This document shows, one piece after another, positions 1-64,000 of a DNA stretch of 64,000 nt. The position numbers and the translations under genes are program-made. The notes beneath the pieces are model-generated. The model ran no database searches, was not told the DNA's origin, and worked only from the letters and a program-made list of their open reading frames with translations. Source of the DNA: Parcubacteria group bacterium (lineage in GTDB: Bacteria > Patescibacteriota > Minisyncoccia > Moranbacterales > UBA2206). The stretch is taken from contig JBAZPT010000002.1 of the NCBI GenBank assembly GCA_041645535.1, positions 170,853 to 234,852 of the forward strand, written 5' to 3'. The stretch's first letter is position 1, and the number at the start of each line of letters is the position of its first letter.

Positions 1-217
1 CTATTATGATGGTACGAGAAGCTTTTTTGTCTTCTATTGATATCATTCTCATAACCTGCTTCGTCATGTCTTCGATCAACTTATCAAAAGTTGATTCATT
101 ATTAGTATACGAAATGGGTTCTTGATAACCATGGAGCAAAGTTTTCCCATTGGTTACGGGAAAAAAGAATAATCTGCGGCATTTACTACTTTCTACAGTT
201 GTTGTAATGTGATACAT
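1..217 (-). CDS. hypothetical protein, N-terminal part (gene runs off window start)
   Basis: Own reading of minus strand: ATG at 217-215 preceded by AGGAGGAG (rc of 222-229). The frame stays open to position 1 (MYHITTTVESSKCRRLFFFPV...). It is absent from the ORF track because no stop lies in the window. Confidence 0.4.
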   Translation of the reverse strand, partial: MYHITTTVESSKCRRLFFFPVTNGKTLLHGYQEPISYTNNESTFDKLIEDMTKQVMRMISIEDKKASRTIII

Positions 218-328
218 TTTTCTCCTCCTGGCCATTGGTCTCTTTATTGTTGTTAAAGATCCAAAACATTAGATAATACTCTTAAAAATTAAAAAAGTCA
301 ATATTTAGAACTAAACAAATTAAAAGTA

Positions 329-357
329 TTGACAAAAAGTCCTAAATAAGCTAAATT
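329..357 (+). promoter_or_regulatory. sigma70-like promoter upstream of TrmB paralog 1
   Basis: TTGACA (329-334), 17-nt spacer, TAAATT (352-357). The spacer begins with GAC-A5-GTC (331-341). Confidence 0.45.
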
Positions 358-396
358 TAAGGCATAAAAAAGTAGTAAGGTTATTACGACTAAAAT

Positions 397-1125
397 ATGA
401 ATCTGGAAAAAATTTTGATTGCCAATGGCCTAAGCGCTCCCCAGGCCAAACTGTATCTGGCTTGTTTGGAGCTGGGCACGGCTACGGCCTATAAAATCAG
501 CCGGAAAACCGGCATTCATCGCTCAAGCTGTTATGAGATTCTGGATAACCTCAAGGAAAAAGGTTTGATTTCTTTTTTCCACAAAAAAGGCAAGAAGCAT
601 TTCAACGCTGAAGATCCGCGGGGCATAATTTTCAAAACTAAGGAAAATATATCGCTTCTGGAACAAGCGTTGCCTCAATTCAACGCTCTATATTCTACGG
701 AGAAGGCCAGGCCAGCTGTTAGATACTACGAGGGCGCCAATGGCATGGAATTAATTTTGGAAGAAGTACTGGATGAAGCCAAAGAAATTTTAATTTTTGG
801 TTCAGTTGAAGATTATTTTGCAAACCTCCAAGATTATCTGCCAAAATTTCTGGAAAAAAGACTGAAACGAAAAATTCCCATCAGGTCTATATTCCGGGAT
901 TCGCCCAAGGCTCGCGCCAGAATAAATTCTGCTTCTGAACAGTTGAGAGAAGCGAGGATATTACCTGACAAATATGAACATCACGGCTTAACTGTCATCT
1001 GGGACAAAAAAATAGCGATGGCGTCATTTCTGAAAAAAGAAGCGGCGCTGGTAATTGAAAGCGAGGAACTGGCACAAATGGAAAAAATTAAGTTTTATGC
1101 TATCTGGGACTCACTGGAGAAATAA
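397..1125 (+). CDS. TrmB-family transcriptional regulator (paralog 1)
   Basis: 242-aa ORF. The N-terminal winged-helix signature (GLSAPQAKLYLACLELGTATAYKISRKTGIHRSSCYEILDNLKEKGLI) is typical of TrmB regulators. Paralogous to 4087-4803 and 20137-20868. Confidence 0.8.
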   Translation: MNLEKILIANGLSAPQAKLYLACLELGTATAYKISRKTGIHRSSCYEILDNLKEKGLISFFHKKGKKHFNAEDPRGIIFKTKENISLLEQALPQFNALYSTEKARPAVRYYEGANGMELILEEVLDEAKEILIFGSVEDYFANLQDYLPKFLEKRLKRKIPIRSIFRDSPKARARINSASEQLREARILPDKYEHHGLTVIWDKKIAMASFLKKEAALVIESEELAQMEKIKFYAIWDSLEK

Positions 1126-1126
1126 A

Positions 1127-1154
1127 TTGTAATATTAATACGCTAATATATACT
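1127..1154 (+). promoter_or_regulatory. promoter of polA, leaderless-type spacing
   Basis: TTGTAA (1127-1132), 16 nt, TATACT (1149-1154). The ATG at 1162 lies 7 nt after the -10 and no SD is present. Confidence 0.45.
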
Positions 1155-1161
1155 TAAATAT

Positions 1162-3951
1162 ATGGACAAAACCCCTAAAAAACTAGTCCTCATCGATGGC
1201 AATGCCATTATTCACCGAGCCTATCATGCTTTGCCACCGCTCACGACTAAGAAAGGAGAGCTAGTGAATGCGGTGTATGGTTTTACCAGTCTGCTTCTGA
1301 AAGTCATCAGTGAAATTAAACCGAAATACATTCTGGCGACTTTTGATTTGAAGGGGCCGACATTTCGGCATGAGGAATATAAGGAATATAAAGCCACGCG
1401 CGTCAAAGCGCCGGACGAGCTTTACGCGCAGTTTGATCGGGTCAAAGAAGTGGTGCGGGCGTTTAATATTCCCATTTTTGAAATGGCTGGCTTTGAGGCA
1501 GATGATGTGATCGGCACGATGGCGCACCAAGCCGAAAAAATCGAGGGCGTGGAAAATGTGATTGTCACCGGAGATTTGGATACGCTGCAACTCATTGACG
1601 ACAAAACCAAGGTTTATGCTTTGCGCCGTGGGATGAGCGACACGACAATTTATGACGATGCTGCCGTCCAGGAACGCTACGGATTGCGGCCGGACCAAAT
1701 GATTGATTACAAGGGACTCCGCGGCGATCCCTCCGACAATATTCCGGGCGTCAAAGGCATCGGCGAAAAAACGGCGATCGAACTTTTGCAAAAATACGGC
1801 ACAATTGAAAATGTTTATCAAAAACTCGGCGAAATCAAAGGCGCGCTTCATGACAAATTAGAAAGAGATAAAGCACAAGCGCTTTTGAGCAAGAGACTGG
1901 CTACTATTCAAAAAAATGTTCCTGTGAAATTGGATTTATCGCAAGCAGTAACGCGCGAATTTGACCGACAGAAAATTGTGAGCTTGTTTCAGGAATTGAA
2001 TTTTTTTAGCTTGATAAAAAGGCTTCCGGATTCGTCCCAAAGTTCGGATGACAAAGTAGCGGTCGGACCGCTATATAGCGGTCCGACCGCTACGACCAAC
2101 GGAGTTGCTGATTTTAAGTTTGAATTAATCGCTGAAGATAAAATTGACGAATTTATTAAACTTTTAAGCGAGCAAAAAGAAGTTGCCATTTATTTGCGAA
2201 CCACAGGGGATAAATATTATAACAGCGAACTTTTGGGAATCGCATTTTGTTATAAAACAGGAAGATGCGGATACATCGCTTTCAGCGAAGTTAAAAGTCT
2301 AAAGTCTAAAGTCAAAAGTATTTTAGAAAATGAGAATATTAAAAAAATTGGTTATGACTTAAAATATGTTTATGAAGTTTTGCAAAAATACGACATCAAA
2401 TTGCAGGGAAAATTATACGATATAATGCTGGCGGCTTATGTTTTGAATCCAGGCGGGAAAATTGAATTCAAAAATCTGGTGCTGGAAGAATTGGGGGAGG
2501 AAATTAAGGGCAAAACGAAAAGCGGGCAATTGGGGCTGGAAATCGAAACCGCGGATAGCGTCGCGCAAAAAATATGCCGGGCGGCGGACTATATTTGGAA
2601 GCTCAAAAATATTTATGCGGAAAAAATTGAAAAAATTTCTCAAGAACAGAAAAAAGAACAGAATCTAAAATACATTTTTACGGATATCGAAATGCCGCTG
2701 GTGGAAATTTTGGCGCAAATGGAAATTTGGGGCATCAAATTAAACACTATCATTTTTAAAGGCATATCTAAAAAAATTACTGAAACTATTTTGAAGCTGG
2801 AAAAAAATATTTATAAACAGGCGGGAACGACTTTTAACATCAATTCTCCCAAACAACTCACGGAAATTTTATTTGAGAAATTAAAACTGCCGACGGCGGA
2901 TATTAAAAAAGGCAAGACTGGATACTCAACCGCTTCCGGCGAGCTGTTTAAGTTGCGCAAAGAACATAAAATCATCGAAAAAATCGAGGAATATCGCGAA
3001 CTGTTCAAATTAAAAACAACCTATCTAGATACGCTCCCGGAAATGGTAGATGAAAAAAAGAGAATCCATACCACCTTCAATCAGGCGGTGACAGCGACAG
3101 GCAGATTATCTTCATCTGACCCAAATTTGCAAAATATTCCCATCCGCACAGATTTGGGGCAACTTTTGCGAACAGCATTTGTGGCGGAAAGGGGATATAA
3201 ATTGGTGAGCGCGGATTATTCCCAGATTGATCTGCGCGTGGTGGCGCATATGAGTGGCGACAAAAAAATGATCGAGACATTTTTGAAAGGCGAGGATGTG
3301 CATCGCGCGACCGCGGCGGAAATAAATAAAGTGACGCTATCGCAAGTAACCGAAAAGATGCGCTCCAGCGCCAAGGCTTTAAATTTTGGCGTGATTTACG
3401 GCATGAGTGTCTTTGGTTTTTCCGTCGCCGCCGGCATTGAAAGGGACGAGGCCAGGAAATTCATCGATGAATATATGAATAAATTCGAAGGCATTGCGAA
3501 ATATATGCGTGATACTAAGGAGTCGGCCAAGAAGAATGGCTATGTGGAAACGGAATTGGGACGACGCAGATATATTCCGGAAATAAATTCCCCAAATTTC
3601 CAGGTCCAAAACGCAGCGGAAAGAATGGCGATTAATATGCCCATCCAAGGCATGTCAGCTGATATTGTGAAGCTGGCTATGATTAAGGTTCACGAAGAGT
3701 ATCAAAATAATCCGAATGTCCGCATGCTTCTCCAAGTGCACGACGACATTATTTTGGAGGTCAAAGAACCTGCCCGCAATGCTTCGCCCGCTCGCAACGA
3801 TGTAGCGACTTCGGGCGAGCATAGCGATGCAGGCGGGGAAATTGCAGATGAGGTGGCTAAAAAAGTAAAAGAGATTATGGAAGGTGTTTATACGCTCAAA
3901 GTTCCGCTAGTGGTAAATGTGAAGGTGGGGGATAATTGGGGAGAGATATAG
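1162..3951 (+). CDS. polA: DNA polymerase I
   Basis: 929 aa. It has a 5' nuclease domain (LIDGNAIIHRAYHA), an exonuclease-like middle region and pol motifs (DYSQIDLRV, LQVHDD). It carries three repeat-derived insertions (see repeats). Confidence 0.95.
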   Translation: MDKTPKKLVLIDGNAIIHRAYHALPPLTTKKGELVNAVYGFTSLLLKVISEIKPKYILATFDLKGPTFRHEEYKEYKATRVKAPDELYAQFDRVKEVVRAFNIPIFEMAGFEADDVIGTMAHQAEKIEGVENVIVTGDLDTLQLIDDKTKVYALRRGMSDTTIYDDAAVQERYGLRPDQMIDYKGLRGDPSDNIPGVKGIGEKTAIELLQKYGTIENVYQKLGEIKGALHDKLERDKAQALLSKRLATIQKNVPVKLDLSQAVTREFDRQKIVSLFQELNFFSLIKRLPDSSQSSDDKVAVGPLYSGPTATTNGVADFKFELIAEDKIDEFIKLLSEQKEVAIYLRTTGDKYYNSELLGIAFCYKTGRCGYIAFSEVKSLKSKVKSILENENIKKIGYDLKYVYEVLQKYDIKLQGKLYDIMLAAYVLNPGGKIEFKNLVLEELGEEIKGKTKSGQLGLEIETADSVAQKICRAADYIWKLKNIYAEKIEKISQEQKKEQNLKYIFTDIEMPLVEILAQMEIWGIKLNTIIFKGISKKITETILKLEKNIYKQAGTTFNINSPKQLTEILFEKLKLPTADIKKGKTGYSTASGELFKLRKEHKIIEKIEEYRELFKLKTTYLDTLPEMVDEKKRIHTTFNQAVTATGRLSSSDPNLQNIPIRTDLGQLLRTAFVAERGYKLVSADYSQIDLRVVAHMSGDKKMIETFLKGEDVHRATAAEINKVTLSQVTEKMRSSAKALNFGVIYGMSVFGFSVAAGIERDEARKFIDEYMNKFEGIAKYMRDTKESAKKNGYVETELGRRRYIPEINSPNFQVQNAAERMAINMPIQGMSADIVKLAMIKVHEEYQNNPNVRMLLQVHDDIILEVKEPARNASPARNDVATSGEHSDAGGEIADEVAKKVKEIMEGVYTLKVPLVVNVKVGDNWGEI
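2056..2093. repeat. GC-rich perfect 38-bp palindrome inside polA (GTAGCGGTCGGACCGCTA / TAGCGGTCCGACCGCTAC)
   Basis: Read directly. It encodes VAVGPLYSGPTAT in the linker between the 5' nuclease and exo domains. The same arm sequence occurs at 14756-14809. Confidence 0.9.
2294..2321 (+). repeat. tandem heptanucleotide repeat (AAAGTCT x4, last copies degenerate) inside polA
   Basis: aaagtct aaagtct aaagtca aaagtat, translated as KSLKSKVKS. Confidence 0.8.
3769..3838 (+). repeat. 70-bp GC-rich imperfect-palindrome element inside polA, identical (reverse complement) to 63309-63378
   Basis: The reverse complement was worked out by hand and matches 63309-63378 at 70/70 positions. It encodes about 23 extra aa (PARNASPARNDVATSGEHSDAGG) just after the HDD palm motif. 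Confidence 0.9.
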
Positions 3952-4086
3952 TATCGTATCAAAAATGATACGCAAACGACATGGAAATGATACGCTTTCA
4001 TAGGTATTGAAAAAAAACTAAGTTTCGAAAATTCTCGAAATGAGGGTATAAAGTACGCATTAAAAACGAAACATAATTCACAGGAA

Positions 4087-4803
4087 TTAAATTTTGCTCC
4101 ACAACAACTCATAAATTTTTTTCATTGATTTGGCGATGGGTTCGGATTCGATAATCAGGCCGATTTTGTCGGCGTAAGACATAAAAGCGACTTTGTTATT
4201 ATAAATATTGATTTCGATGGGAATATCGAAATTTTTTATTAATTTTGTTTCGCTTAATTCTTCCTTGTCCATTTTGGCGTGATGGCGGTATTTTTCATCA
4301 TCCGGGCCGATGCGCAAAGCCCGGATATTTTTCTTTTTTCTTTCTTCGACATAATCCAATGGGAAAGTATCGAAGGCTTTGAAAATTTCGGAGGTGTTGA
4401 ATTCCAGAATTTCATCCGGTTTTTCCTTGAGCGTGTCCTCATAAACTTTCAAAATTCCTTCCGTATCCTCAAAAAACAAAATCTTGGGTTTCACTTGGTT
4501 TTCATTGTGGATCGCTTCCAGCTCCGGCAAAACATTTTCAAAACTTTTTTGGTATGTTTTGAAACGCTCGGCCAAATCTTTCGGATTTCGGGCGAGATAT
4601 TTGGCCTTGCCTTCTTTGTCGGTTTTCAAAATAAAATCCTTTTTAACCATCACTTCCAAAACGGAATAAGCGGTGGTTCTTTTGATTCTGGCTTTTTGCG
4701 CGATCCTTTGCGCCGAAGCTGAGCCGGATTCCAACGCCGCCAGATATATTTTGGCTTCATTGGGGGAGAGGCCTAGGTTGGTTAAAATTAATTCGTTTAT
4801 CAT
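4087..4803 (-). CDS. TrmB-family transcriptional regulator (paralog 2)
   Basis: 238 aa. N-terminus LGLSPNEAKIYLAALESGSASAQRIAQKARIKRTTAYSVLEVMVKKDFI. Same architecture as the other two paralogs. Confidence 0.8.
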   Translation of the reverse strand: MINELILTNLGLSPNEAKIYLAALESGSASAQRIAQKARIKRTTAYSVLEVMVKKDFILKTDKEGKAKYLARNPKDLAERFKTYQKSFENVLPELEAIHNENQVKPKILFFEDTEGILKVYEDTLKEKPDEILEFNTSEIFKAFDTFPLDYVEERKKKNIRALRIGPDDEKYRHHAKMDKEELSETKLIKNFDIPIEINIYNNKVAFMSYADKIGLIIESEPIAKSMKKIYELLWSKI

Positions 4804-4809
4804 ATTTTT

Positions 4810-4835
4810 AGTATATTGACGACTTTTTCGTCGTC
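4810..4835 (-). promoter_or_regulatory. -10 box plus palindromic operator candidate for TrmB paralog 2
   Basis: On the minus strand: GACGAC-GAAAAA-GTCGTC (4835-4818), AA, TATACT (4815-4810), 6 nt, then ATG (4803). No SD is present. Confidence 0.45.
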
Positions 4836-4934
4836 TTTATTTTTAAGCCTAGCATATGGACTAAATATTGTCAATATATGCTTAAAATAAGGGCATTTAA
4901 AAACATTGATGATTGTGTAAGAAAGACGAAACAA

Positions 4935-4963
4935 TTGACTTAGTTGACAAAAAATGCTAAAAT
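4935..4963 (+). promoter_or_regulatory. promoter of the small-gene cassette (divergent from TrmB paralog 2)
   Basis: TTGACT (4935-4940), 17 nt, TAAAAT (4958-4963). Confidence 0.45.
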
Positions 4964-5030
4964 AGGCGGTTGCGATCAATGGTGGTCGCGACAAACATGA
5001 ACCTTAAAAAATGAATAGGAGGATATCGGT

Positions 5031-5252
5031 ATGATTATTCAGATGTTTACAGATGCTGTTACTGTAATCCTTGTGGGTTTTTGCTGGGTGTGCCTTCCCA
5101 GAACTTTTTCCGTTTTGGTAGGTGCCTCTTATATGATGGCAACAAAACAATTAACAAAAACATTGGAAGCGGAGAATTTTCTGATCATGGTATTTATTCT
5201 TGTGGGCTTTGTGCTTGATGCTTGGCAAATTTCAAAAAATTTTAAAAAATAA
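5031..5252 (+). CDS. small membrane protein (2 predicted TM helices), unknown function
   Basis: 73-aa ORF with a strong SD (AGGAGGA 8 nt upstream) and hydrophobic segments. Confidence 0.5.
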   Translation: MIIQMFTDAVTVILVGFCWVCLPRTFSVLVGASYMMATKQLTKTLEAENFLIMVFILVGFVLDAWQISKNFKK

Positions 5253-5264
5253 TCATGAAGGGAT

Positions 5265-5278
5265 GCGGAATAATCCGC
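5265..5278 (+). promoter_or_regulatory. intercistronic hairpin motif GCGGAATAATCCGC (copy 1 of 4)
   Basis: Exact 14-mer (5-bp stem, ATAA loop) lying 12 nt before the ATG at 5291. Confidence 0.8.
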
Positions 5279-5290
5279 AGAAAGGAAAGA

Positions 5291-5569
5291 ATGACAATGG
5301 AAGGCAAAATAACTGCAAAAGAGGAGTTGCTCAAGAGGGTTGAAGAAAAAAATGAGAAGAGAAAAGACTACGTCATAGAAATGATCGAAGAAGTGTTAGC
5401 CGAAATAAAAAAATCCCCGGGAGATGATCTCGGAAAAGTAGAAATTAGTATAGGCGGGCATGATCCGGATTCTTCTTATGTCAAAGAAATAACGAAAATG
5501 TATAGTGATGCAGGATGGACAGTGTCTTTTTCAAGAAGAGATCTGGCGAATCTCATAATTTTAAAATGA
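5291..5569 (+). CDS. small soluble protein, paralog of 5901-6182
   Basis: The track ORF starts at 5255, but ATG 5291 follows the hairpin and an AAAGGAAAG SD. The C-terminal motif ISIGG..P......VKEI...Y..AGW.V.F...ILK is shared with 5901-6182. Confidence 0.5.
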   Translation: MTMEGKITAKEELLKRVEEKNEKRKDYVIEMIEEVLAEIKKSPGDDLGKVEISIGGHDPDSSYVKEITKMYSDAGWTVSFSRRDLANLIILK

Positions 5570-5571
5570 AC

Positions 5572-5585
5572 GCGGAATAATCCGC
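5572..5585 (+). promoter_or_regulatory. intercistronic hairpin motif GCGGAATAATCCGC (copy 2 of 4)
   Basis: Exact 14-mer followed by the GGGAGGAGGG SD and ATG 5603. Confidence 0.8.
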
Positions 5586-5602
5586 AGGGAGGAGGGATAA
5601 TT

Positions 5603-5863
5603 ATGTTAAACAATAAAGAAGCCATGGAAGATATAGATGAGGGAGAGTTTTTCTATAATATCAGAAACCTTTGTCTCATATGTGCTTCTCTGCAAATAGC
5701 TGGCCTAATCTGTATTGTTCTGAAAATATGGTCGGTTGTAATTGTGGGAGGATTTGCGGCGGTGGTTAGGGTGTTTATTCCAAAAAGAATCAATGAAGGG
5801 ATTTTTAACCACATTGCTGCTGTCGCTGGATTTATAACAATGATATGGGCAATGTTCCATTAG
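5603..5863 (+). CDS. small membrane protein (2 TM), unknown function
   Basis: 86-aa ORF with a strong SD and hydrophobic stretches. Confidence 0.5.
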   Translation: MLNNKEAMEDIDEGEFFYNIRNLCLICASLQIAGLICIVLKIWSVVIVGGFAAVVRVFIPKRINEGIFNHIAAVAGFITMIWAMFH

Positions 5864-5870
5864 TATCTTA

Positions 5871-5884
5871 GCGGAATAATCCGC
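5871..5884 (+). promoter_or_regulatory. intercistronic hairpin motif GCGGAATAATCCGC (copy 3 of 4)
   Basis: Exact 14-mer followed by the GAAAGGAAG SD and ATG 5901. Confidence 0.8.
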
Positions 5885-5900
5885 GGAAAGGAAGAATGAA

Positions 5901-6182
5901 ATGTTAAAAATTACAAAAAAATCAGAACATGCGTTGGTGCTAAAGATCAATAAGGAAAGTTGGAAAGAGGCGCTTATCTCCAAAATTGAGAAAAAGATTG
6001 AAGAAACTAATACATTAAATTTCCCAAAACGCGGGATCGTTGTTGATATTTCTGGCTTTAGCCCCGGAGAGGATGTTGTAAAGGAGGTTTCTGAACAGTA
6101 TAAAAAGGCGGGGTGGAAGGTTGAGTTTAAAAAAACTAATTCTCGTTCTAACTGGAATATACAACAGATGATTTTAAAATAA
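5901..6182 (+). CDS. small soluble protein, paralog of 5291-5569
   Basis: 93 aa with the shared C-terminal motif (VVDISGFSPGEDVVKEVSEQYKKAGWKVEF...MILK). Confidence 0.5.
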   Translation: MLKITKKSEHALVLKINKESWKEALISKIEKKIEETNTLNFPKRGIVVDISGFSPGEDVVKEVSEQYKKAGWKVEFKKTNSRSNWNIQQMILK

Positions 6183-6190
6183 ATTTAATT

Positions 6191-6204
6191 GCGGAATAAT
6201 CCGC
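6191..6204 (+). promoter_or_regulatory. intercistronic hairpin motif GCGGAATAATCCGC (copy 4 of 4)
   Basis: Exact 14-mer followed by the GAGGAGGA SD and ATG 6216. Confidence 0.8.
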
Positions 6205-6215
6205 GAGGAGGAAAA

Positions 6216-6584
6216 ATGGAAAATAAAAAAGTATCGAAAGCCATGGTTAACAAAGCAAAGTACTGGTATGAAACAAAAGAGCTGTACAGAAAAATACGAC
6301 AAGACTCTTCTTTTGATATAGAGCTCTTTACTATATTGGAAAAAAGCGCGCTTAAAATTTTGCTTGACCTCGTGGGGGTCGTGAAAGCTATAGTTACAAA
6401 CGCAGAAAAGAAAGAAATCGCACGCACATTGAATCTAGTTCTTCTTTCAGGTGAGAATTGTACTGAACGAATAAACGTAAGAAAGTTTGTCAAGCACAAA
6501 CTAAAATTTCCTCCGGACGGATGGGAATTACTTACTTTTAAAAAAGACAGGGTGGTTGTTAGAAAAAACAGAAAGAAAACTTGA
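6216..6584 (+). CDS. hypothetical protein (last gene of the small cassette)
   Basis: The track ORF starts at 6189. ATG 6216 follows the hairpin and SD. 122 aa, no recognisable family. Confidence 0.45.
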   Translation: MENKKVSKAMVNKAKYWYETKELYRKIRQDSSFDIELFTILEKSALKILLDLVGVVKAIVTNAEKKEIARTLNLVLLSGENCTERINVRKFVKHKLKFPPDGWELLTFKKDRVVVRKNRKKT

Positions 6585-6600
6585 TGAGTATAAACAACAG

Positions 6601-6631
6601 GCCCTTTGCACGCGTTGCAGAGGGCTTTTTT
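6601..6631 (+). terminator. rho-independent terminator of the small-gene cassette
   Basis: GCCCTTTGCA...TGCAGAGGGC stem followed by TTTTTT. Confidence 0.6.
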
Positions 6632-6661
6632 ATTAGTTGATGTAAGCCAAATAACGACATA

Positions 6662-6690
6662 TTGACAAGGCAGAGCATGCCTGCTATAAT
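6662..6690 (+). promoter_or_regulatory. consensus sigma70 promoter
   Basis: TTGACA (6662-6667), 17 nt, TATAAT (6685-6690). Confidence 0.6.
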
Positions 6691-6722
6691 TGTAGTGTAA
6701 TACATAAAAAGTAAGGATAAAT

Positions 6723-8015
6723 ATGTACAATGATACAATTATAGTAAAAAGGGCTGTGTTTTCAAAACTGGTGGAACATTTGGATGCGAAAGAGGCTACG
6801 GTCTTGCTGGGTCCACGACAAGTGGGGAAAACAACACTGATGAAAGCATTGCAAAAGCATCTAATTGAGGTTAAGAAAATTGTGGAAAGCAATATCTTTT
6901 TCTTTAACTTGGATATTTTGGGCGACCAGGAAATGTTTGAGTCGCAGGAAAAATTTATTACTTTTTTGCGCGAACGGAGTAAAAATGATTTTATCTATGT
7001 ATTTATCGATGAAGCACAGAAAATAACAGAGGCAGGAGTTTTTATCAAAGGAGTTTATGACATGAATCTCCCTCTCAAGCTTGTCCTTTCCGGTTCATCA
7101 TCGCTCGAAATAAAAAACAAACTCGGCGAACCATTGACCGGCAGAAAAAAAGTATTTACTATTTTGCCGTTTTCCTTCACAGAATTTTTGGATTATAAAG
7201 AGGAAGGTTTTCAAAAAAACATTATGAAAGCCGACCTCGCCACGGCGGATGAAAAATATAAAATAAACAGCTACCTGAATGAGTATCTTGTTTATGGAGG
7301 CTATCCCCGAGTGGTAACGGAAAAAAATGAATCGCGGAAAAAAGAACTATTGGAAGAAATATATTCAAGCTACATCGAAAAAGACATTGCCGGATTTTTG
7401 AAAATAAAAGAACCCCTGGCTTTTTCAAATCTGATCAAGCTTTTGGCGATCCAAAATGGCCAGCTTTGCAATGTTAGCAATATTTCCAAGGCGCTTAATT
7501 TAAACCAGCGGACAGTGGAAAAGTATCTTTTTTATCTGGAGCAGACCTTTGTCGTAAAAAAATTGCCGCCATTTTTTTCCAATGCCAAAAAAGAGCTGGT
7601 TAAAATGCCCAAGGTTTATTTTTTTGACACCGGCCTGCGCAATTTGCTGGCTTCCGATTTTTTGGAGTTGGAAAAAAGAAAAGATCGGGGCGGACTGCTG
7701 GAAAATTTTGCTTATAATGAAATGGCGAAAAATCTGGGAGTGGCGGATAGAATAAATTTTTGGAGGAACAAATCAGGAGCTGAAGTTGATTTTGTAGTCA
7801 GAAAAGGAGCCGAGATAGTGCCTTTTGAAATAAAGACCAAAATTAGCGAGCCGAAAATTGAGGCGAGTTTAAAAACTTTTTTGGAACTTTATACAATCAA
7901 AATGGCATATATATTATTTGGAGAAGGAAAGAGCGGGAGATATAAAAAAATGGGTGCTAACATAAGCTTTATGCCGATTTATAAAGTTACCGATAAAAAA
8001 ATCCTAACAAGCTAA
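6723..8015 (+). CDS. AAA+ ATPase, COG1373/DUF4143-type
   Basis: 430 aa. Walker A GPRQVGKTT and Walker B FIDEAQ. The C-terminal region resembles DUF4143. Paralog of 18221-19357. Confidence 0.7.
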   Translation: MYNDTIIVKRAVFSKLVEHLDAKEATVLLGPRQVGKTTLMKALQKHLIEVKKIVESNIFFFNLDILGDQEMFESQEKFITFLRERSKNDFIYVFIDEAQKITEAGVFIKGVYDMNLPLKLVLSGSSSLEIKNKLGEPLTGRKKVFTILPFSFTEFLDYKEEGFQKNIMKADLATADEKYKINSYLNEYLVYGGYPRVVTEKNESRKKELLEEIYSSYIEKDIAGFLKIKEPLAFSNLIKLLAIQNGQLCNVSNISKALNLNQRTVEKYLFYLEQTFVVKKLPPFFSNAKKELVKMPKVYFFDTGLRNLLASDFLELEKRKDRGGLLENFAYNEMAKNLGVADRINFWRNKSGAEVDFVVRKGAEIVPFEIKTKISEPKIEASLKTFLELYTIKMAYILFGEGKSGRYKKMGANISFMPIYKVTDKKILTS

Positions 8016-8035
8016 AAGCTAACGAAACTACCAAT

Positions 8036-8929
8036 ATGCCTGAATTACCAGAAGTACAAACTATCATTTCAGACTTAAATCGAAAAATTAAGGGTGATAC
8101 TATCACCGATTTTTGGAGTGATTGGGGAAAGGCGATTAAAGGAAAATCTGTGGAAAAGTTTACCAAGGAAATTAAAGGACGGAAGATTTTGGGCGCGCGG
8201 AGAATTGGAAAAAATATTTTCATTGATCTATCTGGCGGCAAGACTTTATATATACATTTGAAGATGACAGGACATTTACTCGTGAAACGCGTATCGCATA
8301 ACGTGGATCGCAAATCAAAAGACTATTTCGATGATCGGGTTAATCAGTATATTCATCATATCTGGAAATTAAAGTCTGTGAACTGTCGACCGTTGACTGC
8401 TAACTGTCAGAAAACCTTAGAGTTTTCTGACGTTAGAAAGTTTGCCAAGATTGTTTTGGATGATACGCAAAAAATTGCCGAGCTTCCGGAGATAAAAAAA
8501 TTGGGCGTTGACGCGATGAGTCCGCAGTTTACATTGAATAAATTTAAAGAAATATTAAATCGCCGAAAGAATAAATCAATCGGCTTAATTCTGATGGAAC
8601 AAGAATTAATTTCCGGCATTGGAAATATTTATCGCAGTGAAATTTTATTTGAAGCCGGCATCGCGCCGACCAGGATTATAAAAAAATTAAACAGCCAAGA
8701 AATAAAAAAAATATACCAGTCTATTAAAAAAGTCCTCGCCAAAGCCATAAAATTGCGCGGAACATCGGACAGTGATTATCGCGACACAGCCGGCGCGCCG
8801 GGAAATTTTCAAAAAATTTTGCGGGTGTATAGACAGGCTGGAAAGAAATGTAGAAAGTGTGATACAATAATAAAGCGTTCGACATTAGGGCAAAGAAACG
8901 CATTCTTTTGTGCCAAATGCCAGAAATAA
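8036..8929 (+). CDS. mutM: formamidopyrimidine-DNA glycosylase
   Basis: 297 aa. N-terminal MPELPEV catalytic motif, H2TH region and C-terminal zinc finger (CRKC...CAKCQ). Confidence 0.85.
   Translation: MPELPEVQTIISDLNRKIKGDTITDFWSDWGKAIKGKSVEKFTKEIKGRKILGARRIGKNIFIDLSGGKTLYIHLKMTGHLLVKRVSHNVDRKSKDYFDDRVNQYIHHIWKLKSVNCRPLTANCQKTLEFSDVRKFAKIVLDDTQKIAELPEIKKLGVDAMSPQFTLNKFKEILNRRKNKSIGLILMEQELISGIGNIYRSEILFEAGIAPTRIIKKLNSQEIKKIYQSIKKVLAKAIKLRGTSDSDYRDTAGAPGNFQKILRVYRQAGKKCRKCDTIIKRSTLGQRNAFFCAKCQK
8371..8412 (+). repeat. 7-nt periodic segment inside mutM (AAAGTCT GTGAACT GTCGACC GTTGACT GCTAACT GTCAGAA)
   Basis: Period-7 pattern G-Y-N-N-A-C-Y read directly. It encodes KSVNCRPLTANCQ. Confidence 0.5.
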
Positions 8930-8947
8930 ATATTAAAAATTGCAAGC

Positions 8948-10093
8948 ATGATTACTAGAAGAAAAATCGTTGTGACTATTGCCATAATAGTCGTAGTTAT
9001 CGGGGGATATTTTTTGTTCAGAAAAAAAACTCCGGTAAAGCAGATTAATTTGGATACCAGCCAGATAGTTCCTCTCAATTTGGGCGATGTGAGCCCGATT
9101 TCCGGGCTGGCTTGCGACAATTGGAATAAGCGGGCGGTAGCGGTGATGCAGCCGGCGGATGTGCAGGCGCGGCCGGCAGCCGGATTTTCCGAAGCCGATA
9201 TGGTAATTGAAATGCCGGGCTACACGAATTCAGTGACCAGACTCATGGGCGTGTATCTTTGCAATCTACCGAAAGAAATCGGCGCTATCCGCAGTTCGCG
9301 CCATGACTATATAGCGCTGGCGGCAGGGCTGGACGCGGTTTTTGTCCACTGGGGCGGGTCGCATTTCGCGCTAGACCTTTTGAAAAATAAAATTATTGAT
9401 AACATTGAATGCATGAGCGGCAATTATTGTTTCCGTTGGCCGATGACTGGAAAAATGAGAACCGAAGACACGGGACATGTGACTAAGAACAGCATACTCC
9501 AGGCTATGAAAGATTATGGATACCGCACGACTGGAAAGTTTTCCGGCTATTTACATCAGGCGGAACTGGCGCTTGAGCAACGGCCGAGTGGCGGAAAGCT
9601 GACCGTGGGTTTTGTCGGGCCGTATGATGCTAAATATGAATATGACAAAGCGACCAATACATATTTGCGAAAATGGGGCGGTAAGGAAGATAAAGACAGA
9701 AATAATGATCAGCGATTGGCGCCAAAAAATGTAGTGGTGATGTTTGCCAAGTCAGAACAGATTACTCTTGATCAGAATTATGTCGGGCAGGGGCTCAAAG
9801 ATCCGTGGGCCGGCGTGGAAGAAATAAAAAAGACGGGAGTGGAAAGCATCAGCGGGCGGTATAATAATGTTCAAATCGGCGATCCCTGGTATGACGCAAG
9901 CGATTCCGGTGAAGCGCATTATTATCTCAATGGACAGGAATATGCCGGAACCTGGAAAAAAGATAAATCAAAACTGGACAGCAAGCTTATGTTTTATGAC
10001 AATTCCGGCAAGGAAATGTTGTTTGTGCCAGGGCAGATCTGGGTGGAAATTCTGGAGCCGGGGCAGGAACTCAAGTGGGAATTGGCGCAATAA
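8948..10093 (+). CDS. DUF3048-like secreted/anchored protein
   Basis: 381 aa with an N-terminal TM helix. AVAVMQPADVQARPAAGFSEADMVIEM and AIRSSRHDY...VHWGGS resemble the DUF3048 family. Confidence 0.6.
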   Translation: MITRRKIVVTIAIIVVVIGGYFLFRKKTPVKQINLDTSQIVPLNLGDVSPISGLACDNWNKRAVAVMQPADVQARPAAGFSEADMVIEMPGYTNSVTRLMGVYLCNLPKEIGAIRSSRHDYIALAAGLDAVFVHWGGSHFALDLLKNKIIDNIECMSGNYCFRWPMTGKMRTEDTGHVTKNSILQAMKDYGYRTTGKFSGYLHQAELALEQRPSGGKLTVGFVGPYDAKYEYDKATNTYLRKWGGKEDKDRNNDQRLAPKNVVVMFAKSEQITLDQNYVGQGLKDPWAGVEEIKKTGVESISGRYNNVQIGDPWYDASDSGEAHYYLNGQEYAGTWKKDKSKLDSKLMFYDNSGKEMLFVPGQIWVEILEPGQELKWELAQ

Positions 10094-10145
10094 TAAAAAA
10101 ACACATAGTACATAACATAAGCATGGAATTATTTTAAAATGTTCC

Positions 10146-11135
10146 ATGTTTTATGTTCCATGTTTCATGATAATTTTTCTCTGCGGTGAAGATTTTTTCC
10201 GTTCGGGCGAAAAAGTAGCCGAAATAAAAAAGAAGTTTTTAGAAAAAGATCCAATCGGCTCTGGTTTGTCCGTTTTTGATTTTTCCGATTCCAAAATAGA
10301 AACAGACAGCGTTTTAGGGGCGCTTTCAACAAGCAATCTGCTGGCTCCTAAGCGGCTGGTAATCATAAAAAACATAATTTCAGAAGGAACAGAGCGCGCG
10401 CGGGAGGATATGCTCATGTTTTTGAAAAAACAAAAGTGGTTCGCGGAAGATCAGGACACAGTGGCGGTTTTTTGGGAAGCGGGCAAGGTGAAAAAAAGCG
10501 ACTTGCTTCACAAATATTTTCTCAAAAATGCGAAAAACCAGGAGTTTGAAAAACTGATTGGAGCCAAATTGAGCCAGTGGGTGCTTTTGCGGATCAAAAA
10601 AATTGATGAAAAAAATTCCATTTCCCTCACAGCTCTCGAAAAATTGCTGGCTTTTGCCGGAGAGGACATGCATCTTTTGAATAACGAAATTGAAAAACTC
10701 TCGGCTTATGCCGGCGGGAAAACAATAACAGAAGAAGATGTGGAACTTTTAGTGCGCGCCAATCTGGGCAGCAACATTTTCAACACCATTGACGCCATTG
10801 GGGCCAATAACAAAAAAGAAGCACTGGCGCTTTTGCACCGGCACCTGGAAAAAGGCGAAGACCCGTTCTATCTTCTCTCGATGTTTGTTTATCAATTCAG
10901 AAATCTTCTCAAAGTTGCGGATTTCAAAAATCAATTTGGAGCGGATGAATATGCGATTTCCCGCGAAAGCAAAATGCACCCGTTTGTGGTAAAAAAAAGT
11001 TTGGCGCAAATCCGCAATTTTTCTTTTGATAAATTAAAAAATATTTATCAAAAACTTGGGGAATTGGACACAGCAGTCAAAACTGGGAAGGTTGAAATTA
11101 AGATGGGGTTGGATAAGTTTATAGTAGAACTCTAG
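10146..11135 (+). CDS. holA: DNA polymerase III delta subunit
   Basis: 329 aa with delta-like layout (FLCGEDFF..., C-terminal helical domain). Alternative start ATG 10167. Confidence 0.65.
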   Translation: MFYVPCFMIIFLCGEDFFRSGEKVAEIKKKFLEKDPIGSGLSVFDFSDSKIETDSVLGALSTSNLLAPKRLVIIKNIISEGTERAREDMLMFLKKQKWFAEDQDTVAVFWEAGKVKKSDLLHKYFLKNAKNQEFEKLIGAKLSQWVLLRIKKIDEKNSISLTALEKLLAFAGEDMHLLNNEIEKLSAYAGGKTITEEDVELLVRANLGSNIFNTIDAIGANNKKEALALLHRHLEKGEDPFYLLSMFVYQFRNLLKVADFKNQFGADEYAISRESKMHPFVVKKSLAQIRNFSFDKLKNIYQKLGELDTAVKTGKVEIKMGLDKFIVEL

Positions 11136-11174
11136 TAGATCCCTCAATCCCGAGTGCTCGGGACTCGGGATAAT

Positions 11175-11207
11175 AAAAAAGAAATCCTGAAAAAGGATTT
11201 CTTTTTT
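11175..11207. terminator. bidirectional terminator between holA and rpsT
   Basis: AAAAAAGAAATCC-TGAAAAA-GGATTTCTTTTTT. Confidence 0.7.
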
Positions 11208-11208
11208 A

Positions 11209-11478
11209 TTATTTTTTTGTAATCGCTTTAACTTGCTTGTTGAGTCGGGATTTTTTTCTGGCGGCGGTATTTTTATGGATGACTTTTTTCTGCGCGGCTT
11301 TGTCCAAGGCTTTGGCGGTTTTTTGAAACCATTCCTTGGCTAGCGCCTTGTCGCCCTTAGCAATGGCTTCCACGGTTTTTTTGAAAGCGCTGCGGAAAGC
11401 TCCTTTGATTTTGGCGTTTTTAATAGTCTTTTTAGCCGTCACGCGCATGTACTTCTTGGCTGATTTTTTGATAGGCAT
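11209..11478 (-). CDS. rpsT: 30S ribosomal protein S20
   Basis: 89 aa, MPIKKSAKKYMRVTAKKTIKN..., lysine/alanine rich as in S20. Confidence 0.9.
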   Translation of the reverse strand: MPIKKSAKKYMRVTAKKTIKNAKIKGAFRSAFKKTVEAIAKGDKALAKEWFQKTAKALDKAAQKKVIHKNTAARKKSRLNKQVKAITKK

Positions 11479-11540
11479 ATATTTAGATAACTAATTGGTT
11501 AGACTTAATAACTTTTGTATTCTTGCACAACCTTGACCCT

Positions 11541-11569
11541 TTGGCAAGGGACTGGGAAAAATGTATAAT
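11541..11569 (+). promoter_or_regulatory. promoter of ruvA
   Basis: TTGGCA (11541-11546), 17 nt, TATAAT (11564-11569). ATG lies 12 nt downstream with no SD. Confidence 0.5.
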
Positions 11570-11581
11570 TAGAGCGCAAGT

Positions 11582-12154
11582 ATGATTGCTAAAATTCGGG
11601 GTAAAATTGAATATCTGAAAGATAATTATGCGGTAGTGGATGTTTCCGGCGTGGGCTATAAAATATATCTCACGGCTTATACTTTTGGGAAAATCGCGGG
11701 AAAAGTTGATGTCGATTTGTTTATCCATACGCATGTGCGCGAAGACGCTCTGGATCTCTATGGCTTTTTGACCTTGGAAGAGTTGGAGATGTTCGAACTT
11801 TTGATTTCTATTTCCGGAGTGGGACCGAAGTCGGGATTGGGGATTCTCACGGTTGCTACTCCCAAAACTATCAAAATCGCAATTCTCAATGAAGACTCTT
11901 CTATTCTCACTAAGGTTTCCGGTGTAGGCAAGAAAACGGCCGAACGGATAATTCTCGAACTTAAAAACAAAGTCGCTGATATGCCGATAGGCGAAAAAGA
12001 AGGCGCGGTAAGCGATATGGATGCCATCGAAGCTCTGACTTCAATGGGCTATAGCGTCACCGAAGCGCGCGATTCTCTGAAATCCATCCCAGCCGATATC
12101 AAGGACATCGGGCAAAGAGTGGGTCTGGCGCTTAAGAATTTGGGGAAAAAATGA
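11582..12154 (+). CDS. ruvA: Holliday junction branch migration protein RuvA
   Basis: 190 aa. MIAKIRGKIEYL..., HhH motifs (ISGVGPKSGLGIL, VSGVGKKTAERI). Confidence 0.9.
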   Translation: MIAKIRGKIEYLKDNYAVVDVSGVGYKIYLTAYTFGKIAGKVDVDLFIHTHVREDALDLYGFLTLEELEMFELLISISGVGPKSGLGILTVATPKTIKIAILNEDSSILTKVSGVGKKTAERIILELKNKVADMPIGEKEGAVSDMDAIEALTSMGYSVTEARDSLKSIPADIKDIGQRVGLALKNLGKK

Positions 12155-12296
12155 GCACGCTTTATTGATTGGCATTAGTTTGTATTAAAGGCCAAAGAAA
12201 GCCTTTTTTTGTTGTTTAAAAACCTTAAAGATTTTGGTATTTTTGCTAAAATGGCTTAAAAAAGGCAAAAAATTGTTTCAGTTGATTAACAGGGGC

Positions 12297-12325
12297 TTGA
12301 CAAAATCTGAAAAGTTTGCTATGCT
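12297..12325 (+). promoter_or_regulatory. promoter of the S8 protease gene
   Basis: TTGACA (12297-12302), 17 nt, TATGCT (12320-12325). Confidence 0.5.
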
Positions 12326-12349
12326 ACCCAGTTAAATAAAAAAACAACT

Positions 12350-12373
12350 AAGGCGCTGCAGAATCGCCTTTTT
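12350..12373 (+). promoter_or_regulatory. terminator-like hairpin in the 5' leader of the S8 protease gene
   Basis: AAGGCG-ctgcagaat-CGCCTT followed by TTTGTTTTT, 14 nt before ATG 12387. Confidence 0.45.
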
Positions 12374-12386
12374 GTTTTTCAAAATT

Positions 12387-13919
12387 ATGCAAAAAACAAG
12401 AGCTAACCAAAAAAGAACTCACAAAATACTGGTCTCGCTGGTAATTTTTGCCTTTTTGGCAGAATCGAGCGTGCCATTTTTTGTCGTGGCTCAAGAAAAA
12501 TATGTAGGCACTGGCAGTCAAGCCAATAGTATTAATTACAAAGCCGACAGCGCCGGTACCAACGATCCATATTATGACAGTCTGTGGGCGCTGGCTAAAA
12601 TAAAAGCTCCAGCTGCCTGGGAAAATATGGATAACAAGGCGAAGGTGATTATAGCAGTAGTGGATACCGGTGTTGATTACCAACATGAAGATTTGGCGGA
12701 AAATATTTGGACAAATACGAAAGAAATTTCCAGCAATGGGATTGACGATGACAAAAATGGATTTGTAGATGATGTGCATGGCTGGGATTTTTTTAATGGC
12801 GATAATAATCCAATGGATGACGGCGGACATGGCACGCAAGTAGCTGGCGTTATCGGGGCGATGGCCAATAATAATAAGGGAATCACGGGTGTCGCGCCTA
12901 ATGTAAAAATAATGCCGCTTAAATGTTTGGGAGCGGATGATCAAGGTACCTCGCAGAAATGCGCTGACGCAATCAAATACGCGGTGGATAACGGTGCCAG
13001 CGTTATCAATGCGAGCTGGTCTGCAAAAAGTGCCGGTAATCAAAAACTGGCGGAAGCAATCAATTATGCCTATAAAAAGAATGTGGCGGTTTTTGTATCA
13101 GCTGGCAATGATAATTCTAATGCGGATGGATATGTTCCGGCGAATATCAAATATGCTTTGGCGGTGTCTGCCACGAATACGGAGGATAAAAAATCAAGTT
13201 TTTCCAATTGGGGCGATGCAGTGGCTTTTTCCGCGCCGGGCGAAAAAATAAAAACGACAGTTGTTGGAAATAAATATAAATCATATAAGGGAACTTCTTT
13301 TGCAGTTGCTTATGCCAGCGGAGTAGCCGCGCTATTGTATTTAGTCAAGTCTTCTTTAACAGTGGATGAAGTTCGAATCCTGCTGCAAAATTCGGCGGAT
13401 GATCTGGGTAAAACCGGCTGGGACAAAAACTTCGGGGCGGGGCGCATCAATGCGGATAAAGCCGTGCGGTATTTATTAAGCGGAAATTATATTGCTGATT
13501 TAGCTAGCTTGGGAACGATAGCCAATAAGCGGGCGAATATCGTGTATTTTAATCCGGAGGGGACATCTGTTAAGGCGGCTGACTCTTCCAATTCTTCTTC
13601 AGATTCGCATTCGAAAAAGAAAAGTAAAAAGAAGAAAAAGAAAAGTTTGCCTAACACTATAAAAAATTCTGTCAACAGCGTGTCGCGCGGGCAAGTGCTT
13701 GTGCAATCTGGAAAGAAGTTTTCCAAAAACAGCTTGGTTAGGGCATATTTTTCCAAGCCAGGCGGCGGCTACTATTCGCCAAAAACAATTATGACTGACA
13801 GTAATGGAAATTTTTTAACCGACTATCAAGTCTGGAAGCCTGCCGGAACTTATTTTTGGTTTGCAGTAGATGCCAAAACCGGCAAAAGAAGCAAGACTAT
13901 AAGTTATCAAGTCAAATAG
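12387..13919 (+). CDS. S8-family (subtilisin-like) serine peptidase, secreted
   Basis: The track start 12372 was trimmed to ATG 12387 (signal peptide). Catalytic triad motifs are VVDTGVD, HGTQVAG and GTSFAVA. There is a poly-Lys stretch near the C-terminal domain. Confidence 0.85.
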   Translation: MQKTRANQKRTHKILVSLVIFAFLAESSVPFFVVAQEKYVGTGSQANSINYKADSAGTNDPYYDSLWALAKIKAPAAWENMDNKAKVIIAVVDTGVDYQHEDLAENIWTNTKEISSNGIDDDKNGFVDDVHGWDFFNGDNNPMDDGGHGTQVAGVIGAMANNNKGITGVAPNVKIMPLKCLGADDQGTSQKCADAIKYAVDNGASVINASWSAKSAGNQKLAEAINYAYKKNVAVFVSAGNDNSNADGYVPANIKYALAVSATNTEDKKSSFSNWGDAVAFSAPGEKIKTTVVGNKYKSYKGTSFAVAYASGVAALLYLVKSSLTVDEVRILLQNSADDLGKTGWDKNFGAGRINADKAVRYLLSGNYIADLASLGTIANKRANIVYFNPEGTSVKAADSSNSSSDSHSKKKSKKKKKKSLPNTIKNSVNSVSRGQVLVQSGKKFSKNSLVRAYFSKPGGGYYSPKTIMTDSNGNFLTDYQVWKPAGTYFWFAVDAKTGKRSKTISYQVK

Positions 13920-13926
13920 ATAAATC

Positions 13927-13952
13927 AAAAAAAGGCCAAAGAGGCCTTTTTT
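13927..13952 (+). terminator. rho-independent terminator
   Basis: AAAAAAGGCC-aaaga-GGCCTTTTTT. Confidence 0.65.
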
Positions 13953-13953
13953 G

Positions 13954-13962
13954 TGCTATAAT
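13954..13962 (+). promoter_or_regulatory. extended -10 (TGcTATAAT) giving a leaderless femAB-like transcript
   Basis: TATAAT at 13957-13962, 6 nt, ATG 13969. No SD. Confidence 0.45.
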
Positions 13963-13968
13963 TAATAA

Positions 13969-14961
13969 ATGGAAAGTAGCGATAAACTAGAAAAATTTAT
14001 GCAAAAAAACCGTGTGGATAGAGACTTTTTGCAATCGGAGGAATGGCGGAAGTTTCAGGAAGCAACCGGAAAAAAGACTTTTAATATTTCCACGGATGGT
14101 TTTTGGGCGAATATTATTGAGCATCAGTTGCCGATAGTCGGGAAGTATTTTTATGTTCCGCGAGGCCCGCTAGGCGAAGTGAAAATGGAGGATGTAATAA
14201 ATTTAGCCAAAAAAGAAAAAGCCAATTGGATAAGAATAGATGTGGATTATAAAAATAGTAAGTACAAGATTGAAAAGGCGCCGCATGACATGCAGCCGAG
14301 GGAAGTATTTATTATTGATATTACGAAAAGCGAGGAAGAATTGCTGGCACAAATGAAATCGAAAACCAGATATAATATTAAAGTTGCGCAAAAACACAAT
14401 GTTAAAATTAGCGTGGCTGATAAATCGCAACCTGATTCTCAAAAATATTTAGAAAATTTGTTAGAATTAGTAAAAATTACGGCCAAACGCGATGGAATTA
14501 CGCCGCATCCGGAAAATTATTACCGTCAGATGTTTGAAATAATTCCAGCAGAAAACCTGAAATTATATGTCGCTGAATATGAGAACAAGATAATCGCGGC
14601 TAACATTGTAATTTTTTATGGAAACATTGCTACTTATCTTCATGGCGCTTCAGACAATGAACACAGGAACGTCATGGCGCCCCATCTTTTGCAATGGCAA
14701 CAAATACAAGACGCAAAAAAGGCCGGACTTAAAAAATATGACTTCGGTGGCATTTGTAGCGGTCCGACCGCTCTCGACCAAAACGACCTAAAGCGGTCGG
14801 ACCGCTACAATGCTTGGGCGGGCATTACCAAATTCAAAACTGGTTTTTCACCGAATACAAAACCGATATTATTTCCAGGAAGCTATGATATAATAATAAA
14901 CAAGAAGAAATATTATTTATATAGATTAATACAAAAAATAAAAGGGATATGCAGGCATTAA
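13969..14961 (+). CDS. FemAB-family peptidoglycan interpeptide-bridge aminoacyltransferase
   Basis: 330 aa. It resembles lipid II:glycine glycyltransferase / MurM (TRYNIKVAQKH, YLHGASDNEHRNVMAPHLLQW). It contains a palindromic insertion at 14756-14809. Confidence 0.75.
   Translation: MESSDKLEKFMQKNRVDRDFLQSEEWRKFQEATGKKTFNISTDGFWANIIEHQLPIVGKYFYVPRGPLGEVKMEDVINLAKKEKANWIRIDVDYKNSKYKIEKAPHDMQPREVFIIDITKSEEELLAQMKSKTRYNIKVAQKHNVKISVADKSQPDSQKYLENLLELVKITAKRDGITPHPENYYRQMFEIIPAENLKLYVAEYENKIIAANIVIFYGNIATYLHGASDNEHRNVMAPHLLQWQQIQDAKKAGLKKYDFGGICSGPTALDQNDLKRSDRYNAWAGITKFKTGFSPNTKPILFPGSYDIIINKKKYYLYRLIQKIKGICRH
14756..14809. repeat. GC-rich inverted repeat (18-bp arms TGTAGCGGTCCGACCGCT, 18-nt loop) inside the femAB-like gene
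   Basis: Same arm family as 2056-2093. It encodes CSGPTALDQNDLKRSDRYN. Confidence 0.9.
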
Positions 14962-16202
14962 AAAAACTGATCCCGCAATCTATAAAAAATATTTATCATT
15001 TAATTCAGGCGATGCTAGCCAATTTTATGTATGGCTTTCCATCTAAAAGCATTAAGGTTATCGGCGTGACAGGAACCAACGGCAAGACTACAACAGTCCA
15101 GATGGTTGCTAAAATTTTGGAAGAGGCCGGAAAAAATATTGCCATGGCATCAACCATCAATTTTAAAATTGGCGAAAGGGAGTGGAAAAATATTTCTCAC
15201 TTCACGACCCTTTCTCCCTTCGTGGTTCAGAAATTTATTCTAGAAGCAGTCAAAGCGCGCTGTGAATATTTAGTTTTAGAAACTTCATCGCATTCGCTCG
15301 ATCAATATCGCGTCTGGGGCGTGGATTATAAAACAGCAGTGATTACTAATGCTACGCGCGAGCACTTGGATTATCACCGGACCATGGACAAATATCGGAG
15401 AGTAAAACAAAAGCTTTTTAAAAAAACTGAAACTGCAATTGTGAATGCGGATATGGAAAAACCGGAAGATTTTTTGCGGTTTGATAATAAAAATAAAATT
15501 ATTTATAGCGCAAAGAATAGCAAGGCCAATGTTTTTGCAGCGGATATCAGTTTGAATATCAGCAGCTCCGAATTTTTAATTACTAATATTCATTTTAAAT
15601 TAAATTTGCCTGGCGATTTTAATATCGAGAACGCATTAGCGGCGATTAGCGTGGGAGTCTCGGAAAATATTAGTTTGGAAACTTGCGCTAAGGCTTTGGA
15701 AAAAATTAAAACCGTGCCGGGACGGATGGAATACATAGAAAACAATAAGAACCTGAATATTTTAGTGGATTTTGCCCTGACTCCGGATGCATTGGAAAAG
15801 TTATATGCCTTATTGATGAAAACAAAAAAACCAGGAGTGAAAATTATCGCGGTCTTTGGATCTTGTGGCGAAAGAGACCGCGGGAAAAGGCCGATTATGG
15901 GAGAAATAGTGTCGCGCTACGCGGATTTTGTTGTTGTGGCCAATGATGAGCCATATCACGAAAATCCGGCGCGAATTATCAGAGAAATTACAGCCGGGAT
16001 AAAAAATAAAAAAGAAGGCGTTAGCCTTCTGATAATTCCCGATCGCAGAGAGGCGATTCGAAAAGCTCTGCAATTAGGGAAAGCGGACGATATTATCGCG
16101 GTAACCGGTATGGGCGCGGAAGAATCAATGGTGGTTGGCGATCAAAAGATTCCCTGGGATGACCGGAAAGTTATCCGAGAACTTTTGCAAGAATTAAAGT
16201 GA
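14949..16202 (+). CDS. murE: Mur ligase, probably UDP-MurNAc-L-Ala-D-Glu:diamino acid ligase
   Basis: 417 aa. P-loop GVTGTNGKTT and Mur ligase middle and C-terminal domains. It overlaps the femAB-like stop by 13 nt. Confidence 0.75.
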   Translation: MQALKKLIPQSIKNIYHLIQAMLANFMYGFPSKSIKVIGVTGTNGKTTTVQMVAKILEEAGKNIAMASTINFKIGEREWKNISHFTTLSPFVVQKFILEAVKARCEYLVLETSSHSLDQYRVWGVDYKTAVITNATREHLDYHRTMDKYRRVKQKLFKKTETAIVNADMEKPEDFLRFDNKNKIIYSAKNSKANVFAADISLNISSSEFLITNIHFKLNLPGDFNIENALAAISVGVSENISLETCAKALEKIKTVPGRMEYIENNKNLNILVDFALTPDALEKLYALLMKTKKPGVKIIAVFGSCGERDRGKRPIMGEIVSRYADFVVVANDEPYHENPARIIREITAGIKNKKEGVSLLIIPDRREAIRKALQLGKADDIIAVTGMGAEESMVVGDQKIPWDDRKVIRELLQELK

Positions 16203-16632
16203 ACAAGACTCCAAGTATTCCGCCCACAACAACCTCGCTTATTCTGTGTCCCATTCTTTCTTTCAGCTTGGGAAATTCTTTTCCTCCAAGATTAAGATGT
16301 TCAATCAGCCGGTTTAAATAATTTCCCTGGTCGCCTATATACATTCTTAATCTGATCGAATCATCCACTGTCATAATAGCCAGAATCAAGGCTACGGCGA
16401 AAGCTCCGGAATTTATGCCGCTGTAATATCCAACCGCGGTAACAAGAGAAGAAACAAATCCAGTATGCGCCGAAGGCATATGCCCATAACCGACATGAGT
16501 CAATGTGTCCTTTATGTTCCAGCCGTGTTTCAGGGAGAAGATGATTATTTTTATGCCTTGGATGGCAAACCAAACAGCGATTGGTATCAAAAAGATATAA
16601 TATGACGATAAAATAGATAATAAAGCTTGCAT
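16171..16632 (-). CDS. divergent PAP2 / DUF212-family membrane protein
   Basis: Motif GHMPSAHTGFVSSLVTAVG. Start set to ATG 16632 (TATACT-6 nt-ATG on the minus strand); the track start is 16650. Confidence 0.65.
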   Translation of the reverse strand: MQALLSILSSYYIFLIPIAVWFAIQGIKIIIFSLKHGWNIKDTLTHVGYGHMPSAHTGFVSSLVTAVGYYSGINSGAFAVALILAIMTVDDSIRLRMYIGDQGNYLNRLIEHLNLGGKEFPKLKERMGHRISEVVVGGILGVLFTLILAKVLG

Positions 16633-16698
16633 AAATTTAGTATAGCACATTTTTCCAAATATGGTATAATGGGGTTAATAATAATTAAGCTAAAAATT

Positions 16699-17250
16699 AT
16701 GAGTATCGGACTAATTTTATTAATCGTTCTTGCTGTTATTCTCGCGTGGCTGATCGCGGTGTATAACGGTCTAATTCGCCTTAAAAACAGAGTGGACGAA
16801 GCTTGGAGCGATATCGATGTGCAGCTCAAAAGAAGATACGATCTAATTCCGAATCTGGTAAATACGGTCAAAGGTTACGCCGCGCACGAGCGCGAACTTT
16901 TCGAAAAAGTAACCGAAGCGCGTGCGCGAGCGATGGGAGCGGGCACAGCACAGGATAAAGCGCAAGCTGAAAATATGCTCTCAAATACTTTAAAAAGCTT
17001 GTTTGCGGTGGCGGAAGCCTATCCGGATTTAAAAGCCAACCAAAACTTTTTGGAGCTGCAAAGAGAGCTGACTGATACGGAAGACAAGATCCAGGCATCG
17101 CGGAGGTTTTACAACGGCAATGTGCGCGACTTCAACATTAAAATCCAGGTTTTTCCTAATAATTTGATTGCCGGAATGCTGAATTTTGCCAAGCGCGAAT
17201 TTTTTGAAACAGCGGAAGAACAGAAAGAGCCGGTGAAAGTGGAATTCTAA
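16699..17250 (+). CDS. lemA: LemA family protein
   Basis: MSIGLILL TM helix, then YNGLIRLKNRVDEAWSDIDVQLKRRYDLIPNLV. The track start 16627 was trimmed. Confidence 0.85.
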   Translation: MSIGLILLIVLAVILAWLIAVYNGLIRLKNRVDEAWSDIDVQLKRRYDLIPNLVNTVKGYAAHERELFEKVTEARARAMGAGTAQDKAQAENMLSNTLKSLFAVAEAYPDLKANQNFLELQRELTDTEDKIQASRRFYNGNVRDFNIKIQVFPNNLIAGMLNFAKREFFETAEEQKEPVKVEF

Positions 17251-17260
17251 ATTCAAGGAA

Positions 17261-18145
17261 ATGACACTGTATAATCAAGCCGACAAAAACACCAGATTGA
17301 CCTGGATTTATATATCCGGGTTTTTGGTTTTTGTCATTGGTGTCGGCTATATTTTCGCAGGAGCGATGGGAAACAGCGCGATTCTTTATGACGCGGTAAT
17401 TTTTTCTGTTATTATGAGTTTCGGATCATATTGGTGGAGCGACAAAATTGTCTTGGCGATGAGCGGAGCGAAATTGGTGACGCATGAAAACGGCAGGGAA
17501 ATTTATCATTTGGTGGAAAATCTTTGCATAACGGCGGGCCTGCAGGTGCCCAAAATTTATATTATCGAAGACACGGCGCCGAATGCTTTCGCGACCGGTC
17601 GCGATCCGGAGCATGCGGTTATTTGCGTGACCACTGGCATTTTGCAAAAATTGGAAAAAGTCGAACTCGAAGGCGTGATTGCGCATGAGCTTTCACATAT
17701 TGGCAATCGCGATATTTTATTGTCTACAGTCGTGGTTGTTTTAGTTGGTTTTGTAACTCTTCTGGCAGACTGGTTTCGCCACTGGGCGTTTTTTAGGAAA
17801 AGAGATAGCGAAGGCGGCGGGCAGCTACAAGTTATTTTAATGATTGTAGCGATAGTTTTGTCAATTCTGGCTCCCATTGCGGCGGTTTTGATGCAACTGG
17901 CGATTTCACGCAAGCGCGAATTTCTGGCGGACGCTGACGGGGCGCTCCTTACCCGTTATCCCGATGGCCTGGCCAGGGCGCTGGAAAAAATTTCAGCCGA
18001 CACCGAACCGCTCGAAGCCGCCAACCGCGCCACAGCGCATCTTTACATCGTGAATCCGTTCAAGGGCAAAAAACTTACCAAACTGTTTATGACTCATCCG
18101 CCGATAGAGGAACGGGTGAAGGCGTTGCGGGGGATGTCAGTTTGA
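17261..18145 (+). CDS. htpX: M48-family zinc protease HtpX
   Basis: 294 aa with the HELSH zinc motif (IAHELSHIGNRD) and 4 TM segments. The lemA-htpX pairing is common. Confidence 0.9.
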   Translation: MTLYNQADKNTRLTWIYISGFLVFVIGVGYIFAGAMGNSAILYDAVIFSVIMSFGSYWWSDKIVLAMSGAKLVTHENGREIYHLVENLCITAGLQVPKIYIIEDTAPNAFATGRDPEHAVICVTTGILQKLEKVELEGVIAHELSHIGNRDILLSTVVVVLVGFVTLLADWFRHWAFFRKRDSEGGGQLQVILMIVAIVLSILAPIAAVLMQLAISRKREFLADADGALLTRYPDGLARALEKISADTEPLEAANRATAHLYIVNPFKGKKLTKLFMTHPPIEERVKALRGMSV

Positions 18146-18160
18146 CATATAATAAACCTA

Positions 18161-18204
18161 TTTTAAGGATTGGCAATCCTTAAAACTTGACAATTTTAAG
18201 GATT
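18161..18204. repeat. three copies of TTTTAAGGATT (inverted pair 18161-18171 / 18175-18185, direct copy 18194-18204)
   Basis: Read directly. The third copy sits in the promoter spacer of the AAA ATPase gene. Confidence 0.8.
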
Positions 18205-18214
18205 CTGCTATCAT
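18187..18214 (+). promoter_or_regulatory. promoter giving a leaderless AAA ATPase transcript
   Basis: TTGACA (18187-18192), 16 nt, TATCAT (18209-18214), 6 nt, ATG 18221. Confidence 0.5.
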
Positions 18215-18220
18215 TAGAAC

Positions 18221-19357
18221 ATGAAATTACCCAGATTTTATGACAATTTGGAAAAATACCTGCAACCGGGCAAAGTCCTGGTCATTTATGGCTCCCGGCA
18301 AATCGGAAAAACCACCCTTCTTAAAAACTTTCTCCAGAGAACAAAATTAAAATATAAGCTAGAATCCGGAGATAATATAAAAGTCCAGCAAGTTATGGGT
18401 TCGCAGGATTTTGAAAAAATATTAGAATATATTTCCGGCTATGAATTTTTTGCGATTGATGAGGCTCAAAGAATACCCGATGTTGGAATGGGGCTTAAAA
18501 TTATAGTTGACCAGGCTGCTGATATTATGGTTTTAGCAACAGGCTCGTCATCTTTTGAATTAGCCGGGCAAATCGGAGAGCCGCTCACCGGCAGAAAAAA
18601 AACTTTAATAATGTATCCGCTGTCGCAAATTGAACTTGCCAGTTTGTATAATAATTTTGAGTTAAAACAAAAATTGCCGGAGCAGCTTATTTTTGGAGGT
18701 TATCCGGCAGTGATGACTGCGAAAACAAACTTGGAAAAAATATCCACACTGGAGGAGATTGTGAATTCATATCTGCTTAAAGATATTTTAGATTTAGAAA
18801 AGGTGAAGGGCTCAAAAATTCTTTTGGATTTACTGCGCCTGCTGGCTTTTCAAGTCGGACAGGAAGTTTCGCTTTCGGAATTGGGCGGCAAGCTTGGCCT
18901 GGATTATAAAACGGTGGCAAGGTACCTTGATCTTTTGGAAAAATCATTCATTTTGTATAATCTGCGCGGGTTTTCAAGGAATCTTCGCAAGGAAATAACT
19001 AAAAAAAGCAAATATTATTTTTACGACAATGGAATTCGTAATGCCATTATCTCCAATTTTAACGATCTGGAAATGCGGGATGATACGGGCAGGCTATGGG
19101 AAAATTTTCTGGTTACGGAGCGTCTGAAGGCGCAACAATACAGAAATATATTTGCAAACAATTATTTTTGGCGGACATGGGAACAGCAGGAAATCGACTG
19201 GATTGAAGAGCGGGAAGGAAAACTTTTCGGATTTGAATTCAAATTTTCTAAAGACAAATTTAAAATTCCAGCCTCTTTTTTGAAAGCCTATCCCAAGACT
19301 GAAGTGAAAGTCATAACCAAAGAAAATTATCTTGATTTTGCGGGGGTGAAAAGATAA
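18221..19357 (+). CDS. AAA+ ATPase, COG1373/DUF4143-type (paralog 2)
   Basis: 378 aa. Walker A GSRQIGKTT and Walker B IDEAQ. Paralog of 6723-8015. Confidence 0.7.
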   Translation: MKLPRFYDNLEKYLQPGKVLVIYGSRQIGKTTLLKNFLQRTKLKYKLESGDNIKVQQVMGSQDFEKILEYISGYEFFAIDEAQRIPDVGMGLKIIVDQAADIMVLATGSSSFELAGQIGEPLTGRKKTLIMYPLSQIELASLYNNFELKQKLPEQLIFGGYPAVMTAKTNLEKISTLEEIVNSYLLKDILDLEKVKGSKILLDLLRLLAFQVGQEVSLSELGGKLGLDYKTVARYLDLLEKSFILYNLRGFSRNLRKEITKKSKYYFYDNGIRNAIISNFNDLEMRDDTGRLWENFLVTERLKAQQYRNIFANNYFWRTWEQQEIDWIEEREGKLFGFEFKFSKDKFKIPASFLKAYPKTEVKVITKENYLDFAGVKR

Positions 19358-19521
19358 TCGCCAACTATTTTGGCGCGAATAAAAAGAAAAGGCGAGAATT
19401 TATCCCGCCTTTTTAAATTTTTCTTCCTTGGTCCGCCATAGCTTTAGCATAGGCGACCTTTCATTCCAGATATTTTGCGTCATCTGGAAATTTTTTGGCG
19501 AATTTTGTGCCACAATTTTTG

Positions 19522-19553
19522 CCCCGTACCATGAAATATTTATTGGTGCGGGG
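19522..19553 (+). repeat. CCCC/GGGG-clamped hairpin (CCCCGTACCA / TGGTGCGGGG)
   Basis: 10-bp stem with one G-U and a 12-nt loop. The right arm ATTGGTGCGGGGT resembles the arms at 30801-30813 and 47381-47393. Confidence 0.6.
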
Positions 19554-19577
19554 TTTGCATTTCATTTTTTGTCCTCC

Positions 19578-19955
19578 TTAACCCAAAAGAAATAGGATTA
19601 TTTCCCAAAGGGTTACAAAGAAAGGAACGATAATATATTGCCATACGCTTATAGCAATAAATTTAATAAAGCAAATCACAAAAAACATTAAGATCAAAAG
19701 AAGGGGACCCACGAAGATAATTGGCCAAAACAATACAGCAAATGCGCGTTGTTCTCTGGTTAAAACCGAAATGATAATAATGTCTTTACTTGTTGGCTTT
19801 TCACCAACATAGACTTCCTCCCAAAAAATAATCTTGTTTGTTGCAGAAGTGTATTGTTGAGCGATACTCACAGGCTGATTTATGTCCCAGACAATGATTT
19901 TTCCTATAAGTAAATACAGCGCTATTATGAGAATTACTTTAATTCCTTTTTTCAT
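19578..19955 (-). CDS. hypothetical membrane protein
   Basis: The track ORF was trimmed to ATG 19955 (GAGGAGGA SD). Several TM segments. Confidence 0.5.
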   Translation of the reverse strand: MKKGIKVILIIALYLLIGKIIVWDINQPVSIAQQYTSATNKIIFWEEVYVGEKPTSKDIIIISVLTREQRAFAVLFWPIIFVGPLLLILMFFVICFIKFIAISVWQYIIVPFFVTLWEIILFLLG

Positions 19956-20101
19956 TTTATCCTCCTCAATTTTCAAAGATCTTTCTCCCAAAGGGAGAAT
20001 AGTGCATCATAAGGTAATTAGGAAATATGACAAGAAAATTAAAGCAAAATACTAAATTAATGCCTATAATAAGCCATAGTATTTTTAAAAATCTGAAAAT
20101 G

Positions 20102-20130
20102 TTGACAAAAAAGTTGTCATATTGTAAGAT
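20102..20130 (+). promoter_or_regulatory. promoter plus palindromic operator candidate of TrmB paralog 3 (leaderless)
   Basis: TTGACA (20102-20107), 17 nt, TAAGAT (20125-20130), 6 nt, ATG 20137. Palindrome TGACAA-AAAAG-TTGTCA at 20103-20119. Confidence 0.5.
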
Positions 20131-20136
20131 GCTGGC

Positions 20137-20868
20137 ATGCAGGAGGAATTACTCAAAAACTTGGAAAACGTCGGACTGGAATCCAAAGAAGCCCAGATTT
20201 ATCTGGCTATTTTGCATTTAGGCAAAGCGACGATTGCGGATGTGGCTAGAAAATCAAAAGTGAAAAGAATGACCGTTTACCAGCACATTGACGATTTGCT
20301 GCAAAAAAATCTGGTGCATAAAACCGCCGAGGGGAAAAGGATTTTTTATGTGGCCGAAAGTCCGGAGAAAATCTTGAAAATTCTGGACCGCAAGAAAAAG
20401 CATTTTGAAAAAATCCTGCCGGATCTCAAAAGCGTTTTTGCCCAATCTTCGCATAAGCCGCAAATTAGATTTTACGAAGGCATCGAAGGCATGCGCTCAA
20501 TTTATGACGAGCTGACCAAAACCTCGCAGACAATTTATGGCGCGTTTGCGGCTGATAAATATTTCTCGGTTTTCAATGAAAGGGATAATGAAAAGTTTTT
20601 TGAAAATATCCGCGAATCCGGCGGGCAGATCAAAGATTTGATTGAGGATACACCGGTTGGCCGAAAGCACGCCAAAAGCCAGTGGTATAAAGATCTGGGG
20701 TCTTCCAAAATTCTGCCGGAAGATTTCAAATTATCTGTAGATATTATGATCGCGGGCGATAAAGTCGCCATGATATCCCTAGTAAACTTGATTGGTATTG
20801 TCATCGAAAACGCCGAAATTGCTGAGCTACAGAGGAATTTTATTAAATTTATAAGAAGAAATATATAA
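20137..20868 (+). CDS. TrmB-family transcriptional regulator (paralog 3)
   Basis: 243 aa, VGLESKEAQIYLAILHLGKATIADVARKSKVKRMTVYQHIDDLLQKNLV. Confidence 0.8.
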   Translation: MQEELLKNLENVGLESKEAQIYLAILHLGKATIADVARKSKVKRMTVYQHIDDLLQKNLVHKTAEGKRIFYVAESPEKILKILDRKKKHFEKILPDLKSVFAQSSHKPQIRFYEGIEGMRSIYDELTKTSQTIYGAFAADKYFSVFNERDNEKFFENIRESGGQIKDLIEDTPVGRKHAKSQWYKDLGSSKILPEDFKLSVDIMIAGDKVAMISLVNLIGIVIENAEIAELQRNFIKFIRRNI

Positions 20869-20923
20869 AAACAGATATGTAAATTTGTGCATATGCAGGA
20901 TTTTACATATTTTGAACTAATTT

Positions 20924-21391
20924 ATGCAATTTAAGATTCCCAAATCAGACAAGTATCAGTGGACACGGCATGCGCAGTGGAAAATGCGCCAGTATGGTTT
21001 GAGTCCGCAGAGAGTGATTCGCGTGATTCGAAATCCAGAAAGAATTGAAGAAGGAATAGTCGAGAAAACAATTGCAGTTATGCAGCCCGCCTCCGTCCGC
21101 CATGGGCGGACTTCGGCGGGTAAACCCGCTAAAACCTGGAGCCAGGAAATTTGGGCGATGTACCAGCTCCGCAAAAGCGGAGCAATTTCCAAATCTCAAT
21201 TTCTCCCGCCAAGTCGGGATCCCGCCAAGGCGGTGACAATTTCCAATAAAATTTCAAATCCTAAATTTCAAAAACTCCAAACTATAAACCAAAAACTAAA
21301 AATCATTAGTGCTTGGCGGTATCCGGGGGTGAGTCCGAAAAATAATCCGATTCCCGAGGAAATTCTGCGGGAAATCGCCGAGATAAAATAG
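20924..21391 (+). CDS. DUF4258-like small protein expanded by repeat insertions
   Basis: The N-terminus WTRHAQWKMRQYGLSPQRVIRVIRNPERIEEG resembles DUF4258. Two GC-rich or low-complexity inserts interrupt it. Confidence 0.35.
   Translation: MQFKIPKSDKYQWTRHAQWKMRQYGLSPQRVIRVIRNPERIEEGIVEKTIAVMQPASVRHGRTSAGKPAKTWSQEIWAMYQLRKSGAISKSQFLPPSRDPAKAVTISNKISNPKFQKLQTINQKLKIISAWRYPGVSPKNNPIPEEILREIAEIK
21086..21120. repeat. GC-rich nested palindrome inside CDS (CCCGCC tcc GTCCGCC atg GGCGGAC ttc GGCGGG)
   Basis: Read directly. It encodes PASVRHGRTSAG. Further small GC palindromes lie at 21205-21233. Confidence 0.85.
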
Positions 21392-21467
21392 GTATTGTGA
21401 GATTGGGATATTACTGATATAATAAAATCAGGTAAATTAAAGATCAAAATAGAAAGGCAGGTGTAAT

Positions 21468-21839
21468 ATGGAAGAACAAACAACACAACAGCCGGTTCAG
21501 CCGGCGGCTCCGCAAGGGAATCAGTCGGACGCGGAAAAGAACAAGGCCATGGCTATCATCGGCTACATTATCCCGATTCTTTTCTTCATTCCATTGGTGA
21601 CTGACGCGAAGAACAGCGTTTTTGCGAAATATCACGCCAACCAGCAGTTGAATTTTCTGCTTTTTGCCGTAGTCGGCTATATCATTTCCAGTATTTTGAT
21701 GGTGGTTCTGATCGGATTCCTGCTTTACTTCTTAGTGATGATTGCCAGCATCGTGTTTATGATTATGGGAATTATCAACGCGGCCAAGGGCGAAATGAAA
21801 CCGCTGCCCCTTATCGGCGGAATCAATATTATCAAGTAA
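21468..21839 (+). CDS. DUF4870-like membrane protein
   Basis: 123 aa, KNKAMAIIGYIIPILFFIPLVTDAKNSVFAKYHANQQLNF. Confidence 0.5.
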   Translation: MEEQTTQQPVQPAAPQGNQSDAEKNKAMAIIGYIIPILFFIPLVTDAKNSVFAKYHANQQLNFLLFAVVGYIISSILMVVLIGFLLYFLVMIASIVFMIMGIINAAKGEMKPLPLIGGINIIK

Positions 21840-21862
21840 TTTTTTCTGAAAAAATTATACAA

Positions 21863-21892
21863 ACAGGCGCTGCTTTCAGTTTCGCCTGTTTT
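21863..21892 (+). terminator. rho-independent terminator
   Basis: ACAGGCG...CGCCTGT followed by TTTTG. Confidence 0.55.
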
Positions 21893-21909
21893 GTTATATA
21901 ATAGAGCAT

Positions 21910-23343
21910 ATGAAAAGAACAAAAATTGTCGCCACAATCGGACCAGCATCGAGCTCAAAAAATATTTTGAAAAAAATGATTGAGAGCGGGATGAATGTGG
22001 CGCGCATCAACTTTTCCCATGGCACATACGCAGCCAACAGCGAGCTTATAAAAAGCATCCGGGAGATCAGTGAAAAGATGGATATCCCGATTGGAATCAT
22101 GGCCGATCTGCAGGGGCCCCGGATCCGCACGCTGGCGGACGACGATGTGGAGATTAAAAAGGGCGAGACCGTCATGGTTTCCGACATTTCAGTCAGAAGC
22201 CGACTGCCAATCGTTAAGTATAAGTTTTTCAAACTGGACTCGCCTGGAATAATTAAAACTATCTCTCTGGGAAACAGCATACTGATCGAAGATGGGCTTA
22301 TGCGGGTTAAAGTAATCCAAAAATCCAAGGATTATCTGCTGGCGGAAGTAATCGAGGGCGGAATAATAAAAAATCACAAAGGCGTGAATATTCCGGACGC
22401 TAAGCTGAAAATCGGAGCGGTGACAAAAAAGGACGAACGGGATTTGAAATTCGCGCTTAAAAGCGATGTCGATTTCATCGCTCTTTCTTTTGTCAGCAAT
22501 AGGAAGGAAATCGAAAGCATCAAGAAGAAGATTAAAAAAATTCTGGGCAGAAACGATGATCTGCCGCAAATCGTGGCCAAGATTGAAAGAAAAGAAGCGA
22601 TCAAAAATATTGATGAAATAATTTCTGCTACAGATATTCTGATGGTCGCCCGAGGAGATCTAGGGATAGAAATGGATGAAAGCCGGGTGGTGATTTATCA
22701 GAAAGATTTAATTGCCAGGTGTTTGAAAGCTGGCAAGCCGGTGATCGTGGCGACCCAGATGCTTAATTCCATGATTGAGAATCCCCGGCCGACGAGGGCT
22801 GAAGTCAGCGATGTTTCCAATGCCGTAATCGACCATGCTGATGCTGTTATGCTTTCCGGAGAATCGGCCAGCGGTAAATATCCAGTGGAGGCCGTAAGAA
22901 CAATGCGCGATATTATTGAAAGGACGGAAGAATCGCCCTTTGACGATCTGATACACGGATTTTTGGGCGACAGCAAGTCATCTGTCTCAGCGGCGGTGGC
23001 CAATAGCGCCCACGAACTTTCCAAAGACAGCGGAGCCCGGGCGATTGTCGTGGCCAGCCGCAGCGGTTTCACCGCCCATATGATCGCCAGGCACCGTCCG
23101 ATGCAAAGCATATTCGTCATTACTAACAGCGAAAAAACGCACAACCAGCTGTCGATTCTCTGGGGAACGGAAAGTTTTGTGCTGAAAGATTGCAAAACTT
23201 TGGACGATTTAATTACCCGGTCAGTCGACATTCTAACCAAAAAAAAGCTGCTCAAGAAAAAAGACAGGGTAGTAATTGTTACCGGGCGGCCGCATGTGAA
23301 AAGAGAGCATATGAGCTTAGTGAAAGTTGAGGAAATAAAGTGA
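21910..23343 (+). CDS. pyk: pyruvate kinase
   Basis: 477 aa. MKRTKIVATIGPAS, NVARINFSHG, MVARGDLGIE. TATAAT at 21897-21902 lies 7 nt before the ATG with no SD. Confidence 0.95.
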   Translation: MKRTKIVATIGPASSSKNILKKMIESGMNVARINFSHGTYAANSELIKSIREISEKMDIPIGIMADLQGPRIRTLADDDVEIKKGETVMVSDISVRSRLPIVKYKFFKLDSPGIIKTISLGNSILIEDGLMRVKVIQKSKDYLLAEVIEGGIIKNHKGVNIPDAKLKIGAVTKKDERDLKFALKSDVDFIALSFVSNRKEIESIKKKIKKILGRNDDLPQIVAKIERKEAIKNIDEIISATDILMVARGDLGIEMDESRVVIYQKDLIARCLKAGKPVIVATQMLNSMIENPRPTRAEVSDVSNAVIDHADAVMLSGESASGKYPVEAVRTMRDIIERTEESPFDDLIHGFLGDSKSSVSAAVANSAHELSKDSGARAIVVASRSGFTAHMIARHRPMQSIFVITNSEKTHNQLSILWGTESFVLKDCKTLDDLITRSVDILTKKKLLKKKDRVVIVTGRPHVKREHMSLVKVEEIK

Positions 23344-23347
23344 TCTC

Positions 23348-23375
23348 GTAACTCGCAACGCATAACTCATAACAC
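23348..23375 (+). repeat. 7-nt periodic segment (GTAACTC GCAACGC ATAACTC ATAACAC)
   Basis: Read directly in the pyk-ppsA spacer. Confidence 0.5.
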
Positions 23376-23398
23376 AAAATAAAATTTAAAATAAAAAA

Positions 23399-25831
23399 AT
23401 GCAAAACAAAAAAAACATTCTCTGGTTTGCGGAAACCAGAATCAAGGACATTCCCTTGGTCGGAGGGAAAAACGCGTCGCTTGGCGAGATGTATGCTAAT
23501 CTCCGGGTGAAAAAAATCAATGTTCCCAACGGTTTTTCCGTAACCGCCGAGGCTTTCCGTTATTTTGTCCATCATAATAAGCTTGAGGACAAATTCAAAA
23601 AAATATTAAAAGGCTTGAACACCGGAAGCATGCGCAATCTGTCCGAGCGCGGCTATCGCGTTCGAGAATCAATCCTGGCTTCTGAATTTCCGGACGATTT
23701 GCGAAATGATATTGTCAAAGCCTACGCCAAGCTTTCTGGGCAATATTTGCCGCACAAAAGTTTTCGGCTGACAACTGACAAAGAAGACCACACTAACCAT
23801 TTTGCCGGCGGCGTGGATGTGGCAGTGCGCTCCAGCGCCACGGCCGAGGATTTGGCTGACGCCTCATTTGCCGGACAGCAGGAATCTTACCTGAATGTTA
23901 CCGGTGAATATCAACTTTTGGAATCGGTTAAAAAATGTTTTTCTTCTCTTTTTACCGACCGCGCCATATCTTATCGCGTGGACAAAGGCTTCGGCCATTT
24001 TGATGTCGCCCTTTCCGTGGGAGTGCAAAAAATGGTCCGTTCCGACGAGGCTTGCTCCGGAGTAATGTTCACTATCGATACCGAATCCGGCTTTCAGAAC
24101 GCCATCATTATCAACGGATCCTGGGGGTTGGGCGAGAATATTGTGAAGGGAAAAGTCAATCCGGATGAATTTATCGTGCATAAGCCGACATTGAAACAGG
24201 GATTTAAATCCATTATTGGAAAGAAAATGGGGAGCAAGGAAAATAAGCTGGTTTATAGCGTCGGCGGAACTTCCTCGACGCAAAATGCCAATGTGTCGAT
24301 TGAAGACCGCAAGAAATTTTGCCTGAACGATGAGGAAGTTTTACAATTGGCCAAGTGGGGAGCGCTCATCGAGGAACATTACAAAAAAGCAATGGACATT
24401 GAATGGGCCAAGGACGGAAGATCGCATGAGTTGTATATTGTCCAGGCCCGGCCGGAAACTGTGCAGTCGCAGAAGGACAAAAATGTTTTGGAAGAATACA
24501 TTCTGCGAAGGCTCGGGACAATTCTTTGCGTCGGGGCGGCCGTGGGGAATAAAATCGGCTCCGGACAGGCCAATGTCATAAAGGACGTGGCCCAAATAGC
24601 TGATTTTAAAAAAGGAGAAGTATTGGTAACAGAAATGACAGATCCAGACTGGGAACCGATTATGAAAATAGCCAGTGCCATCGTGACCAATAGCGGAGGG
24701 CGCACTTCGCACGCGGCCATTGTCAGCCGGGAATTGGGAATACCCTGTGTTGTCGGAACGGGCAACGCCACGCGCGCGATAAAAGACAGGAAGATGATAA
24801 CCATCAGCTGCGCCGAAGGAGAAGAAGGAAGAATTTATGATGGCGCTCTGGCTTTCGACATCAAAAGAACGGATCTTAAAAACTTCAAAAAGCCCAAAAT
24901 AAAAATAATGATGAATGTCGGCAATCCTGACCAGGCTTTTGAGATGTCGATGATCCCCAACGACGGAGTGGGGCTGGCGCGCATGGAATTTATCATTACG
25001 GAATATATAAAAGCCCACCCGATGGCGCTCATCCATTTTGAAAAAGTCAAGGACAAAGAAGAAAAGAAAAAAATAGAAGAGCTGGCGCACGGCTACAAAA
25101 GCAAAGAGCAATTTTTTATCGACAAGCTGGCGGAAGGAATCGGCAGGATCGCGGCCGCCTTTTATCCCAAAGATGTGATTGTCAGAATGAGTGATTTCAA
25201 AACCAACGAGTATGCTACGCTGGTTGGCGGCAAAAATTTCGAACCGCATGAAGAAAATCCGATGATCGGTTGGCGCGGAGCGTCCCGCTATTACGATCCG
25301 GACTACATTGAAGGATTTAAGCTGGAATGCGAGGCGCTCAAAAAGGTGAGAAATGTTATGGGGCTGACAAATTTGAAAGTTATGATTCCGTTTTGCCGGA
25401 CAGTGGAAGAGGGTGAAAAGGTTTTGGCGCAAATGAAAAAATTCGGCCTCAAGCGCGGCGAGAATCAGCTGGATGTTTATGTGATGTGCGAAATCCCGTC
25501 CAATGTGATCCTGGCTCATGAATTTTCCAAAATCTTCGATGGATTTTCCATCGGCTCCAATGATCTCACGCAGTTGACACTTGGCGTCGATCGCGACAGC
25601 GCGAAAGTGGCGCATATTTATAATGAAAGGAATGAAGCGGTGAAGGAACTGATCCGCATGGTGATCGCGAAAGCCCACGCGGCCGGACGCAAAGTCGGCA
25701 TCTGCGGCCAGGCTCCGTCAGACTTTCTGGATTTCGCCGAGTTTTTAGTCAGAGAAAAAATAGATTCCATATCTTTGAATCCGGACACCGTGATTAAAAC
25801 AATGTTGGATATCGGGAAGATGGAGAAATAG
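23399..25831 (+). CDS. ppsA: phosphoenolpyruvate synthase (pyruvate, water dikinase)
   Basis: 810 aa with ATP-grasp N-domain, phosphohistidine swivel motif GGRTSHAAIVSRELGIP and a C-terminal PEP-utilising TIM barrel. Confidence 0.9.
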   Translation: MQNKKNILWFAETRIKDIPLVGGKNASLGEMYANLRVKKINVPNGFSVTAEAFRYFVHHNKLEDKFKKILKGLNTGSMRNLSERGYRVRESILASEFPDDLRNDIVKAYAKLSGQYLPHKSFRLTTDKEDHTNHFAGGVDVAVRSSATAEDLADASFAGQQESYLNVTGEYQLLESVKKCFSSLFTDRAISYRVDKGFGHFDVALSVGVQKMVRSDEACSGVMFTIDTESGFQNAIIINGSWGLGENIVKGKVNPDEFIVHKPTLKQGFKSIIGKKMGSKENKLVYSVGGTSSTQNANVSIEDRKKFCLNDEEVLQLAKWGALIEEHYKKAMDIEWAKDGRSHELYIVQARPETVQSQKDKNVLEEYILRRLGTILCVGAAVGNKIGSGQANVIKDVAQIADFKKGEVLVTEMTDPDWEPIMKIASAIVTNSGGRTSHAAIVSRELGIPCVVGTGNATRAIKDRKMITISCAEGEEGRIYDGALAFDIKRTDLKNFKKPKIKIMMNVGNPDQAFEMSMIPNDGVGLARMEFIITEYIKAHPMALIHFEKVKDKEEKKKIEELAHGYKSKEQFFIDKLAEGIGRIAAAFYPKDVIVRMSDFKTNEYATLVGGKNFEPHEENPMIGWRGASRYYDPDYIEGFKLECEALKKVRNVMGLTNLKVMIPFCRTVEEGEKVLAQMKKFGLKRGENQLDVYVMCEIPSNVILAHEFSKIFDGFSIGSNDLTQLTLGVDRDSAKVAHIYNERNEAVKELIRMVIAKAHAAGRKVGICGQAPSDFLDFAEFLVREKIDSISLNPDTVIKTMLDIGKMEK

Positions 25832-25892
25832 TTGAATAAATCCAAGATACTTGCTAGATTATAAGCGGGGCGGAAGCCTCGCTTTAAAATAT

Positions 25893-25927
25893 GGAGGCGT
25901 CGCATAGTGGCCTATTGCGCATGCTTG
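25893..25927 (+). pseudogene. orphan 5' half of tRNA-Ser(GGA), copy 1
   Basis: 35 nt identical to 26649-26683, ending at anticodon position 34. Confidence 0.85.
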
Positions 25928-25995
25928 TCCGCTCGGCTTCGCGAGCGGATCCGCTCACCCGCTCGCGCCATAGGCGCTGAGCTGGGCTGAGCGGA
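25928..25995 (+). other. GC-rich double-hairpin module (also at 26306-26373)
   Basis: Hairpin 1 is TCCGCTCG-gcttcg-CGAGCGGA (25928-25949). Hairpin 2 is TCCGCTCA...TGAGCGGA with inner GCGCC/GGCGC (25950-25995). Confidence 0.7.
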
Positions 25996-26010
25996 GAAAA
26001 TTAAAATGAT

Positions 26011-26265
26011 ATGTTTTATATTTATGTTTTGCTGAGTAAAAAAGATAATAAATTTTATATTGGATATAGCTCTGATTTGAAAAAAAGAATAGAGGATCAT
26101 TGTGGTGGCAAGGTGGAAATTACAAAACATAGATTACCATTGAAACTAGTTTATTACGAGGCTTTTATAGATAAGGGAGCAGCAAGAAGACAAGAATTAT
26201 ACTATAAAACAGGACAAGGCAGAAGAATTTTAGGCAAAAGATTGGGTTTTTTGAAGAAAAAATAA
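26011..26265 (+). CDS. GIY-YIG nuclease-domain protein (84 aa, catalytic domain only), copy 1
   Basis: MFYIYVLLSKKDNKFYIGYSSDLKKRIEDH...YYEAF...AARRQE matches GIY/YIG, Arg and Glu motifs of UPF0213-type GIY-YIG proteins. Confidence 0.8.
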   Translation: MFYIYVLLSKKDNKFYIGYSSDLKKRIEDHCGGKVEITKHRLPLKLVYYEAFIDKGAARRQELYYKTGQGRRILGKRLGFLKKK

Positions 26266-26270
26266 ATTTT

Positions 26271-26305
26271 GGAGGCGTCGCATAGTGGCCTATTGCGCAT
26301 GCTTG
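26271..26305 (+). pseudogene. orphan 5' half of tRNA-Ser(GGA), copy 2
   Basis: Identical 35-mer. Confidence 0.85.
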
Positions 26306-26388
26306 TCCGCTCGGCTTCGCGAGCGGATCCGCTCACCCGCTCGCGCCATAGGCGCTGAGCTGGGCTGAGCGGAGAAAATTAAAATGAT

Positions 26389-26643
26389 ATGTTTTATATT
26401 TATGTTTTGCTGAGTAAAAAAGATAATAAATTTTATATTGGATATAGCTCTGATTTGAAAAAAAGAATAGAGGATCATTGTGGTGGCAAGGTGGAAATTA
26501 CAAAACATAGATTACCATTGAAACTAGTTTATTACGAGGCTTTTATAGATAAGGGAGCAGCAAGAAGACAAGAATTATACTATAAAACAGGACAAGGCAG
26601 AAGAATTTTAGGCAAAAGATTGGGTTTTTTGAAGAAAAAATAA
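26389..26643 (+). CDS. GIY-YIG nuclease-domain protein, copy 2 (identical)
   Basis: Protein identical to 26011-26265. Confidence 0.8.
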   Translation: MFYIYVLLSKKDNKFYIGYSSDLKKRIEDHCGGKVEITKHRLPLKLVYYEAFIDKGAARRQELYYKTGQGRRILGKRLGFLKKK

Positions 26644-26648
26644 ATTTT

Positions 26649-26735
26649 GGAGGCGTCGCATAGTGGCCTATTGCGCATGCTTGGAAAGCATGTTTGTCTG
26701 AAAGGGCATCGTGAGTTCGACTCTCACCGCCTCCG
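26649..26735 (+). tRNA. tRNA-Ser (anticodon GGA), class II with long variable arm
   Basis: Hand-folded. Acceptor GGAGGCG/CGCCTCC, anticodon stem CATGC/GCATG with loop TTGGAAA, T arm GTGAG-TTCGACT-CTCAC, discriminator G. CCA is not encoded. Confidence 0.85.
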
Positions 26736-26745
26736 CTAACTCAAA

Positions 26746-27147
26746 ATGACAAAAAAAGTAAGCCGGGAAAAATTTGAAGAAGTAGTGGCAGATGGAATGC
26801 AAGCCATTCCGGAAAAGTTTTTGGCGAAACTGGATAATGTGGCGATTGTAGTGGAATCGCAACCAACTCCGGCGCAGATAAAAAAACTGAAAATCCGCCA
26901 AGGCTGGTCATTGTTCGGGCTTTATGAAGGCGTGCCGCAGGCCGTGCGCGGAGCGCATTATTCTTCAGTTCTGCCGGACAAGATAACCATCTTTCAAAAG
27001 CCGATTGAAGAAGCGGCGCGGAGCGAGAAGGAAATAAAAGAAATTGTAAAAAATACGGTTTGGCACGAAATCGCCCATCACTTCGGGATGGGCGAAGCGA
27101 GAGTTCGCCAAGCCGAAGCCAGGCGAAAAAATAACCCCTACCATTAA
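26746..27147 (+). CDS. zincin-like metallopeptidase family protein (DUF1025-like)
   Basis: 133 aa, LFGLYEGVP...VWHEIAHHFGM (HExxH). Confidence 0.65.
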   Translation: MTKKVSREKFEEVVADGMQAIPEKFLAKLDNVAIVVESQPTPAQIKKLKIRQGWSLFGLYEGVPQAVRGAHYSSVLPDKITIFQKPIEEAARSEKEIKEIVKNTVWHEIAHHFGMGEARVRQAEARRKNNPYH

Positions 27148-27170
27148 ATGATAGGGGCTTTTCATCTCTT

Positions 27171-28541
27171 TTAAACAAGAGGAAGATAAATTACAAATAT
27201 CGTTGGGTCAGGCTTTTCCTTGTCTTTGTTATGGGGCTTTTTCTTGCGGCCGTTTTTAGGTTTTTCTTCCCTGGTCTTTTTTTGAAACTCTTGCAAAAAA
27301 ATTTTGCCCCCATGAGCTTTGATGATAGAAGATACGATAGATAAGCCACTGCCAATTTTTTTATTATTGGCACTGGAAAAGAGAAGAAAAATCTGATCTT
27401 TGATAAGCGGATTGATTGGCTGACCATCGTTTTCTATGGTGATTTTAATGTTTTTTGATACTGGAGAAACAGAACGGATGAGTACTCGGATGATAATTTT
27501 TTTGGCATCCGCTTCTACGGCATTCTCCATGAGTATCCTGAGGCAGTGCTTGAGCTGTTCATAGTCAAATTTGGCTGTCGCGTTTTTTGCTATCTTACAC
27601 AAATCAAGATTGATTGATATTGTATCTTGGCTTTGTTTTTTTTCAGCAATATATTGGTCAGTCAAATTCTTTAGAAAATCCCGGATATTATGTTCTCCGG
27701 TTACCAGGTTTGAGGCGCAAAATATGGTTGTGGCCATAGCCTCATCTGCTTTTTTAGAAAACTGATTAATGGCATGTTCTAATGTTTCTGTGCAAAAAAT
27801 CGCCCGTTCAATCATTTCCATTTTTTCTTTTGTTTCCCCCTCAACTTCTTTTTTCAGGCTGCTATGGACTCCCTGAAGTTTTTTTAGAAAAGGCTTGAGA
27901 GTAGTGTTCACATTGCGGATGATATCCTCAAATCCCCTCGATTGCTCTCCTAATGTTCTGATTCGAATGATTTTTTCCATTTCGCCCAGCTTTAATAGCT
28001 TTTGTTGATCATTGAGCATTATGGCTACCACGAGCTTAGCGATTTTATTAGCTTGAGAAGCAACCCGTTCAAACACCTCTTGGTTGTCTGTTTCGATAGC
28101 GTCGAAAATAATAATACCGAATGGCTCAATGTCATATCCGGAATCTCTTTTTTTATAATAAAGAGGAATGAAGAGTTGCTTCTTGATTTTAAAATGCTTA
28201 ATCATCGGAAGCATATATTTCACCTTTTCGCTTTTTGAGGAATCCGAAACATACACAATGTTTCCTTCATTGATGATTTTTTGCAGGTCTCGTCCTCCAA
28301 TTTCCGGTTGCAGATCAAGCCCAATTCCGTGATCGCTCTGAGGATAGCCGGCGGCGATCATAAGGGCATGCTTGTTTTTTTCGTCGCGGCTTTTTTTAAG
28401 AACGATGCAGCACCTGGAGCAGCCCATAATATAGCTCGCCAGTTCTGCGACACACATCAGCCGTTTTTCTGGATTAAGAAACATTTCTGACAGCAAATCA
28501 AGTATTTTTGTCCATTTTAAAACTGATCCGTTTTGATTCAT
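27171..28541 (-). CDS. GAF-domain histidine-kinase-like ATPase (orphan)
   Basis: 456 aa with a C-terminal HATPase_c-like N/G boxes (MENAVEAD, GSGLSIVSSIIKAHGGKIFL). No clear H-box and no response regulator nearby. Lys-rich tail. Confidence 0.55.
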   Translation of the reverse strand: MNQNGSVLKWTKILDLLSEMFLNPEKRLMCVAELASYIMGCSRCCIVLKKSRDEKNKHALMIAAGYPQSDHGIGLDLQPEIGGRDLQKIINEGNIVYVSDSSKSEKVKYMLPMIKHFKIKKQLFIPLYYKKRDSGYDIEPFGIIIFDAIETDNQEVFERVASQANKIAKLVVAIMLNDQQKLLKLGEMEKIIRIRTLGEQSRGFEDIIRNVNTTLKPFLKKLQGVHSSLKKEVEGETKEKMEMIERAIFCTETLEHAINQFSKKADEAMATTIFCASNLVTGEHNIRDFLKNLTDQYIAEKKQSQDTISINLDLCKIAKNATAKFDYEQLKHCLRILMENAVEADAKKIIIRVLIRSVSPVSKNIKITIENDGQPINPLIKDQIFLLFSSANNKKIGSGLSIVSSIIKAHGGKIFLQEFQKKTREEKPKNGRKKKPHNKDKEKPDPTIFVIYLPLV

Positions 28542-28748
28542 GACCCGCTACCTCCTTCCATTTATTTTGTGGTTATTTATTTGTATAAGAACTGCTCCTT
28601 TTCCTTGTTGGCCTAATGTTGGCATAAAACCGGCCGGGTTGGCAAGGGGGCCAAAAAAGGCGGATTCTGAAATCTTTTGCCTAAATCTCGGTAGTATAAT
28701 ATAGTAGAAACACCATAAAGCTTTATTTATACCATAAATACGCGATGA

Positions 28749-28869
28749 ACCCCGCACTAACTTATTACATTCGTAGAGTTTTTAGGGTAACTGCGGGTAA
28801 ATATAATTAATTTGTTTATTTTTACAATAATTCAATATACTGAATTATTGTAAAAAGTTAGTGCGGGGT
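28749..28869. repeat. inverted-repeat element A1 (arms ACCCCGCACTAACTT / AAGTTAGTGCGGGGT, 91-nt loop)
   Basis: 15-bp perfect arms at 28749-28763 and 28855-28869. The loop holds TTGTTT-18-TATACT and the nested palindrome 28823-28852. The dnaG GTG (28868) lies in the right arm. Confidence 0.9.
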
Positions 28870-30655
28870 GAATTCGGACATTGAAGAGATAAAATCCAGG
28901 CTTAATATTGTTGATGTTCTGGGGACTTACATCCGTCTTGAAAAGGCAGGCGCGAATTGGAGGGCGCTCTGTCCTTTTCATAATGAGAAGAGCCCGTCTT
29001 TTATGGTGAGCGAAGAGCGCCAGCGCTATCATTGTTTTGGGTGCCAAAAAGATGGCGATATTTTCAGTTTTGTGATGGAAATGGAGGGGCTGGAATTTAA
29101 AGACGCGCTGAATAATTTGGCGGAAAAAGCCGGAGTGGAACTCAAAAAAATGAATCCAAAACTGGCGGCCGAAAAAAACAAGACCTTGGAAATCTTGGAA
29201 CTGGCGGCTAAATTTTATGAAACCCAGCTGTGGAAAGGCGAGGGCAAGGAAAAAATAATCAAATATTTATACGACCGCGGGTTGAAAGATGAAGCGCTAA
29301 AAGAATTTCGTTTAGGCTACGCGCCCAAAGGCTGGAGAAATTTACTCCAATTTTTAGAAAAGCGCGGATACAAAACTGAAGAAATAAATAAAACCGGGCT
29401 TTTAGTAAAAAAAGAAAATAATAGTTATTATGACCGATTCCGCGACCGGATTATTTTCCCTATCGCGGATGTGAATGGAAAAGTCGTGGGTTATTCCGCG
29501 CGAGTGGCTCCGGGTGGCGATGAGTCGCAAGCCAAATATGTAAATACGCCGGAAACGGAAGTTTACCATAAAAGCAAAATTCTTTATGGAATCAACACGG
29601 CCAGGCAGGAAATGCGCCAAAAAGATTTTGTACTTTTGGTTGAGGGCAACACGGATGTCATCGCGGCCTGGCAGGCGGGACTCAAAAATACGGTGGCGGT
29701 TTCCGGCACGGCGCTGACTTCCGAGCAGGTGGGGATCATTAAAAGGTATACGGACAAAGTCAAGATGCTTTTTGATATGGACAGCGCCGGAGAAAACGCG
29801 ACGAAAAAAAGCATCAAAATTTGTTTTGAAAAAGAAATGGAAGTGAAAATTGTGACGCTTCCCGAAAGCAAGGACGCGGCCGAGCTGGCCCAGAAAGATC
29901 CGGAAAAACTCAAAACGGCGGTAAAAAAAGCAATAGGCGCGATGGAATATTTTTTTGAAAAGACATTCTCCCGCTATGACAAAAACAAAGTAGCGGATAA
30001 GAAAATTATTGCCGAAGAGCTTTTGGCGCAAATTAGCAATCTGGCCAGTGAAATTGAGAAGAGGCACTGGCTGAAAAAATTGGCCGCGGATTTGGAAATT
30101 GACGAAGCTGTGTTGACTGATATGCTCAAAAAAGCTACGCTTAGTGAAAGATTGGGCCGGCAGGCTCCGAGTGCCGAGATTCAGGAACCGTTTAATCCGA
30201 AAAAGAAGATGGAAACGCTTCTCAGGGATCTGGCCGGGCTGGCGCTGGTCTATGGGGATGTTTGGAAGAAAGTTTCTGGAGAAGAGGCATTGAAACCTTT
30301 TTTTCTAAAAGATAGCCTTCTGAGCGCGATTATAAAAAAGGGCAAAGAGGCGGAGTATAACTTCGACCGTTTTATAAAGGTTCTGGATAACCAGGAGCTA
30401 GCTGGTGATTTTGAAAAAATATATTTTGAAAAAAAATACCGGCTGGATCTGAATAATAATCTGGAAGAAGTTATTGCTGATGATCCCCTGGTAGAGGCGG
30501 AAAATATCCTGAAAGAAATAAAAAAGGAAATCAAGAAAGAGGAACTGGAAAAAATTACGCGGGATTTGAAAATCGCGGAAAAAAACAAAGATAAAGAAGC
30601 CATCCAATTCTTGCGTCTGGAAGTTAAAAAAATATCGGAAGAGATGACGGATTAG
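28868..30655 (+). CDS. dnaG: DNA primase
   Basis: 595 aa with zinc finger CPFHNEKSPSF...CFGC and a TOPRIM domain (LVEGNTDVIA). Confidence 0.9.
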   Translation: MNSDIEEIKSRLNIVDVLGTYIRLEKAGANWRALCPFHNEKSPSFMVSEERQRYHCFGCQKDGDIFSFVMEMEGLEFKDALNNLAEKAGVELKKMNPKLAAEKNKTLEILELAAKFYETQLWKGEGKEKIIKYLYDRGLKDEALKEFRLGYAPKGWRNLLQFLEKRGYKTEEINKTGLLVKKENNSYYDRFRDRIIFPIADVNGKVVGYSARVAPGGDESQAKYVNTPETEVYHKSKILYGINTARQEMRQKDFVLLVEGNTDVIAAWQAGLKNTVAVSGTALTSEQVGIIKRYTDKVKMLFDMDSAGENATKKSIKICFEKEMEVKIVTLPESKDAAELAQKDPEKLKTAVKKAIGAMEYFFEKTFSRYDKNKVADKKIIAEELLAQISNLASEIEKRHWLKKLAADLEIDEAVLTDMLKKATLSERLGRQAPSAEIQEPFNPKKKMETLLRDLAGLALVYGDVWKKVSGEEALKPFFLKDSLLSAIIKKGKEAEYNFDRFIKVLDNQELAGDFEKIYFEKKYRLDLNNNLEEVIADDPLVEAENILKEIKKEIKKEELEKITRDLKIAEKNKDKEAIQFLRLEVKKISEEMTD

Positions 30656-30701
30656 GTATAATTTAAAACAGCGACCCCAGCGAAAGTTTGAGCATGGCGA
30701 T

Positions 30702-30813
30702 CCCAGCACCAATTCCGATAGGGTTTTCTGCAAGCGTATAGTTTTGTCAGCGAATACGCCTGCGGCTTAGTTTAAAATATAATAATCAAATTAAAATAGC
30801 GAATTGGTGCGGG
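30702..30813. repeat. inverted-repeat element E (CCCaGCACCAATTC / GAATTGGTGCGGG, 85-nt loop) in the dnaG-rpoD spacer
   Basis: 13-bp arms with a one-base bulge. The arm sequence is intermediate between the A and D families. Confidence 0.65.
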
Positions 30814-30854
30814 ATGCTCATTTTTGTATCCACTCGCACAGCTCGCGGACAAAA

Positions 30855-32150
30855 ATGGCAAAAAAACGCCCTAAAAAACTCAAGCATAAACCCAAAAAGA
30901 CTGTAAAGAAAAAAAAGAGGCTGATGCGGCCGAAAATGAAAAAGAAAGTAAAGAAAGTAAAGAAAATTAAAACGCGCAAAAAGATCAGAAAACCGGCCAA
31001 AAAAGCCAGGCGGGCGCGCAAGGTTGCCAAAACAGCAGAGGAAAAAAGCAGAGGCAAGGACTTTGTCGGCGATTTGATCGTGCGCGGAAAACAGCGGGGT
31101 TTCATTACCGAAGATGAAATTTTACACGCCATTCCCAACGCGGAGCAGAATATTGAAGAGCTGGAAAGCCTGTATGAGCGGCTGGAAGAAATGGGCGTGC
31201 GGGTTATGGGATCAGACGAAATGCTTAAAATGGAAACAGACAAGCTTTCCGAAGATCTGGAGGATGAGAAAAAATCATCCAAGAAAAAGAAAAAGGAAAT
31301 GATGGATGTTCCGGACGACGCTTCATCGGACCTAGTGCAGATGTATCTGCGGGAAATCGGACGAGTGGATCTTTTAAAATCAGAAGAGGAAATCTCATTG
31401 GCTAAAAGAATTGAAAAAGGCGATCCGATGGCCAAGCAAAAACTCACCGAAGCCAACTTGCGGTTGGTGGTAAGTATCGCCAAAAAATATGTCGGGCGCT
31501 CGCACAATTTGTCGCTTCTGGATTTAATCCAGGAAGGCAACATCGGCCTCTTTCGCGCGGTGGAAAAATTTGATTATCGAAAAGGCTATAAATTTTCAAC
31601 TTATGCTACCTGGTGGATCCGCCAGGCAATTACGAGAGCCTTGGCTGACCAGTCGCGCACAATCCGCATTCCGGTGCATATGGTGGAAACAATCAATAAA
31701 TACACGCAAATCACCCGCAGACTCGTGCAGGATCTCGGGCGTGAACCGTTGCCGGAAGAAATCGCGGTGGAAATGGGACTGGAAGTTGACAAAATCCGCC
31801 ATATCCAAAAAATTTCACAGGAAACTGTGTCTCTGGAAACATCGGTGGGCGACAGCGAAGACGACAGCGTGCTGGGCGATTTCATCGAAGACACGGAAAC
31901 GATTATGCCGAATCAATCGGCTTCCCGCAAGCTCTTGAAAGATCATATCGTGGAAGTTTTAGATTCGCTGACTCCGCGCGAACAGAAAATTTTGAAAATC
32001 CGGTTTGGCCTAGAAGATGGCGTGATTCATACTCTTGAAGAAGTCGGGCAGGAGTTCGGCGTGACGCGCGAGCGCATCCGGCAGATTGAAGCCAAGGCGC
32101 TCGAAAAAATCCGCGACCACGCGTCCATTAAAAAACTACGGGATTATTAA
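30855..32150 (+). CDS. rpoD: RNA polymerase sigma factor RpoD (sigma-70) with lysine-rich N-terminal extension
   Basis: Regions 1.2-4.2 are present ([47 protein letters not shown]). ATG 30855 was preferred over the track start 30804. Confidence 0.9.
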
Positions 32151-32155
32151 ACTTG

Positions 32156-32237
32156 ACCCCGCACTAACTTTAGCCATTAAAAGTATGTCTGCAAAATATT
32201 ATCCAATTATTATTGTTGAGCAAAGTTAGTGCGGGGT
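32156..32237. repeat. inverted-repeat element A2 (arms ACCCCGCACTAACTTT / AAAGTTAGTGCGGGGT, 50-nt loop), probable rpoD terminator
   Basis: 16-bp perfect arms, same sequence as A1. Followed by TTGATTTTTTT. Confidence 0.9.
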
Positions 32238-32292
32238 TGATTTTTTTAATAAGGAGAGTATAATAAACCCTGTTTGAAAATTTAATATTTAT

Positions 32293-32576
32293 TCCGGCGT
32301 AGCTCAATGGTAGAGCAGTTGACTGTGAGATAAGCGCAGCTCTTCTTGGAAACTTGAAGATGAACTTTTCGGGATAACGGTGAAGGCTAAGTTCGCCTCG
32401 GCGAATAAGCTAATACCGTGGGAACCTCTCATGCTGAGGGGGCACCGTAGAGACTAGATACCGAAATACCTTAATCAAATTTATTTGAAAAGGTAAAGAT
32501 ATAGTCCACCCCTTTTGGAAACATTAGGATAAGTGTAATCAATTGGTTATAGGTTCGAATCCTATCGCCGGAGCCA
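32293..32576 (+). tRNA. tRNA-Asn (anticodon GUU) interrupted by a group I intron
   Basis: Exons 32293-32326 and 32536-32576 join into a perfect cloverleaf. Acceptor TCCGGCG/CGCCGGA, loop CTGT|TAA, T arm ATAGG-TTCGAAT-CCTAT, G73, CCA encoded. U1-A72 plus G73 are as in E. coli tRNA-Asn. Confidence 0.75.
32327..32535 (+). ncRNA. group I intron (209 nt, no ORF) in the anticodon loop
   Basis: The 5' exon ends in U and the intron ends in G. P1 is CUGU/GCAG (32336-32339) with U-G at the splice site. P7-like strands are AGACUA (32451-32456) and AUAGUC (32501-32506), in contexts resembling the Tetrahymena and Azoarcus cores. Confidence 0.8.
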
Positions 32577-32646
32577 ACAAAAATAACCCTTATTTACGGG
32601 GTTATTTTTTATACCCGAGTAGGACAGTAGAACTTGTGGTATAATT
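32570..32646 (+). repeat. direct repeat copy 1 (tRNA 3' end + terminator + TGgTATAAT promoter)
   Basis: 77 bp, matching 33172-33248 with about 4 mismatches. Confidence 0.85.
32583..32610 (+). terminator. rho-independent terminator after tRNA-Asn
   Basis: ATAACCC-ttatttac-GGGGTTAT followed by TTTTTT. Confidence 0.7.
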
Positions 32647-32672
32647 GGGACATAAATATTTTAAGAATAATT

Positions 32673-33140
32673 ATGAAAAAAGTTATTATAATTATAATCG
32701 CAATTTTAATAGCACTTTTTTTATTTAATGTTATTTTAGGGGTAATTAGAGGAATAACCAAGGCAGATGATTATTATGGAGAAAAAATGTTTTTTTATAA
32801 AAGAGATAGGATTTGCTATGAATGTATTGAAGGTGTCAGGAAAGGTTTTTGCCCAGCTATACTTAGTAATGAGGAAAAGTTTCAATATCCCAATGCCACT
32901 GAATATTCAGGCAGGAGAGATTTAAAGGTTGATGTAACTGATTACAGTGATGAAAATATAATAAAAAATAATGTTTGTGAAAGTTGGCATCACGATTTAA
33001 TAAGTAAAAAGGATTTTGATTATACAAGGATAGCAATGCCCGAAAAAAGTTATTCGTATTCAATACAGAAAGAAATCTATAGAGGATTTGAAGGTGTGGG
33101 TGTTTTATTATGTGGTATAATTCCAGGTTGTAGTTTTTAG
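32673..33140 (+). CDS. Cys-rich membrane-anchored/secreted hypothetical protein
   Basis: The track start 32634 was trimmed to ATG 32673 (MKKVIIIIIAILIALFLF). Multiple Cys residues, no family recognised. Confidence 0.5.
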   Translation: MKKVIIIIIAILIALFLFNVILGVIRGITKADDYYGEKMFFYKRDRICYECIEGVRKGFCPAILSNEEKFQYPNATEYSGRRDLKVDVTDYSDENIIKNNVCESWHHDLISKKDFDYTRIAMPEKSYSYSIQKEIYRGFEGVGVLLCGIIPGCSF

Positions 33141-33147
33141 CTAAAAC

Positions 33148-33178
33148 AGGTTCTAATGGCGTCCAGTCCGCGGAGCCA
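33148..33178 (+). pseudogene. decayed remnant of a tRNA 3' end (T arm + acceptor + CCA)
   Basis: AGGTTCTAATGG...CCGCGGAGCCA aligns with AGGTTCGAATCC...CGCCGGAGCCA of tRNA-Asn. Confidence 0.6.
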
Positions 33179-33248
33179 ACTAAAATAACCCTTATTTACG
33201 GGGTTATTTTTTATACCCAAGTAGGACGGTAGAACTTATGGTATAATT
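33172..33248 (+). repeat. direct repeat copy 2 (terminator + promoter)
   Basis: See 32570-32646. Contains a terminator at 33185-33212 and TGgTATAAT at 33239-33247. Confidence 0.85.
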
Positions 33249-33276
33249 TGAATATAGAAATTAATAAATAAAAATT

Positions 33277-33576
33277 ATGCAAATGAAACCACAAACAAAA
33301 TTAGGCAGATGGTCTGTATGGCTAAATGCTTTTTTTCTGATAACAATTGCTATTTCTGTTATTTTGGTCAATGTGCTTGGCATATTGTCCTATGATGACC
33401 ACTGGTGGGATGCGACTGTTCCAATTTTAGCTCTTGCAACTATCACTGCTTTTATTTTAGGGATTATAGCTATAATAAAAAATAAAGAGAGGTCTGTTTT
33501 TGTCTACTTATCGGTCATTATTGGTTTACTGGTTATTCTTTTTATTCCTTTGCATAGTTTATTTATTAATGATTAA
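33277..33576 (+). CDS. small membrane protein (3 TM)
   Basis: 99-aa hydrophobic ORF. Confidence 0.45.
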   Translation: MQMKPQTKLGRWSVWLNAFFLITIAISVILVNVLGILSYDDHWWDATVPILALATITAFILGIIAIIKNKERSVFVYLSVIIGLLVILFIPLHSLFIND

Positions 33577-34525
33577 ACTCTTTGCCGATTGGTTTACATA
33601 TTCGATTCTGAAGATCGCTTCCCAAGCGCACTTGGGAGAAGCGGTTGATTTTTTTGTTTATGACACGATAAAAATTTTCTTGCTTTTGGCAGTTATTATT
33701 TTTATTGTTTCCATTATCCGTTCATTTCTTCCGCTGGAAAAAATAAAAACCATACTTTCCAGTGAAAAAAAATATTTTGGAAATATTCTAGCTGCGCTTT
33801 TGGGAATAATCACGCCCTTTTGCACCTGTTCCGCTATTCCATTATTCCTTGGTTTTTTAGAAGCAGGCGTGCCACTCGGAACAACCTTTTCATTTTTGGT
33901 GGCTTCGCCGATGATCAATGAAGTGGCTTTAGTTTTGCTTTTGGGAATGTTTGGCTGGAAAATAGCGCTGATCTATATTGTAAGCGGTCTTATCATCGCC
34001 ATTTTTTCGGGCATAATCATCGGGCATCTGAAAGTGGAAAATCTGCTGGAAGAATTTGCCAGTTCAGGCGGCCAAAATAAACAAATGGGGCTGCCATCGT
34101 TCAATTTCCGGCAAAGGATCCAATACGCAAAAAATTATACCCAAAATATCATAAAAAAAGTTTGGCTATATATTGTCATAGGAATTGGCATCGGAGCTTG
34201 GATGCACGGCTATGTGCCTGCTAATTTTTTAGCTCAATACGCTTCATCTGACAAGTGGTATGCGGTTCCCCTGGCAGTTTTGATCGGCATTCCGCTCTAT
34301 TCCAACGCGGCTGGCATAATTCCGCTAGTCGGCGTCCTTACTGAAAAAGGTGTAGCGATGGGAACGAGCCTGGCTTTTATGATGGCCGTGACCGGACTGT
34401 CGCTGCCGGAGTTTATGATTCTTAAAAAAGTAATGAAAGTAAAACTGATTTTGATTTTTGCCGGCATCGTCGGGCTGGGGATTATTTTTACGGGATATTT
34501 GTTTAACTTTGTTTTGGGAAAATAG
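33569..34525 (+). CDS. permease, UPF0718/ArsP-like family
   Basis: PFCTCSAIPLFLGFLEAGVPLGTTFSFLVASPMINE motif. ATG 33569 overlaps the previous stop (ATGATTAA). Confidence 0.65.
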   Translation: MIKLFADWFTYSILKIASQAHLGEAVDFFVYDTIKIFLLLAVIIFIVSIIRSFLPLEKIKTILSSEKKYFGNILAALLGIITPFCTCSAIPLFLGFLEAGVPLGTTFSFLVASPMINEVALVLLLGMFGWKIALIYIVSGLIIAIFSGIIIGHLKVENLLEEFASSGGQNKQMGLPSFNFRQRIQYAKNYTQNIIKKVWLYIVIGIGIGAWMHGYVPANFLAQYASSDKWYAVPLAVLIGIPLYSNAAGIIPLVGVLTEKGVAMGTSLAFMMAVTGLSLPEFMILKKVMKVKLILIFAGIVGLGIIFTGYLFNFVLGK

Positions 34526-34903
34526 CGGGAAAATACGCTTTTATTAGATAATTTTTTAGTTTATTATTCCAGCTATCGCTATATAATTAAACTAAAGTAG
34601 GCTTTTTTAAGCCTCTTTTTTAGTATAAAGATGAAAGAAAAAGGGCTCTAAATTGTATTAGTATATGCAAACCACCTCTAGGGAGAAAGACAAAGAATTA
34701 AACAGTCGAATGCCGGTGATTTCCTGAAGAGAGAGGGGATTATCAGCGTAAGCGGTGGGTACTGGAGAGAGTATGTAGGAAGGATGATGTTGGCGGCGTA
34801 AGTTGTTGAGGTGGTTTTTTTGTAGCCTTCCGAGCTTTTATCTGGAAGGCCTGAAATTTTTGTGGTAGAATAAAGACAGACAAATTATCCAAAAAACAAA
34901 AAG

Positions 34904-36097
34904 GTGAAAAACTTATTTATAAAACCACAGCTGATAAAAATCGGCCAAGCTGCCGGACTTGCTGTTGTAGTCGTTGTTTTTGCAATCGCGGCGCTGGCGG
35001 CGGTTTTTTTATTTGCTAGCCATGCTAACGCTCAAGATTTCAGCCAGTATGGCATGCCTCGTGAAGTCTGCAAAGCATATCGCAGCGCGCAAGGGTATTC
35101 TATTGTAAGAGATACGACAAATGATTGTTTGGTGAGATCGGGCAGTAATGATAATGTCGGCTTCGCGTATGTCCATGCTTATAATACGGGTAATAATTTT
35201 TGTGTGGAAATGACCAGTTCCAAAATGGGACAAGTTATACCTCCACAATGCGCGCCAATCACGCAAGCAAACAGAGCGGCGCAGCAACAGGGGCAACAGC
35301 AAAATACTTCTAAAAAAATTGTCACGCCCCCTTCTTTTCAAATAAAAGAACTTCAGTATGACACTTTGCCCCACGGCAAACCGATTAAAACGGGAGATAA
35401 CGAGCGGATAGAACTTGAAATGCCCGACGGCTCGCTGATTCAAATTGACGCCAATGCCACATTTACCCCAGTTTCAGACCATGAAGTGCAAAGCGTTTTT
35501 GGCCGTTATCGCTATATGTGGCAACCATTTCATGACGGGAAATGCATCGTTGGCCAAAATTTAGTCAGGCAAGAATGCCGTAAAGTCAAAACCTCGGATG
35601 CAATTTTGGGAGATAAGGGAACAGAATTTTTAGTCGATTCTGACAAAAAAGGGACGACAGTTACAGTTTTAGATGGAATAGTTATCGCAACTGATTTGGG
35701 TGGAAAAAAAACAGTTGAGGTAGCGGCCGGGCAGTCAACTTTTATAAAAAAAGGAGGCCTGCCGGAAGATCCGAAGTCTTATGATCCGGACAAAATTGAT
35801 CATTGGTGGGAGAAAAAAACCTCCAAACAGAGCTCGCAAGATTTCCTCGGAGTAATGTTCGTGGCCACTATTTTTGTTGTCAGTTTTCTTATTCTGGTCG
35901 CGATTATTAAAAAAATATTTCAGAAGAAAAAACCGGTTCCCGCAATCGCGCCAGCAGTGGAAGAAAAAATTCAAACAGTGCCTGTTGTCGAAAACAGCTC
36001 CGACAAAGAAAAAAAGAAGAACTATTGTCTAGGCTGTCTGATAGCAATAATAATTATTTTATTTTCAAGCCTGATATTCATCTTCTCTTCCAGGTAG
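34904..36097 (+). CDS. FecR-domain protein with C-terminal TM segments
   Basis: 397 aa, GTG start. IELEMPDGSLIQIDANATF...GTEFLVDSDKKGTTVTVLDG resembles a FecR domain. Confidence 0.55.
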   Translation: MKNLFIKPQLIKIGQAAGLAVVVVVFAIAALAAVFLFASHANAQDFSQYGMPREVCKAYRSAQGYSIVRDTTNDCLVRSGSNDNVGFAYVHAYNTGNNFCVEMTSSKMGQVIPPQCAPITQANRAAQQQGQQQNTSKKIVTPPSFQIKELQYDTLPHGKPIKTGDNERIELEMPDGSLIQIDANATFTPVSDHEVQSVFGRYRYMWQPFHDGKCIVGQNLVRQECRKVKTSDAILGDKGTEFLVDSDKKGTTVTVLDGIVIATDLGGKKTVEVAAGQSTFIKKGGLPEDPKSYDPDKIDHWWEKKTSKQSSQDFLGVMFVATIFVVSFLILVAIIKKIFQKKKPVPAIAPAVEEKIQTVPVVENSSDKEKKKNYCLGCLIAIIIILFSSLIFIFSSR

Positions 36098-36181
36098 AGC
36101 GCCCAGCCTCAAGAGCAAAAAAGAAATAAATAATCCGGTATATTATTCTAATAATAATAATTAATTTGACGGACATTATGA

Positions 36182-36247
36182 ACCCCGTTAGAAATTCAAG
36201 TCGGATTTCATGATGGGATAAAAATAAATGGAAATTTCTAACGGGGT
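36182..36247. repeat. inverted-repeat element B1 (ACCCCGTTAGAAATT / AATTTCTAACGGGGT, 36-nt loop)
   Basis: 15-bp perfect arms. The right arm overlaps the first codons of the FKBP gene. Confidence 0.9.
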
Positions 36248-36767
36248 GAAAAAAGAATTTATTATTGGCGGCGCGGCTATTCTGGTAATCGCGGGCCTGG
36301 GTTTAATTAGCAGTAAAAAAGAAGCTCCAACTTCTGAAATGAAAACCACGGAAGTAAAGCAGTCTGAACCGGCGACTAAGCCAGAAGTAAAAATAGAACC
36401 GCAACAAATTGCAAATAATTCTAATCCTAACAATACTATGGAACTAAAAATTGAAACAACCCAAAAAGGCAGCGGTGAGCGCGTAGTGAAAAACGGCGAC
36501 ACTATTTCCGTCCAGTATACCGGCAGGCTGGCCGATGGCACTAAATTTGATTCAAGCCTGGACCACGGTGGAGCGCCTTTCACTTTCACAGTCGGAGCGG
36601 GGCAGGTGATCAAGGGCTGGGATCAGGGATTTTTGGGCGCGCAAGCGGGAGAAAAAAGAACGCTGACTATCCCGCCGGCTCTAGGTTATGGCGCAAATGG
36701 CGCCGGCAATGTCATTCCGCCTAACGCCACGCTTGTTTTTGAAGTAGAGTTAGTTTCGATCAAATAA
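36228..36767 (+). CDS. FKBP-type peptidyl-prolyl cis-trans isomerase, anchored/secreted
   Basis: C-terminal FKBP domain ([21 protein letters not shown]...[10 protein letters not shown]...[10 protein letters not shown]). Alternative in-frame start GTG 36246 at the arm end. Confidence 0.85.
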
Positions 36768-36776
36768 TAGGGGGTA

Positions 36777-36805
36777 TTGACTTTTCTTGCCTGGCATGCT
36801 ATACT
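36777..36805 (+). promoter_or_regulatory. promoter of csp with about 85-nt leader
   Basis: TTGACT (36777-36782), 17 nt, TATACT (36800-36805). Confidence 0.6.
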
Positions 36806-36897
36806 TCAGAAAGTCACAAGGTTTTGCAAGTGGTAGTCTAGTCGAACTTTTCTTTGCATAATACCATTTGTGAGTTTAAATAATTCTCATCCAAAAA

Positions 36898-37101
36898 ATG
36901 GAAACAGGAACAATCAAGAGACTGACAGATCGTGGTTTCGGATTCATTGCTCGCGAGGGCTCTGATAAGGACCTTTTCTTTCATTCAAAGGAACTCCAAG
37001 GCGTGGAGTATGCCGATTTGAAGGAAGGCGACAAAGTTCAGTTTGAGGTTGGCGACAGCCCGAAAGGACCGAATGCCACCAATGTATCACGCATTCAATA
37101 A
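36898..37101 (+). CDS. cold-shock protein (CspA family)
   Basis: 67 aa with RNP motifs GFGFI and DLFFH. Confidence 0.9.
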   Translation: METGTIKRLTDRGFGFIAREGSDKDLFFHSKELQGVEYADLKEGDKVQFEVGDSPKGPNATNVSRIQ

Positions 37102-37118
37102 GCGTATATATAAGAAAA

Positions 37119-37146
37119 GCCCCGCGAAGAAATTTGCGGGGTTTTT
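37119..37146 (+). terminator. rho-independent terminator
   Basis: GCCCCGC-gaagaaattt-GCGGGGT followed by TTTTCTTTT. Confidence 0.7.
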
Positions 37147-37202
37147 CTTTTGGCCGTTTTTAGTGTAAAATGTAGACAGCATAAAAAGTAAGGCGAAGAT
37201 TT

Positions 37203-38174
37203 ATGGGAAATATTTTTTCAGGATTGGGCCAGAATTATCAAGCGGCGGCTATTTTAGCGCTTTTGATTTTAGCCGGCTATATTTTTTTCAAAAAAAAATC
37301 GCCATTTAACCGTTCAACTTCCATTCCGATTCTGGAAAGTTTTTCCAAGGATGTCACCCGGCTGGCGAAAGAGGGAAAGCTGGATCCGGTGATCGGCAGG
37401 GAGGAAGAAATCAAACATTTGATTATGGTTTTAAGCCGGCGGACAAAAAACAATGTGGTTCTGGTCGGAGAAGCGGGTGTGGGAAAAACCGCCATAGTCG
37501 AAGGGCTGGCGCAAAAAATAGCCGACAAAAAAGTTCCACCGGAGCTTTTTGCAAAAAGAGTGCTGCTCCTCGACCTCAATTCTCTTTTGGCCGGAACCAA
37601 ATATCGCGGTGAATTTGAAGATCGGGTGAAAAAAATAACTGAAGAAATTTCCCTTTCCAGCCGCAACATTATTCTTTTTATCGATGAAGTGCATAATTTG
37701 ATTGAGGCGGAAAGCTCCGGGGAGTCAATTTCAGTCGGGGATATTTTCAAGCCGGCCATGGCCAGGGGGGACTTGCAAATCGTGGGCGCGACTACTCGCC
37801 GGGAATACGATGAATATTTTGAAAAAGACGATGCTTTTAAGAGAAGAATGCAGCCGATCTTTGTCAGCGAGCCCAGCGCGGAAGAGGCGCTGGAGATTCT
37901 CAGGGGAATAAAAAAGAAATACGCGGATTTTCACAAAGTGGAAATCACGGACGAGGCGCTCGGGGCCTGCGTCATAGAGTCAAAGAAAGTGTTTCCGGGG
38001 AAATCATTGCCGGATCGGGCGATTGATCTGATGGATGAAGCGGCCAGCAAGGTAAGAATGGAAAATGCTAAAAACTCCTCCGAAAGTGAAATTCCGAAAG
38101 TGTTAGTCAAAGATGTTATGGAGGTGGAAGAGGAGTATAAGAACGAACAGCCCAGGGTTGCGCGCACGCAATAA
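37203..38174 (+). CDS. membrane-anchored single-domain Clp/Hsp100-type AAA+ ATPase (NBD1 only)
   Basis: 323 aa with an N-terminal TM helix, then LDPVIGREEEI, GEAGVGKTAIVEGLAQ, Walker B LFIDEVH, sensor TT..EY. No N-domain, M-domain or NBD2. Confidence 0.7.
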   Translation: MGNIFSGLGQNYQAAAILALLILAGYIFFKKKSPFNRSTSIPILESFSKDVTRLAKEGKLDPVIGREEEIKHLIMVLSRRTKNNVVLVGEAGVGKTAIVEGLAQKIADKKVPPELFAKRVLLLDLNSLLAGTKYRGEFEDRVKKITEEISLSSRNIILFIDEVHNLIEAESSGESISVGDIFKPAMARGDLQIVGATTRREYDEYFEKDDAFKRRMQPIFVSEPSAEEALEILRGIKKKYADFHKVEITDEALGACVIESKKVFPGKSLPDRAIDLMDEAASKVRMENAKNSSESEIPKVLVKDVMEVEEEYKNEQPRVARTQ

Positions 38175-38200
38175 TTTGCTTTCATATATCAATTAAAAAA

Positions 38201-39115
38201 ATGCAAAGAGAAACAAAAATTAAAATTGGAGTTGCCGCCGGACTCGTAATTTTAGCCGGGATTATCGTGGCTGGTTCGGCGTGGATGTCAAAAAAAAGCG
38301 CCCAACGGGCGGAAGAAAACATGCGGGAAGCGGAGAAAATGACTGAATCGCTTACGGCCAAGAGAAATGAGAAAGACAACTCGCGTATTTTGTTCGCGAC
38401 CAACGGCAGCCGGGATATTTATAAAATAAAAAAGGGCGGCCAGTGGGTAGTTGAGATTGACGGCAAGGAGGGCGAGGTCTATGACGCTGTTGCCTCTCCG
38501 GCTTTCAGTTTAGACGGAACGCAATTCGCTTATAGCGCGACGCTTAACGGCAAAACATTTCTGGTTATTAATGGCATCGCGCAGGAGACGCAATATAACA
38601 GCATTACGGAAATAGTTTTCAGCCCCGATGGCCAGCAGATTGCCTATATGGCCAATAAAAATGAAAAATATGTGGTGGTTCTGAACCAGAAAGAAGGCAA
38701 GGAATATGAGGAAATTGGGGAACTGGAAACCAAAACTGGCACAGCTTATATCATCTTTAGCTCGGACAGCCAAAGTTTTGCTTACAAGGTAATTCAAGAA
38801 GAGCAGCAGTTTATGGTAATAAATACCCAGGAAGGCAGAAGATACGACAGTATCAGCAACTTCTCGTTCAGTGACGATGGCCATGAATATGCTTATGAAG
38901 CTGAAGATGACGGCCGGGAAATTATTGTGGTAAATGGCAAAGAGGTTTCCAATACTCCGGCAGATACTCCCGATGATTCTGGTTCGCCTGATGATTCGCC
39001 AGGCTCTTCCGACACTGATTATTCAACGCATTTTAGAAACGGAAAAAAAGATTTGCATTTGGATCCGAACCGCCTGAATTTTCCGGTGTGCACCGGGACT
39101 TCTTGTAATTTTTAG
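38201..39115 (+). CDS. membrane-anchored repeat protein (four ~45-aa FS.DG...AY repeats, beta-propeller-like)
   Basis: Repeats FSLDGTQFAYSA, FSPDGQQIAYMA, FSSDSQSFAYKV, FSDDGHEYAYEA. Confidence 0.5.
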   Translation: MQRETKIKIGVAAGLVILAGIIVAGSAWMSKKSAQRAEENMREAEKMTESLTAKRNEKDNSRILFATNGSRDIYKIKKGGQWVVEIDGKEGEVYDAVASPAFSLDGTQFAYSATLNGKTFLVINGIAQETQYNSITEIVFSPDGQQIAYMANKNEKYVVVLNQKEGKEYEEIGELETKTGTAYIIFSSDSQSFAYKVIQEEQQFMVINTQEGRRYDSISNFSFSDDGHEYAYEAEDDGREIIVVNGKEVSNTPADTPDDSGSPDDSPGSSDTDYSTHFRNGKKDLHLDPNRLNFPVCTGTSCNF

Positions 39116-39133
39116 TTTCTTTCATTAACTATA

Positions 39134-39165
39134 AAAAGCAACCCCAAATATTTGGGGTTGCTTTT
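39134..39165. terminator. perfect 32-nt palindrome, bidirectional terminator
   Basis: AAAAGCAACCCCAAAT/ATTTGGGGTTGCTTTT. Confidence 0.65.
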
Positions 39166-39199
39166 ATTTTTCCAGAGTTTGCTATATGCTGAAAAGAGT

Positions 39200-39772
39200 A
39201 TGGATAAAATAACAGAAGAAAAAAATGATAAACAACTGATAGAAAAGTTTTTGGCGGGAGACGGGCAGTCTTTTGAATTTTTGCTGAAAAAATATCTCAA
39301 GCCGGTTTATAATTTTCTATACCGCCTGACCTCCGACACTGCGGCGCTCGATGATTTGACGCAAACAACTTTTATCAAAGCCTGGCAGAATATTAAAAAA
39401 TTCAATCTGGACAAAAATTTCAAAACCTGGATTTTCACCATTGCCAAAAATACGGCTTATGATTATTTCAAAAAGAAAAAAACCGTTCCCTTTGCCAATT
39501 TTATCGATGCGGAGGGCAACAATAAACTGGAAAATATTTCTGACGGCGATATTTTGCCGCTGGAACTTTTGGCCAAAGCCGACGCGGCTAAAACTTTGGA
39601 AACGGCGCTGGCTAAAATTAGCGATCAATACCACTTAATTTTAACGATGCATTATAAAAACGACTTAACACTCCGGGAAATTGCCGAAATTCTAAGCTTG
39701 CCTTACAACACCGTCAAAAGTCAGCATCAGCGGGGGCTGAAAGCCTTGCGTCAGATCCTTCAAGAAATGTAG
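39200..39772 (+). CDS. ECF-type RNA polymerase sigma factor
   Basis: The track start was trimmed to ATG 39200. Region 2 (FLYRLTSDTAALDDLTQTTFIKAW) and region 4 (LREIAEILSLPYNTVKSQHQRGLKAL) are present. Confidence 0.8.
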   Translation: MDKITEEKNDKQLIEKFLAGDGQSFEFLLKKYLKPVYNFLYRLTSDTAALDDLTQTTFIKAWQNIKKFNLDKNFKTWIFTIAKNTAYDYFKKKKTVPFANFIDAEGNNKLENISDGDILPLELLAKADAAKTLETALAKISDQYHLILTMHYKNDLTLREIAEILSLPYNTVKSQHQRGLKALRQILQEM

Positions 39773-39838
39773 GGGGCTCAAATAAAGCAAAAAACAGTAT
39801 TTTGCGCCTAAGCTTGGGGTTTGGGCGTATTAGTCAAT

Positions 39839-40246
39839 ATGAACGAGAAATTGAGCCAATTATTCAAAAATACCCAAGATTTAGAGCTTTCTGATGGTTT
39901 GGAGGCTTTTATTTTGTCCGAAATTGGGGCGATTAAGAGAAAAAGCGCTCAAAGAAAACTGGCGCTTTCTTATGCTGGAATTTTTGGTTCAGTAATTGCC
40001 GCAACTTATTTTGTTGTGAGCTTCGGAGGCGGAATAGTTGAATCGGAATTTTTCAGCCTTATTTCGCTGGCGTTTTCCGATCTGGGCATAGTGCTGGCTA
40101 ATTGGAAAGAGTTTGTTTATTCACTTCTGGAAACTTTTCCGGTCGTCTATGCCGCGGTTATTCTGGCGCCGATTTTCACTCTGCTTTTATCATTCAATGG
40201 ATATTTAAATAATCATAATCATAGTAGACACTACAGTGCTACATAG
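39839..40246 (+). CDS. putative anti-sigma factor / membrane protein
   Basis: Position immediately after the ECF sigma, with TM segments. No sequence family recognised. Confidence 0.35.
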   Translation: MNEKLSQLFKNTQDLELSDGLEAFILSEIGAIKRKSAQRKLALSYAGIFGSVIAATYFVVSFGGGIVESEFFSLISLAFSDLGIVLANWKEFVYSLLETFPVVYAAVILAPIFTLLLSFNGYLNNHNHSRHYSAT

Positions 40247-40259
40247 CATTGTAGTTTTT
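40230..40259 (+). terminator. rho-independent terminator overlapping the stop codon
   Basis: ACTACAGTGCTA-ca-TAGCATTGTAGT followed by TTTTG. Confidence 0.55.
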
Positions 40260-40271
40260 GTTAAAAAATTC

Positions 40272-40405
40272 ACCCTGTTAAATAAATTTTGCTTTAGCAA
40301 AACTAAGATTTGAGAAAAAACAGGGGCACTAAAAAATAAATTGTAACTATTAATAAAAATAAGTTGTTTCTATAAAATATAGACTCAAATCTTATTTAAC
40401 AGGGT
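40272..40405. repeat. inverted-repeat element C (ACCCTGTTAAATAA / TTATTTAACAGGGT, 106-nt loop)
   Basis: 14-bp perfect arms plus the inner pair AAGATTTGAG/CTCAAATCTT. The right arm ends 2 nt before ATG 40408. Confidence 0.85.
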
Positions 40406-40407
40406 AA

Positions 40408-40929
40408 ATGAATACTCCAGAAATAAAATCAAAAAATTGCACCTGTTTCCAGTCGGGAAAAGCGAAAGTTTTAATTGTTGCGGCAATAGCTTTGGGTATA
40501 ATTATTCTGATGCTCGGAAGTTTTGCCGGCGGTGTGGCGGTCGGAGCGCACAAAGCTAAATTTTCATCTGACTGGGGAAAAAATTACGAGCAGAATTTTA
40601 TGGGATCAAGACAAGGAGAAAAGAGTTTTTTTGGAAACGGCATGACGGGTATGATGCAGGATTTTTCCGGGCGCGATTTTCGCAACGCCCATGGCTTGGC
40701 CGGAACGATAATTTCCATCGCGGATAATAATGTTATCGTTAAAGATAAAGACGGGAAAGAAAACACGGTAATCGTGACTGAAAAAACCTTGATCAAATCA
40801 CGGCAGGCTGATCTAAAAGTCGGCGATCTCAAGGCTGATGACCAAATTGTCGCAATAGGCAGCCCGGATGAAGGCGGAGTGGTGAATGCAGTTCTGATCC
40901 GTGTTTTTAACAATCAAAATAATCAATAG
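40408..40929 (+). CDS. membrane-anchored DUF5666-like protein
   Basis: 173 aa with a TM helix, then GTIISIADNNVIVKDKDGKENTVIVTEKTLI...VGDLKADDQIVAIG. Confidence 0.45.
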   Translation: MNTPEIKSKNCTCFQSGKAKVLIVAAIALGIIILMLGSFAGGVAVGAHKAKFSSDWGKNYEQNFMGSRQGEKSFFGNGMTGMMQDFSGRDFRNAHGLAGTIISIADNNVIVKDKDGKENTVIVTEKTLIKSRQADLKVGDLKADDQIVAIGSPDEGGVVNAVLIRVFNNQNNQ

Positions 40930-40939
40930 AGCAATCTGA

Positions 40940-42025
40940 ATGAAACTATCTAAAATCAAGAAGTCTTATTTAATAATCACGGCGCTGGTTATAATTGGGG
41001 GAGGTTATTATTGGTATAGCCAGAGCAAAAATAGCGGCAGCCAAATCAGATATGTCACTGTCGCGGCTGAAAAAGGCACGCTTTCAGTTTCCGTGACCGG
41101 CAGCGGCCAGGCGGAGGCAGTGAATCAAGTGGAACTGAAACCAGTGGTGGCGGGTGACGCCATTGATGTGGTAAATGTATATGTAAAAAACGATCAGGAA
41201 GTGAAAAAAGGCGATCTGGTGGCGCTGCTTGATCCGGAAAACGCGCAAAACGCGGTGCGCAATGCCGAGCTGGATCTTGAGAGCGCGGAAAATAAATATA
41301 AGCAAGTCAAGGAAAATTACGAAGACGATGAAGCCGATAAGTATGACAAAAAATCGCAAGCAATTACGGTTGAACAAAAAAAGAATACTCTTGCTGACGC
41401 CAAAAAAAATCTAAGCGACTACTATATCCGCGCGCCTTTTGACGGAATAGTCACGAGCCTTAGTGTCAGCTCTGGCGATTCAGTTTCCCGTTCTGATATT
41501 TTAGCTTCAGTAATCACTAAAAATATTCAGGCGAAAGTTTCTTTGAATGAAGTGGATGCGGTGAGAGTTAAGATTGGGGACATGGCCGAACTTTCTTTTG
41601 ACGCTCTGCCGGATTTGAAAGTTTCCGGCAAGGTTATAAAAATAGATACCATTGGCACATTAAGCCAGGGCGTGGCGACATACAATGCGGAAATTTCCCT
41701 GGATTCGCAGCCCGAACTTTTAAAGCCAGGCATGAATGTTTCGGCTAGCATTATTACTGATGTCAAAGAGGGAGCGGTCATCGTTCCTGCAAGCGCGGTG
41801 AAAACGGAAAATAACAAAAGCTATGTGGAAATTCTAAAGAACGGAGCCGCGGAGCGGAAAACAGTTGAGATTGGATCTTCCAATGATACGCAGACGGAAA
41901 TTTTAAATGGTTTAAGCGCGGGCGATAAAGTTATTACGCAAACAATCAATTTGAATGCCGCGGCTAATCCAGCTTCAACCGGCGGCGGTCTTGGCGGCGG
42001 CGGAGCCTTCCGCGCATTGCACTAA
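40940..42025 (+). CDS. efflux transporter periplasmic adaptor (MacA/HlyD family)
   Basis: 361 aa with lipoyl, coiled-coil and beta-barrel layout (YIRAPFDGIVTSLSV). Confidence 0.75.
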   Translation: MKLSKIKKSYLIITALVIIGGGYYWYSQSKNSGSQIRYVTVAAEKGTLSVSVTGSGQAEAVNQVELKPVVAGDAIDVVNVYVKNDQEVKKGDLVALLDPENAQNAVRNAELDLESAENKYKQVKENYEDDEADKYDKKSQAITVEQKKNTLADAKKNLSDYYIRAPFDGIVTSLSVSSGDSVSRSDILASVITKNIQAKVSLNEVDAVRVKIGDMAELSFDALPDLKVSGKVIKIDTIGTLSQGVATYNAEISLDSQPELLKPGMNVSASIITDVKEGAVIVPASAVKTENNKSYVEILKNGAAERKTVEIGSSNDTQTEILNGLSAGDKVITQTINLNAAANPASTGGGLGGGGAFRALH

Positions 42026-42028
42026 ACT

Positions 42029-42721
42029 ATGATTGAATGCAAAAAGCTTTCGAAAACTTATATCAATGGCGACATAAAGACGCAGGCCGTCTGCGGCGTT
42101 TCGTTAAAAATTGGAAAAGGTGAATTCGTGGCAATCATCGGTCCATCGGGATCCGGCAAATCAACGCTTATGCATATTTTGGGCGCGCTGGATATTCCAA
42201 CTGCGGGGGAATATTTTTTAGACGGCAGGAAAGTTTCCGAAATGAGCGAGGACGAGCTTTCTGATCTGCGCCGGGATAAAATTGGATTTGTTTTCCAGTC
42301 CTTCAATCTTTTGCCGCGAACCGCGGTTATGCGCAATGTTATGCTGCCGCTTCTGTTCAGTGAAATTTCTCAAAAAGACCGGGAACTTAGAGCGCGCGAA
42401 GCTTTGAAATATGCCGGTCTGGAAGAAAGTAAATTTAATAATTTATCCAATCAGCTGTCCGGCGGACAGATGCAAAGAGTGGCGATTGCGCGCGCGCTGG
42501 TGAATAATCCATCCATAATTTTGGCGGATGAACCGACTGGAAATCTGGATACTAAGACCAGCAAAATTATCATGCAAACTTTTCAGGAATTGAACCGCAA
42601 CGGCCATACCATTGTTATCATTACGCATGAGATGGAAGTTGCTAATTTTGCTAAAAGAATTATTTCAGTGCGGGACGGATTAATCGAAAGCGATATTCAC
42701 CCCCACACCAATAGTGTATGA
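42029..42721 (+). CDS. ABC transporter ATP-binding protein (MacB/LolD type)
   Basis: Walker [10 protein letters not shown], signature LSGGQMQR, Walker B ILADEPTG. The last ~7 codons are contributed by IR element D1. Confidence 0.9.
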
Positions 42722-42772
42722 AAAAATATTCTGTAAAAAATAAATTAAACCCGACACAATTGGTGTGGGGGT
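42699..42772. repeat. inverted-repeat element D1 (ACCCCCACACCAAT / ATTGGTGTGGGGGT, 46-nt loop) inside the ABC operon
   Basis: 14-bp perfect arms. The left arm codes for the ATPase C-terminus and the right arm ends 9 nt before ATG 42782. Confidence 0.9.
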
Positions 42773-42781
42773 AAAAAAATA

Positions 42782-43996
42782 ATGCTACAAGATTTATTTA
42801 AAGAAACAATCTGGTCGCTTTCAAGCAATAAGGCGCGTTCGGGGCTTACGATTTTAGGCATTGTCATCGGCATCGCGTCAGTCATTACGATGGTGGCCAT
42901 TGGCCAGGGAGCCCAAAATTCGATTGAAACAAGCATTGAATCAATCGGTTCTAATTTAATTATGATTATGCCAGGCGCGCAACGGGTGGGCGGCATAAGC
43001 CAGGGCGGGGGCAGCGCGCAATCGCTCACCGTGGAAGACGCGGACGCGATTCGGGCGCAAATAGCGAATGTAAAAGCGGTGGCGCCGACAATGCAAAAGC
43101 GTTACCAAATTTCGTCCAAAGGAAAAAATACCAGCACGCAAGTTACGGGAACGGCAGAGGGCTATTTCATTGTCCGCAATCTAAAAATAAATATTGGCTC
43201 TTTTTTTAGTGAACAGCAAGTCAAAGTATCCGCTAAGGTGGCAGTCATCGGTCCGGATACTCGCGATGAATTATTCGGAGAAAATGTTAATCCGACTGGG
43301 CAAAGCATCCGTATCAACGGAGTTGACTTTCAAGTGATCGGCGTGACCGAAGCTAAGGGCGGATCCGGATTTAATAATCAGGATGACGCGGCGTATGTTC
43401 CGCTGGGGAGCGCCCAGCACTATCTTTCCGGGGATGAATATCTGAACAATATCAGTGTGGCGGCGGAAAACCAGGAATCCATGGGCGCGGTCCAGGAACA
43501 GATTTCAAGCCTGCTGATGTCGCGCCACAAAATAAAAAGCGCCGAAGAAGCGGATTTTAATATTATGAATCAAAACGATATTATTGCCACTGCGACCAGC
43601 ATAACGGATACATTTACGCTGTTGCTTTCTTCAATTGCCGGCATTTCGCTTTTGGTCGGCGGCATCGGCATTATGAATATGATGCTTACGACCGTTACTG
43701 AAAGGACGCGTGAAATTGGTTTGCGCAAAGCAGTGGGCATCCGTAAAGGTTATATTAATTTGCAATTTTTAGCTGAAGCTGTGACGCTCACTCTTTTGGG
43801 CGGAATAGCCGGGGTGGCGCTGGGATTTCTGGCTTCGTTTTTGATTTCAAAATTCGCAAGCCTTACCACGCAAATTTCACCTTCGGCCATACTGCTGGCC
43901 TTCGGCGTTTCGGCCGGCGTGGGAATTGTTTTTGGATTTTATCCTGCCCGCAAAGCCGCAGCCATGAGCCCCATAGATGCTCTAAAATATGAATAA
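42782..43996 (+). CDS. ABC transporter permease (MacB/FtsX family)
   Basis: 404 aa with a MacB periplasmic domain plus an FtsX C-terminal TM bundle. Confidence 0.85.
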   Translation: MLQDLFKETIWSLSSNKARSGLTILGIVIGIASVITMVAIGQGAQNSIETSIESIGSNLIMIMPGAQRVGGISQGGGSAQSLTVEDADAIRAQIANVKAVAPTMQKRYQISSKGKNTSTQVTGTAEGYFIVRNLKINIGSFFSEQQVKVSAKVAVIGPDTRDELFGENVNPTGQSIRINGVDFQVIGVTEAKGGSGFNNQDDAAYVPLGSAQHYLSGDEYLNNISVAAENQESMGAVQEQISSLLMSRHKIKSAEEADFNIMNQNDIIATATSITDTFTLLLSSIAGISLLVGGIGIMNMMLTTVTERTREIGLRKAVGIRKGYINLQFLAEAVTLTLLGGIAGVALGFLASFLISKFASLTTQISPSAILLAFGVSAGVGIVFGFYPARKAAAMSPIDALKYE

Positions 43997-44001
43997 TAAT
44001 T

Positions 44002-45408
44002 TCAATTGCGTTTTACGCTAGTGGCGGTGATGTAAGCTCCGCGGATTGAACCGGTGACAGTTACTTTGTCGCCTTTTTTTAATGTGGCGAGATTCAATGT
44101 CGCGCCGGAAGCAGTTGTGACGCGCGAATAATTATAGACTTGGACGCCATAAGCGATTCCGTCAGCAACCATCGAAAATGCGCCGGCTCGCGAAGTGCTG
44201 GCATTGACAGCAGTCACTTTTCCGGAAATAGCTTGTCCTCCGCCGGCGAAAACTGGCGAGCCGGAAGATTTGGTGTTTAGATCATTAACTTGAATGGTTT
44301 TTATTTTTTCCGCTTCCGGAACCGCCTGTGAAGTCGGGCGGTAGGCCGTTTTTTGATCCAGGCTTTTTTTGTCCACAGCCATAGAAGACACAAAACTGCG
44401 CACCAGATATTCGCGGACAATCTTGCCAGTTTCGGGAACAACTTCCACAATCCGGTGCCGACCGGATTCAGCAATCAAAACGTGGCCGTTAGAAAGCTTG
44501 GCAGTGTCAGTGGGACCGCTCAAGTTTTTTCCATCCGATAATTTATTCAGGAGCCACAAAATTTTCCCAGAGCGGTCAACTTCAAAAACTTCTCCTTTTA
44601 GGCGGTCTTCCAAGACAAAGGTATTTTCATCAGTGGCGAAAACATTTTGCAGCCATTCGGCATCTGGTTTTTGATATTCCCAGACAATATTTTTAGTCTC
44701 TCGATCAACAAGCATAATTTTTTTCTCAATCGTGTCGGTAATCAGAAATTCTTGGCCGCCTTTAAGCGGGCGCACGCTGGTGTTGCCTTTCAGAAATCCC
44801 GGCGCGGAACTCATTTTGTGATATTCTCCATACTCCCAGACAACCTGATTAGTTTTTTGATCCACTACTTTTACCTGGCGGTCATTGCCGTCGTTGATGA
44901 CTATTTCGTGATCATTGAATTTAAAAGCTTTGTCCGGCTCATCCAAAACTCCGCCGCGATAAGTCTGCAGGCCGGCAGTTCCGTATTGCCAGACCAGGTT
45001 ATGATTTTGCCGGTCAAGTTCCTGCACCATCATACCATCGCCGTGCGAAGCAATCAGATTGCCATTGGTCGCGATCGTCACATATTCAATCCCGCCGATA
45101 AAATACCAGCTCGTTTGCGGAATCGGCGCGCTGTTCATATTCTGTTCCCAGACTACTTTGCCATCCGGGTCAAAACCTAAAACGCGGTTGCCGCTAAAAT
45201 CAGTAATCCACAAAATGGAAAACCCCGGGCCAAAATCAGGAACTTTCGCGGGGGTTTCCGGAAAGGAGCTTATCTTGTTTGATTCGTTTTCTATTTTTGA
45301 AATTTTATTTTTTTGTGAAAAAATAAAAACCCCCGCGAGAATTATCACGGCGATCAAGGCTGTCGTTTGAATTTGTTTTTTGTATTTTATCCAAATATTA
45401 TTTTCCAT
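44002..45408 (-). CDS. membrane-anchored beta-propeller-like repeat protein with DUF5666-like C-terminus
   Basis: 468 aa with recurring VW(E/Q)Y motifs (VVWEQN, LVWQYG, VVWEYG, IVWEYQ, ILWLLN). The C-terminal 70 aa resemble the 40408 ORF domain. Confidence 0.4.
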   Translation of the reverse strand: MENNIWIKYKKQIQTTALIAVIILAGVFIFSQKNKISKIENESNKISSFPETPAKVPDFGPGFSILWITDFSGNRVLGFDPDGKVVWEQNMNSAPIPQTSWYFIGGIEYVTIATNGNLIASHGDGMMVQELDRQNHNLVWQYGTAGLQTYRGGVLDEPDKAFKFNDHEIVINDGNDRQVKVVDQKTNQVVWEYGEYHKMSSAPGFLKGNTSVRPLKGGQEFLITDTIEKKIMLVDRETKNIVWEYQKPDAEWLQNVFATDENTFVLEDRLKGEVFEVDRSGKILWLLNKLSDGKNLSGPTDTAKLSNGHVLIAESGRHRIVEVVPETGKIVREYLVRSFVSSMAVDKKSLDQKTAYRPTSQAVPEAEKIKTIQVNDLNTKSSGSPVFAGGGQAISGKVTAVNASTSRAGAFSMVADGIAYGVQVYNYSRVTTASGATLNLATLKKGDKVTVTGSIRGAYITATSVKRN

Positions 45409-46129
45409 AATTTCCCGGCGCGTGGTTGGCGGCGTAGTTTTTCAGGAATTTTTCCTGCGCGATGCTGACTCCGCCTTGGAAAAGTTTAGCTTCTTCCAGA
45501 ACTTGATCCACCGGCCAGCCTTGGACGGCATAGCGGTAAAGCGCGACCATTACTCCGGCGCGGCCGATGCCTCCGCGGCAATGGACATGCGCGGGTTGGT
45601 TTTCCGGTTTGGCGACAAAAGACAAGAATTGTTCCGCCTGCGCGTCTGTGGGCGCGGCGCCGTCCAGCATTTGGATTTTCAAATAGTTTAGCCCCAATTC
45701 TTTGAAGCCGGGGATAAGCGCGTCGTCCGAAACTTCCGGCGCGTGGTCTCCGTCAACGCGCAAATTGATGTCGCTTTTCCAGCCGTTGTTTTTCATCCAC
45801 TGAAATCCGGAAAGTGTCGGTTGGCCGGAACGGGAAAGAACGCCGGGAACGGGAATAGCAAAAGACCAAAAGCCGTAATCGCTTGGAGCATCGGCCGGCA
45901 AATTACCGCGTGGGCCGACAAAAATTATTTCTGGCGTTTTTATTTCAGCAGTTTTTGCCGGCGTCTGAATTTCTTCGCTTGGGGACTTAGTCCCCAAGTC
46001 ATGCGGAGCCAAAGTTTTGCGGCCGGAAAGGATAAAAATCAAAAACAGGATAACGACAAAAGCAACCGCGAGAAGATAGTAGTTGTATTTTTTCAAAATA
46101 AGCATGGTTTGATTATACCACAACACCAT
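45398..46129 (-). CDS. protein tyrosine / dual-specificity phosphatase, membrane anchored
   Basis: CX5R active site HVHCRGGIGRAG. It overlaps the downstream gene by 11 nt. Confidence 0.65.
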   Translation of the reverse strand: MVLWYNQTMLILKKYNYYLLAVAFVVILFLIFILSGRKTLAPHDLGTKSPSEEIQTPAKTAEIKTPEIIFVGPRGNLPADAPSDYGFWSFAIPVPGVLSRSGQPTLSGFQWMKNNGWKSDINLRVDGDHAPEVSDDALIPGFKELGLNYLKIQMLDGAAPTDAQAEQFLSFVAKPENQPAHVHCRGGIGRAGVMVALYRYAVQGWPVDQVLEEAKLFQGGVSIAQEKFLKNYAANHAPGNYGK

Positions 46130-46190
46130 TAAAAGCTAATAAAAATTGATTATGCCAGATAAGTACGATCGTACTCAAGTGGTATAATTA

Positions 46191-46218
46191 TTGAATTTGG
46201 CTTGATAAGTGATATAAT
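46191..46218 (+). promoter_or_regulatory. promoter with extended -10
   Basis: TTGAAT (46191-46196), 16 nt, TGaTATAAT (46210-46218). An upstream 14-bp palindrome AGTACGATCGTACT lies at 46162-46175. Confidence 0.5.
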
Positions 46219-46251
46219 AAATAAAGGCATAATAAGGCTTAAATAAGCGCT

Positions 46252-46953
46252 ATGAAAAGCGAAGGGATTGTAGCAGAACTCCAAAAACTCAAAAATCCGG
46301 AGAAAGCCAGGCTTCTTGGCCGGTTTTTTAAGTGCGCCAAGGGAGAATATGGAGAAGGGGATATTTTTTGGGGCATTATGGTTCCACTTCAGCGGCAAGT
46401 CGCCAAGAAATATTTTCAAGAGGCGGACTTAAAAGACGCGCAAAAATTATTGGATAGTCCAGTGTATGAACAACGCCTCACCGGGCTTTTGATGTTGGTT
46501 TTAAAATTCGGGAAAGCCGATGAAAAACTGCGGAAAGTTGTTTATAATTTCTATTTAAAAAACACTAAGCGGATCAACAATTGGGACTTAGTGGATCTTA
46601 CGGCGCCGAAAATTGTCGGCGGATATTTATTAAATAAAGATCGAAAAATTTTATACAAGCTGGCCCGATCCAAAAATTTATGGGAGCGGCGCATCGCGGT
46701 CTTGGCGACGTTCATGTTTATTCGCGATAATCAATTTGCAGACTCACTTAAAATTTCCGAAATATTATTAAACGACAAACACGATCTCATACACAAAGCC
46801 GTTGGCTGGATGCTTAGGGAAATCGGCAAAAGAGACATAAAAGCGGAAGAAAAATTTTTGCAAAAATATTACCGCGCTATGCCACGCACCATGCTGCGTT
46901 ACGCGATTGAAAAATTTCCGGAGAGGAAAAGAAAAAAGTATCTGGAGAAATAA
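46252..46953 (+). CDS. DNA alkylation repair protein (AlkD/AlkC-like HEAT repeats)
   Basis: 233 aa, WDLVDLTAPKIVG, LWERRIAVLATF, HKAVGWMLREIGKRD. Confidence 0.7.
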   Translation: MKSEGIVAELQKLKNPEKARLLGRFFKCAKGEYGEGDIFWGIMVPLQRQVAKKYFQEADLKDAQKLLDSPVYEQRLTGLLMLVLKFGKADEKLRKVVYNFYLKNTKRINNWDLVDLTAPKIVGGYLLNKDRKILYKLARSKNLWERRIAVLATFMFIRDNQFADSLKISEILLNDKHDLIHKAVGWMLREIGKRDIKAEEKFLQKYYRAMPRTMLRYAIEKFPERKRKKYLEK

Positions 46954-46961
46954 TTTTCCGC

Positions 46962-46990
46962 TTGACTTTTGCAGCATTAAAGAGTATATT
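46962..46990 (+). promoter_or_regulatory. promoter-like element upstream of GIY-YIG copy 3
   Basis: TTGACT (46962-46967), 17 nt, TATATT (46985-46990). Followed by the hairpin CTGCC-tggg-GGCAG plus T7 (47010-47030). Confidence 0.4.
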
Positions 46991-47031
46991 TATTAAGTAG
47001 ATTATTTCTGCCTGGGGGCAGTTTTTTTCAT

Positions 47032-47393
47032 CCCCACACCAATTATGTTTTATTTATATATTCTAAAAAGCAAAAAAGACAAGGAGATGTACATTGGTTC
47101 TACCAATGATTTACGAAAACGGCTAGCAATGCATAATTCAGGAAAAATTTATTCTACGAAATTTAGAAAACCACTCGATTTAATATACTACGAGGCATAC
47201 AAATCAGAAGAGGACGCTCGAAGAAGAGAGCATAATTTAAAATTAAGAAGCAGGGCATTTGCCCAATTAATGAAACGCATCCAAGAAAGTTTGAAATAAA
47301 CCCACACACCAATAATTAATAAATATGGTTTAGTAGAATCAGTTGGCCATTGGTGTGAGGGTAAATTTTTCTCAAAACATAATTGGTGTGGGG
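47032..47393 (+). mobile_element. D-family inverted repeat enclosing a GIY-YIG gene (candidate autonomous element)
   Basis: Outer arms CCCCACACCAATT (47032-47044) / AATTGGTGTGGGG (47381-47393). Inner imperfect pair 47300-47313 / 47349-47362. Confidence 0.5.
47045..47299 (+). CDS. GIY-YIG nuclease-domain protein, copy 3 (divergent)
   Basis: 84 aa, MFYLYILKSKKDKEMYIGSTNDLRKRLAMH...YYEAY...ARRRE. About 40% identical by eye to the tRNA-linked copies. Confidence 0.8.
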   Translation: MFYLYILKSKKDKEMYIGSTNDLRKRLAMHNSGKIYSTKFRKPLDLIYYEAYKSEEDARRREHNLKLRSRAFAQLMKRIQESLK

Positions 47394-47397
47394 ATAA

Positions 47398-49179
47398 ATG
47401 GAAATTAGAAACATCGCAATTATCGCTCATGTGGATCACGGCAAAACGACCTTGACCGATGCTTTGATGCGCCAAACGGGGATGGTGACGGACGAGTCAG
47501 TGAGCATGGACTCGAATACTTTGGAAAAAGAAAGAGGCATTACGATTTATTCCAAAAATACCTCTGTCTTTTACAAAGATACAAAAATTAACATCGTGGA
47601 TACGCCGGGACACGCTGATTTCGGCAGTGAAGTTGAGCGGGTGTTGCGCGCGATTGACAGCGTGATTCTGGTGGTGGACGCGCAGGAAGGCCCGATGCCG
47701 CAGACCCGATTTGTTTTGAAAAAATCTTTGGAATTGGGACTGAAACCGATTGTGGTGATTAATAAAATTGACAAGCCGGCGGCCGATCCGGATTTGGCGC
47801 AAGAAGAAGTCTATGAGCTATTTTTGGATTTGGGCGCGAGCGACGAACAATTGGATTTCACGGCGGTTTATGCCATAGCCAAGCAGGGCATTGCTAAAAT
47901 GCATTTGGATGATGAATCAAAAGATCTGACACCTCTTCTCGACACGATCCTTGAGAAAGTCAAAAAGGCGGATCAAGATACGGAAGCGCCGCTGCGCATG
48001 CAGCCTTTCAATCTGGGTTATGATAATTTTTTGGGACGGCTGGCGATCGGGCGGGTGCAGGAAGGCCGGATGAAAGTCGGCGAAAATGTGATTGTCAAAA
48101 AACCGACGGGCGAGGCGCGCAGCGGAAAAATTACTAAGCTCTATACTTTTTACGGCATACAAAGAAAAGAAGTGGAATCGGCTGAAGCCGGGGACATTGT
48201 GATGCTGGCGGGAATTTCTGACATCTATATTGGCGAAACAATTTGCGTTTCCGCGGAGCAGGAGGCGTTGCCGGCGATCCATATTGACGAACCAACTATT
48301 TCTTTGAATTTTTTGGTCAATGATTCGCCGTTTGCGGGGCGGGAAGGAAAATTCGTGACCAACAAACAGTTGCGCGAACGGCTGGAAAAAGAATTGGAAA
48401 TAAATGTCGGGCTCAAAATTGATTTCGAAGGCGATCATTACAAGGTTTATGGGCGGGGAGAACTGCACATCGCCATTCTTTTGGAAAATATGCGGCGCGA
48501 AGGCTATGAAATGCAAGTTTCCCAGCCGCAAGTCATTATAAAAGATATTAAAGGAACAAAATCAGAACCTTTTGAAGAAGTGACGATTGATGTGCCGGAC
48601 GCGAGCGCCGGAACGGTCATTGAAAAAATGGGCAGGCGCAAGGCGATTATGATGAATATGAAACAAGTCAGCGGACAATCCCGTTTGATTTTTGAAGGGC
48701 CGACACGCGGACTCTTGGGATACCGCGGAGAATTTGTGATTGATACGCGGGGCGTGGGCATTATGTCTTCGCGCGTGATCGGATTCAAGCCGTATGTCGG
48801 AGAAATTCAGCGGCACTCGGTCGGGTCAATGATTTCCATGGCAACCGGGAAAGCGTTGGGTTTTTCTTTGGCGAATTTGCAAGAGCGCGGAGTTTTGTAT
48901 ATCGCGTCGGCGGTAGAGGTTTATGATGGGATGGTGGTGGGGAACACCGCCAAAGGTCTGGATATGGAAGTCAACCCGACCAAGGGCAAGCAAATGTCCA
49001 ATATGCGTTCTTCCGGAGCGGACGAAGCTTTGCAGCTGGTGCCTTTTTGGGAAATTACGATTGAGCGGGGACTGGAAATTATGGCGGCTGACGAGTATCT
49101 GGAAGTCACGCCGAAATCCGTGCGCCTGCGCAAGCAGGGTCTTTCGGAAGTTGAGAGGAAGAGGCTGAATAGAAAATAG
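47398..49179 (+). CDS. typA: translational GTPase TypA/BipA
   Basis: 593 aa, [25 protein letters not shown]-like domains without domain IV. Confidence 0.9.
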
Positions 49180-49262
49180 ATTTACACTTGTACTGCTATC
49201 GCCTAACAAATGTAAAAGTATAAGAAAGTATTTTTGTGGTATAATAAGCTCAAAGAACAGCT

Positions 49263-49811
49263 ATGTCATTTTTTTTAAATATTGATAGCCATGTAGAAAA
49301 CTTTTTTCTGTCCATCCGCGGCCAAGGCGGAGTGGATTTTTTCTCGGCTGTTACCTGGCTGGGCGAATGGAAAATTTTAATTTTTGTCGTGGTTTTAATA
49401 GCAGTTATTTTTTGGCTGAAAAATAAAAAAGAATATATCCTGCCTTTTTTAATTACAGTCGGTGGGGCGGGAATTTCCGGGCAAATCTTCAAGATTATTT
49501 TTGAGCGGGTTCGTCCGATCGGAGACCTTAAAACAGGGGATCCGTTTTCCTTTCCCAGCGGGCACGCGCTCATTGCCGTGGCCTTCTATGGCTTTCTGGT
49601 TTATTATTTTTGGCAGACCTCTAAAGACCAAGTGCAAAAATATTTTTTTCTGATCATGGGTTTAATTCTCATTTTGCTTATCGGCGCGAGCCGCCTGTAT
49701 CTGGATATGCACTATTTTAGCGATGTCATCGGCGGATACATTCTCGGCGCAATCTGGCTGGCTATCGGCATATATTTTCATCGAAAAAACTCCAAAACCA
49801 GCGCAGTATAA
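49263..49811 (+). CDS. PAP2-family phosphatase (undecaprenyl-diphosphatase-like)
   Basis: Motifs RVRP, PSGH, SRLYLDMHYFSDV. Confidence 0.75.
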   Translation: MSFFLNIDSHVENFFLSIRGQGGVDFFSAVTWLGEWKILIFVVVLIAVIFWLKNKKEYILPFLITVGGAGISGQIFKIIFERVRPIGDLKTGDPFSFPSGHALIAVAFYGFLVYYFWQTSKDQVQKYFFLIMGLILILLIGASRLYLDMHYFSDVIGGYILGAIWLAIGIYFHRKNSKTSAV

Positions 49812-49839
49812 CGCCATTTTTTCAATAAAAGTCAACTTT

Positions 49840-49880
49840 ATCCAGCACTAACTTTTTCTATGTAAAAGTTAGTGCTGGAT
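49840..49880. repeat. hairpin A3 (ATCCAGCACTAACTTTT / AAAAGTTAGTGCTGGAT, 7-nt loop)
   Basis: 17-bp perfect stem. It shares the GCACTAACTT core with A1 and A2. Confidence 0.85.
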
Positions 49881-49897
49881 TGACACCACATAAGAAA

Positions 49898-49924
49898 ACC
49901 TGCTAGCCTGAAAGCAGGTTTTTT
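49898..49924 (+). terminator. rho-independent terminator
   Basis: ACCTGCT-agcctgaa-AGCAGGT followed by TTTTT. Confidence 0.7.
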
Positions 49925-49993
49925 GGTCTTTGACAAATATTTCCAAATTTTGGAAATCAGATAAATACTACATAAAGAAAGGCGGTGAGGAAG

Positions 49994-50224
49994 ATGGGCT
50001 GGTATTGCTCGAAGAGATTTAAAAAAGATGTTAAAAGGGAAAAAGAAGAGGCGGAAAAAATAGCAAAACCGGAAATATCATTTGAAGAGGTGGATTGTCC
50101 GGAGGGCAAAAAAGATTTATCAACCGGGCAAATCTTGAAAGTAAAAATGCTCCTTGGAAATAAGTGCAATAAAGCAAAAGGCTGTAAAACTTCCTGCGGG
50201 CATAAAGCATCCGGAAGAAATTAA
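49994..50224 (+). CDS. small Lys/Cys-rich hypothetical protein
   Basis: 76 aa from ATG 49994 with GGTGAGGA upstream. Five Cys residues, no family recognised. Confidence 0.3.
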   Translation: MGWYCSKRFKKDVKREKEEAEKIAKPEISFEEVDCPEGKKDLSTGQILKVKMLLGNKCNKAKGCKTSCGHKASGRN

Positions 50225-50294
50225 TGAAGCGGGGATCATAAGCGGCTCATAAGCCGAATCGATTAGAAACAATCAAAAAGAAAGAGGTGAAAAG

Positions 50295-51308
50295 ATGGAT
50301 AAAAATTTCGCGGATAGGTTGATTAAGGAAATACTGGAAAAAAAGAGTTACCTATGTGTAGGACTGGATCCACAGATTAAATATTTTCCCCCACATCTCT
50401 GCAGTTACTACGGGCGGAAATATTTTGATCCATTTGAAGCAACGGCGGAAATGATCATCGCTTTTAACAAGGCCATCATTGACGCTACGGCCGAATCCGC
50501 GCTTTGTTTCAAGCCACAAATGGCCTTTTATGAAAAGTATGGCCATCATGGCGTGAGAGCCTTTATGGAAACGGTGAAGTATGCGCAAAATGCCGGTTTT
50601 ATTGTCATAGAAGACGCGAAAAGAGAAGACGGCGGGGACACCGCACAGGCTTATGCCGATGGTCATCTTGGATGGGTTGATGTTATCAGCCCAGATGGCT
50701 ACATAACCAATACACATTCACCTTACGATGTTTCGGCGATTACAGTAACGCCATGGATCGATAGTCCAAACTTCGATTCCTTCATCAGTGTTTCCAAGGC
50801 AAAAGGCAAGGGATTTTTTGTTGTTACGAAGACATCCTTTAAGCCGGCATCCGATTTGCAGGAGACCCTTGTTGTTGATAGAGATGAAGAAGGCAAAGAA
50901 GTTCATATTAAAGCTTGGATAAAACTTGCCCGTAAAGTCAAAAAACTTGGCGAAGATTTGATAGGCGAGAAAGGCTATTCGTCTGCCGGAGTTGTCATGG
51001 GGGCGACATATCCAGAAGAAGCGAAAGTTATGAAAGAAGAGATCCCAATGTGTTTCAAGCTGATCCCGGGATTCGGTTATCAGGGCGGTGGTCCTGATGA
51101 CGCTGTTGTGTCAATTAATGACGACGGCTTTGGAGGGATTATTAACAATTCCAGAGCTACAAATTATGCTTGGCATCCGAAATTCAAAACCGGATATGAA
51201 TGCGTCGGAACATCTTTTGCGATTGCGGCTGCCAAGGCGGCAAAAGCAGGCAGGGATACTCTTAATGAAGCCGTGCGTCGCAGTATCGGCATGATGCCCT
51301 GGGCATAA
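50295..51308 (+). CDS. pyrF: orotidine 5'-phosphate decarboxylase, type 2
   Basis: 337 aa, YLCVGLDP, FIVIEDAKREDGGDTAQAYA. The long form is typical of type 2 enzymes. Confidence 0.7.
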   Translation: MDKNFADRLIKEILEKKSYLCVGLDPQIKYFPPHLCSYYGRKYFDPFEATAEMIIAFNKAIIDATAESALCFKPQMAFYEKYGHHGVRAFMETVKYAQNAGFIVIEDAKREDGGDTAQAYADGHLGWVDVISPDGYITNTHSPYDVSAITVTPWIDSPNFDSFISVSKAKGKGFFVVTKTSFKPASDLQETLVVDRDEEGKEVHIKAWIKLARKVKKLGEDLIGEKGYSSAGVVMGATYPEEAKVMKEEIPMCFKLIPGFGYQGGGPDDAVVSINDDGFGGIINNSRATNYAWHPKFKTGYECVGTSFAIAAAKAAKAGRDTLNEAVRRSIGMMPWA

Positions 51309-51380
51309 AATAAACCACCGGCGGATTGGGAATGAAAAATTCCCTTTCCGCCGAAAAATTTTGAGGAAAGGAGGCAAAGA

Positions 51381-52049
51381 ATGAAAAGAACAAGGAAAAA
51401 TTTAAGTTTACTGCTTAATCAACAAGAAGCGATAAAGTTTGACGAGAAAGGCTTCAAGTTTAATCTCCATAAGGAACATCCAAAAGTTCCCCTAAGCCCG
51501 AATTATATAGATTTTCGGGATGTCTTAAGGGATCCTGCCATAAGGCTATTTATCGCCGAGCTCATGCTTCCCATAATCAAGGAAATAGGGCCCGATAAGC
51601 TCGTTGATTTGCCGCAATCTATTAGTCCGCTCATTACTACACTCTCTGATATGACGGGTATCGGCACAATTACAATCAGATCGGAAGCTCTAAAGGGCGA
51701 GAAAAAAGATCATGGCATTGCAAGGGCGATAATGGGCAGGTACGAAAAAGGGCAACGAGTACTCATTATTGATGATGTTGTATCAAGCCGGGCATATACA
51801 AAAGGCAAAGCCGTCGCGGTCTTGAAAGAGGTAGGACTCAATGTCATTCGTGTTATTATTGTTATAGGAGACAGGGAGGAAGGAGGAAAAGAAGTTCTTG
51901 CAAAAATGGGATTCGATCTGATCAGTATCCTTAGGTTTAAAAAAGTACTGCGCCTGTATCTAGATAGAAAACTGATAACCCAGGACTTATACAGAAGATC
52001 CCTTGAATTTGCGAGGATTTCTAAAAGGCTTGCTCTCAGGGAAAAATAA
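51381..52049 (+). CDS. phosphoribosyltransferase (orotate PRTase-like)
   Basis: PRPP-binding motif VLIIDDVVSS followed by RAYT instead of GxT. Located beside pyrF. Confidence 0.5.
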   Translation: MKRTRKNLSLLLNQQEAIKFDEKGFKFNLHKEHPKVPLSPNYIDFRDVLRDPAIRLFIAELMLPIIKEIGPDKLVDLPQSISPLITTLSDMTGIGTITIRSEALKGEKKDHGIARAIMGRYEKGQRVLIIDDVVSSRAYTKGKAVAVLKEVGLNVIRVIIVIGDREEGGKEVLAKMGFDLISILRFKKVLRLYLDRKLITQDLYRRSLEFARISKRLALREK

Positions 52050-52058
52050 CTATTCATA

Positions 52059-52093
52059 GCCGGGACTGCAAATACAATGCAGGCCCGGTTTTT
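52059..52093 (+). terminator. rho-independent terminator
   Basis: GCCGGGACTGCA-aatacaa-TGCAGGCCCGG followed by TTTTT. Confidence 0.7.
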
Positions 52094-52245
52094 ATTTTAT
52101 CAAAATAATCTTTAATAAAAAACTGTAATATTCTGCTGGAGCAGGATTTTACAGATTACAGCATTTGGTTTTTTTTAGAGTTAATCATAAAGACTAAGCG
52201 ATATTTTTATTTAATTTGCTGTATCATTGGGTATAAGCTAGAATT

Positions 52246-53478
52246 ATGGCACACAAATTTATGATCAAGAATACTAAAAATAATCATAATGATTACGCGC
52301 CTTTGGCCGACCGGATGCGGCCGGAAAAATTGGCTGATTTTTTCGGCCAAGAAGAACTTTTGGGCCAGAATTCATTTTTGCGCCAGGCGATGGAAAAGGA
52401 CCAGATTCCGTCGCTCATTTTTTGGGGTCCGCCGGGATCGGGTAAAACCACGCTGGCGTCTATCATTGCCAAACTGACCAATTCCGAATTTATAATTCTA
52501 AGCGCGGTTTCCAGCGGCATTAAAGATTTGCGCGCGGTTTTGGCGGAAGCAAAAGTTAATCAAAAAATGAACAAGCGCACGATTTTGTTTGTCGATGAAA
52601 TCCATCGCTGGAACAAGTCTCAGCAAGATGCGCTGCTGCCGCATGTCGAACATGGAGTAATCACGCTCATTGGTGCGACGACGGAAAATCCCAGTTTTGA
52701 AGTAATCTCGCCGCTGCTTTCACGGGCGCGCGTTTTTGTTTTGCATAAATTGGAAGCGCAGAATATTGAAAAAATAATCCGGCGGGCGCTTGCGGAAAAA
52801 GAAAATGGGTTGGGAAGAAAAGATATAAAAATGGCGGACGATACAATAAAATTGCTGGCGAATTTAGCCAACGGCGACGCGCGCATGGCGCTTAATACTC
52901 TAGAAGCGACGGCCAATATCTCCAAAAATATTACCGAAGATATCATCCGCGAATATCTGCAAAAGTCGCATCTGCTTTATGACAAAACCGGCGAGGAGCA
53001 TTATAATATAATTTCCGCGCTCCATAAATCCATGCGCGGCGGCGATGCCAATGCGGCTATCTATTGGCTCGCCAGGATGCTGGAAGGCGGGGAGGATCCG
53101 CTGTATGTCGCGCGCAGATTAGTAAGATTTGCTTCCGAGGATGTGGGGTTGGCAAATAACACGGCTTTGCTTTTAGCCAACGCGTGTTTTGACGCTTGCC
53201 ATAAATTAGGTATGCCGGAATGCGCGGTGCATCTGGCGCAATGCGTAAGCTATCTCTCGCAGTCCAAAAAAAGCGTGGCGGTCTATCTGGCCTACGAAAA
53301 AGCCAAGGGCGATGTGGAAAAATATGGCAACTTGCCGGTGCCGCTTCACATCCGCAATGCGCCGACGAAACTTATGAAAAATTTGGGTTATGGCAAGGGC
53401 TATAAATATACTCCGCTGGAAGATAGTTCGGAGCAGGAATATTTACCAGAGGAACTTAAAAATAGAAAGTATATCTAA
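52246..53478 (+). CDS. rarA: replication-associated recombination protein A (MgsA/RarA)
   Basis: 410 aa, GPPGSGKTT, FVDEIHRWNK, C-terminal MgsA domain (YDKTGEEHYNIISALHKSMRG). Confidence 0.9.
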   Translation: MAHKFMIKNTKNNHNDYAPLADRMRPEKLADFFGQEELLGQNSFLRQAMEKDQIPSLIFWGPPGSGKTTLASIIAKLTNSEFIILSAVSSGIKDLRAVLAEAKVNQKMNKRTILFVDEIHRWNKSQQDALLPHVEHGVITLIGATTENPSFEVISPLLSRARVFVLHKLEAQNIEKIIRRALAEKENGLGRKDIKMADDTIKLLANLANGDARMALNTLEATANISKNITEDIIREYLQKSHLLYDKTGEEHYNIISALHKSMRGGDANAAIYWLARMLEGGEDPLYVARRLVRFASEDVGLANNTALLLANACFDACHKLGMPECAVHLAQCVSYLSQSKKSVAVYLAYEKAKGDVEKYGNLPVPLHIRNAPTKLMKNLGYGKGYKYTPLEDSSEQEYLPEELKNRKYI

Positions 53479-53514
53479 TTTTTATTTCTAAAGCTTCGCT
53501 TTAGAAAAGTTATT

Positions 53515-54432
53515 ATGGAAAATTTTTTAAATAGTTATCAGCATTTGCCGGAGCATATCAATCCGGTGGCTTTTAAGATCGGAATTTTTTCGGTTGACTA
53601 CTATTCCTTGATGTATATTCTTGCTTTTCTAACAGTTTATTTACTGCTTGTTTTTCGCACTAAAAAGAAAGAAGGGCTGTATAGCGAAAGTTTAATTCTG
53701 GATTTTATGTTCTATGCTATTCTGGGAGTTTTGATTGGCGGGCGGCTGGGTTATGTTCTGTTTTATAATTTTCCCTATTATCTCGCGCATCCCCTGGAAA
53801 TAATTTCGCCAATCAGTGTTACGAGTTACGGGCTGCAAGTTACGGGGATTTATGGCATGAGTTTCCATGGCGGGCTAATCGGTGTAATTCTATCCTCGTT
53901 TTTGTTTGTCAGAAAATATAAGATTGATTTTTTCCAATGGGCCGATTTTGTTGTTCCAGCCATTCCGGCCGGCTATTTTTTCGGCCGTATTGGCAATTTT
54001 TTAAACGGCGAACTATATGGGCGCGCCACAGAAAAATTTTGGGGAATGTATTTTCCGCAAGATCCTCTGGGTCTTTTACGCCATCCTTCGCAACTCTACG
54101 AAGCTTTTTTTGAAGGACTGGTTTTGTTTATAATTCTCTGGGTTTTGCGCAACGCAAAGACATCGAATGTCCTAAGGACGCCTGCCTGCCGGCAGGCAGG
54201 CTTCAGCTTGGACATCCGATGTCCAAATGGCGGTTTGTTTGCGCTGTATCTTTTTATGTACGGCTTTTTCCGCTTCTTTATTGAATTTTTCCGTGAACCG
54301 GATCCGCAGATCGGGCTGATTTTTGGCTGTTTAACATTTGGCCAAATTTTATCTCTGGTTACGATTGCGGCGGGAGCGATTATTTTCTTTGTCAGAGAGG
54401 AAAAAAACAGGTATAATAAGGTTAATGAGTGA
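53515..54432 (+). CDS. lgt: prolipoprotein diacylglyceryl transferase
   Basis: 305 aa, GIYGMSFHGGLIG, GRIGNFLNGELYG, RHPSQLYEA, FFREPD. It carries two repeat insertions. Confidence 0.85.
   Translation: MENFLNSYQHLPEHINPVAFKIGIFSVDYYSLMYILAFLTVYLLLVFRTKKKEGLYSESLILDFMFYAILGVLIGGRLGYVLFYNFPYYLAHPLEIISPISVTSYGLQVTGIYGMSFHGGLIGVILSSFLFVRKYKIDFFQWADFVVPAIPAGYFFGRIGNFLNGELYGRATEKFWGMYFPQDPLGLLRHPSQLYEAFFEGLVLFIILWVLRNAKTSNVLRTPACRQAGFSLDIRCPNGGLFALYLFMYGFFRFFIEFFREPDPQIGLIFGCLTFGQILSLVTIAAGAIIFFVREEKNRYNKVNE
53818..53845 (+). repeat. 7-nt periodic segment inside lgt (GTTACGA GTTACGG GCTGCAA GTTACGG)
   Basis: Read directly. It encodes VTSYGLQVTG. Confidence 0.55.
54159..54224. repeat. GC-rich composite palindrome inside lgt
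   Basis: GACAT-cga-ATGTC, then the perfect 22-nt palindrome GCCTGCCTGCC/GGCAGGCAGGC (54180-54201), then GGACAT-ccg-ATGTCC. It encodes an extra loop, TSNVLRTPACRQAGFSLDIRCP. Confidence 0.9.
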
Positions 54433-55453
54433 AAAACAAGACAAAAATATATTTATAGACGGCCTGGGCGGAAGGATCCGAAGGTCTTTGGCTATTGATT
54501 TCCCGCTGTCACAGTTTATTCTTAAGCATAAAAAATCTTCAGTGTTGTTTGGGAGGGATGGACAAACGGAAATTTTTTTTACTTCGGATTCGAAGCTATA
54601 TCTCACGCCGGCAGAGCTGAAAATGGCCAGCAGAAAAGAGCGCATTGTGCGCATTATCCGGCGCTTGGATAGTCTGAACGCGCGGTCTTTTGAAAAAACA
54701 AAAATCTATTCTACTACAGCGGAAGATTTATTTAGTTTGAAATTGCAAAGGCAATACAGTGCGTTCCGCGAGAGAGCGCTTGAGCTGGTGGAAAATTCCA
54801 GGCAGAAAATAACAGTAGTGAGAATGTGGAATCTTTCGATCGTGGGCGCCGTAATTTTCGGGATGTTCACGATGAGCATGATTTATAAATATTTGGGCCA
54901 AAGCGTATCCGCGAAAATCCAGGAAAATAAAAATGTTCAGCAGCAAACAGAAGACACGCAGGAGAATATTTTAGAAGAATATGCGAATGTTGATTCGCAG
55001 TATTTCACCCAGCTTCTTTCGGAAGAGGATTTGCCGCAGGCGGTGCTGGAAAAAAAGATGAGGGAAATGGTGGCTGGCCATCCGATTGAAAAAATGGTTC
55101 CGCTCATTGCCGAAAAAAGCCCGGTAGTCGCGGCCTTTATGATCAGCATCGCCAAACAGGAAAGCAATTGGGGCAAACGAGTGCCGGTGTATCAGGACGA
55201 GGATTGCTGGAATTATTGGGGCTGGCGGGGAAAAAATCCAGTAGGCACTGGCGGACATACTTGTTTTGACAGCCCCGAGGACGCGGTGAATACGGTGGCG
55301 AAAAGGCTGGAATTTTTGGTTTCTAATCAAAAACTCAACACGCCCGCCAAGATGATTATCTGGAAATGCGGGGACTGTTCCTGGGACAACCAGCGCGATA
55401 TGCAAAGATGGATCAGCACGGTGAGCACATATTTTCAAAAGCTGGATACTTAG
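54425..55453 (+). CDS. membrane-anchored hypothetical protein, possible cell-wall hydrolase-like C-terminus
   Basis: ATG 54425 overlaps the lgt stop. One TM segment. The C-terminal motif ISIAKQESNWGKR is faintly transglycosylase-like. Confidence 0.35.
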   Translation: MSEKQDKNIFIDGLGGRIRRSLAIDFPLSQFILKHKKSSVLFGRDGQTEIFFTSDSKLYLTPAELKMASRKERIVRIIRRLDSLNARSFEKTKIYSTTAEDLFSLKLQRQYSAFRERALELVENSRQKITVVRMWNLSIVGAVIFGMFTMSMIYKYLGQSVSAKIQENKNVQQQTEDTQENILEEYANVDSQYFTQLLSEEDLPQAVLEKKMREMVAGHPIEKMVPLIAEKSPVVAAFMISIAKQESNWGKRVPVYQDEDCWNYWGWRGKNPVGTGGHTCFDSPEDAVNTVAKRLEFLVSNQKLNTPAKMIIWKCGDCSWDNQRDMQRWISTVSTYFQKLDT

Positions 55454-55490
55454 TTTTTAAATACTTGATTTGTGGTAATATAGAAATATT

Positions 55491-57866
55491 ATGGGAAGAT
55501 CAAAGAAGGTTAAAGAGGAAGATGAAAAAGAAAAAACCTCTTTTAAATTCGACATTGCTTCAGATGTGAAGCGCAGCGCGGCGGCGATTTTTTTGTTTGC
55601 TTTGGCGCTGGTAATCGCGCTGGGATTTTTTGGCAAAGCCGGCGTGATCGGATTATTTCTGGATAATTCTATTGGAATGTTAATTGGCTGGGCGAAAATT
55701 ATTTTTCCGCTTTTTCTTTTGGCCGCCGGCATAGTTTTGCTTTTACGGCACAAAACTTCTTTTTATGTGGCCAAACTCACGGGACTGGCAGTGGCGCTCA
55801 TTGGCGCGGCCGGATTTTTTCATTGGTTTTTTGAAATCGAAAAAATGATTGAAGCTGCCAAAGCTGGCTCGGGCGGAGGCTATATCGGCTATGTGGTCGC
55901 GTATCTGGCGGTGAAGTTTTTGGGCAATGCCGGCGGACTGGTTTTGATTCTGGCGCTTTTTCTGATCGGGTTCACTATCGCTTTCAATGTTTCACTGGCG
56001 AATCTTTTCGCAAAAATATTCAGGAAAAACGGCGAAGAAGCAGGGGCGGAAAAACCCGTTGAATTTGTGGAGGAAGTTCAAAATGAAGAAGCGGAAAAAA
56101 AAGCAGAACTGATTATGCCAGCCGCAACCGGGTCTGATTTAAAAAAAGCCGAGTCGGCGGCAGATCAGGATTCTAATATAGGAAAAATTGAATTTGTGGA
56201 AGGTCCCGACCAATTTGTGGATGAAAAATTTCTTTCAGGGCTCCAGCATAAATCTTTTGATGTAAAAAACGGCTTGGAAGAAAAAGTTTTTGCTAAAAAA
56301 AGGAAAAGCTTCGGAACAGGCAGCGGCAAAAATTCCCAATGGATCCTGCCGCCTCTGGATCTTTTAGAGGGACGTTCCGGCAAGGGTCTGGGAGGAGATA
56401 TAGATCGCAATGCGGAAATTATTCAGAAAACCTTGCATAACTTTGGCATCGAAGTGGAAAGGGATGAAATAAAAACCGGTCCGTCGGTAACGCAATACCG
56501 TTTCCGTCCGGCCGTGGGCGTCAAGGTGGCCAGCATTTTGGCGCTGCAAAATGACATCTCGCTAGCCTTGGCCGCGCATCCGCTTCGAATAGAAGCGCCG
56601 ATTCCCGGGAAAGCTTTAATTGGCATCGAAGTTCCCAATAAAGTGACGGCCCTGGTAAGGCTGCGTGATTTTATTGAAGATCCTGAATTTGTAAATCGCC
56701 AGTCGAACCTGACTCTTTCTGTCGGGGAAGATGTGGCCGGTAATTTTATTTTTTCCAATCTGGAAACGATGCCGCATTTGCTCATCGCGGGATCCACCGG
56801 CAAAGGAAAATCAGTGGCGATAAACAGTATTATTGCAACTCTGCTCTATCAAAATTCTCCCAAAGATCTCAAGTTTATCATGGTTGATCCGAAGCGCGTC
56901 GAACTGTCTTTGTATAACGGCATCCCGCATCTTCTCACTGATGTCATCACTGAAAACGGAAAAGTTATCAGTGCGTTGCGCTGGGTAGTAAGGGAAATGG
57001 AAAAAAGATATCGCTTGCTGCAGGATATGGGAGCGCAAAACATAAATTCATATAATGAAAAATTTGAAAAAGGGCAGAAACGAAAATATACCAATCCCGA
57101 AACCGGAGTGATCGAAGAGCAAGACATTGATAAACTCCCGTTCATAGTCGTTGTAGTTGACGAGTTGGCGGAACTTATGATGAGCCACGGGAAAGAGGTG
57201 GAAGGGGCGATTGTCCGAATTGCCCAAATGGCGCGGGCAGTAGGCATCCACTTAATTGTTTCCACGCAAAGGCCGGAAGTAAAAGTTATAACCGGGCTCA
57301 TTAAGGCCAATATTACAACCCGCATTGCTTTTCAGGTGGCGACTCAGATTGACTCCCGGACTATCATTGATATGGCCGGAGCGGAAAAACTATTGGGCAA
57401 TGGCGATATGCTGTATATGTCTACTGATACATCCAAGCCCAAAAGAATCCAGGGAATTTTTGTAAGCGAATCGGAGGTTAAGCGGGTAGTGAAATTTATT
57501 AATAGCCAGAAGAAAAAGCTGGGTGAAGAAAGCATAGGGGAAGATATTACCAGTCCGGCTCAAGGAGGAGCGCTGGAATTTAAAAACATGGATGAGAATA
57601 AAGACGAAGATGATTTATATGAGGCGGCGAAAGTCGAAGTAACGCGCGCCGGCAAGGCTTCGGCTACGCTTCTTCAGCGGCGCTTACGCATCGGCTATGC
57701 GCGCGCGGCGAGGCTGCTGGATGTTTTGGAGGACAATGGAATTATCGGGCCGGGGGATGGGGCCAAACCGCGGGAAGTATATGCTTCTAAGGATAATATT
57801 GAAAACGCTACAAATTATGAACGACCGATCGAAGATCAAGTGGAAAGAGATAAATGGCAAGCATAG
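55491..57866 (+). CDS. ftsK: DNA translocase FtsK
   Basis: 791 aa with N-terminal TM segments, Walker A GSTGKGKS, Walker B VVVDELA and a gamma winged helix (LLQRRLRIGYARAARLLDVLE). Confidence 0.9.
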   Translation: MGRSKKVKEEDEKEKTSFKFDIASDVKRSAAAIFLFALALVIALGFFGKAGVIGLFLDNSIGMLIGWAKIIFPLFLLAAGIVLLLRHKTSFYVAKLTGLAVALIGAAGFFHWFFEIEKMIEAAKAGSGGGYIGYVVAYLAVKFLGNAGGLVLILALFLIGFTIAFNVSLANLFAKIFRKNGEEAGAEKPVEFVEEVQNEEAEKKAELIMPAATGSDLKKAESAADQDSNIGKIEFVEGPDQFVDEKFLSGLQHKSFDVKNGLEEKVFAKKRKSFGTGSGKNSQWILPPLDLLEGRSGKGLGGDIDRNAEIIQKTLHNFGIEVERDEIKTGPSVTQYRFRPAVGVKVASILALQNDISLALAAHPLRIEAPIPGKALIGIEVPNKVTALVRLRDFIEDPEFVNRQSNLTLSVGEDVAGNFIFSNLETMPHLLIAGSTGKGKSVAINSIIATLLYQNSPKDLKFIMVDPKRVELSLYNGIPHLLTDVITENGKVISALRWVVREMEKRYRLLQDMGAQNINSYNEKFEKGQKRKYTNPETGVIEEQDIDKLPFIVVVVDELAELMMSHGKEVEGAIVRIAQMARAVGIHLIVSTQRPEVKVITGLIKANITTRIAFQVATQIDSRTIIDMAGAEKLLGNGDMLYMSTDTSKPKRIQGIFVSESEVKRVVKFINSQKKKLGEESIGEDITSPAQGGALEFKNMDENKDEDDLYEAAKVEVTRAGKASATLLQRRLRIGYARAARLLDVLEDNGIIGPGDGAKPREVYASKDNIENATNYERPIEDQVERDKWQA

Positions 57867-57872
57867 TCATGA

Positions 57873-57977
57873 ACCCCGTTAGAAATTTTACAATTCTAAT
57901 AGGGGTGATAGTAAATAGTAATTGTTTTTCAAGCTTTATCCTTGTTAATGATAAACTTGTAAAATTTCTAACGGGGT
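57873..57977. repeat. inverted-repeat element B2 (ACCCCGTTAGAAATTTTACA / TGTAAAATTTCTAACGGGGT, 65-nt loop)
   Basis: 20-bp perfect arms filling the ftsK-rodZ spacer. The rodZ-like GTG 57976 lies in the arm end. Confidence 0.9.
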
Positions 57978-58989
57978 GAACGGTTTTACTAAAAAAAGTG
58001 TCGGTACTCTCACGCTGGGCGAGAAGCTGGGGAAAATCCGGAGCGACCGGAGGATCAGCCTCTCGGAGGCTTCCCGCGCTACAAAAATCCAGGTTAAATA
58101 TCTGGAATATTTGGAAGCAGGGGCGTATGAAAAACTGCCGGCCGATGTTTATGTAAAAGGATTTTTGCGCAATTACTCCGAATTTTTGGGCATTGATGAA
58201 AAAATTCTTGTGAAGCTCTATGAAAAAGAACGGGGCATAAAGGACAATTTGGAAAGAGGCAAGAAGGGGAAGAAGGGAAATTTGCCGGTCGGCAGAGAGA
58301 AAATTAATATCTCTCCATTTGTCATTACTCCGCGGATCATTGCTATAACCGCGGTTCTCCTGCTTATCTTCGGGGGTTTTTTTTATTTGTATCGGGAAGT
58401 CGGCTCTTTTGCCAGCGCTCCCCGCTTGGTTATTATCAGTCCGGAAAAAAATTATTCCACCGATGGAAATTCTGTGGAAGTTTCCGGCATAACCGATAGG
58501 GACGCGAAAATTTTCATAAACGAACAGCCGGTTATGGTAAATGATGAGGGAAAATTCCGCGAAAATCTGACCGTGCAATCAGGAACAAACACGGTCACGA
58601 TCCGCGCGGTGAATAGATTTGAGAAAGTCGCCGTGGAAACGCTGACCATTCAATCGACCTGCGCGGAGCCTCAGGAAAATCCTTCTGCCGCGGATAATCC
58701 TGAAAACGGGCAAATGGCGCAAGCGGAAAATTCCCAGAAACTGCAAATTGAGGTTCGGGTTGATCCGGGACCAGTTTGGGTGGGCGTGGAGGCGGACGGC
58801 AACCTAGTTTTTAGCGGAACGATGCTGAGCGGGACAACGCAGTCGTTTCAGGCGGAAAATAAGATTGTCATCAATTCCGGCAAGGGGAAAGCCACTTTTG
58901 TAAAATTCAACGGCAAGGATAGGGGGGCTTTAAGCGATAGTTCCGGGGCCGCGCGGGGAGTGGAGTTTAATCGGGATACAAAGCTCTAG
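57976..58989 (+). CDS. RodZ-like cytoskeleton protein (HTH + TM + DUF4115-like C-terminus)
   Basis: LGEKLGKIRSDRRISLSEASRATKIQVKYLEYLE..., ADVYVKGFLRNY, C-terminal VWVGVEADGNLVFSG. Confidence 0.7.
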   Translation: MNGFTKKSVGTLTLGEKLGKIRSDRRISLSEASRATKIQVKYLEYLEAGAYEKLPADVYVKGFLRNYSEFLGIDEKILVKLYEKERGIKDNLERGKKGKKGNLPVGREKINISPFVITPRIIAITAVLLLIFGGFFYLYREVGSFASAPRLVIISPEKNYSTDGNSVEVSGITDRDAKIFINEQPVMVNDEGKFRENLTVQSGTNTVTIRAVNRFEKVAVETLTIQSTCAEPQENPSAADNPENGQMAQAENSQKLQIEVRVDPGPVWVGVEADGNLVFSGTMLSGTTQSFQAENKIVINSGKGKATFVKFNGKDRGALSDSSGAARGVEFNRDTKL

Positions 58990-59002
58990 CTGAGGTGGCG
59001 TG

Positions 59003-59104
59003 GCCCGTTAGAGATCTGCCAATAAAATTAGTAACTTACAAGTGTTATTTAGATAACAATTCTGCCAAATTCTGAAAAAACATTATTCCAGATCTCTAAC
59101 GGGC
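59003..59104. repeat. inverted-repeat element B3 (GCCCGTTAGAGATCTG / CAGATCTCTAACGGGC, 70-nt loop)
   Basis: 16-bp perfect arms. A variant of the B arms with paired (compensatory) differences. Confidence 0.9.
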
Positions 59105-59136
59105 TGTGGATAACTTTGACTTGCAGACTATTCTTA

Positions 59137-59155
59137 TAGTGATACAATATCACTA
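59137..59155. promoter_or_regulatory. palindrome TAGTGATA-caa-TATCACTA upstream of recA (operator candidate)
   Basis: 8-bp perfect arms, 22 nt upstream of TATAAT (59177-59182). Confidence 0.4.
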
Positions 59156-59212
59156 AGAAGCTTTTGGAAATTAGAGTATAATAAAGATAAATTCAAAAGT
59201 TTGAAAAAATAT

Positions 59213-60214
59213 ATGACTAATGAAAAAAATGCAGCCAGCCACCAAGATAATGTCGATCAGGTAGTTTCCGAGATAAAAGAAAAATTCGGCGAGGGAATGT
59301 TGATGAAACTGGGGGACATTAAAAAGGTTGATGTGGAAGCTATTTCCACCGGTTCGATTTCTTTGGATTTGGCTTTGGGTATCGGCGGGGTGCCGCGCGG
59401 CCGAGTAATCGAAATTTATGGCCCGGAGTCTTCCGGCAAAACCACTTTAAGTTTGCATATTATCGCCAACGCGCAAAAGGTGGGCGGTACCGCGGCTTTT
59501 ATCGATGCTGAACACGCGCTGGATCCGGAATATGCCAAGAAGATCGGCGTCAAAATAAATGATCTGCTGATTTCCCAGCCGGATAATGGCGAACAAGCGC
59601 TGGATATTGTGGAAACGCTAGTGCGCTCCAACGCGATTGATGTGATTGTGATCGATTCAGTGGCGGCTTTGGTGCCGAAAGCGGAAATTGAAGGCGAGAT
59701 GGGCGATACGCATATGGGACGGCAAGCGCGCCTGATGAGCCAAGCTCTGCGAAAGCTCACGGCCATCATTGCTAAATCGAATACGATAGTTATTTTTATC
59801 AATCAGTTGCGCATGAAAATCGGAGTGATGTTCGGCAATCCGGAGGTTACCACCGGCGGGCAAGCGCTCAAGTTTTATTCTTCAGTGCGCATCGAAGTGC
59901 GGCGAAGCGCGCAAATCAAAAAAGGCGAAGAAGTGGTCGGCAACCGCGTCAAAGCGAAAATAGTTAAAAATAAGGTGGCTCCGCCGTTCAAAACTACGGA
60001 ATTTGATATTATGTATAATGAAGGAATTTCTCAATCCGGAGATTTGCTGGACACGGGCGTGAAATATGAAGTGGTCAAAAAATCCGGCAACTCTTATGCC
60101 TTTGAGGAGGTGAAATTGGGCGTGGGCCGGGAAACCGCCAAGGCGTTTCTTAAAGAAAATCCGAAAGTTTCGAGTGAAATCGTCAAAGCTATAAAAGCCA
60201 AGATAAAAGAATAA
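59213..60214 (+). CDS. recA: recombinase RecA
   Basis: [26 protein letters not shown]. The track start is TTG 59201; ATG 59213 is preferred. Confidence 0.95.
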
Positions 60215-60243
60215 TCCAGTACAAATTAATTACAAATATCAAA

Positions 60244-60741
60244 ATGAGTAAATTATTTTCCAGTTTTTTATTAGCGATTGTAACCCTTAGCTTTTTTTCT
60301 GTTCTACTTTTGCCTTCTTTGGCCGACGCCCAAGTTTCCACTCCGGAGCCGGGCTGGAAAGGCATAGTCCCTTGCGGACGAAACACAGGCACAGCCGAAG
60401 AAATGGCGCCCTGCACCCTTTGCCATTTGGTCGTTGGCTTTCAAAGACTGGTGCAATATGGGATGTATATGGTGGTTTCGTTGGCGCTGGTCGGCATCTT
60501 CTTTGCCGGCGTGATGTATATGGTTTCTACGGGCGACGAAAATATGATGACCCAGGCTAAGGGATTTTTAAAAGTCAGCCTCATCGGCTTCGCGGTGGTC
60601 ATCGGCGGCTGGCTGATTGTCAATGTCACGATGTGGGTTTTAGGCGCGAAAACAGATCTTGGAGTTAATGCTGTAGCTTGGAATAAATTTACTTGCGACA
60701 CAAAAAGCAGCCAGGGAACGGGCGGAACTACTGCCCCTTGA
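60244..60741 (+). CDS. TrbC/VirB2-like pilin-type membrane protein
   Basis: Signal peptide, Cys pair (CTLC) and two TM helices with a short loop, as in conjugative or type IV secretion pilins common in CPR genomes. Confidence 0.4.
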   Translation: MSKLFSSFLLAIVTLSFFSVLLLPSLADAQVSTPEPGWKGIVPCGRNTGTAEEMAPCTLCHLVVGFQRLVQYGMYMVVSLALVGIFFAGVMYMVSTGDENMMTQAKGFLKVSLIGFAVVIGGWLIVNVTMWVLGAKTDLGVNAVAWNKFTCDTKSSQGTGGTTAP

Positions 60742-60766
60742 CTTTTTCTTTTAGATGGTGTATAAT
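60738..60766 (+). promoter_or_regulatory. consensus promoter reading into hairpin element D3
   Basis: TTGACT (60738-60743), 17 nt, TATAAT (60761-60766). Confidence 0.55.
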
Positions 60767-60781
60767 GGACATATGGAGTAA

Positions 60782-60892
60782 AAAAGCGGGTGAGCCCCCA
60801 CACCAATCTTAGCTTACGGTCTGGATGACCGTTTTATGTTTTATTAAAGCTAAAATTGGTGTGGGGGTGAAAAGCCCGTTTTTGCGTTTTTT
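60782..60892 (+). ncRNA. candidate small RNA: extended hairpin built on IR element D3
   Basis: Outer stem AAAAGCGGG/CCCGTTTT (60782-60790 / 60875-83), inner 13-bp stem CCCCCACACCAAT/ATTGGTGTGGGGG (60795-60807 / 60855-60867), then U-tracts. Preceded by a consensus promoter. Confidence 0.35.
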
Positions 60893-60936
60893 AAAGCGAT
60901 AATCAATTAAAAAACCCTTAGAAAGGGGGAAAAACA

Positions 60937-60976
60937 CCCCAGTTAAATAATTCCGCTACGCGGAAATTTAACGGGG
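60937..60976. repeat. hairpin B4 (CCCCaGTTAAAT..TTCCG / CGGAAATTTAACGGGG)
   Basis: About 16 bp with two bulges. It ends 10 nt before ATG 60987. Confidence 0.7.
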
Positions 60977-60986
60977 TAAAAAAAAT

Positions 60987-61181
60987 ATGGACGAAACACA
61001 AACACCAACACCGACGCAGGAGCCGACACAAACACCGGAACCTTGCGTTGGACCGGATTGCCCGGAATGTGTCAAGAGAGATGAGGAAACAAAAGCAGCG
61101 GACGAAATAGGGATGGCCATCTTGGTCGCTCTGATGCCGCTCTTGTCTATCACTCTTTTTGGAAATATGGGGCTGATATAA
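60987..61181 (+). CDS. small Thr/Pro-rich protein with C-terminal TM helix
   Basis: 64-aa ORF. GGGGTAAAAAAAAT precedes the ATG. Confidence 0.35.
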   Translation: MDETQTPTPTQEPTQTPEPCVGPDCPECVKRDEETKAADEIGMAILVALMPLLSITLFGNMGLI

Positions 61182-61287
61182 AATTGAATAGTTTTTCAAA
61201 AATAAAAATCCCGAGCAATCGGGGTTTTGTTTTTTTTCTAAAGCTCGGCTTTAAAAATTTAAAAAAGCCGAGCTTTGATCCAGTAAG

Positions 61288-61845
61288 TTATGCCCGGCTT
61301 ACATACTCGCCTTTTTCCGTGTTGACTATAATTTCATCGCCGGCGTTTACAAAAAGAGGAGTGGAAATTTTAAGTCCGGTTTCGAGCGTCACAACTTTTC
61401 CGCCAGTGGAAACAGTGTTGCCTTTGATGCCGGGCGGAGCGTCAGTCACTCTAAGCTTCATTTTGATCGGAAGCTCGATGTTGATCGGATCGCTGTTAAA
61501 ATATAAAACGGTAATTTCTGTCCCTTCAATCAGATAATTCACGGCATCTCCCAGAGCAACATTTGAAAGTGAAAATTGCTCATAAGACTCGTTGTCCATA
61601 AAAGCATATCGTTCTCCTTCTTTATACAAAAACTGAGCCTTGCTTTTAGCTATGTCTGCTTCGGAAATATGATCGGCGCCTTGGAAGGTTTTTTCCAGCA
61701 CCGCTCCGGTGGCCAGGTTTTTGAGCCGCGTGCGCAACACTGCGCCGGCCCGGCCAGTCTTGGAGTGTTCATGATAAAGAACGGCGTAAGGCGCGCCGTC
61801 CAGAACAATGTTTTTTCCGGTTTTAATGTCGCTGATGTTGAGCAT
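61288..61845 (-). CDS. efp: elongation factor P
   Basis: 185 aa, ...YHEHSKTGRAGAVLRTRLKNL..., KOW and OB domains. The start abuts the rpsR stop. Confidence 0.9.
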   Translation of the reverse strand: MLNISDIKTGKNIVLDGAPYAVLYHEHSKTGRAGAVLRTRLKNLATGAVLEKTFQGADHISEADIAKSKAQFLYKEGERYAFMDNESYEQFSLSNVALGDAVNYLIEGTEITVLYFNSDPINIELPIKMKLRVTDAPPGIKGNTVSTGGKVVTLETGLKISTPLFVNAGDEIIVNTEKGEYVSRA

Positions 61846-62085
61846 CTATTTGACTACGAAAGGAACCAAAGCCATAACCCGCGCCTTTTTGATGGCGTTG
61901 GTCAGCGTCCTTTGGTGCCGGGCGCAGGTGCCGTGCCTTTTGGGCGGATAAATTTTGCCCTGCGAATTCATAAAGCGGCGGATAAGATAGGCATCTTTGA
62001 AATCAATTTTGTCCATCTTGTTGTCGCAGAAAAAGCAGGACTTCTTTTCAATTTTTTGGCTGTCGTTGGGGTTATTGTAGCTCAT
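61846..62085 (-). CDS. rpsR: 30S ribosomal protein S18
   Basis: 79 aa, CFFC...IDFKD..LIRRFM...GKI.PPKRHGTCARHQR. Confidence 0.9.
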   Translation of the reverse strand: MSYNNPNDSQKIEKKSCFFCDNKMDKIDFKDAYLIRRFMNSQGKIYPPKRHGTCARHQRTLTNAIKKARVMALVPFVVK

Positions 62086-62098
62086 TATATAGTTATTA

Positions 62099-62166
62099 AT
62101 TTACGAACTTACAAATCTAGCGAAAGTACGAATTAGTAATTTAGTTTAATTCGTATGTTCGTAAAT
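62099..62166. repeat. nested palindromes in the ssb-rpsR spacer (ATTTACGAAC...GTTCGTAAAT enclosing ACGAATTA...TAATTCGT)
   Basis: 10-bp outer arms (62099-62108 / 62157-62166) and 8-bp inner arms (62128-62135 / 62147-62154). The TACGAA/TTCGTA motif occurs 4 times. Confidence 0.8.
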
Positions 62167-62196
62167 ATAAATTTAGTTTAAAAACAAGAATCTTTT

Positions 62197-62670
62197 TTAA
62201 AAGGGGACATCTTCGATTTTAACCTCGTCCTGCTCTTCATCCAGATTGATAGTCGGGATTTCTTCGGCGGGAGCTTCCTGCTGTTGTTGCGGGGCTGGCT
62301 GGGGAGCTCGCGGAGCCTGCGGGGAGTATGATCCTCCGCCTTGCGGACGAGAGCCAAGTTGCATATTTTCCGCGACTACCTCCGTAGTTCGGCGCTCAAG
62401 CCCGTCTTTGCCGGTATATTTTCTGGTTTGCATGCGGCCTTCGATATACGCTTCCTGTCCTTTGGTGAGATATTGGCCGGTAATTTCCGCGAGCCGTCCC
62501 CATAAAACAACATTATGATATTCAGTCTGATCCTGTCTTTGGCCGCTTTTATCTTTCCAAAAACGGTTGGTGGCAAGGCTGATTGAGGCGACGGATTGGC
62601 CGCTGGAAGTGGTCCGGACTTCCGGATCCCGAGTGAGCCGCCCGACTAAGAAGACTTTGTTCACATTCAT
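62197..62670 (-). CDS. ssb: single-stranded DNA-binding protein
   Basis: 157 aa with an OB fold (VFLVGRLTRDPE), Gly/Pro/Gln-rich linker and acidic tail ending DVPF. Confidence 0.9.
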   Translation of the reverse strand: MNVNKVFLVGRLTRDPEVRTTSSGQSVASISLATNRFWKDKSGQRQDQTEYHNVVLWGRLAEITGQYLTKGQEAYIEGRMQTRKYTGKDGLERRTTEVVAENMQLGSRPQGGGSYSPQAPRAPQPAPQQQQEAPAEEIPTINLDEEQDEVKIEDVPF

Positions 62671-62678
62671 AATTTTAT

Positions 62679-62755
62679 CAGTAACTGGTAACTAGTAACT
62701 TGTAACTAGTAATAAAAAAATTTACTGGTTACCGATTACTGGTTACTGATTACTA
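62679..62755. repeat. inverted arrays of heptanucleotide repeats (5x GTAACTN, A7, 5x TTACNNN)
   Basis: GTAAC at 62681, 62688, 62695 and 62702 (period 7). A mirrored array lies at 62721-62755 in the rpsF-ssb spacer. Confidence 0.8.
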
Positions 62756-62757
62756 AA

Positions 62758-63267
62758 TTATATATTTAAAATTTCTTCTAATTTTTTATCAATATCATCT
62801 TGGGAAACTTCAGTTTTCGGGGTTTCTTTTTCTGTATTAGCAGTTTCTGTCGGAGCGGCTTTTTCCTCCTTAACTTTAGCTTGAGCTTTTACCGCCGGAA
62901 CTTCGATTTCTTTCTTCTTTGGAATAAATTTGATTTTAGCCGCTTCTTTTTCTTTCCGTTCTTCGCGCGTAGTCAGCTCTGGCAGATCTTCGGTGCGGCT
63001 GATAATGAAGCGCAAAATTCCCGGATAAAGTCCGAGTTTTTTATTAATCGCGCCGAGCTTCTCAGTTTCTTCCAGATTAAACCGGTGGGCGACATAAAAA
63101 CCGTGCGATTCTCGGTTGACTTTATAAGCCAGCTTTCTTTTTTCGGTAACTTCTTTCTCTTCAAGAATTCCTTCCTCGGCAGTAACGATTTTTTGAATTT
63201 CTGCTTTGATTTTAGGCAATTCCGCTTCTTTTGAGATGCCAACCAGATAGAATAATTCGTATAGCAT
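62758..63267 (-). CDS. rpsF: 30S ribosomal protein S6 with Lys/Glu-rich C-terminal extension
   Basis: MLYELFYLV...KLAYKVNRESHGFYV..., extended to 169 aa. Confidence 0.85.
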   Translation of the reverse strand: MLYELFYLVGISKEAELPKIKAEIQKIVTAEEGILEEKEVTEKRKLAYKVNRESHGFYVAHRFNLEETEKLGAINKKLGLYPGILRFIISRTEDLPELTTREERKEKEAAKIKFIPKKKEIEVPAVKAQAKVKEEKAAPTETANTEKETPKTEVSQDDIDKKLEEILNI

Positions 63268-63308
63268 TAGTTTTTTTGATTAATTAATAAAAAAATTCCT
63301 CAAGAAAG

Positions 63309-63378
63309 CCCCGCCTGCATCGCTATGCTCGCCCGAAGTCGCTACATCGTTGCGAGCGGGCGAAGCATTGCGGGCAGG
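63309..63378 (-). repeat. 70-bp GC-rich element in the rpsF leader, identical (rc) to the polA insert 3769-3838
   Basis: 70/70 match worked out by hand. It folds as an extended imperfect hairpin. Confidence 0.9.
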
Positions 63379-63406
63379 CTTTCCTTGCGGATTATTATCC
63401 TCTTAT

Positions 63407-63424
63407 CCCCGATGGACATCGGGG
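63407..63424. repeat. GC-clamped hairpin CCCCGATG-ga-CATCGGGG in the rpsF leader
   Basis: Read directly. Confidence 0.7.
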
Positions 63425-63459
63425 CGAGAAGATTCTTGGGCTTTCTAAGTTGTAAATCT

Positions 63460-63488
63460 AGTTTAGCAGGTCAAAGATTAATAGTCAA
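63460..63488 (-). promoter_or_regulatory. promoter of the rpsF-ssb-rpsR-efp operon
   Basis: Minus strand: TTGACT (63488-63483), 17 nt, TAAACT (63465-63460). This implies a leader of about 185 nt. Confidence 0.5.
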
Positions 63489-63491
63489 GAG

Positions 63492-64000
63492 CTATATTTT
63501 AAACTCAATGACATCCCCATCCTGCACAATATAATCCTTGCCTTCGGTGCGGAGCGTGCCCAGTTCGCGGGCTTTGCCCCAAGATCCGGCTTCAAGAAGT
63601 TTTTCCCATTGGATGACTTCGGCGCGGATGAATTTGTCCTTGAAATCATTGTGAATAGCGGTGCCGGCCAGAGGCGCGGTCCAGCCTTTTTGGATGGTCC
63701 AGGCGCGGGTTTCGTCTTCGCCGGTAGTGAGAAAGGTAATGAGACCCAGTAATTTATAAGCTTCAATGATAAGCTGGTCGATGTTTGATCTGATTCCTAG
63801 TTCCTCGGCTTCGGCTTTACTCATTTCGAGCAATTCCTCTTCAATTTTTATATCGAGAACAACAAAGCTGTTTTTTTCTGTTAATTTTTCCGGAATTTTG
63901 TAGGCCACCCCGTTAAATAGCTTCGCTCCGGCTTCGTCGGATTTAACGGGGCAAGCATTATATACAAACAAAAATGGTTTCATGGTCAGAAGCGAAAGTT
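63492..64000 (-). CDS. ychF: ribosome-binding ATPase YchF, C-terminal part (gene continues past window end)
   Basis: LLTMKPFLFVYNA, TFLTTGEDETRAWTI, TGS-like C-terminus (IHNDFKDKFIRAEV). The frame is open upstream of the track's ATG 63983. Confidence 0.85.
   Translation of the reverse strand, partial: LSLLTMKPFLFVYNACPVKSDEAGAKLFNGVAYKIPEKLTEKNSFVVLDIKIEEELLEMSKAEAEELGIRSNIDQLIIEAYKLLGLITFLTTGEDETRAWTIQKGWTAPLAGTAIHNDFKDKFIRAEVIQWEKLLEAGSWGKARELGTLRTEGKDYIVQDGDVIEFKI
63909..63952. repeat. hairpin element inside ychF (CCCCGTTAAAT / ATTTAACGGGG, 22-nt GC-rich loop)
   Basis: 11-bp perfect arms. It encodes the extra segment CPVKSDEAGAKLFNGV right after the conserved KP...NA motif. Confidence 0.85.

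Follow-up and report, generated by a model that had tools for sequence, protein, structure and literature searches.

Immediately upstream of an intact tRNA-Ser(GGA) gene, a Parcubacteria contig carries what we take, with a probability of about 0.6, to be a tandem pair of small selfish cassettes, members of a family that invades stable-RNA genes of Patescibacteria. The cassette combines a double-hairpin module with a gene encoding a minimal Slx1-like (UPF0213) nuclease and is lodged in the anticodon-loop region of tRNA-Ser(GGA). The original 5' part of the tRNA gene is retained upstream as an orphan whose anticodon loop holds the module. The stretch analysed (the window, 64,000 nt) is metagenome contig sequence (JGI 3300028028 Ga0265292_1000039), and the two copies are given as assembled. 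Loci of relatives compared with the window carry L-numbers (L003, L006 and others).

Architecture of the tRNA-Ser(GGA) locus

All features described here are on the forward strand. The native intergenic region and leader 5' of the ancestral tRNA-Ser gene (25832..25892) contain a hairpin located after the PPDK-like gene; the region is nearly identical to its counterpart in L192 and homologous in L003. In L192 it leads directly into an uninterrupted tRNA-Ser(GGA). In the window, the place of the tRNA 5' end relative to this conserved flank is taken by a first orphan copy of tRNA-Ser positions 1-35 (25893..25927), comprising the acceptor 5' strand, the D arm, the 5' stem of the anticodon arm and the loop up to G34, and matching 26649-26683 at 35/35 positions. 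The first double-hairpin module follows (25928..25995; hairpin 1 at 25928-25949, hairpin 2 at 25950-25995 with a single-nucleotide 3' bulge), supported by pattern search, folding, covariation and a covariance-model match of 65.8 bits. Spliced alignment to the intact tRNA identified the next four nucleotides, GAAA (25996..25999), as a remnant of anticodon-loop positions 36-39. The GIY-YIG nuclease ORF (26011..26265; 84 aa, Slx1-like/UPF0213 type, 29% G+C) is separated by a 5-nt spacer after its stop codon (ATTTT, 26266..26270) from the next tRNA-derived 5' end.

The second unit has the same order: an exact repeat of the orphan, again tRNA-Ser positions 1-35 (26271..26305), a module found by pattern search and covariance model (26306..26373; hairpins at 26306-26327 and 26328-26373), GAAA (26374..26377) and an ORF identical to the first (26389..26643). 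The array ends at the functional tRNA-Ser(GGA) gene (26649..26736), called by ARAGORN with its anticodon at index 35 and scoring 52.8 bits against the Rfam tRNA model; CCA is not encoded.

Most of this anatomy had been described in a first-pass annotation made from the sequence alone, and it was borne out: an exact 378-nt tandem repeat (25893-26270 equals 26271-26648), a third copy of the 35-mer forming the 5' part of the intact tRNA, and the completeness of that tRNA. The shared hairpin ends, searched as the pattern TCCGCYC...GRGCGGA, occur four times and are confined to the cassettes, with 0.02 occurrences expected by chance, and both of the 84-aa proteins, noted as identical, match the Pfam GIY-YIG family. 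The breakpoint proposed between anticodon positions 34 and 35 stands as the point of module insertion but not as the end of the tRNA-derived sequence, which resumes with GAAA after the module. Anticodon-loop homology likewise resumes in relatives, for 6-8 nt compared with 4 in the window (GAAAGC in L006, GAGAGCGT in L010, AAAACTG in L043). Alignment shows the module cleanly inserted into the orphan's anticodon loop. The proposal that the tRNA stays intact without splicing also holds: tRNA-Ser(GGA) is contiguous, and it owes its survival to a second copy of its 5' part on the downstream side of the cassette.

Integration with duplication of tRNA segments is classically seen at tRNA genes, and this favours reading the 35-nt repeats as attL and attR of an integrase-mobilised islet. 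Alternatively, the cassette could be what is left of a group I intron and the homing endonuclease gene that it carried, and the same genome does carry a group I intron in the anticodon loop of a tRNA-Thr (32325-32533). We consider both very improbable. The repeats of an islet are present, but no recombinase ORF lies in the 343-bp core or beside the cassette, where the only ORF is that of the GIY-YIG protein. No group I intron was found in 25800-26800 at Rfam gathering or permissive thresholds; the permissive scan returned the tRNA and noise, with no ribozyme core. The tRNA is uninterrupted, and the association with a GIY-YIG ORF recurs in dozens of genomes.

A minimal nuclease of the Slx1-like branch

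The ORF product matches Pfam GIY-YIG (PF01541) with E 4.4e-15 and 56.2 bits (cutoff 22.6), and the catalytic residues Y5, Y16, G18, R26, H30 and E50 are invariant among 38 homologs; by sequence, we assign it to the GIY-YIG nuclease superfamily. Its matches among PDB sequences are the UPF0213 proteins 1ZG2 (E 2.8e-12) and 1YWL (E 9e-9). The predicted structure (pLDDT 96) gave 1ZG2 (BH0048), At-HIGLE (7WME) and Slx1-Slx4 as top Foldseek matches, and I-TevI ranked lower (E 0.055). The Slx1-like/UPF0213 branch was defined by a minimal stand-alone domain without an auxiliary domain or the C-terminal Asn helix of the UvrC/I-TevI lineage (PMC1564403). Sequence and fold thus place the protein in this branch of structure-specific nucleases.

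The earlier remark that the protein is a catalytic domain with no DNA-binding domain was correct, as the 84 aa form a single domain with no linker-joined C-terminal DNA-binding domain. The catalytic-plus-DNA-binding architecture of the I-TevI/Seg-type homing endonucleases, including SegB, is absent. TIGR01453, the model for group I intron endonucleases, scored 24.4 bits against a cutoff of 56.05 and matched residues 4-34 alone. The comparison with SegB made at first pass therefore remains useful as a functional analogy but not as a statement of lineage, since the score is below the cutoff and the fold is nearer to Slx1, HIGLE and BH0048 than to I-TevI.

The cassette is absent from some close relatives

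The locus is syntenic across relatives, with tRNA-Ser between PPDK and a Zincin gene, and its state differs among them: L189 is empty, L192 has no 5' cassette, L003 has one copy and the window has two. The empty site suggested as a check on the proposed invasion of the tRNA-Ser(GGA) anticodon loop was found in L189, which lacks both cassette and orphan, and the nearly identical upstream region of L192 runs into an uninterrupted tRNA; both observations support the invasion. The window and L003 share 98% identity over the 343-nt core, compared with 85.5% for PPDK, 85.8% for DnaG and 71-86% for the tRNA halves. This excess of core over flank identity (98% against ~85%) shows that the core moves horizontally. 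In two strains of one MAG, PPDK is 95% identical, but identity reaches 99.3% over the combined intergenic region, orphan, core and tRNA, a block that looks like the product of co-conversion. With a polymorphic site and an element more similar than its flanks, the cassette qualifies on comparative grounds as a homing element in the functional sense.

Tandem array, circle or assembly loop

The 35-40-nt direct repeats may have allowed unequal recombination, possibly stimulated by the nuclease, to generate the second copy. Amplification through the direct repeats, as first suggested, is plausible, and the arrangement recurs in L006. In this independent MAG contig the opening 127-nt stretch recurs 348 nt downstream, which is the same type of unit junction. 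We put it well below even odds that the chromosome has one cassette and that the second copy arose either when the assembler walked round a loop in its graph or from reads of an excised circle of 378 bp. The source is a metagenome contig, the syntenic relative L003 has a single copy, the L001 and L006 contigs break at the repeat, and the terminal overlap of L006 is exactly 127 nt, a typical largest k-mer size; all of these would fit such an artefact or circle. Against it, the same junction is independently present in L006. Moreover, a junction-bearing molecule, array or circle, must exist, because the unit junction assembles only from reads that contain the ORF end, the 5' half and the module. 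The single-copy architecture and its interpretation hold at any copy number.

Origin of the duplicated 5' half

The annotation had also inferred that the cassette carries a replacement 5' half. This was not borne out. The core is nearly the same in the window and L003, but the orphan and functional 5' halves are each 83-86% identical between them and each resemble the tRNA of their own genome, and the high identity ends within 5 nt of both core ends. A replacement half is not supported because the repeats look lineage-specific. The tRNA copies are identical in the window; those of L003 differ at 3 positions, both being like the local lineage. A search for more near-identical cores on differing tRNA backgrounds yielded L027/L035 and L038/L053 alone, and these were uninformative. 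Across relatives, the tRNA-Ser alleles are mosaic and 70-83% identical, and they could include imported segments.

The resident look of both repeats in the window and L003 argues against simple double-strand-break homing, which predicts a donor-derived functional 5' half travelling with the core. One alternative is structure-guided, transposition-like integration in place of homology-templated homing: the nuclease would cut folded tRNA-gene DNA twice, in a loop and at the acceptor-stem base, the core would be joined, and fill-in on both sides would leave a resident-derived 35-nt repeat as a long target duplication. Each repeat resembles the tRNA of its own genome, genomes that are 85% identical share a 98%-identical core, and the high identity gives out within 5 nt of the core ends, all as this scheme expects. 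The repeat starts at tRNA +1 or -1 (window, L010, L043, L026), nearly all junctions lie in loops of the cloverleaf, modules are found in either orientation, and the protein belongs to a branched-DNA nuclease lineage and has no DNA-binding domain. Even so, we regard the scheme as unlikely. GIY-YIG enzymes are hydrolytic with no known strand-transfer chemistry. The duplications vary in extent (1-10, 1-17, 1-24, 1-41 and full-length), as does the duplicated part of the leader (6 nt in L008, ~27 nt in L035), which fits ragged duplication and trimming better than a fixed stagger, and close strains show the flank co-conversion typical of recombinational homing.

A conserved double-hairpin module

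The module (68 nt, GC-rich, two hairpins) is 68/68 identical between the window and L003. Its stems covary: 95.7-97.9% of cells are paired, 7-8 pairs have changed on both sides, and 0/500 shuffles matched the score, so the conservation and covariation suggested as a check were both found. The pairs include 24 G-U compared with 4 A-C mismatches, which favours a fold of the sense strand. Across loci, 30/31 module junctions in tRNA sequence are in loops; by region, the junctions map to the D-loop (12), the anticodon loop (16) and the T-loop (3). Similar modules are thus found in the D-, anticodon- and T-loops of other tRNA fragments, with the ORF nearby or absent. A role for the module had been offered as speculation; it is conserved, covarying and more than an appendage of the ORF, given its presence in other tRNA-fragment loops with or without one. 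Solo modules without an ORF suggest that the module may move or persist independently. The orientation is reversed in ~6/35 cases, which weakens a purely RNA-level role.

The sense-strand-folded module may be a conserved cis element, acting as a structure recognised by the nuclease, as a 5' structure of the mRNA that overlaps a GGAG Shine-Dalgarno-like motif, or as both. The distance from GGAG to the start codon is variable (7 to ~30 nt). Rfam 15 returned no family for the 68-nt module at the gathering threshold over the whole window or at permissive settings over 25800-26800, where the best match (RAGATH-10, 15.9 bits, E 5.6) is noise. A hammerhead or other small ribozyme was dropped as a candidate, as the hairpins abut without core nucleotides and Rfam returned nothing. 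We also dropped mimicry of the tRNA-Ser 3' end by the TCCGCYC strand, since the motif also accompanies tRNA-Tyr and tRNA-Glu cassettes. About 50 pattern matches in GC-rich metagenome contigs (0.6-0.74 G+C) have no tRNA or GIY-YIG gene and are probably unrelated.

A family across Patescibacteria

Homologs of the nuclease very often adjoin tRNA fragments in relatives, which answers the suggestion that the same cassette be sought beside other tRNA genes. A same-strand tRNA lies within 200 nt downstream of the stop codon at 41/77 homolog loci (median gap 5 nt), a frequency that carries the ascertainment bias of loci gathered through the ORF (a 20-sequence alignment) or the module pattern. The tRNAs at these 41 loci are mostly seryl (Ser-GGA 17, Ser-TGA 9, Ser-CGA 6, Ser-GCT 3) and also include Cys, Tyr, Glu, Val and Trp; every one of the 9 loci with at least 60% identity is at Ser-GGA. 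Many homolog loci have an upstream orphan 5' fragment of the same tRNA. The 5' halves of these orphans are perfect in L006, L009, L010, L026 and L043, and across loci they have decayed to differing degrees. ORF clades track tRNA isoacceptors, and homologous ORFs also lie inside 16S and 23S rRNA genes. Judged from these homologs, the cassette is one member of a widespread Patescibacteria family. No relative was found in IMG/VR and no blastn match in phage records, giving no sign of a viral origin.

The absence of viral copies could also indicate a domesticated, vertically inherited host feature that has ceased to be mobile, either a nuclease for tRNA-gene maintenance or a regulatory or decoy RNA formed by orphan and hairpins. 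Strong purifying selection (invariant catalytic residues; 6/6 ORF differences between the window and L003 synonymous), the match of ORF clades to isoacceptors and the tight packing of ORF and tRNA would agree with this. We nevertheless find it improbable. Presence varies at one locus among close relatives, the core is far more similar than its flanks, and the G+C of the ORF is well below that of the window (42%). Related ORFs interrupt rRNA genes, and the uneven decay of the orphans is expected of non-functional remnants.

Comparison with known systems

A full-text search of the literature outside subscription journals found no description of this arrangement; an earlier one may exist elsewhere. 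SegB, a free-standing GIY-YIG homing endonuclease of phage T4/T6 tRNA gene clusters, drives segmental amplification (PMC2330249; PMC13096335), and T6 escape mutants carry a 718-bp repeat unit formed through microhomology of the tRNA 5' end with the segB 3' end (PMC13096335). The likeness lies in a GIY-YIG gene directly beside tRNA genes, in tandem units of nuclease gene plus tRNA sequence, and in horizontal spread. By analogy, SegB amplification may serve as a precedent for nuclease-driven tandem amplification of a tRNA and GIY-YIG unit. However, SegB comes from phage, belongs to the I-TevI/Seg lineage and has a DNA-binding region, whereas an 84-aa Slx1-like/UPF0213 domain is encoded here on bacterial chromosomes. 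The T6 unit contains a full-length tRNA, whereas here the cassette sits inside a tRNA gene whose 5' half is left as an orphan, and conserved hairpins form part of the arrangement.

Endonuclease ORFs of fungal mitochondria make "gene hybrids" in Allomyces atp6 and Glomus atp6, atp9, cox2 and nad3 (PMC3630166). There too, an ORF occupies an essential gene, a terminal part is duplicated, the gene stays functional and the displaced native part adjoins as a pseudo-copy. The fungal cases differ in that they concern protein genes, C-terminal duplication and mostly LAGLIDADG enzymes, with an inserted part that is foreign (64-81% identity to the native one). In the cassette the target is a tRNA, the duplication is 5', the copies are identical or lineage-matched, and a hairpin module is included.

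BH0048 (1ZG2), EF2693 (1YWL) and COG2827-type proteins share the sequence and fold family and the minimal domain. The 2006 survey of the Slx1-like/UPF0213 family predicted only a DNA-repair role and found mostly vertical descent (PMC1564403); by comparison, a large Patescibacteria clade here has the behaviour of a mobile element whose sites are tRNA and rRNA genes. Bacterial tRNA group I introns with homing endonuclease genes share the anticodon-loop target, but the cassette has neither ribozyme nor splicing, and the tRNA is restored by duplication at the DNA level. The intron-containing tRNA-Thr gene of the window is tRNA-Thr(UGU).

GC-rich hairpin repeats that insert alone include mitochondrial GC clusters, double-hairpin elements and bacterial REP/MITE-type sequences. 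Likened by description, they share short paired hairpins, an AT-rich background, many sites and sometimes the lack of an ORF. The modules described here differ in lying almost only in tRNA-derived loops and in their link to one nuclease family.

Discussion

In the selfish-cassette reading that we prefer, the nuclease would break DNA at structural landmarks of tRNA genes, namely loops and gene ends, probably by recognising folded or branched DNA and not a long sequence, like Slx1-type enzymes. The cassette would then be copied in by recombinational repair from an occupied allele, and the products to persist would be those in which one complete tRNA copy is kept or restored. Because the ORF lacks an evident promoter and stops just 5 nt short of the tRNA, the two most likely share a transcript started at the tRNA promoter, from which RNase P frees the tRNA. 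A simple scan of the cassette for promoters and terminators detected neither on the sense strand. A difficulty for the selfish-cassette reading is self-immunity, as the presumed target is still there in the intact tRNA copy.

A bolder and rather doubtful idea is that the module and its Slx1-like nuclease form a new class of mobile element that finds its targets by DNA shape and not by sequence. What the nuclease recognises would be tRNA (and rRNA) genes folded out of the duplex, which it would cut in the loops of the cloverleaf and at the acceptor-stem base, and the module would serve the element as a structured end. Such targeting would account for the modules in D-, anticodon- and T-loops, the duplications bounded by tRNA ends and the target specificity of a protein with no DNA-binding domain.

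The motif is conserved, covarying, structured and new to Rfam. In practical terms, cassettes of this kind break assemblies at tRNA genes, and the tRNA pseudo-fragments can confuse annotation. Their activity may explain why tRNA-Ser alleles at this locus are more diverged and mosaic than neighbouring protein genes. The locus shows a DNA-level alternative to splicing, in which an essential tRNA gene tolerates a selfish insert through partial duplication and orphan halves are left behind. Recognition of structure is a testable explanation of how a nuclease that lacks a DNA-binding domain could find its target. These findings link Slx1-like/UPF0213 nucleases to a concrete genomic behaviour, the colonisation of tRNA and rRNA genes in ultrasmall Patescibacteria, and a shape-guided class of elements, if true, would provide the first function for the large UPF0213 family.

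Tandem cassettes beside an intact tRNA-Ser(GGA)

The window is part of metagenome contig JGI 3300028028 Ga0265292_1000039. Two identical 378-nt units lie in tandem on the + strand (25893-26270 and 26271-26648). A third copy of the first 35 nt of the unit (26649-26683, +) is a sequence repeat that opens the intact tRNA-Ser(GGA) (26649-26736, +), which both ARAGORN and Rfam detect. In each unit, the 35-mer is followed by a pair of abutting GC-rich hairpins (TCCGCTCG..CGAGCGGA first, TCCGCTCA...TGAGCGGA second), and an 84-codon ORF with a Pfam GIY-YIG match (E 4.4e-15) closes the unit. A pattern search located this hairpin pattern four times in the 64-kb window, all in the cassettes, against a chance expectation of 0.02. 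The G+C content of the ORF is 29%, compared with 42% for the window. Repeat, tRNA, hairpins and ORF were all recovered as the first-pass annotation had read them.

An out-of-frame ATG 4 nt ahead of the ORF start, and 9 nt past the GGAG in the hairpin 3' strand, opens a 9-codon frame that overlaps the start (26007-26036). This frame is probably incidental, as the ATG is missing (ATAATATG) in L003, a syntenic locus from another genome. The Zincin_1 gene begins 10 nt past the tRNA in the window (26737-26745 lie between). A small membrane-protein ORF found between these genes in L003 (3043-3263) and in the syntenic locus L189 (2316-2500) is missing there.

The cassette family is associated with tRNA genes

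A large protein collection contained 112 close relatives of the cassette protein, mostly of 80-90 aa and mostly from Patescibacteria. We recovered 80 loci (L-numbered here), one genome per species; counts use 77, leaving out the first three, which duplicate contigs already in the analysis. In 41 of the 77 loci, a same-strand tRNA gene starts no more than 200 nt after the stop codon, with a median gap of 5 nt. Ser-GGA is the commonest of these tRNAs (17), ahead of Ser-TGA (9), Ser-CGA (6) and Ser-GCT (3); Cys occurs twice, and Tyr, Glu, Val and Trp once each. Ser-GGA is the site of all nine loci with at least 60% identity to the window protein.

Many loci repeat the opening 35-37 nt of the downstream tRNA ahead of the ORF. 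This orphan repeat is perfect in L006, L009, L010, L026 and L043 and decayed elsewhere. The space between orphan and ORF holds one hairpin or two, built like those of the window and starting with TC or CC and ending with GA or GG; the junction sequence is GGA|TCC, with an A-rich stretch after it. The tandem unit junction recurs in L006, where the first 127 nt repeat 348 nt downstream. The first-pass annotation had made its reading depend on homologs adjoining tRNA fragments and on a conserved, covarying hairpin module. It holds on both points, because homologs adjoin tRNAs and orphans with same-design hairpins, and the module recurs across loci and covaries. A search of viral contigs and phage records found no copy of the cassette.

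The module splits the anticodon loop

We aligned the intact tRNA to the region upstream of the ORF, permitting one long gap. The tRNA homology runs past position 35 and picks up directly after the 68-nt module, so that, as aligned, the orphan is tRNA positions 1 to ~40 with the anticodon loop cleanly split by the hairpin module. The resumed stretch is 4 nt in the window (GAAA, 25996-25999) and 6-8 lineage-specific nt in relatives (GAAAGC in L006, GAGAGCGT in L010, AAAACTG in L043, AAAACC in L020 and L040), and the ORF starts 1-30 nt beyond it. In Ser-GGA the module follows G34, and in Ser-TGA and Ser-CGA it follows G35; the sequence just before it is always ..YTNG. The breakpoint between anticodon positions 34 and 35, proposed from the sequence, is therefore the insertion point of the module but not the end of the tRNA-derived sequence.

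The site is polymorphic and the core moves horizontally

The gene order PPDK-like, tRNA-Ser(GGA), Zincin_1 is common to the window and three contigs (L003, L189 and L192); in L003 and L189, a histidine kinase gene and dnaG come after Zincin_1. L003 has one cassette at the syntenic site. The tRNA of L189 has neither cassette nor orphan. In L192, an upstream intergenic region nearly identical to that of the window leads directly into an uninterrupted tRNA, with a different small GIY-YIG gene on its 3' side. The gapped alignment and these uninterrupted tRNAs bear out the earlier proposal that the cassette invaded the anticodon-loop region.

The flanking genes of the window and L003 share 81-86% identity, both tRNA-derived 5' halves 83-86% and the tRNA 3' half 71%. 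The 343-nt core (the unit without its tRNA repeat) is 98% identical, with 68/68 identical positions in the module and all six ORF differences synonymous, and the identity boundary lies at most 5 nt from each core end. These comparisons identify the tRNA-Ser(GGA) cassette as an insertion at a polymorphic site, with the tRNA restored by duplication and the core moving horizontally.

Under classical homing, the functional 5' half should come from the donor and move together with the core. No such movement of a donor half is seen between the window and L003, and the proposal that the cassette carries a replacement 5' half is not upheld. Two routes fit the data: precise core replacement in sites already occupied, and structure-guided insertion that duplicates resident sequence.

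L001 and L003, two strains of one MAG, have PPDK genes 95% identical and only 4 differences in ~590 nt across the intergenic region, orphan, core and tRNA; three of the four are within the first ten nt of the functional tRNA. Among the four syntenic genomes (window 26649-26736, L003, L189 and L192), tRNA-Ser(GGA) is 70-83% identical, less than the adjacent PPDK 3' ends at 82-90%. The tRNA arms are mosaic: L189, for example, shares its T arm with the window and its anticodon and variable arms with L003. The acceptor stem differs in all four genomes, with compensating changes in each.

The module is a conserved structure that prefers tRNA loops

With each module deleted in silico, alignment of the healed flanks to the intact tRNA nearby gave positions for 31 junctions. 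The D-loop region holds 12 of them, the anticodon loop 16 and the T-loop 3. The count in loops is 30 of 31, because one D-loop-region junction (L008, index 10) borders the D stem. Some modules lie in 5' orphans, others in 3' orphans located past the intact tRNA (L006, L029, L018, L079, L171 and L186; 3'-half orphans in L023 and L033) or in full-length second tRNA copies (L018, L022 and L175), sometimes with no ORF nearby. Such solo modules may be independently mobile or may be remnants of cassettes that lost their ORF. Every tRNA sequence interrupted by a module has an intact copy beside it, which is a complete gene or was restored through partial duplication. The duplicated extents are positions 1-10, 1-17, 1-24, 1-41, about 50-76, 36-76 or the entire gene, with up to 27 nt of leader.

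The nearly full-length second copies (Arg-TCT or Ser-GCT; L175 ~2278-2560, L022 1762-2108, L018 1128-1440) have the double-hairpin module in the D-loop and sometimes a further hairpin in the anticodon or T loop. The remainder of the L022 copy is identical to the intact gene.

When 15 real modules are aligned by sequence with MAFFT, 95.7% of cells are paired and 8 of 19 pairs have changes on both sides; none of 500 shuffles matches the observed score, and pairing is lost when partner columns are slid. A composite that pools the six basal pairs of each hairpin over 16 distinct sequence types is 97.9% paired, with double changes in 7 of 12 pairs. The covariance model built from the alignment recovers ~35 distinct modules across the window and 81 loci, with E-values that are only rough; some module boundaries were placed by eye. 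A one-nt bulge (C or A) is kept in the long hairpin, 8 nt from its 3' end. The three tests (alignment, composite and covariance model) agree in supporting a conserved structure, and an Rfam search with the module returned no family match. The excess of G-U pairs (24) over A-C mismatches (4) favours selection on the sense strand in single-stranded RNA or DNA. About six modules score higher on the opposite strand, so both orientations exist.

A UPF0213/Slx1-like nuclease

A 38-homolog profile matched only two solved structures, both UPF0213: BH0048 (1ZG2, E 2.8e-12) and EF2693 (1YWL). The AlphaFold model of the cassette protein (pLDDT 96) has its best fold matches in BH0048, the plant junction-resolving nuclease At-HIGLE and several Slx1-Slx4 structures, with I-TevI and UvrC lower. 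Against the NCBI group I intron endonuclease model, the protein scores below the cutoff. In a superfamily survey (PMC1564403), the GIY-YIG domain takes its minimal stand-alone form in prokaryotic Slx1-like proteins, which are paralogous to the UvrC/homing-endonuclease lineage and for which a repair role is only predicted. Because the protein matches UPF0213/Slx1 rather than homing-endonuclease models, the suggested likeness to SegB applies to behaviour and not to family membership.

Related ORFs at other sites

ORF relatives also lie inside 16S rRNA genes (L048 1395-3208, L060 1398-2727) and 23S rRNA genes (L056 765-3240; L065 1-2798, a Planctomycetota MAG), all on the rRNA strand, and others between genes within inverted repeats. 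The rRNA-gene insert of L048 is closed by a 10-bp stem (CTCACTCTTT / AAAGAGTGAG), and the intron search made no group I call there. A second 84-aa GIY-YIG ORF in the window (47045-47299, within 47031-47395), ~53% identical to the cassette protein, is intergenic with no adjoining tRNA, and is enclosed by nested inverted repeats (ATCCCCACACCAATT ... AATTGGTGTGGGGAT). The same ORF-inside-long-range-stem design occurs in L063, L059 and L019.

The different small GIY-YIG clade on the 3' side of tRNA-Ser(GGA) (L192 534-960; L008 1747-2180) lies between repeats of the tRNA 3' end (CCCTCCCTCTCCGCCA again after the ORF in L008, GGCGTGACAAAGTCCGCC twice in L192), so related elements use the same tRNA gene from both ends. 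Planctomycetota loci L065, L068, L070 and L071 share a conserved motif ~40 nt upstream of the ORF, CCCCGCCCCTCC(A/G)TGGGT(T/C)TCTC(C/T)GGCG(C/T)AAG, and distant homologs (L074-L078, L082 and L083) have a GTCATTGCGAG...GTGGCAATCTC hairpin ahead of it. A dedicated upstream hairpin with a small GIY-YIG gene may be a general theme beyond Patescibacteria.

Proposed mechanism and relation to known systems

We propose that the nuclease would break tRNA-gene DNA at structural landmarks and that the cassette would be copied in by repair from an occupied allele, which fits the co-conversion between close strains. Survivors would be only those products that keep an intact tRNA, which still holds the presumed target, and the redundant fragment would decay afterwards. 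Unequal recombination between direct repeats would add units. This unit gain has a parallel in phage T6, where SegB-dependent amplification of a 718-bp tRNA-plus-segB unit was demonstrated experimentally (PMC13096335).

The ORF is probably co-transcribed from the tRNA promoter, with RNase P releasing the tRNA, given the 5-nt gap, the ORFs that overlap the tRNA start (L008 and L017) and a scan of the cassette that found no sense-strand promoter or terminator. GGAG lies in the 3' strand of the last hairpin, 7-30 nt ahead of the start codon, making occlusion of the ribosome-binding site by this hairpin possible.

The four nearest systems are SegB with its tRNA-cluster amplification, from which the cassette nuclease differs in lineage; fungal mitochondrial endonuclease ORFs, which bring along a second copy of the end of the gene they enter (PMC3630166), where the cassette has a tRNA 5' duplication; group I introns in tRNA anticodon loops; and the UPF0213 family itself. 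One such intron is in the window, where a 209-nt group I intron without an ORF (32325-32533; Rfam Intron_gpI, 56.7 bits) splits tRNA-Thr(UGU) after U33 (32293-32576); ARAGORN finds this gene only once the intron is removed in silico. A full-text literature search found no description of the cassette arrangement. We consider it unlikely to represent a new class of structure-targeting mobile element and file it as a free-standing endonuclease cassette with target-gene duplication. What it combines is another nuclease lineage, a tRNA restored by 5' duplication and a dedicated loop-preferring hairpin module.

Follow-up and report, generated by a model that had tools for sequence, protein, structure and literature searches.

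The tRNA-Asn(GUU) gene at positions 32293-32576 (plus strand) of the window, by which we mean the whole 64-kb stretch of DNA analysed here, is interrupted within its anticodon by a 209-nt insert at the junction of U35 and U36. The insert matches the Rfam group I intron model (Intron_gpI, RF00028) from 32317 to 32528 with 56.7 bits and an E value of 1e-11, covering model positions 1-253 of 253. Its helices are supported by covariation among related introns and the positions of both splice sites are fixed by the same data. We are therefore highly confident that this is a group I ribozyme within the tRNA-Asn(GUU) gene of an uncultured, ultra-small member of the Patescibacteria (CPR), located downstream of dnaG and rpoD and probably equipped with its own promoter and terminator.

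The interrupted gene and its group I fold

The original prediction had joined exons 32293-32326 and 32536-32576 into a cloverleaf with the anticodon loop CUGU|UAA. Both the coordinates and the fold are confirmed by the sequence and by ARAGORN, which reads the 75 nt of joined exons as a regular cloverleaf of tRNA-Asn(GUU); in default mode the same program reports no tRNA at the unspliced locus. The 3′ exon starts with UAA, its discriminator G73 is G32573, and the CCA end is encoded at 32574-32576. The insert had been described as following a U and ending in G, and it lies exactly there, with a G at both ends (G32327 after U32326, and G32535). The motifs to which the prediction drew attention, GCAG at 32336-32339, AGACUA at 32451-32456 and GAUAUAGUC at 32498-32506, are likewise present.

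A search with cmsearch and the Rfam group I model had been named as a check on the prediction, and it returned the match given above, which is over the RF00028 gathering score of 50 bits, although by only 6.7 bits. Since the match is full-length and is the sole one within the 64 kb, the insert is more than a chance resemblance. The model alignment pairs exon CUGU with GCAG, and the conserved splice-site U of the model falls on U32326, opposite G32336. Besides the RF00028 score, the intron has a P1 helix with a U-G wobble, an omega G positioned by P9.0 and the core helices P3-P8. A group I intron at position 35/36 of tRNA-Asn(GUU), with GCAG as its guide and the wobble at the splice site, is what had been proposed, and it is now supported by the covariance model, by comparative data and by synteny.

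The comparative data derive from a 108-sequence alignment which, among the matches listed, contains several intron subfamilies at one site. Within it the window intron falls into a subfamily of 19 members characterised by GGGAUAACGGUGAA, AAUACCGUGGGAAC and CCGUAGAGACUAGAUACC, again among the matches listed. RNAalifold applied to this subfamily recovered the anticodon stem, P1, P2, P3, P4, P5, P6 and P8; P7, which forms a pseudoknot with P3, and P9.0 were added by hand before pairs were counted. In total, 96.9% of the cells were paired, compared with 35-39% when partners were slid by 1-3 columns. Compensatory changes occur in 28/51 pairs, and none of 500 shuffles reached any of the observed measures. 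Because P7 (GACUA with UAGUC) is invariant, it is neutral in this test. The anticodon stem (32318-32322 with 32539-43) has compensatory changes in 5/5 pairs among the listed members of the subfamily. The elements of the gene are given below, with pair counts from the subfamily.

32293-32326, plus strand: 5′ exon of tRNA-Asn(GUU), comprising the 5′ strand of the acceptor, the D arm, the 5′ strand of the anticodon stem and C32, U33, G34, U35
32323-32339, plus strand: P1, formed by CUGU (32323-32326) and G32327 with the internal guide (C)GCAG (C32335-G32339); the 5′ splice site is at the U32326-G32336 wobble; 100% paired
32327-32535, plus strand: group I intron of 209 nt without an ORF (RF00028, 56.7 bits, E 1e-11)
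32342-32359, plus strand: P2 hairpin with a GAAA tetraloop (32349-32352); compensatory changes in 6/6 stem pairs
32367-32372, plus strand: 5′ strand of P3, UUUCGG, pairing with 32461-32466; 100% paired, compensatory changes in 4/6 pairs
32377-32419, plus strand: P4-P5 domain, with P4 formed by 32377-32382 and 32414-32419 (99% paired) and P5 by 32386-32387 and 32409-32410 (100% paired, one compensatory change)
32392-32405, plus strand: terminal P5a hairpin within the P4-P5 domain
32421-32446, plus strand: P6 hairpin; 94.7% paired, compensatory changes at one pair
32452-32456, plus strand: 5′ strand of P7, GACUA, inside the conserved block AGAGACUA, pairing with 32502-32506; invariant in 19/19 members
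32461-32466, plus strand: 3′ strand of P3, CCGAAA, making the P3/P7 pseudoknot together with P7
32467-32495, plus strand: P8 hairpin; compensatory changes in 7/8 pairs
32498-32506, plus strand: J8/7 (GAUA) and 3′ strand of P7 (UAGUC), placed by the RF00028 alignment, the family alignment and the pair counts
32508-32534, plus strand: P9.0, made of the pairs A32508-U32534 and C32509-G32533, around the P9 hairpin (32511-32528), which has a GAAA tetraloop
32535, plus strand: terminal guanosine (omega G), the last nucleotide of the intron, with G before UAA in 111/111 family genes parsed
32536-32576, plus strand: 3′ exon, comprising U36, A37, A38, the 3′ strand of the anticodon stem, the variable loop, the T arm, the 3′ strand of the acceptor, G73 and CCA

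P7 is the seat of the guanosine-binding site of group I introns. Around it, AGAGACTA is invariant across the 108-sequence alignment, a figure to be read with the caveat that AGACTA was part of the search pattern. Moreover, the CUAAG...UAAG motif of the P4-P5 domain resembles a tetraloop receptor and may act as one.

Splice sites and isotype in a family of interrupted tRNA-Asn genes

Metagenome contigs were scanned with the pattern D-arm - N6 - CUGU - N4-11 - GCAG - N95-125 - AGACUA, which yielded at least 120 loci with an intron-bearing tRNA-Asn pattern. The majority of the matches (111/123) could be parsed as complete interrupted genes. Of the remaining 12, most are truncated at contig ends, and the three matches that carry inserts (L085, L110 and L127) are also among them. 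Every one of the 111 parsed genes, among the matches listed, splices to tRNA-Asn(GUU) at the same site as the window gene. Their introns are 177-278 nt long and range from 36 to 75% GC, again among the matches listed; because intron GC reaches 75%, some of the hosts are probably not CPR.

Both splice sites are marked by helices that covary within this set. At the 5′ end, a pair between the first intron nucleotide (+1) and the guide nucleotide that precedes GCAG is formed in 107/111 genes (CG 55, GC 29, AU 14, UA 2, GU or UG 7), extending P1 across the splice site. At the 3′ end, the first P9.0 pair, between the first nucleotide after the 3′ strand of P7 and position -1 from the terminal G, is present in 105/111 genes. 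The second, between the next nucleotide and position -2, is present in 106/111 and occurs as all four Watson-Crick types (CG 57, AU 26, GC 11, UA 8) as well as UG (4). The terminal G lies outside the search pattern and stands directly before the UAA of the 3′ exon without exception, and in about 102/111 genes P9 is capped by a GNRA tetraloop. Covariation of P1 and P9.0 therefore identifies U32326 as the reactive U and G32535 as the terminal G.

Moving both splice sites upstream by 2 nt, to follow U33 (32324) and G32533, would instead produce the loop CUUGUAA and hence tRNA-Thr(UGU), termed 'Thr.2Ug' in the Williams nomenclature. ARAGORN run with introns gives precisely this name to the window gene, tRNA-Thr(tgt) i(33,209), and calls several other family members Thr too. 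The two alternative junctions likewise follow U and G, and the core of the 'Thr.2Ug' seed Pgr210 is, among the preprint seeds compared, one of the two closest to that of the window. However, in P1 the pair U32324-A32338 is Watson-Crick and the U-G wobble sits at U32326 instead. The alternative further requires the intron to end in GUG, which only 61/111 parsed genes do, as against 111/111 with G before UAA. Moreover, the G at -2 behaves as a variable, covarying partner in P9.0, with the pair types listed above, and not as a conserved terminal G. U1-A72 and G73 are each found in 110/111 parsed genes, and in the window gene, and we take these to fit E. coli tRNA-Asn and not tRNA-Thr. When the tRNA body was compared with the anticodon loop excluded, the best intronless tRNA-Asn scored 0.76 (mean 0.68) and the best tRNA-Thr 0.65. 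An intronless tRNA-Asn gene stands after rpoD in relatives, and an intronless tRNA-Asn with identical exons exists on a contig from a sediment metatranscriptome (X10). We therefore consider splicing to tRNA-Thr(UGU) extremely improbable, and this identity was rejected on the position of the P1 wobble, P9.0 covariation, the terminal G, the tRNA body and synteny. The original prediction had dismissed tRNA-Thr(UGU) as well; it was right to do so, and the evidence is now stronger.

The prediction had also proposed ARAGORN with its intron option as a means of confirming tRNA-Asn, and here the outcome went against it, the program calling tRNA-Thr(UGU). Within this one class ARAGORN reports Thr(tgt) with an intron at 33/34, Asn(gtt) at 35 or Asp(gtc) at 37/38, depending on the gene (seen in the window, L082, L084, L103, L140, L149, L150, L151 and L194). 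Because the isotype names are inconsistent within the class, ARAGORN was not used to choose the splice site. For annotation, this means that standard finders miss the present tRNA-Asn, with ARAGORN giving nothing without the intron option and tRNA-Thr with it. As a consequence, uncultured CPR genomes can seem to lack an essential tRNA or be assigned the wrong isotype. Moreover, introns of the window's subfamily score near or below the RF00028 threshold, and the curated model misses part of them. The 111-gene set offers a simple annotation rule for the class, in which the covarying P1 and P9.0 fix both splice sites.

Relation to known tRNA introns

The classical bacterial tRNA hosts of group I introns are Leu(UAA), fMet, Ile(CAU) and Arg(CCU), a list from which the tRNA-Asn class is missing and which the literature mostly repeats or extends with cases other than tRNA-Asn. 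A passing remark in a CPR genome paper states that CPR tRNAs often carry group I introns. The four bacterial tRNA classes were expanded to 21 with tFind (K. P. Williams, bioRxiv 2020, 10.1101/2020.01.27.920355), and its seed Pam37.Asn.4Ug denotes an intron that follows loop nucleotide 4 of tRNA-Asn, exactly the site seen here. Our literature search found no tRNA-Asn intron described except in this preprint. The original prediction, which knew of no intron in tRNA-Asn between positions 35 and 36, needs correction on this point: 'Asn.4Ug' had already been named there, and at least 120 metagenome contigs carry such a gene. The class is known and common in metagenomes, and the window holds an ordinary member of it.

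The following comparisons refer to seeds of the preprint. Pam37 and the window intron share the host tRNA, the site (CUGU/...g/UAA), a wobble-paired U at -1 and a terminal G. However, the core of the window intron is of another lineage, with an alignment score of 134 to Pam37 versus 224 to the Tyr.4Ug seed, and Pam37 has two elements that the window lacks, an additional stem-loop separating P1 from P3 and an insert that follows the 5′ strand of P7. The closest seeds are Mba143.Tyr.4Ug and Pgr210.Thr.2Ug, scoring 224 and 222, compared with at most 136 for the other seven seeds compared. GGGAUAACGGUGAA, AAUACCGUGGGAAC and CCGUAGAGACUAGAUACC are common to these two and the window, as are the pairing of CUGU with GCAG in P1, the size class and the GNRA loops on P2 and P9. 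They differ in their hosts, Mba143 and Pgr210 being annotated in tRNA-Tyr(GUA) and tRNA-Thr, respectively, and the window intron residing in tRNA-Asn. In the preprint's own seed alignment the 'Thr.2Ug' seed places its U-G wobble at loop position 4, and therefore its assignment may share the Asn/Thr ambiguity described above.

A lineage with the GCAG guide, reading CUGU, may move among tRNAs with G34-U35 (Asn, Tyr, Asp and His), presumably by reverse splicing, with at least two unrelated lineages having come to occupy position 35/36 of tRNA-Asn. We regard this as a possibility with somewhat less than even chances. If true, the published 'Thr.2Ug' class would have been assigned wrongly and would belong with the introns that read CUGU, and the decoding of AAY codons would depend on this ribozyme in those CPR that have a single tRNA-Asn gene.

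The window intron was also compared with classical IC3 introns, namely those of Azoarcus tRNA-Ile(CAU) (Ile2.5Ug), cyanobacterial and plastid tRNA-Leu(UAA) (Leu.3Ug), tRNA-fMet (fMet.2Ug) and Agrobacterium tRNA-Arg(CCU) (Arg.5Ug). Like these, it is in the size range of about 200-250 nt, lacks an ORF, lies in the anticodon loop and is built of P1-P9 with P2 present, no P5abc and GAAA capping both P2 and P9. They share the conserved blocks AGAGACUA (J6/7-P7) and AUAGUC (J8/7-P7), and in both the anticodon stem probably joins the exons. The insertion sites differ, being 35/36 in the window, 34/35 in Leu, 33/34 in fMet and 36/37 in Ile and Arg. At the J3/4-P4 and P6-P7 junctions the window has GGGAUAACGGUG and CCGUGGGAAC, whereas classical IC3 introns have GUCAAAUUCGGGGAA and CCGAGCCAAG. 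The window intron aligns poorly with the preprint's Azoarcus and Leu seeds (scores of 114 and 133), and the CPR host is unlike those of classical IC3 introns. Of the peripheral features of subgroup IC3, in which the GNRA loops of P2 and P9 dock with receptors within P8 and P5, the window intron shows P2 and P9 capped by GAAA and a short P5 carrying CUAAG...UAAG; its J3/4 and P6-P7 junctions differ in sequence from the IC3 seeds.

Host, neighbourhood and activity

The best match to the RpoD protein encoded upstream of the tRNA gene comes from a Candidatus Moraniibacteriota MAG (79% identity), followed by other Patescibacteria, which places the host within the CPR. The features flanking the tRNA gene are as follows.

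28868-30655: dnaG, neighbouring gene
30804-32150: rpoD, neighbouring gene, with the tRNA-Asn gene just downstream
32237-32264, plus strand: promoter-like site TTGATT-16 nt-TATAAT from a consensus scan, matching 10/12 hexamer positions; candidate promoter
32579-32609, plus strand: terminator-like hairpin with a T run, directly downstream of the tRNA (RNAfold, -12 kcal/mol); candidate terminator

An intronless tRNA-Asn(GUU) gene directly follows rpoD in four related loci (L003, L006, L018 and L062). In a fifth, from another Patescibacteria MAG (L045), an intron scoring 107 bits with a 9-bp P1 splits the gene that follows rpoD at the identical position, CUGU|...G|UAAC. The promoter-like site, if used, would give a leader of roughly 20 nt. 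The hairpin at 32579-32609 was not flagged by the consensus scan. Between rpoD and the tRNA promoter there is a long, near-perfect inverted repeat (32152-32240, -34.5 kcal/mol) with arms of some 20 nt and a T run after it, which is probably the terminator of rpoD. A pattern of tRNA-Asn D-arm and anticodon loop was also seen within about 1 kb after rpoD in eight further loci (L020, L021, L022, L024, L041, L069, L075 and L080) from Clostridia, Desulfotomaculaceae, Pelosinus, Thermoleophilia and Collinsella, with two copies in the Collinsella loci and the isotype predicted from the pattern. The arrangement of rpoD and tRNA-Asn thus appears to be widespread beyond CPR.

The splicing that we propose for the transcript is the standard group I pathway. 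The precursor would fold to form P1 between exon CUGU and the guide GCAG, and a free exogenous guanosine bound in P7 would attack the bond after U32326, held in its U-G wobble. P9.0 would then bring the terminal G32535 into the same site, and the freed 3′-OH of U35 would attack after G32535, joining the exons as a CUGUUAA loop and releasing the intron. No evident P10 pairing of the guide with the beginning of the 3′ exon was found, and it is probably the anticodon stem that holds the exons together. Both catalysis and use of the promoter are predictions from sequence. The gene may be the only tRNA-Asn gene of the cell, which would make splicing essential, an expectation drawn from a window that represents 64 kb of the genome.

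A different reading is that the ribozyme is dead, or its protein helper absent, and that the locus is a decaying tRNA pseudogene while another gene supplies tRNA-Asn. The Rfam score near the threshold would fit this, as would the two U-U mismatches in P2 and two in P9 of the window copy and the fact that RNA runs matching the locus contain relatives only. Yet the window intron matches 83/83 columns that are at least 90% conserved among its 18 nearest relatives, and because it departs from none of them there is no sign of decay. Its exons do not differ from those of a bona fide intronless tRNA-Asn, the gene lies between a promoter-like site and a terminator-like hairpin, and another family member (L106) has the same P9 sequence, mismatches included. 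The low Rfam score is a trait of the subfamily rather than of decay. A MAG labelled Saccharibacteria (L013:6078-6456, gene on the minus strand) carries a 195-nt intron of the same subfamily in tRNA-Asn, which has the same conserved core but scores below the gathering score, so that RF00028 leaves it unreported at that threshold. This intron was the only useful yield of a loose regular-expression scan for group I cores in the collected loci, the output of which was mostly noise. We therefore judge a decaying locus to be quite unlikely and retain the reading of an intact group I intron.

Only two metatranscriptomes among the RNA runs share words with the locus, and their contigs are either intronless relatives with other flanks or an unspliced relative. 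The X10 contig mentioned above contains both exons without any difference, joined exactly at 32326|32536; because its flanks differ, it represents the intronless tRNA-Asn gene of another organism and not a spliced product. Similarly, DNA contigs from X1 and X2, the landfill or groundwater metagenomes that contain the window, pass from 32326 straight into TAATCAAT and derive from similar intronless tRNA-Asn genes.

Several further observations concern the window and the collected loci. A tRNA-Ser(GGA) gene at 26649-26736 is the sole tRNA found by default tools in the 64-kb window, and in L013 the same tRNA-Ser(GGA) lies about 2 kb upstream of the rpoD match, on the opposite strand. A 323-aa ORF at 37203-38174 encodes a single AAA module plus an AAA_lid_9 domain, shorter than expected of a Clp/Hsp100-type ATPase, and may represent a gene that has been truncated or split. 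On one metagenome contig (L119), about 2.7 kb separates two interrupted tRNA-Asn(GUU) genes (7431-7681, plus strand, and 10391-10656, minus strand), whose introns of 179 and 194 nt are related but not identical.

Among the unparsed matches, the intron in L110 (minus strand, downstream of the match at 469-621) harbours a GIY-YIG nuclease domain (PF01541, E 4e-19) in an ORF of 104 aa or more, inserted after the 5′ strand of P7 on a contig that ends before the 3′ exon; the ORF likely encodes a homing endonuclease. In L127 (minus strand, around position 1492 of the reverse complement) the tRNA-Asn 5′ exon and the start of an intron are followed by an opposite-strand gene for a 535-aa large serine recombinase with Resolvase, Recombinase and Zn_ribbon_recom domains, and no credible 3′ exon was found within 1.6 kb. 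This arrangement may reflect an integrative element within the gene or a misassembly. In L085 (minus strand) one of the ORFs downstream of the match at 2401-2539 encodes a 358-aa protein that bears a YLDD motif like that of reverse transcriptases, and no 3′ exon was found after the pattern match. Lastly, introns of 69-75% GC occupy the same tRNA-Asn site in L125:2229-2579, L134:8218-8551 and L185:995-1340, which the search matched in soil and rhizosphere metagenomes only. Such GC contents are unlike those of CPR genomes, and therefore the tRNA-Asn intron class probably extends to other phyla.
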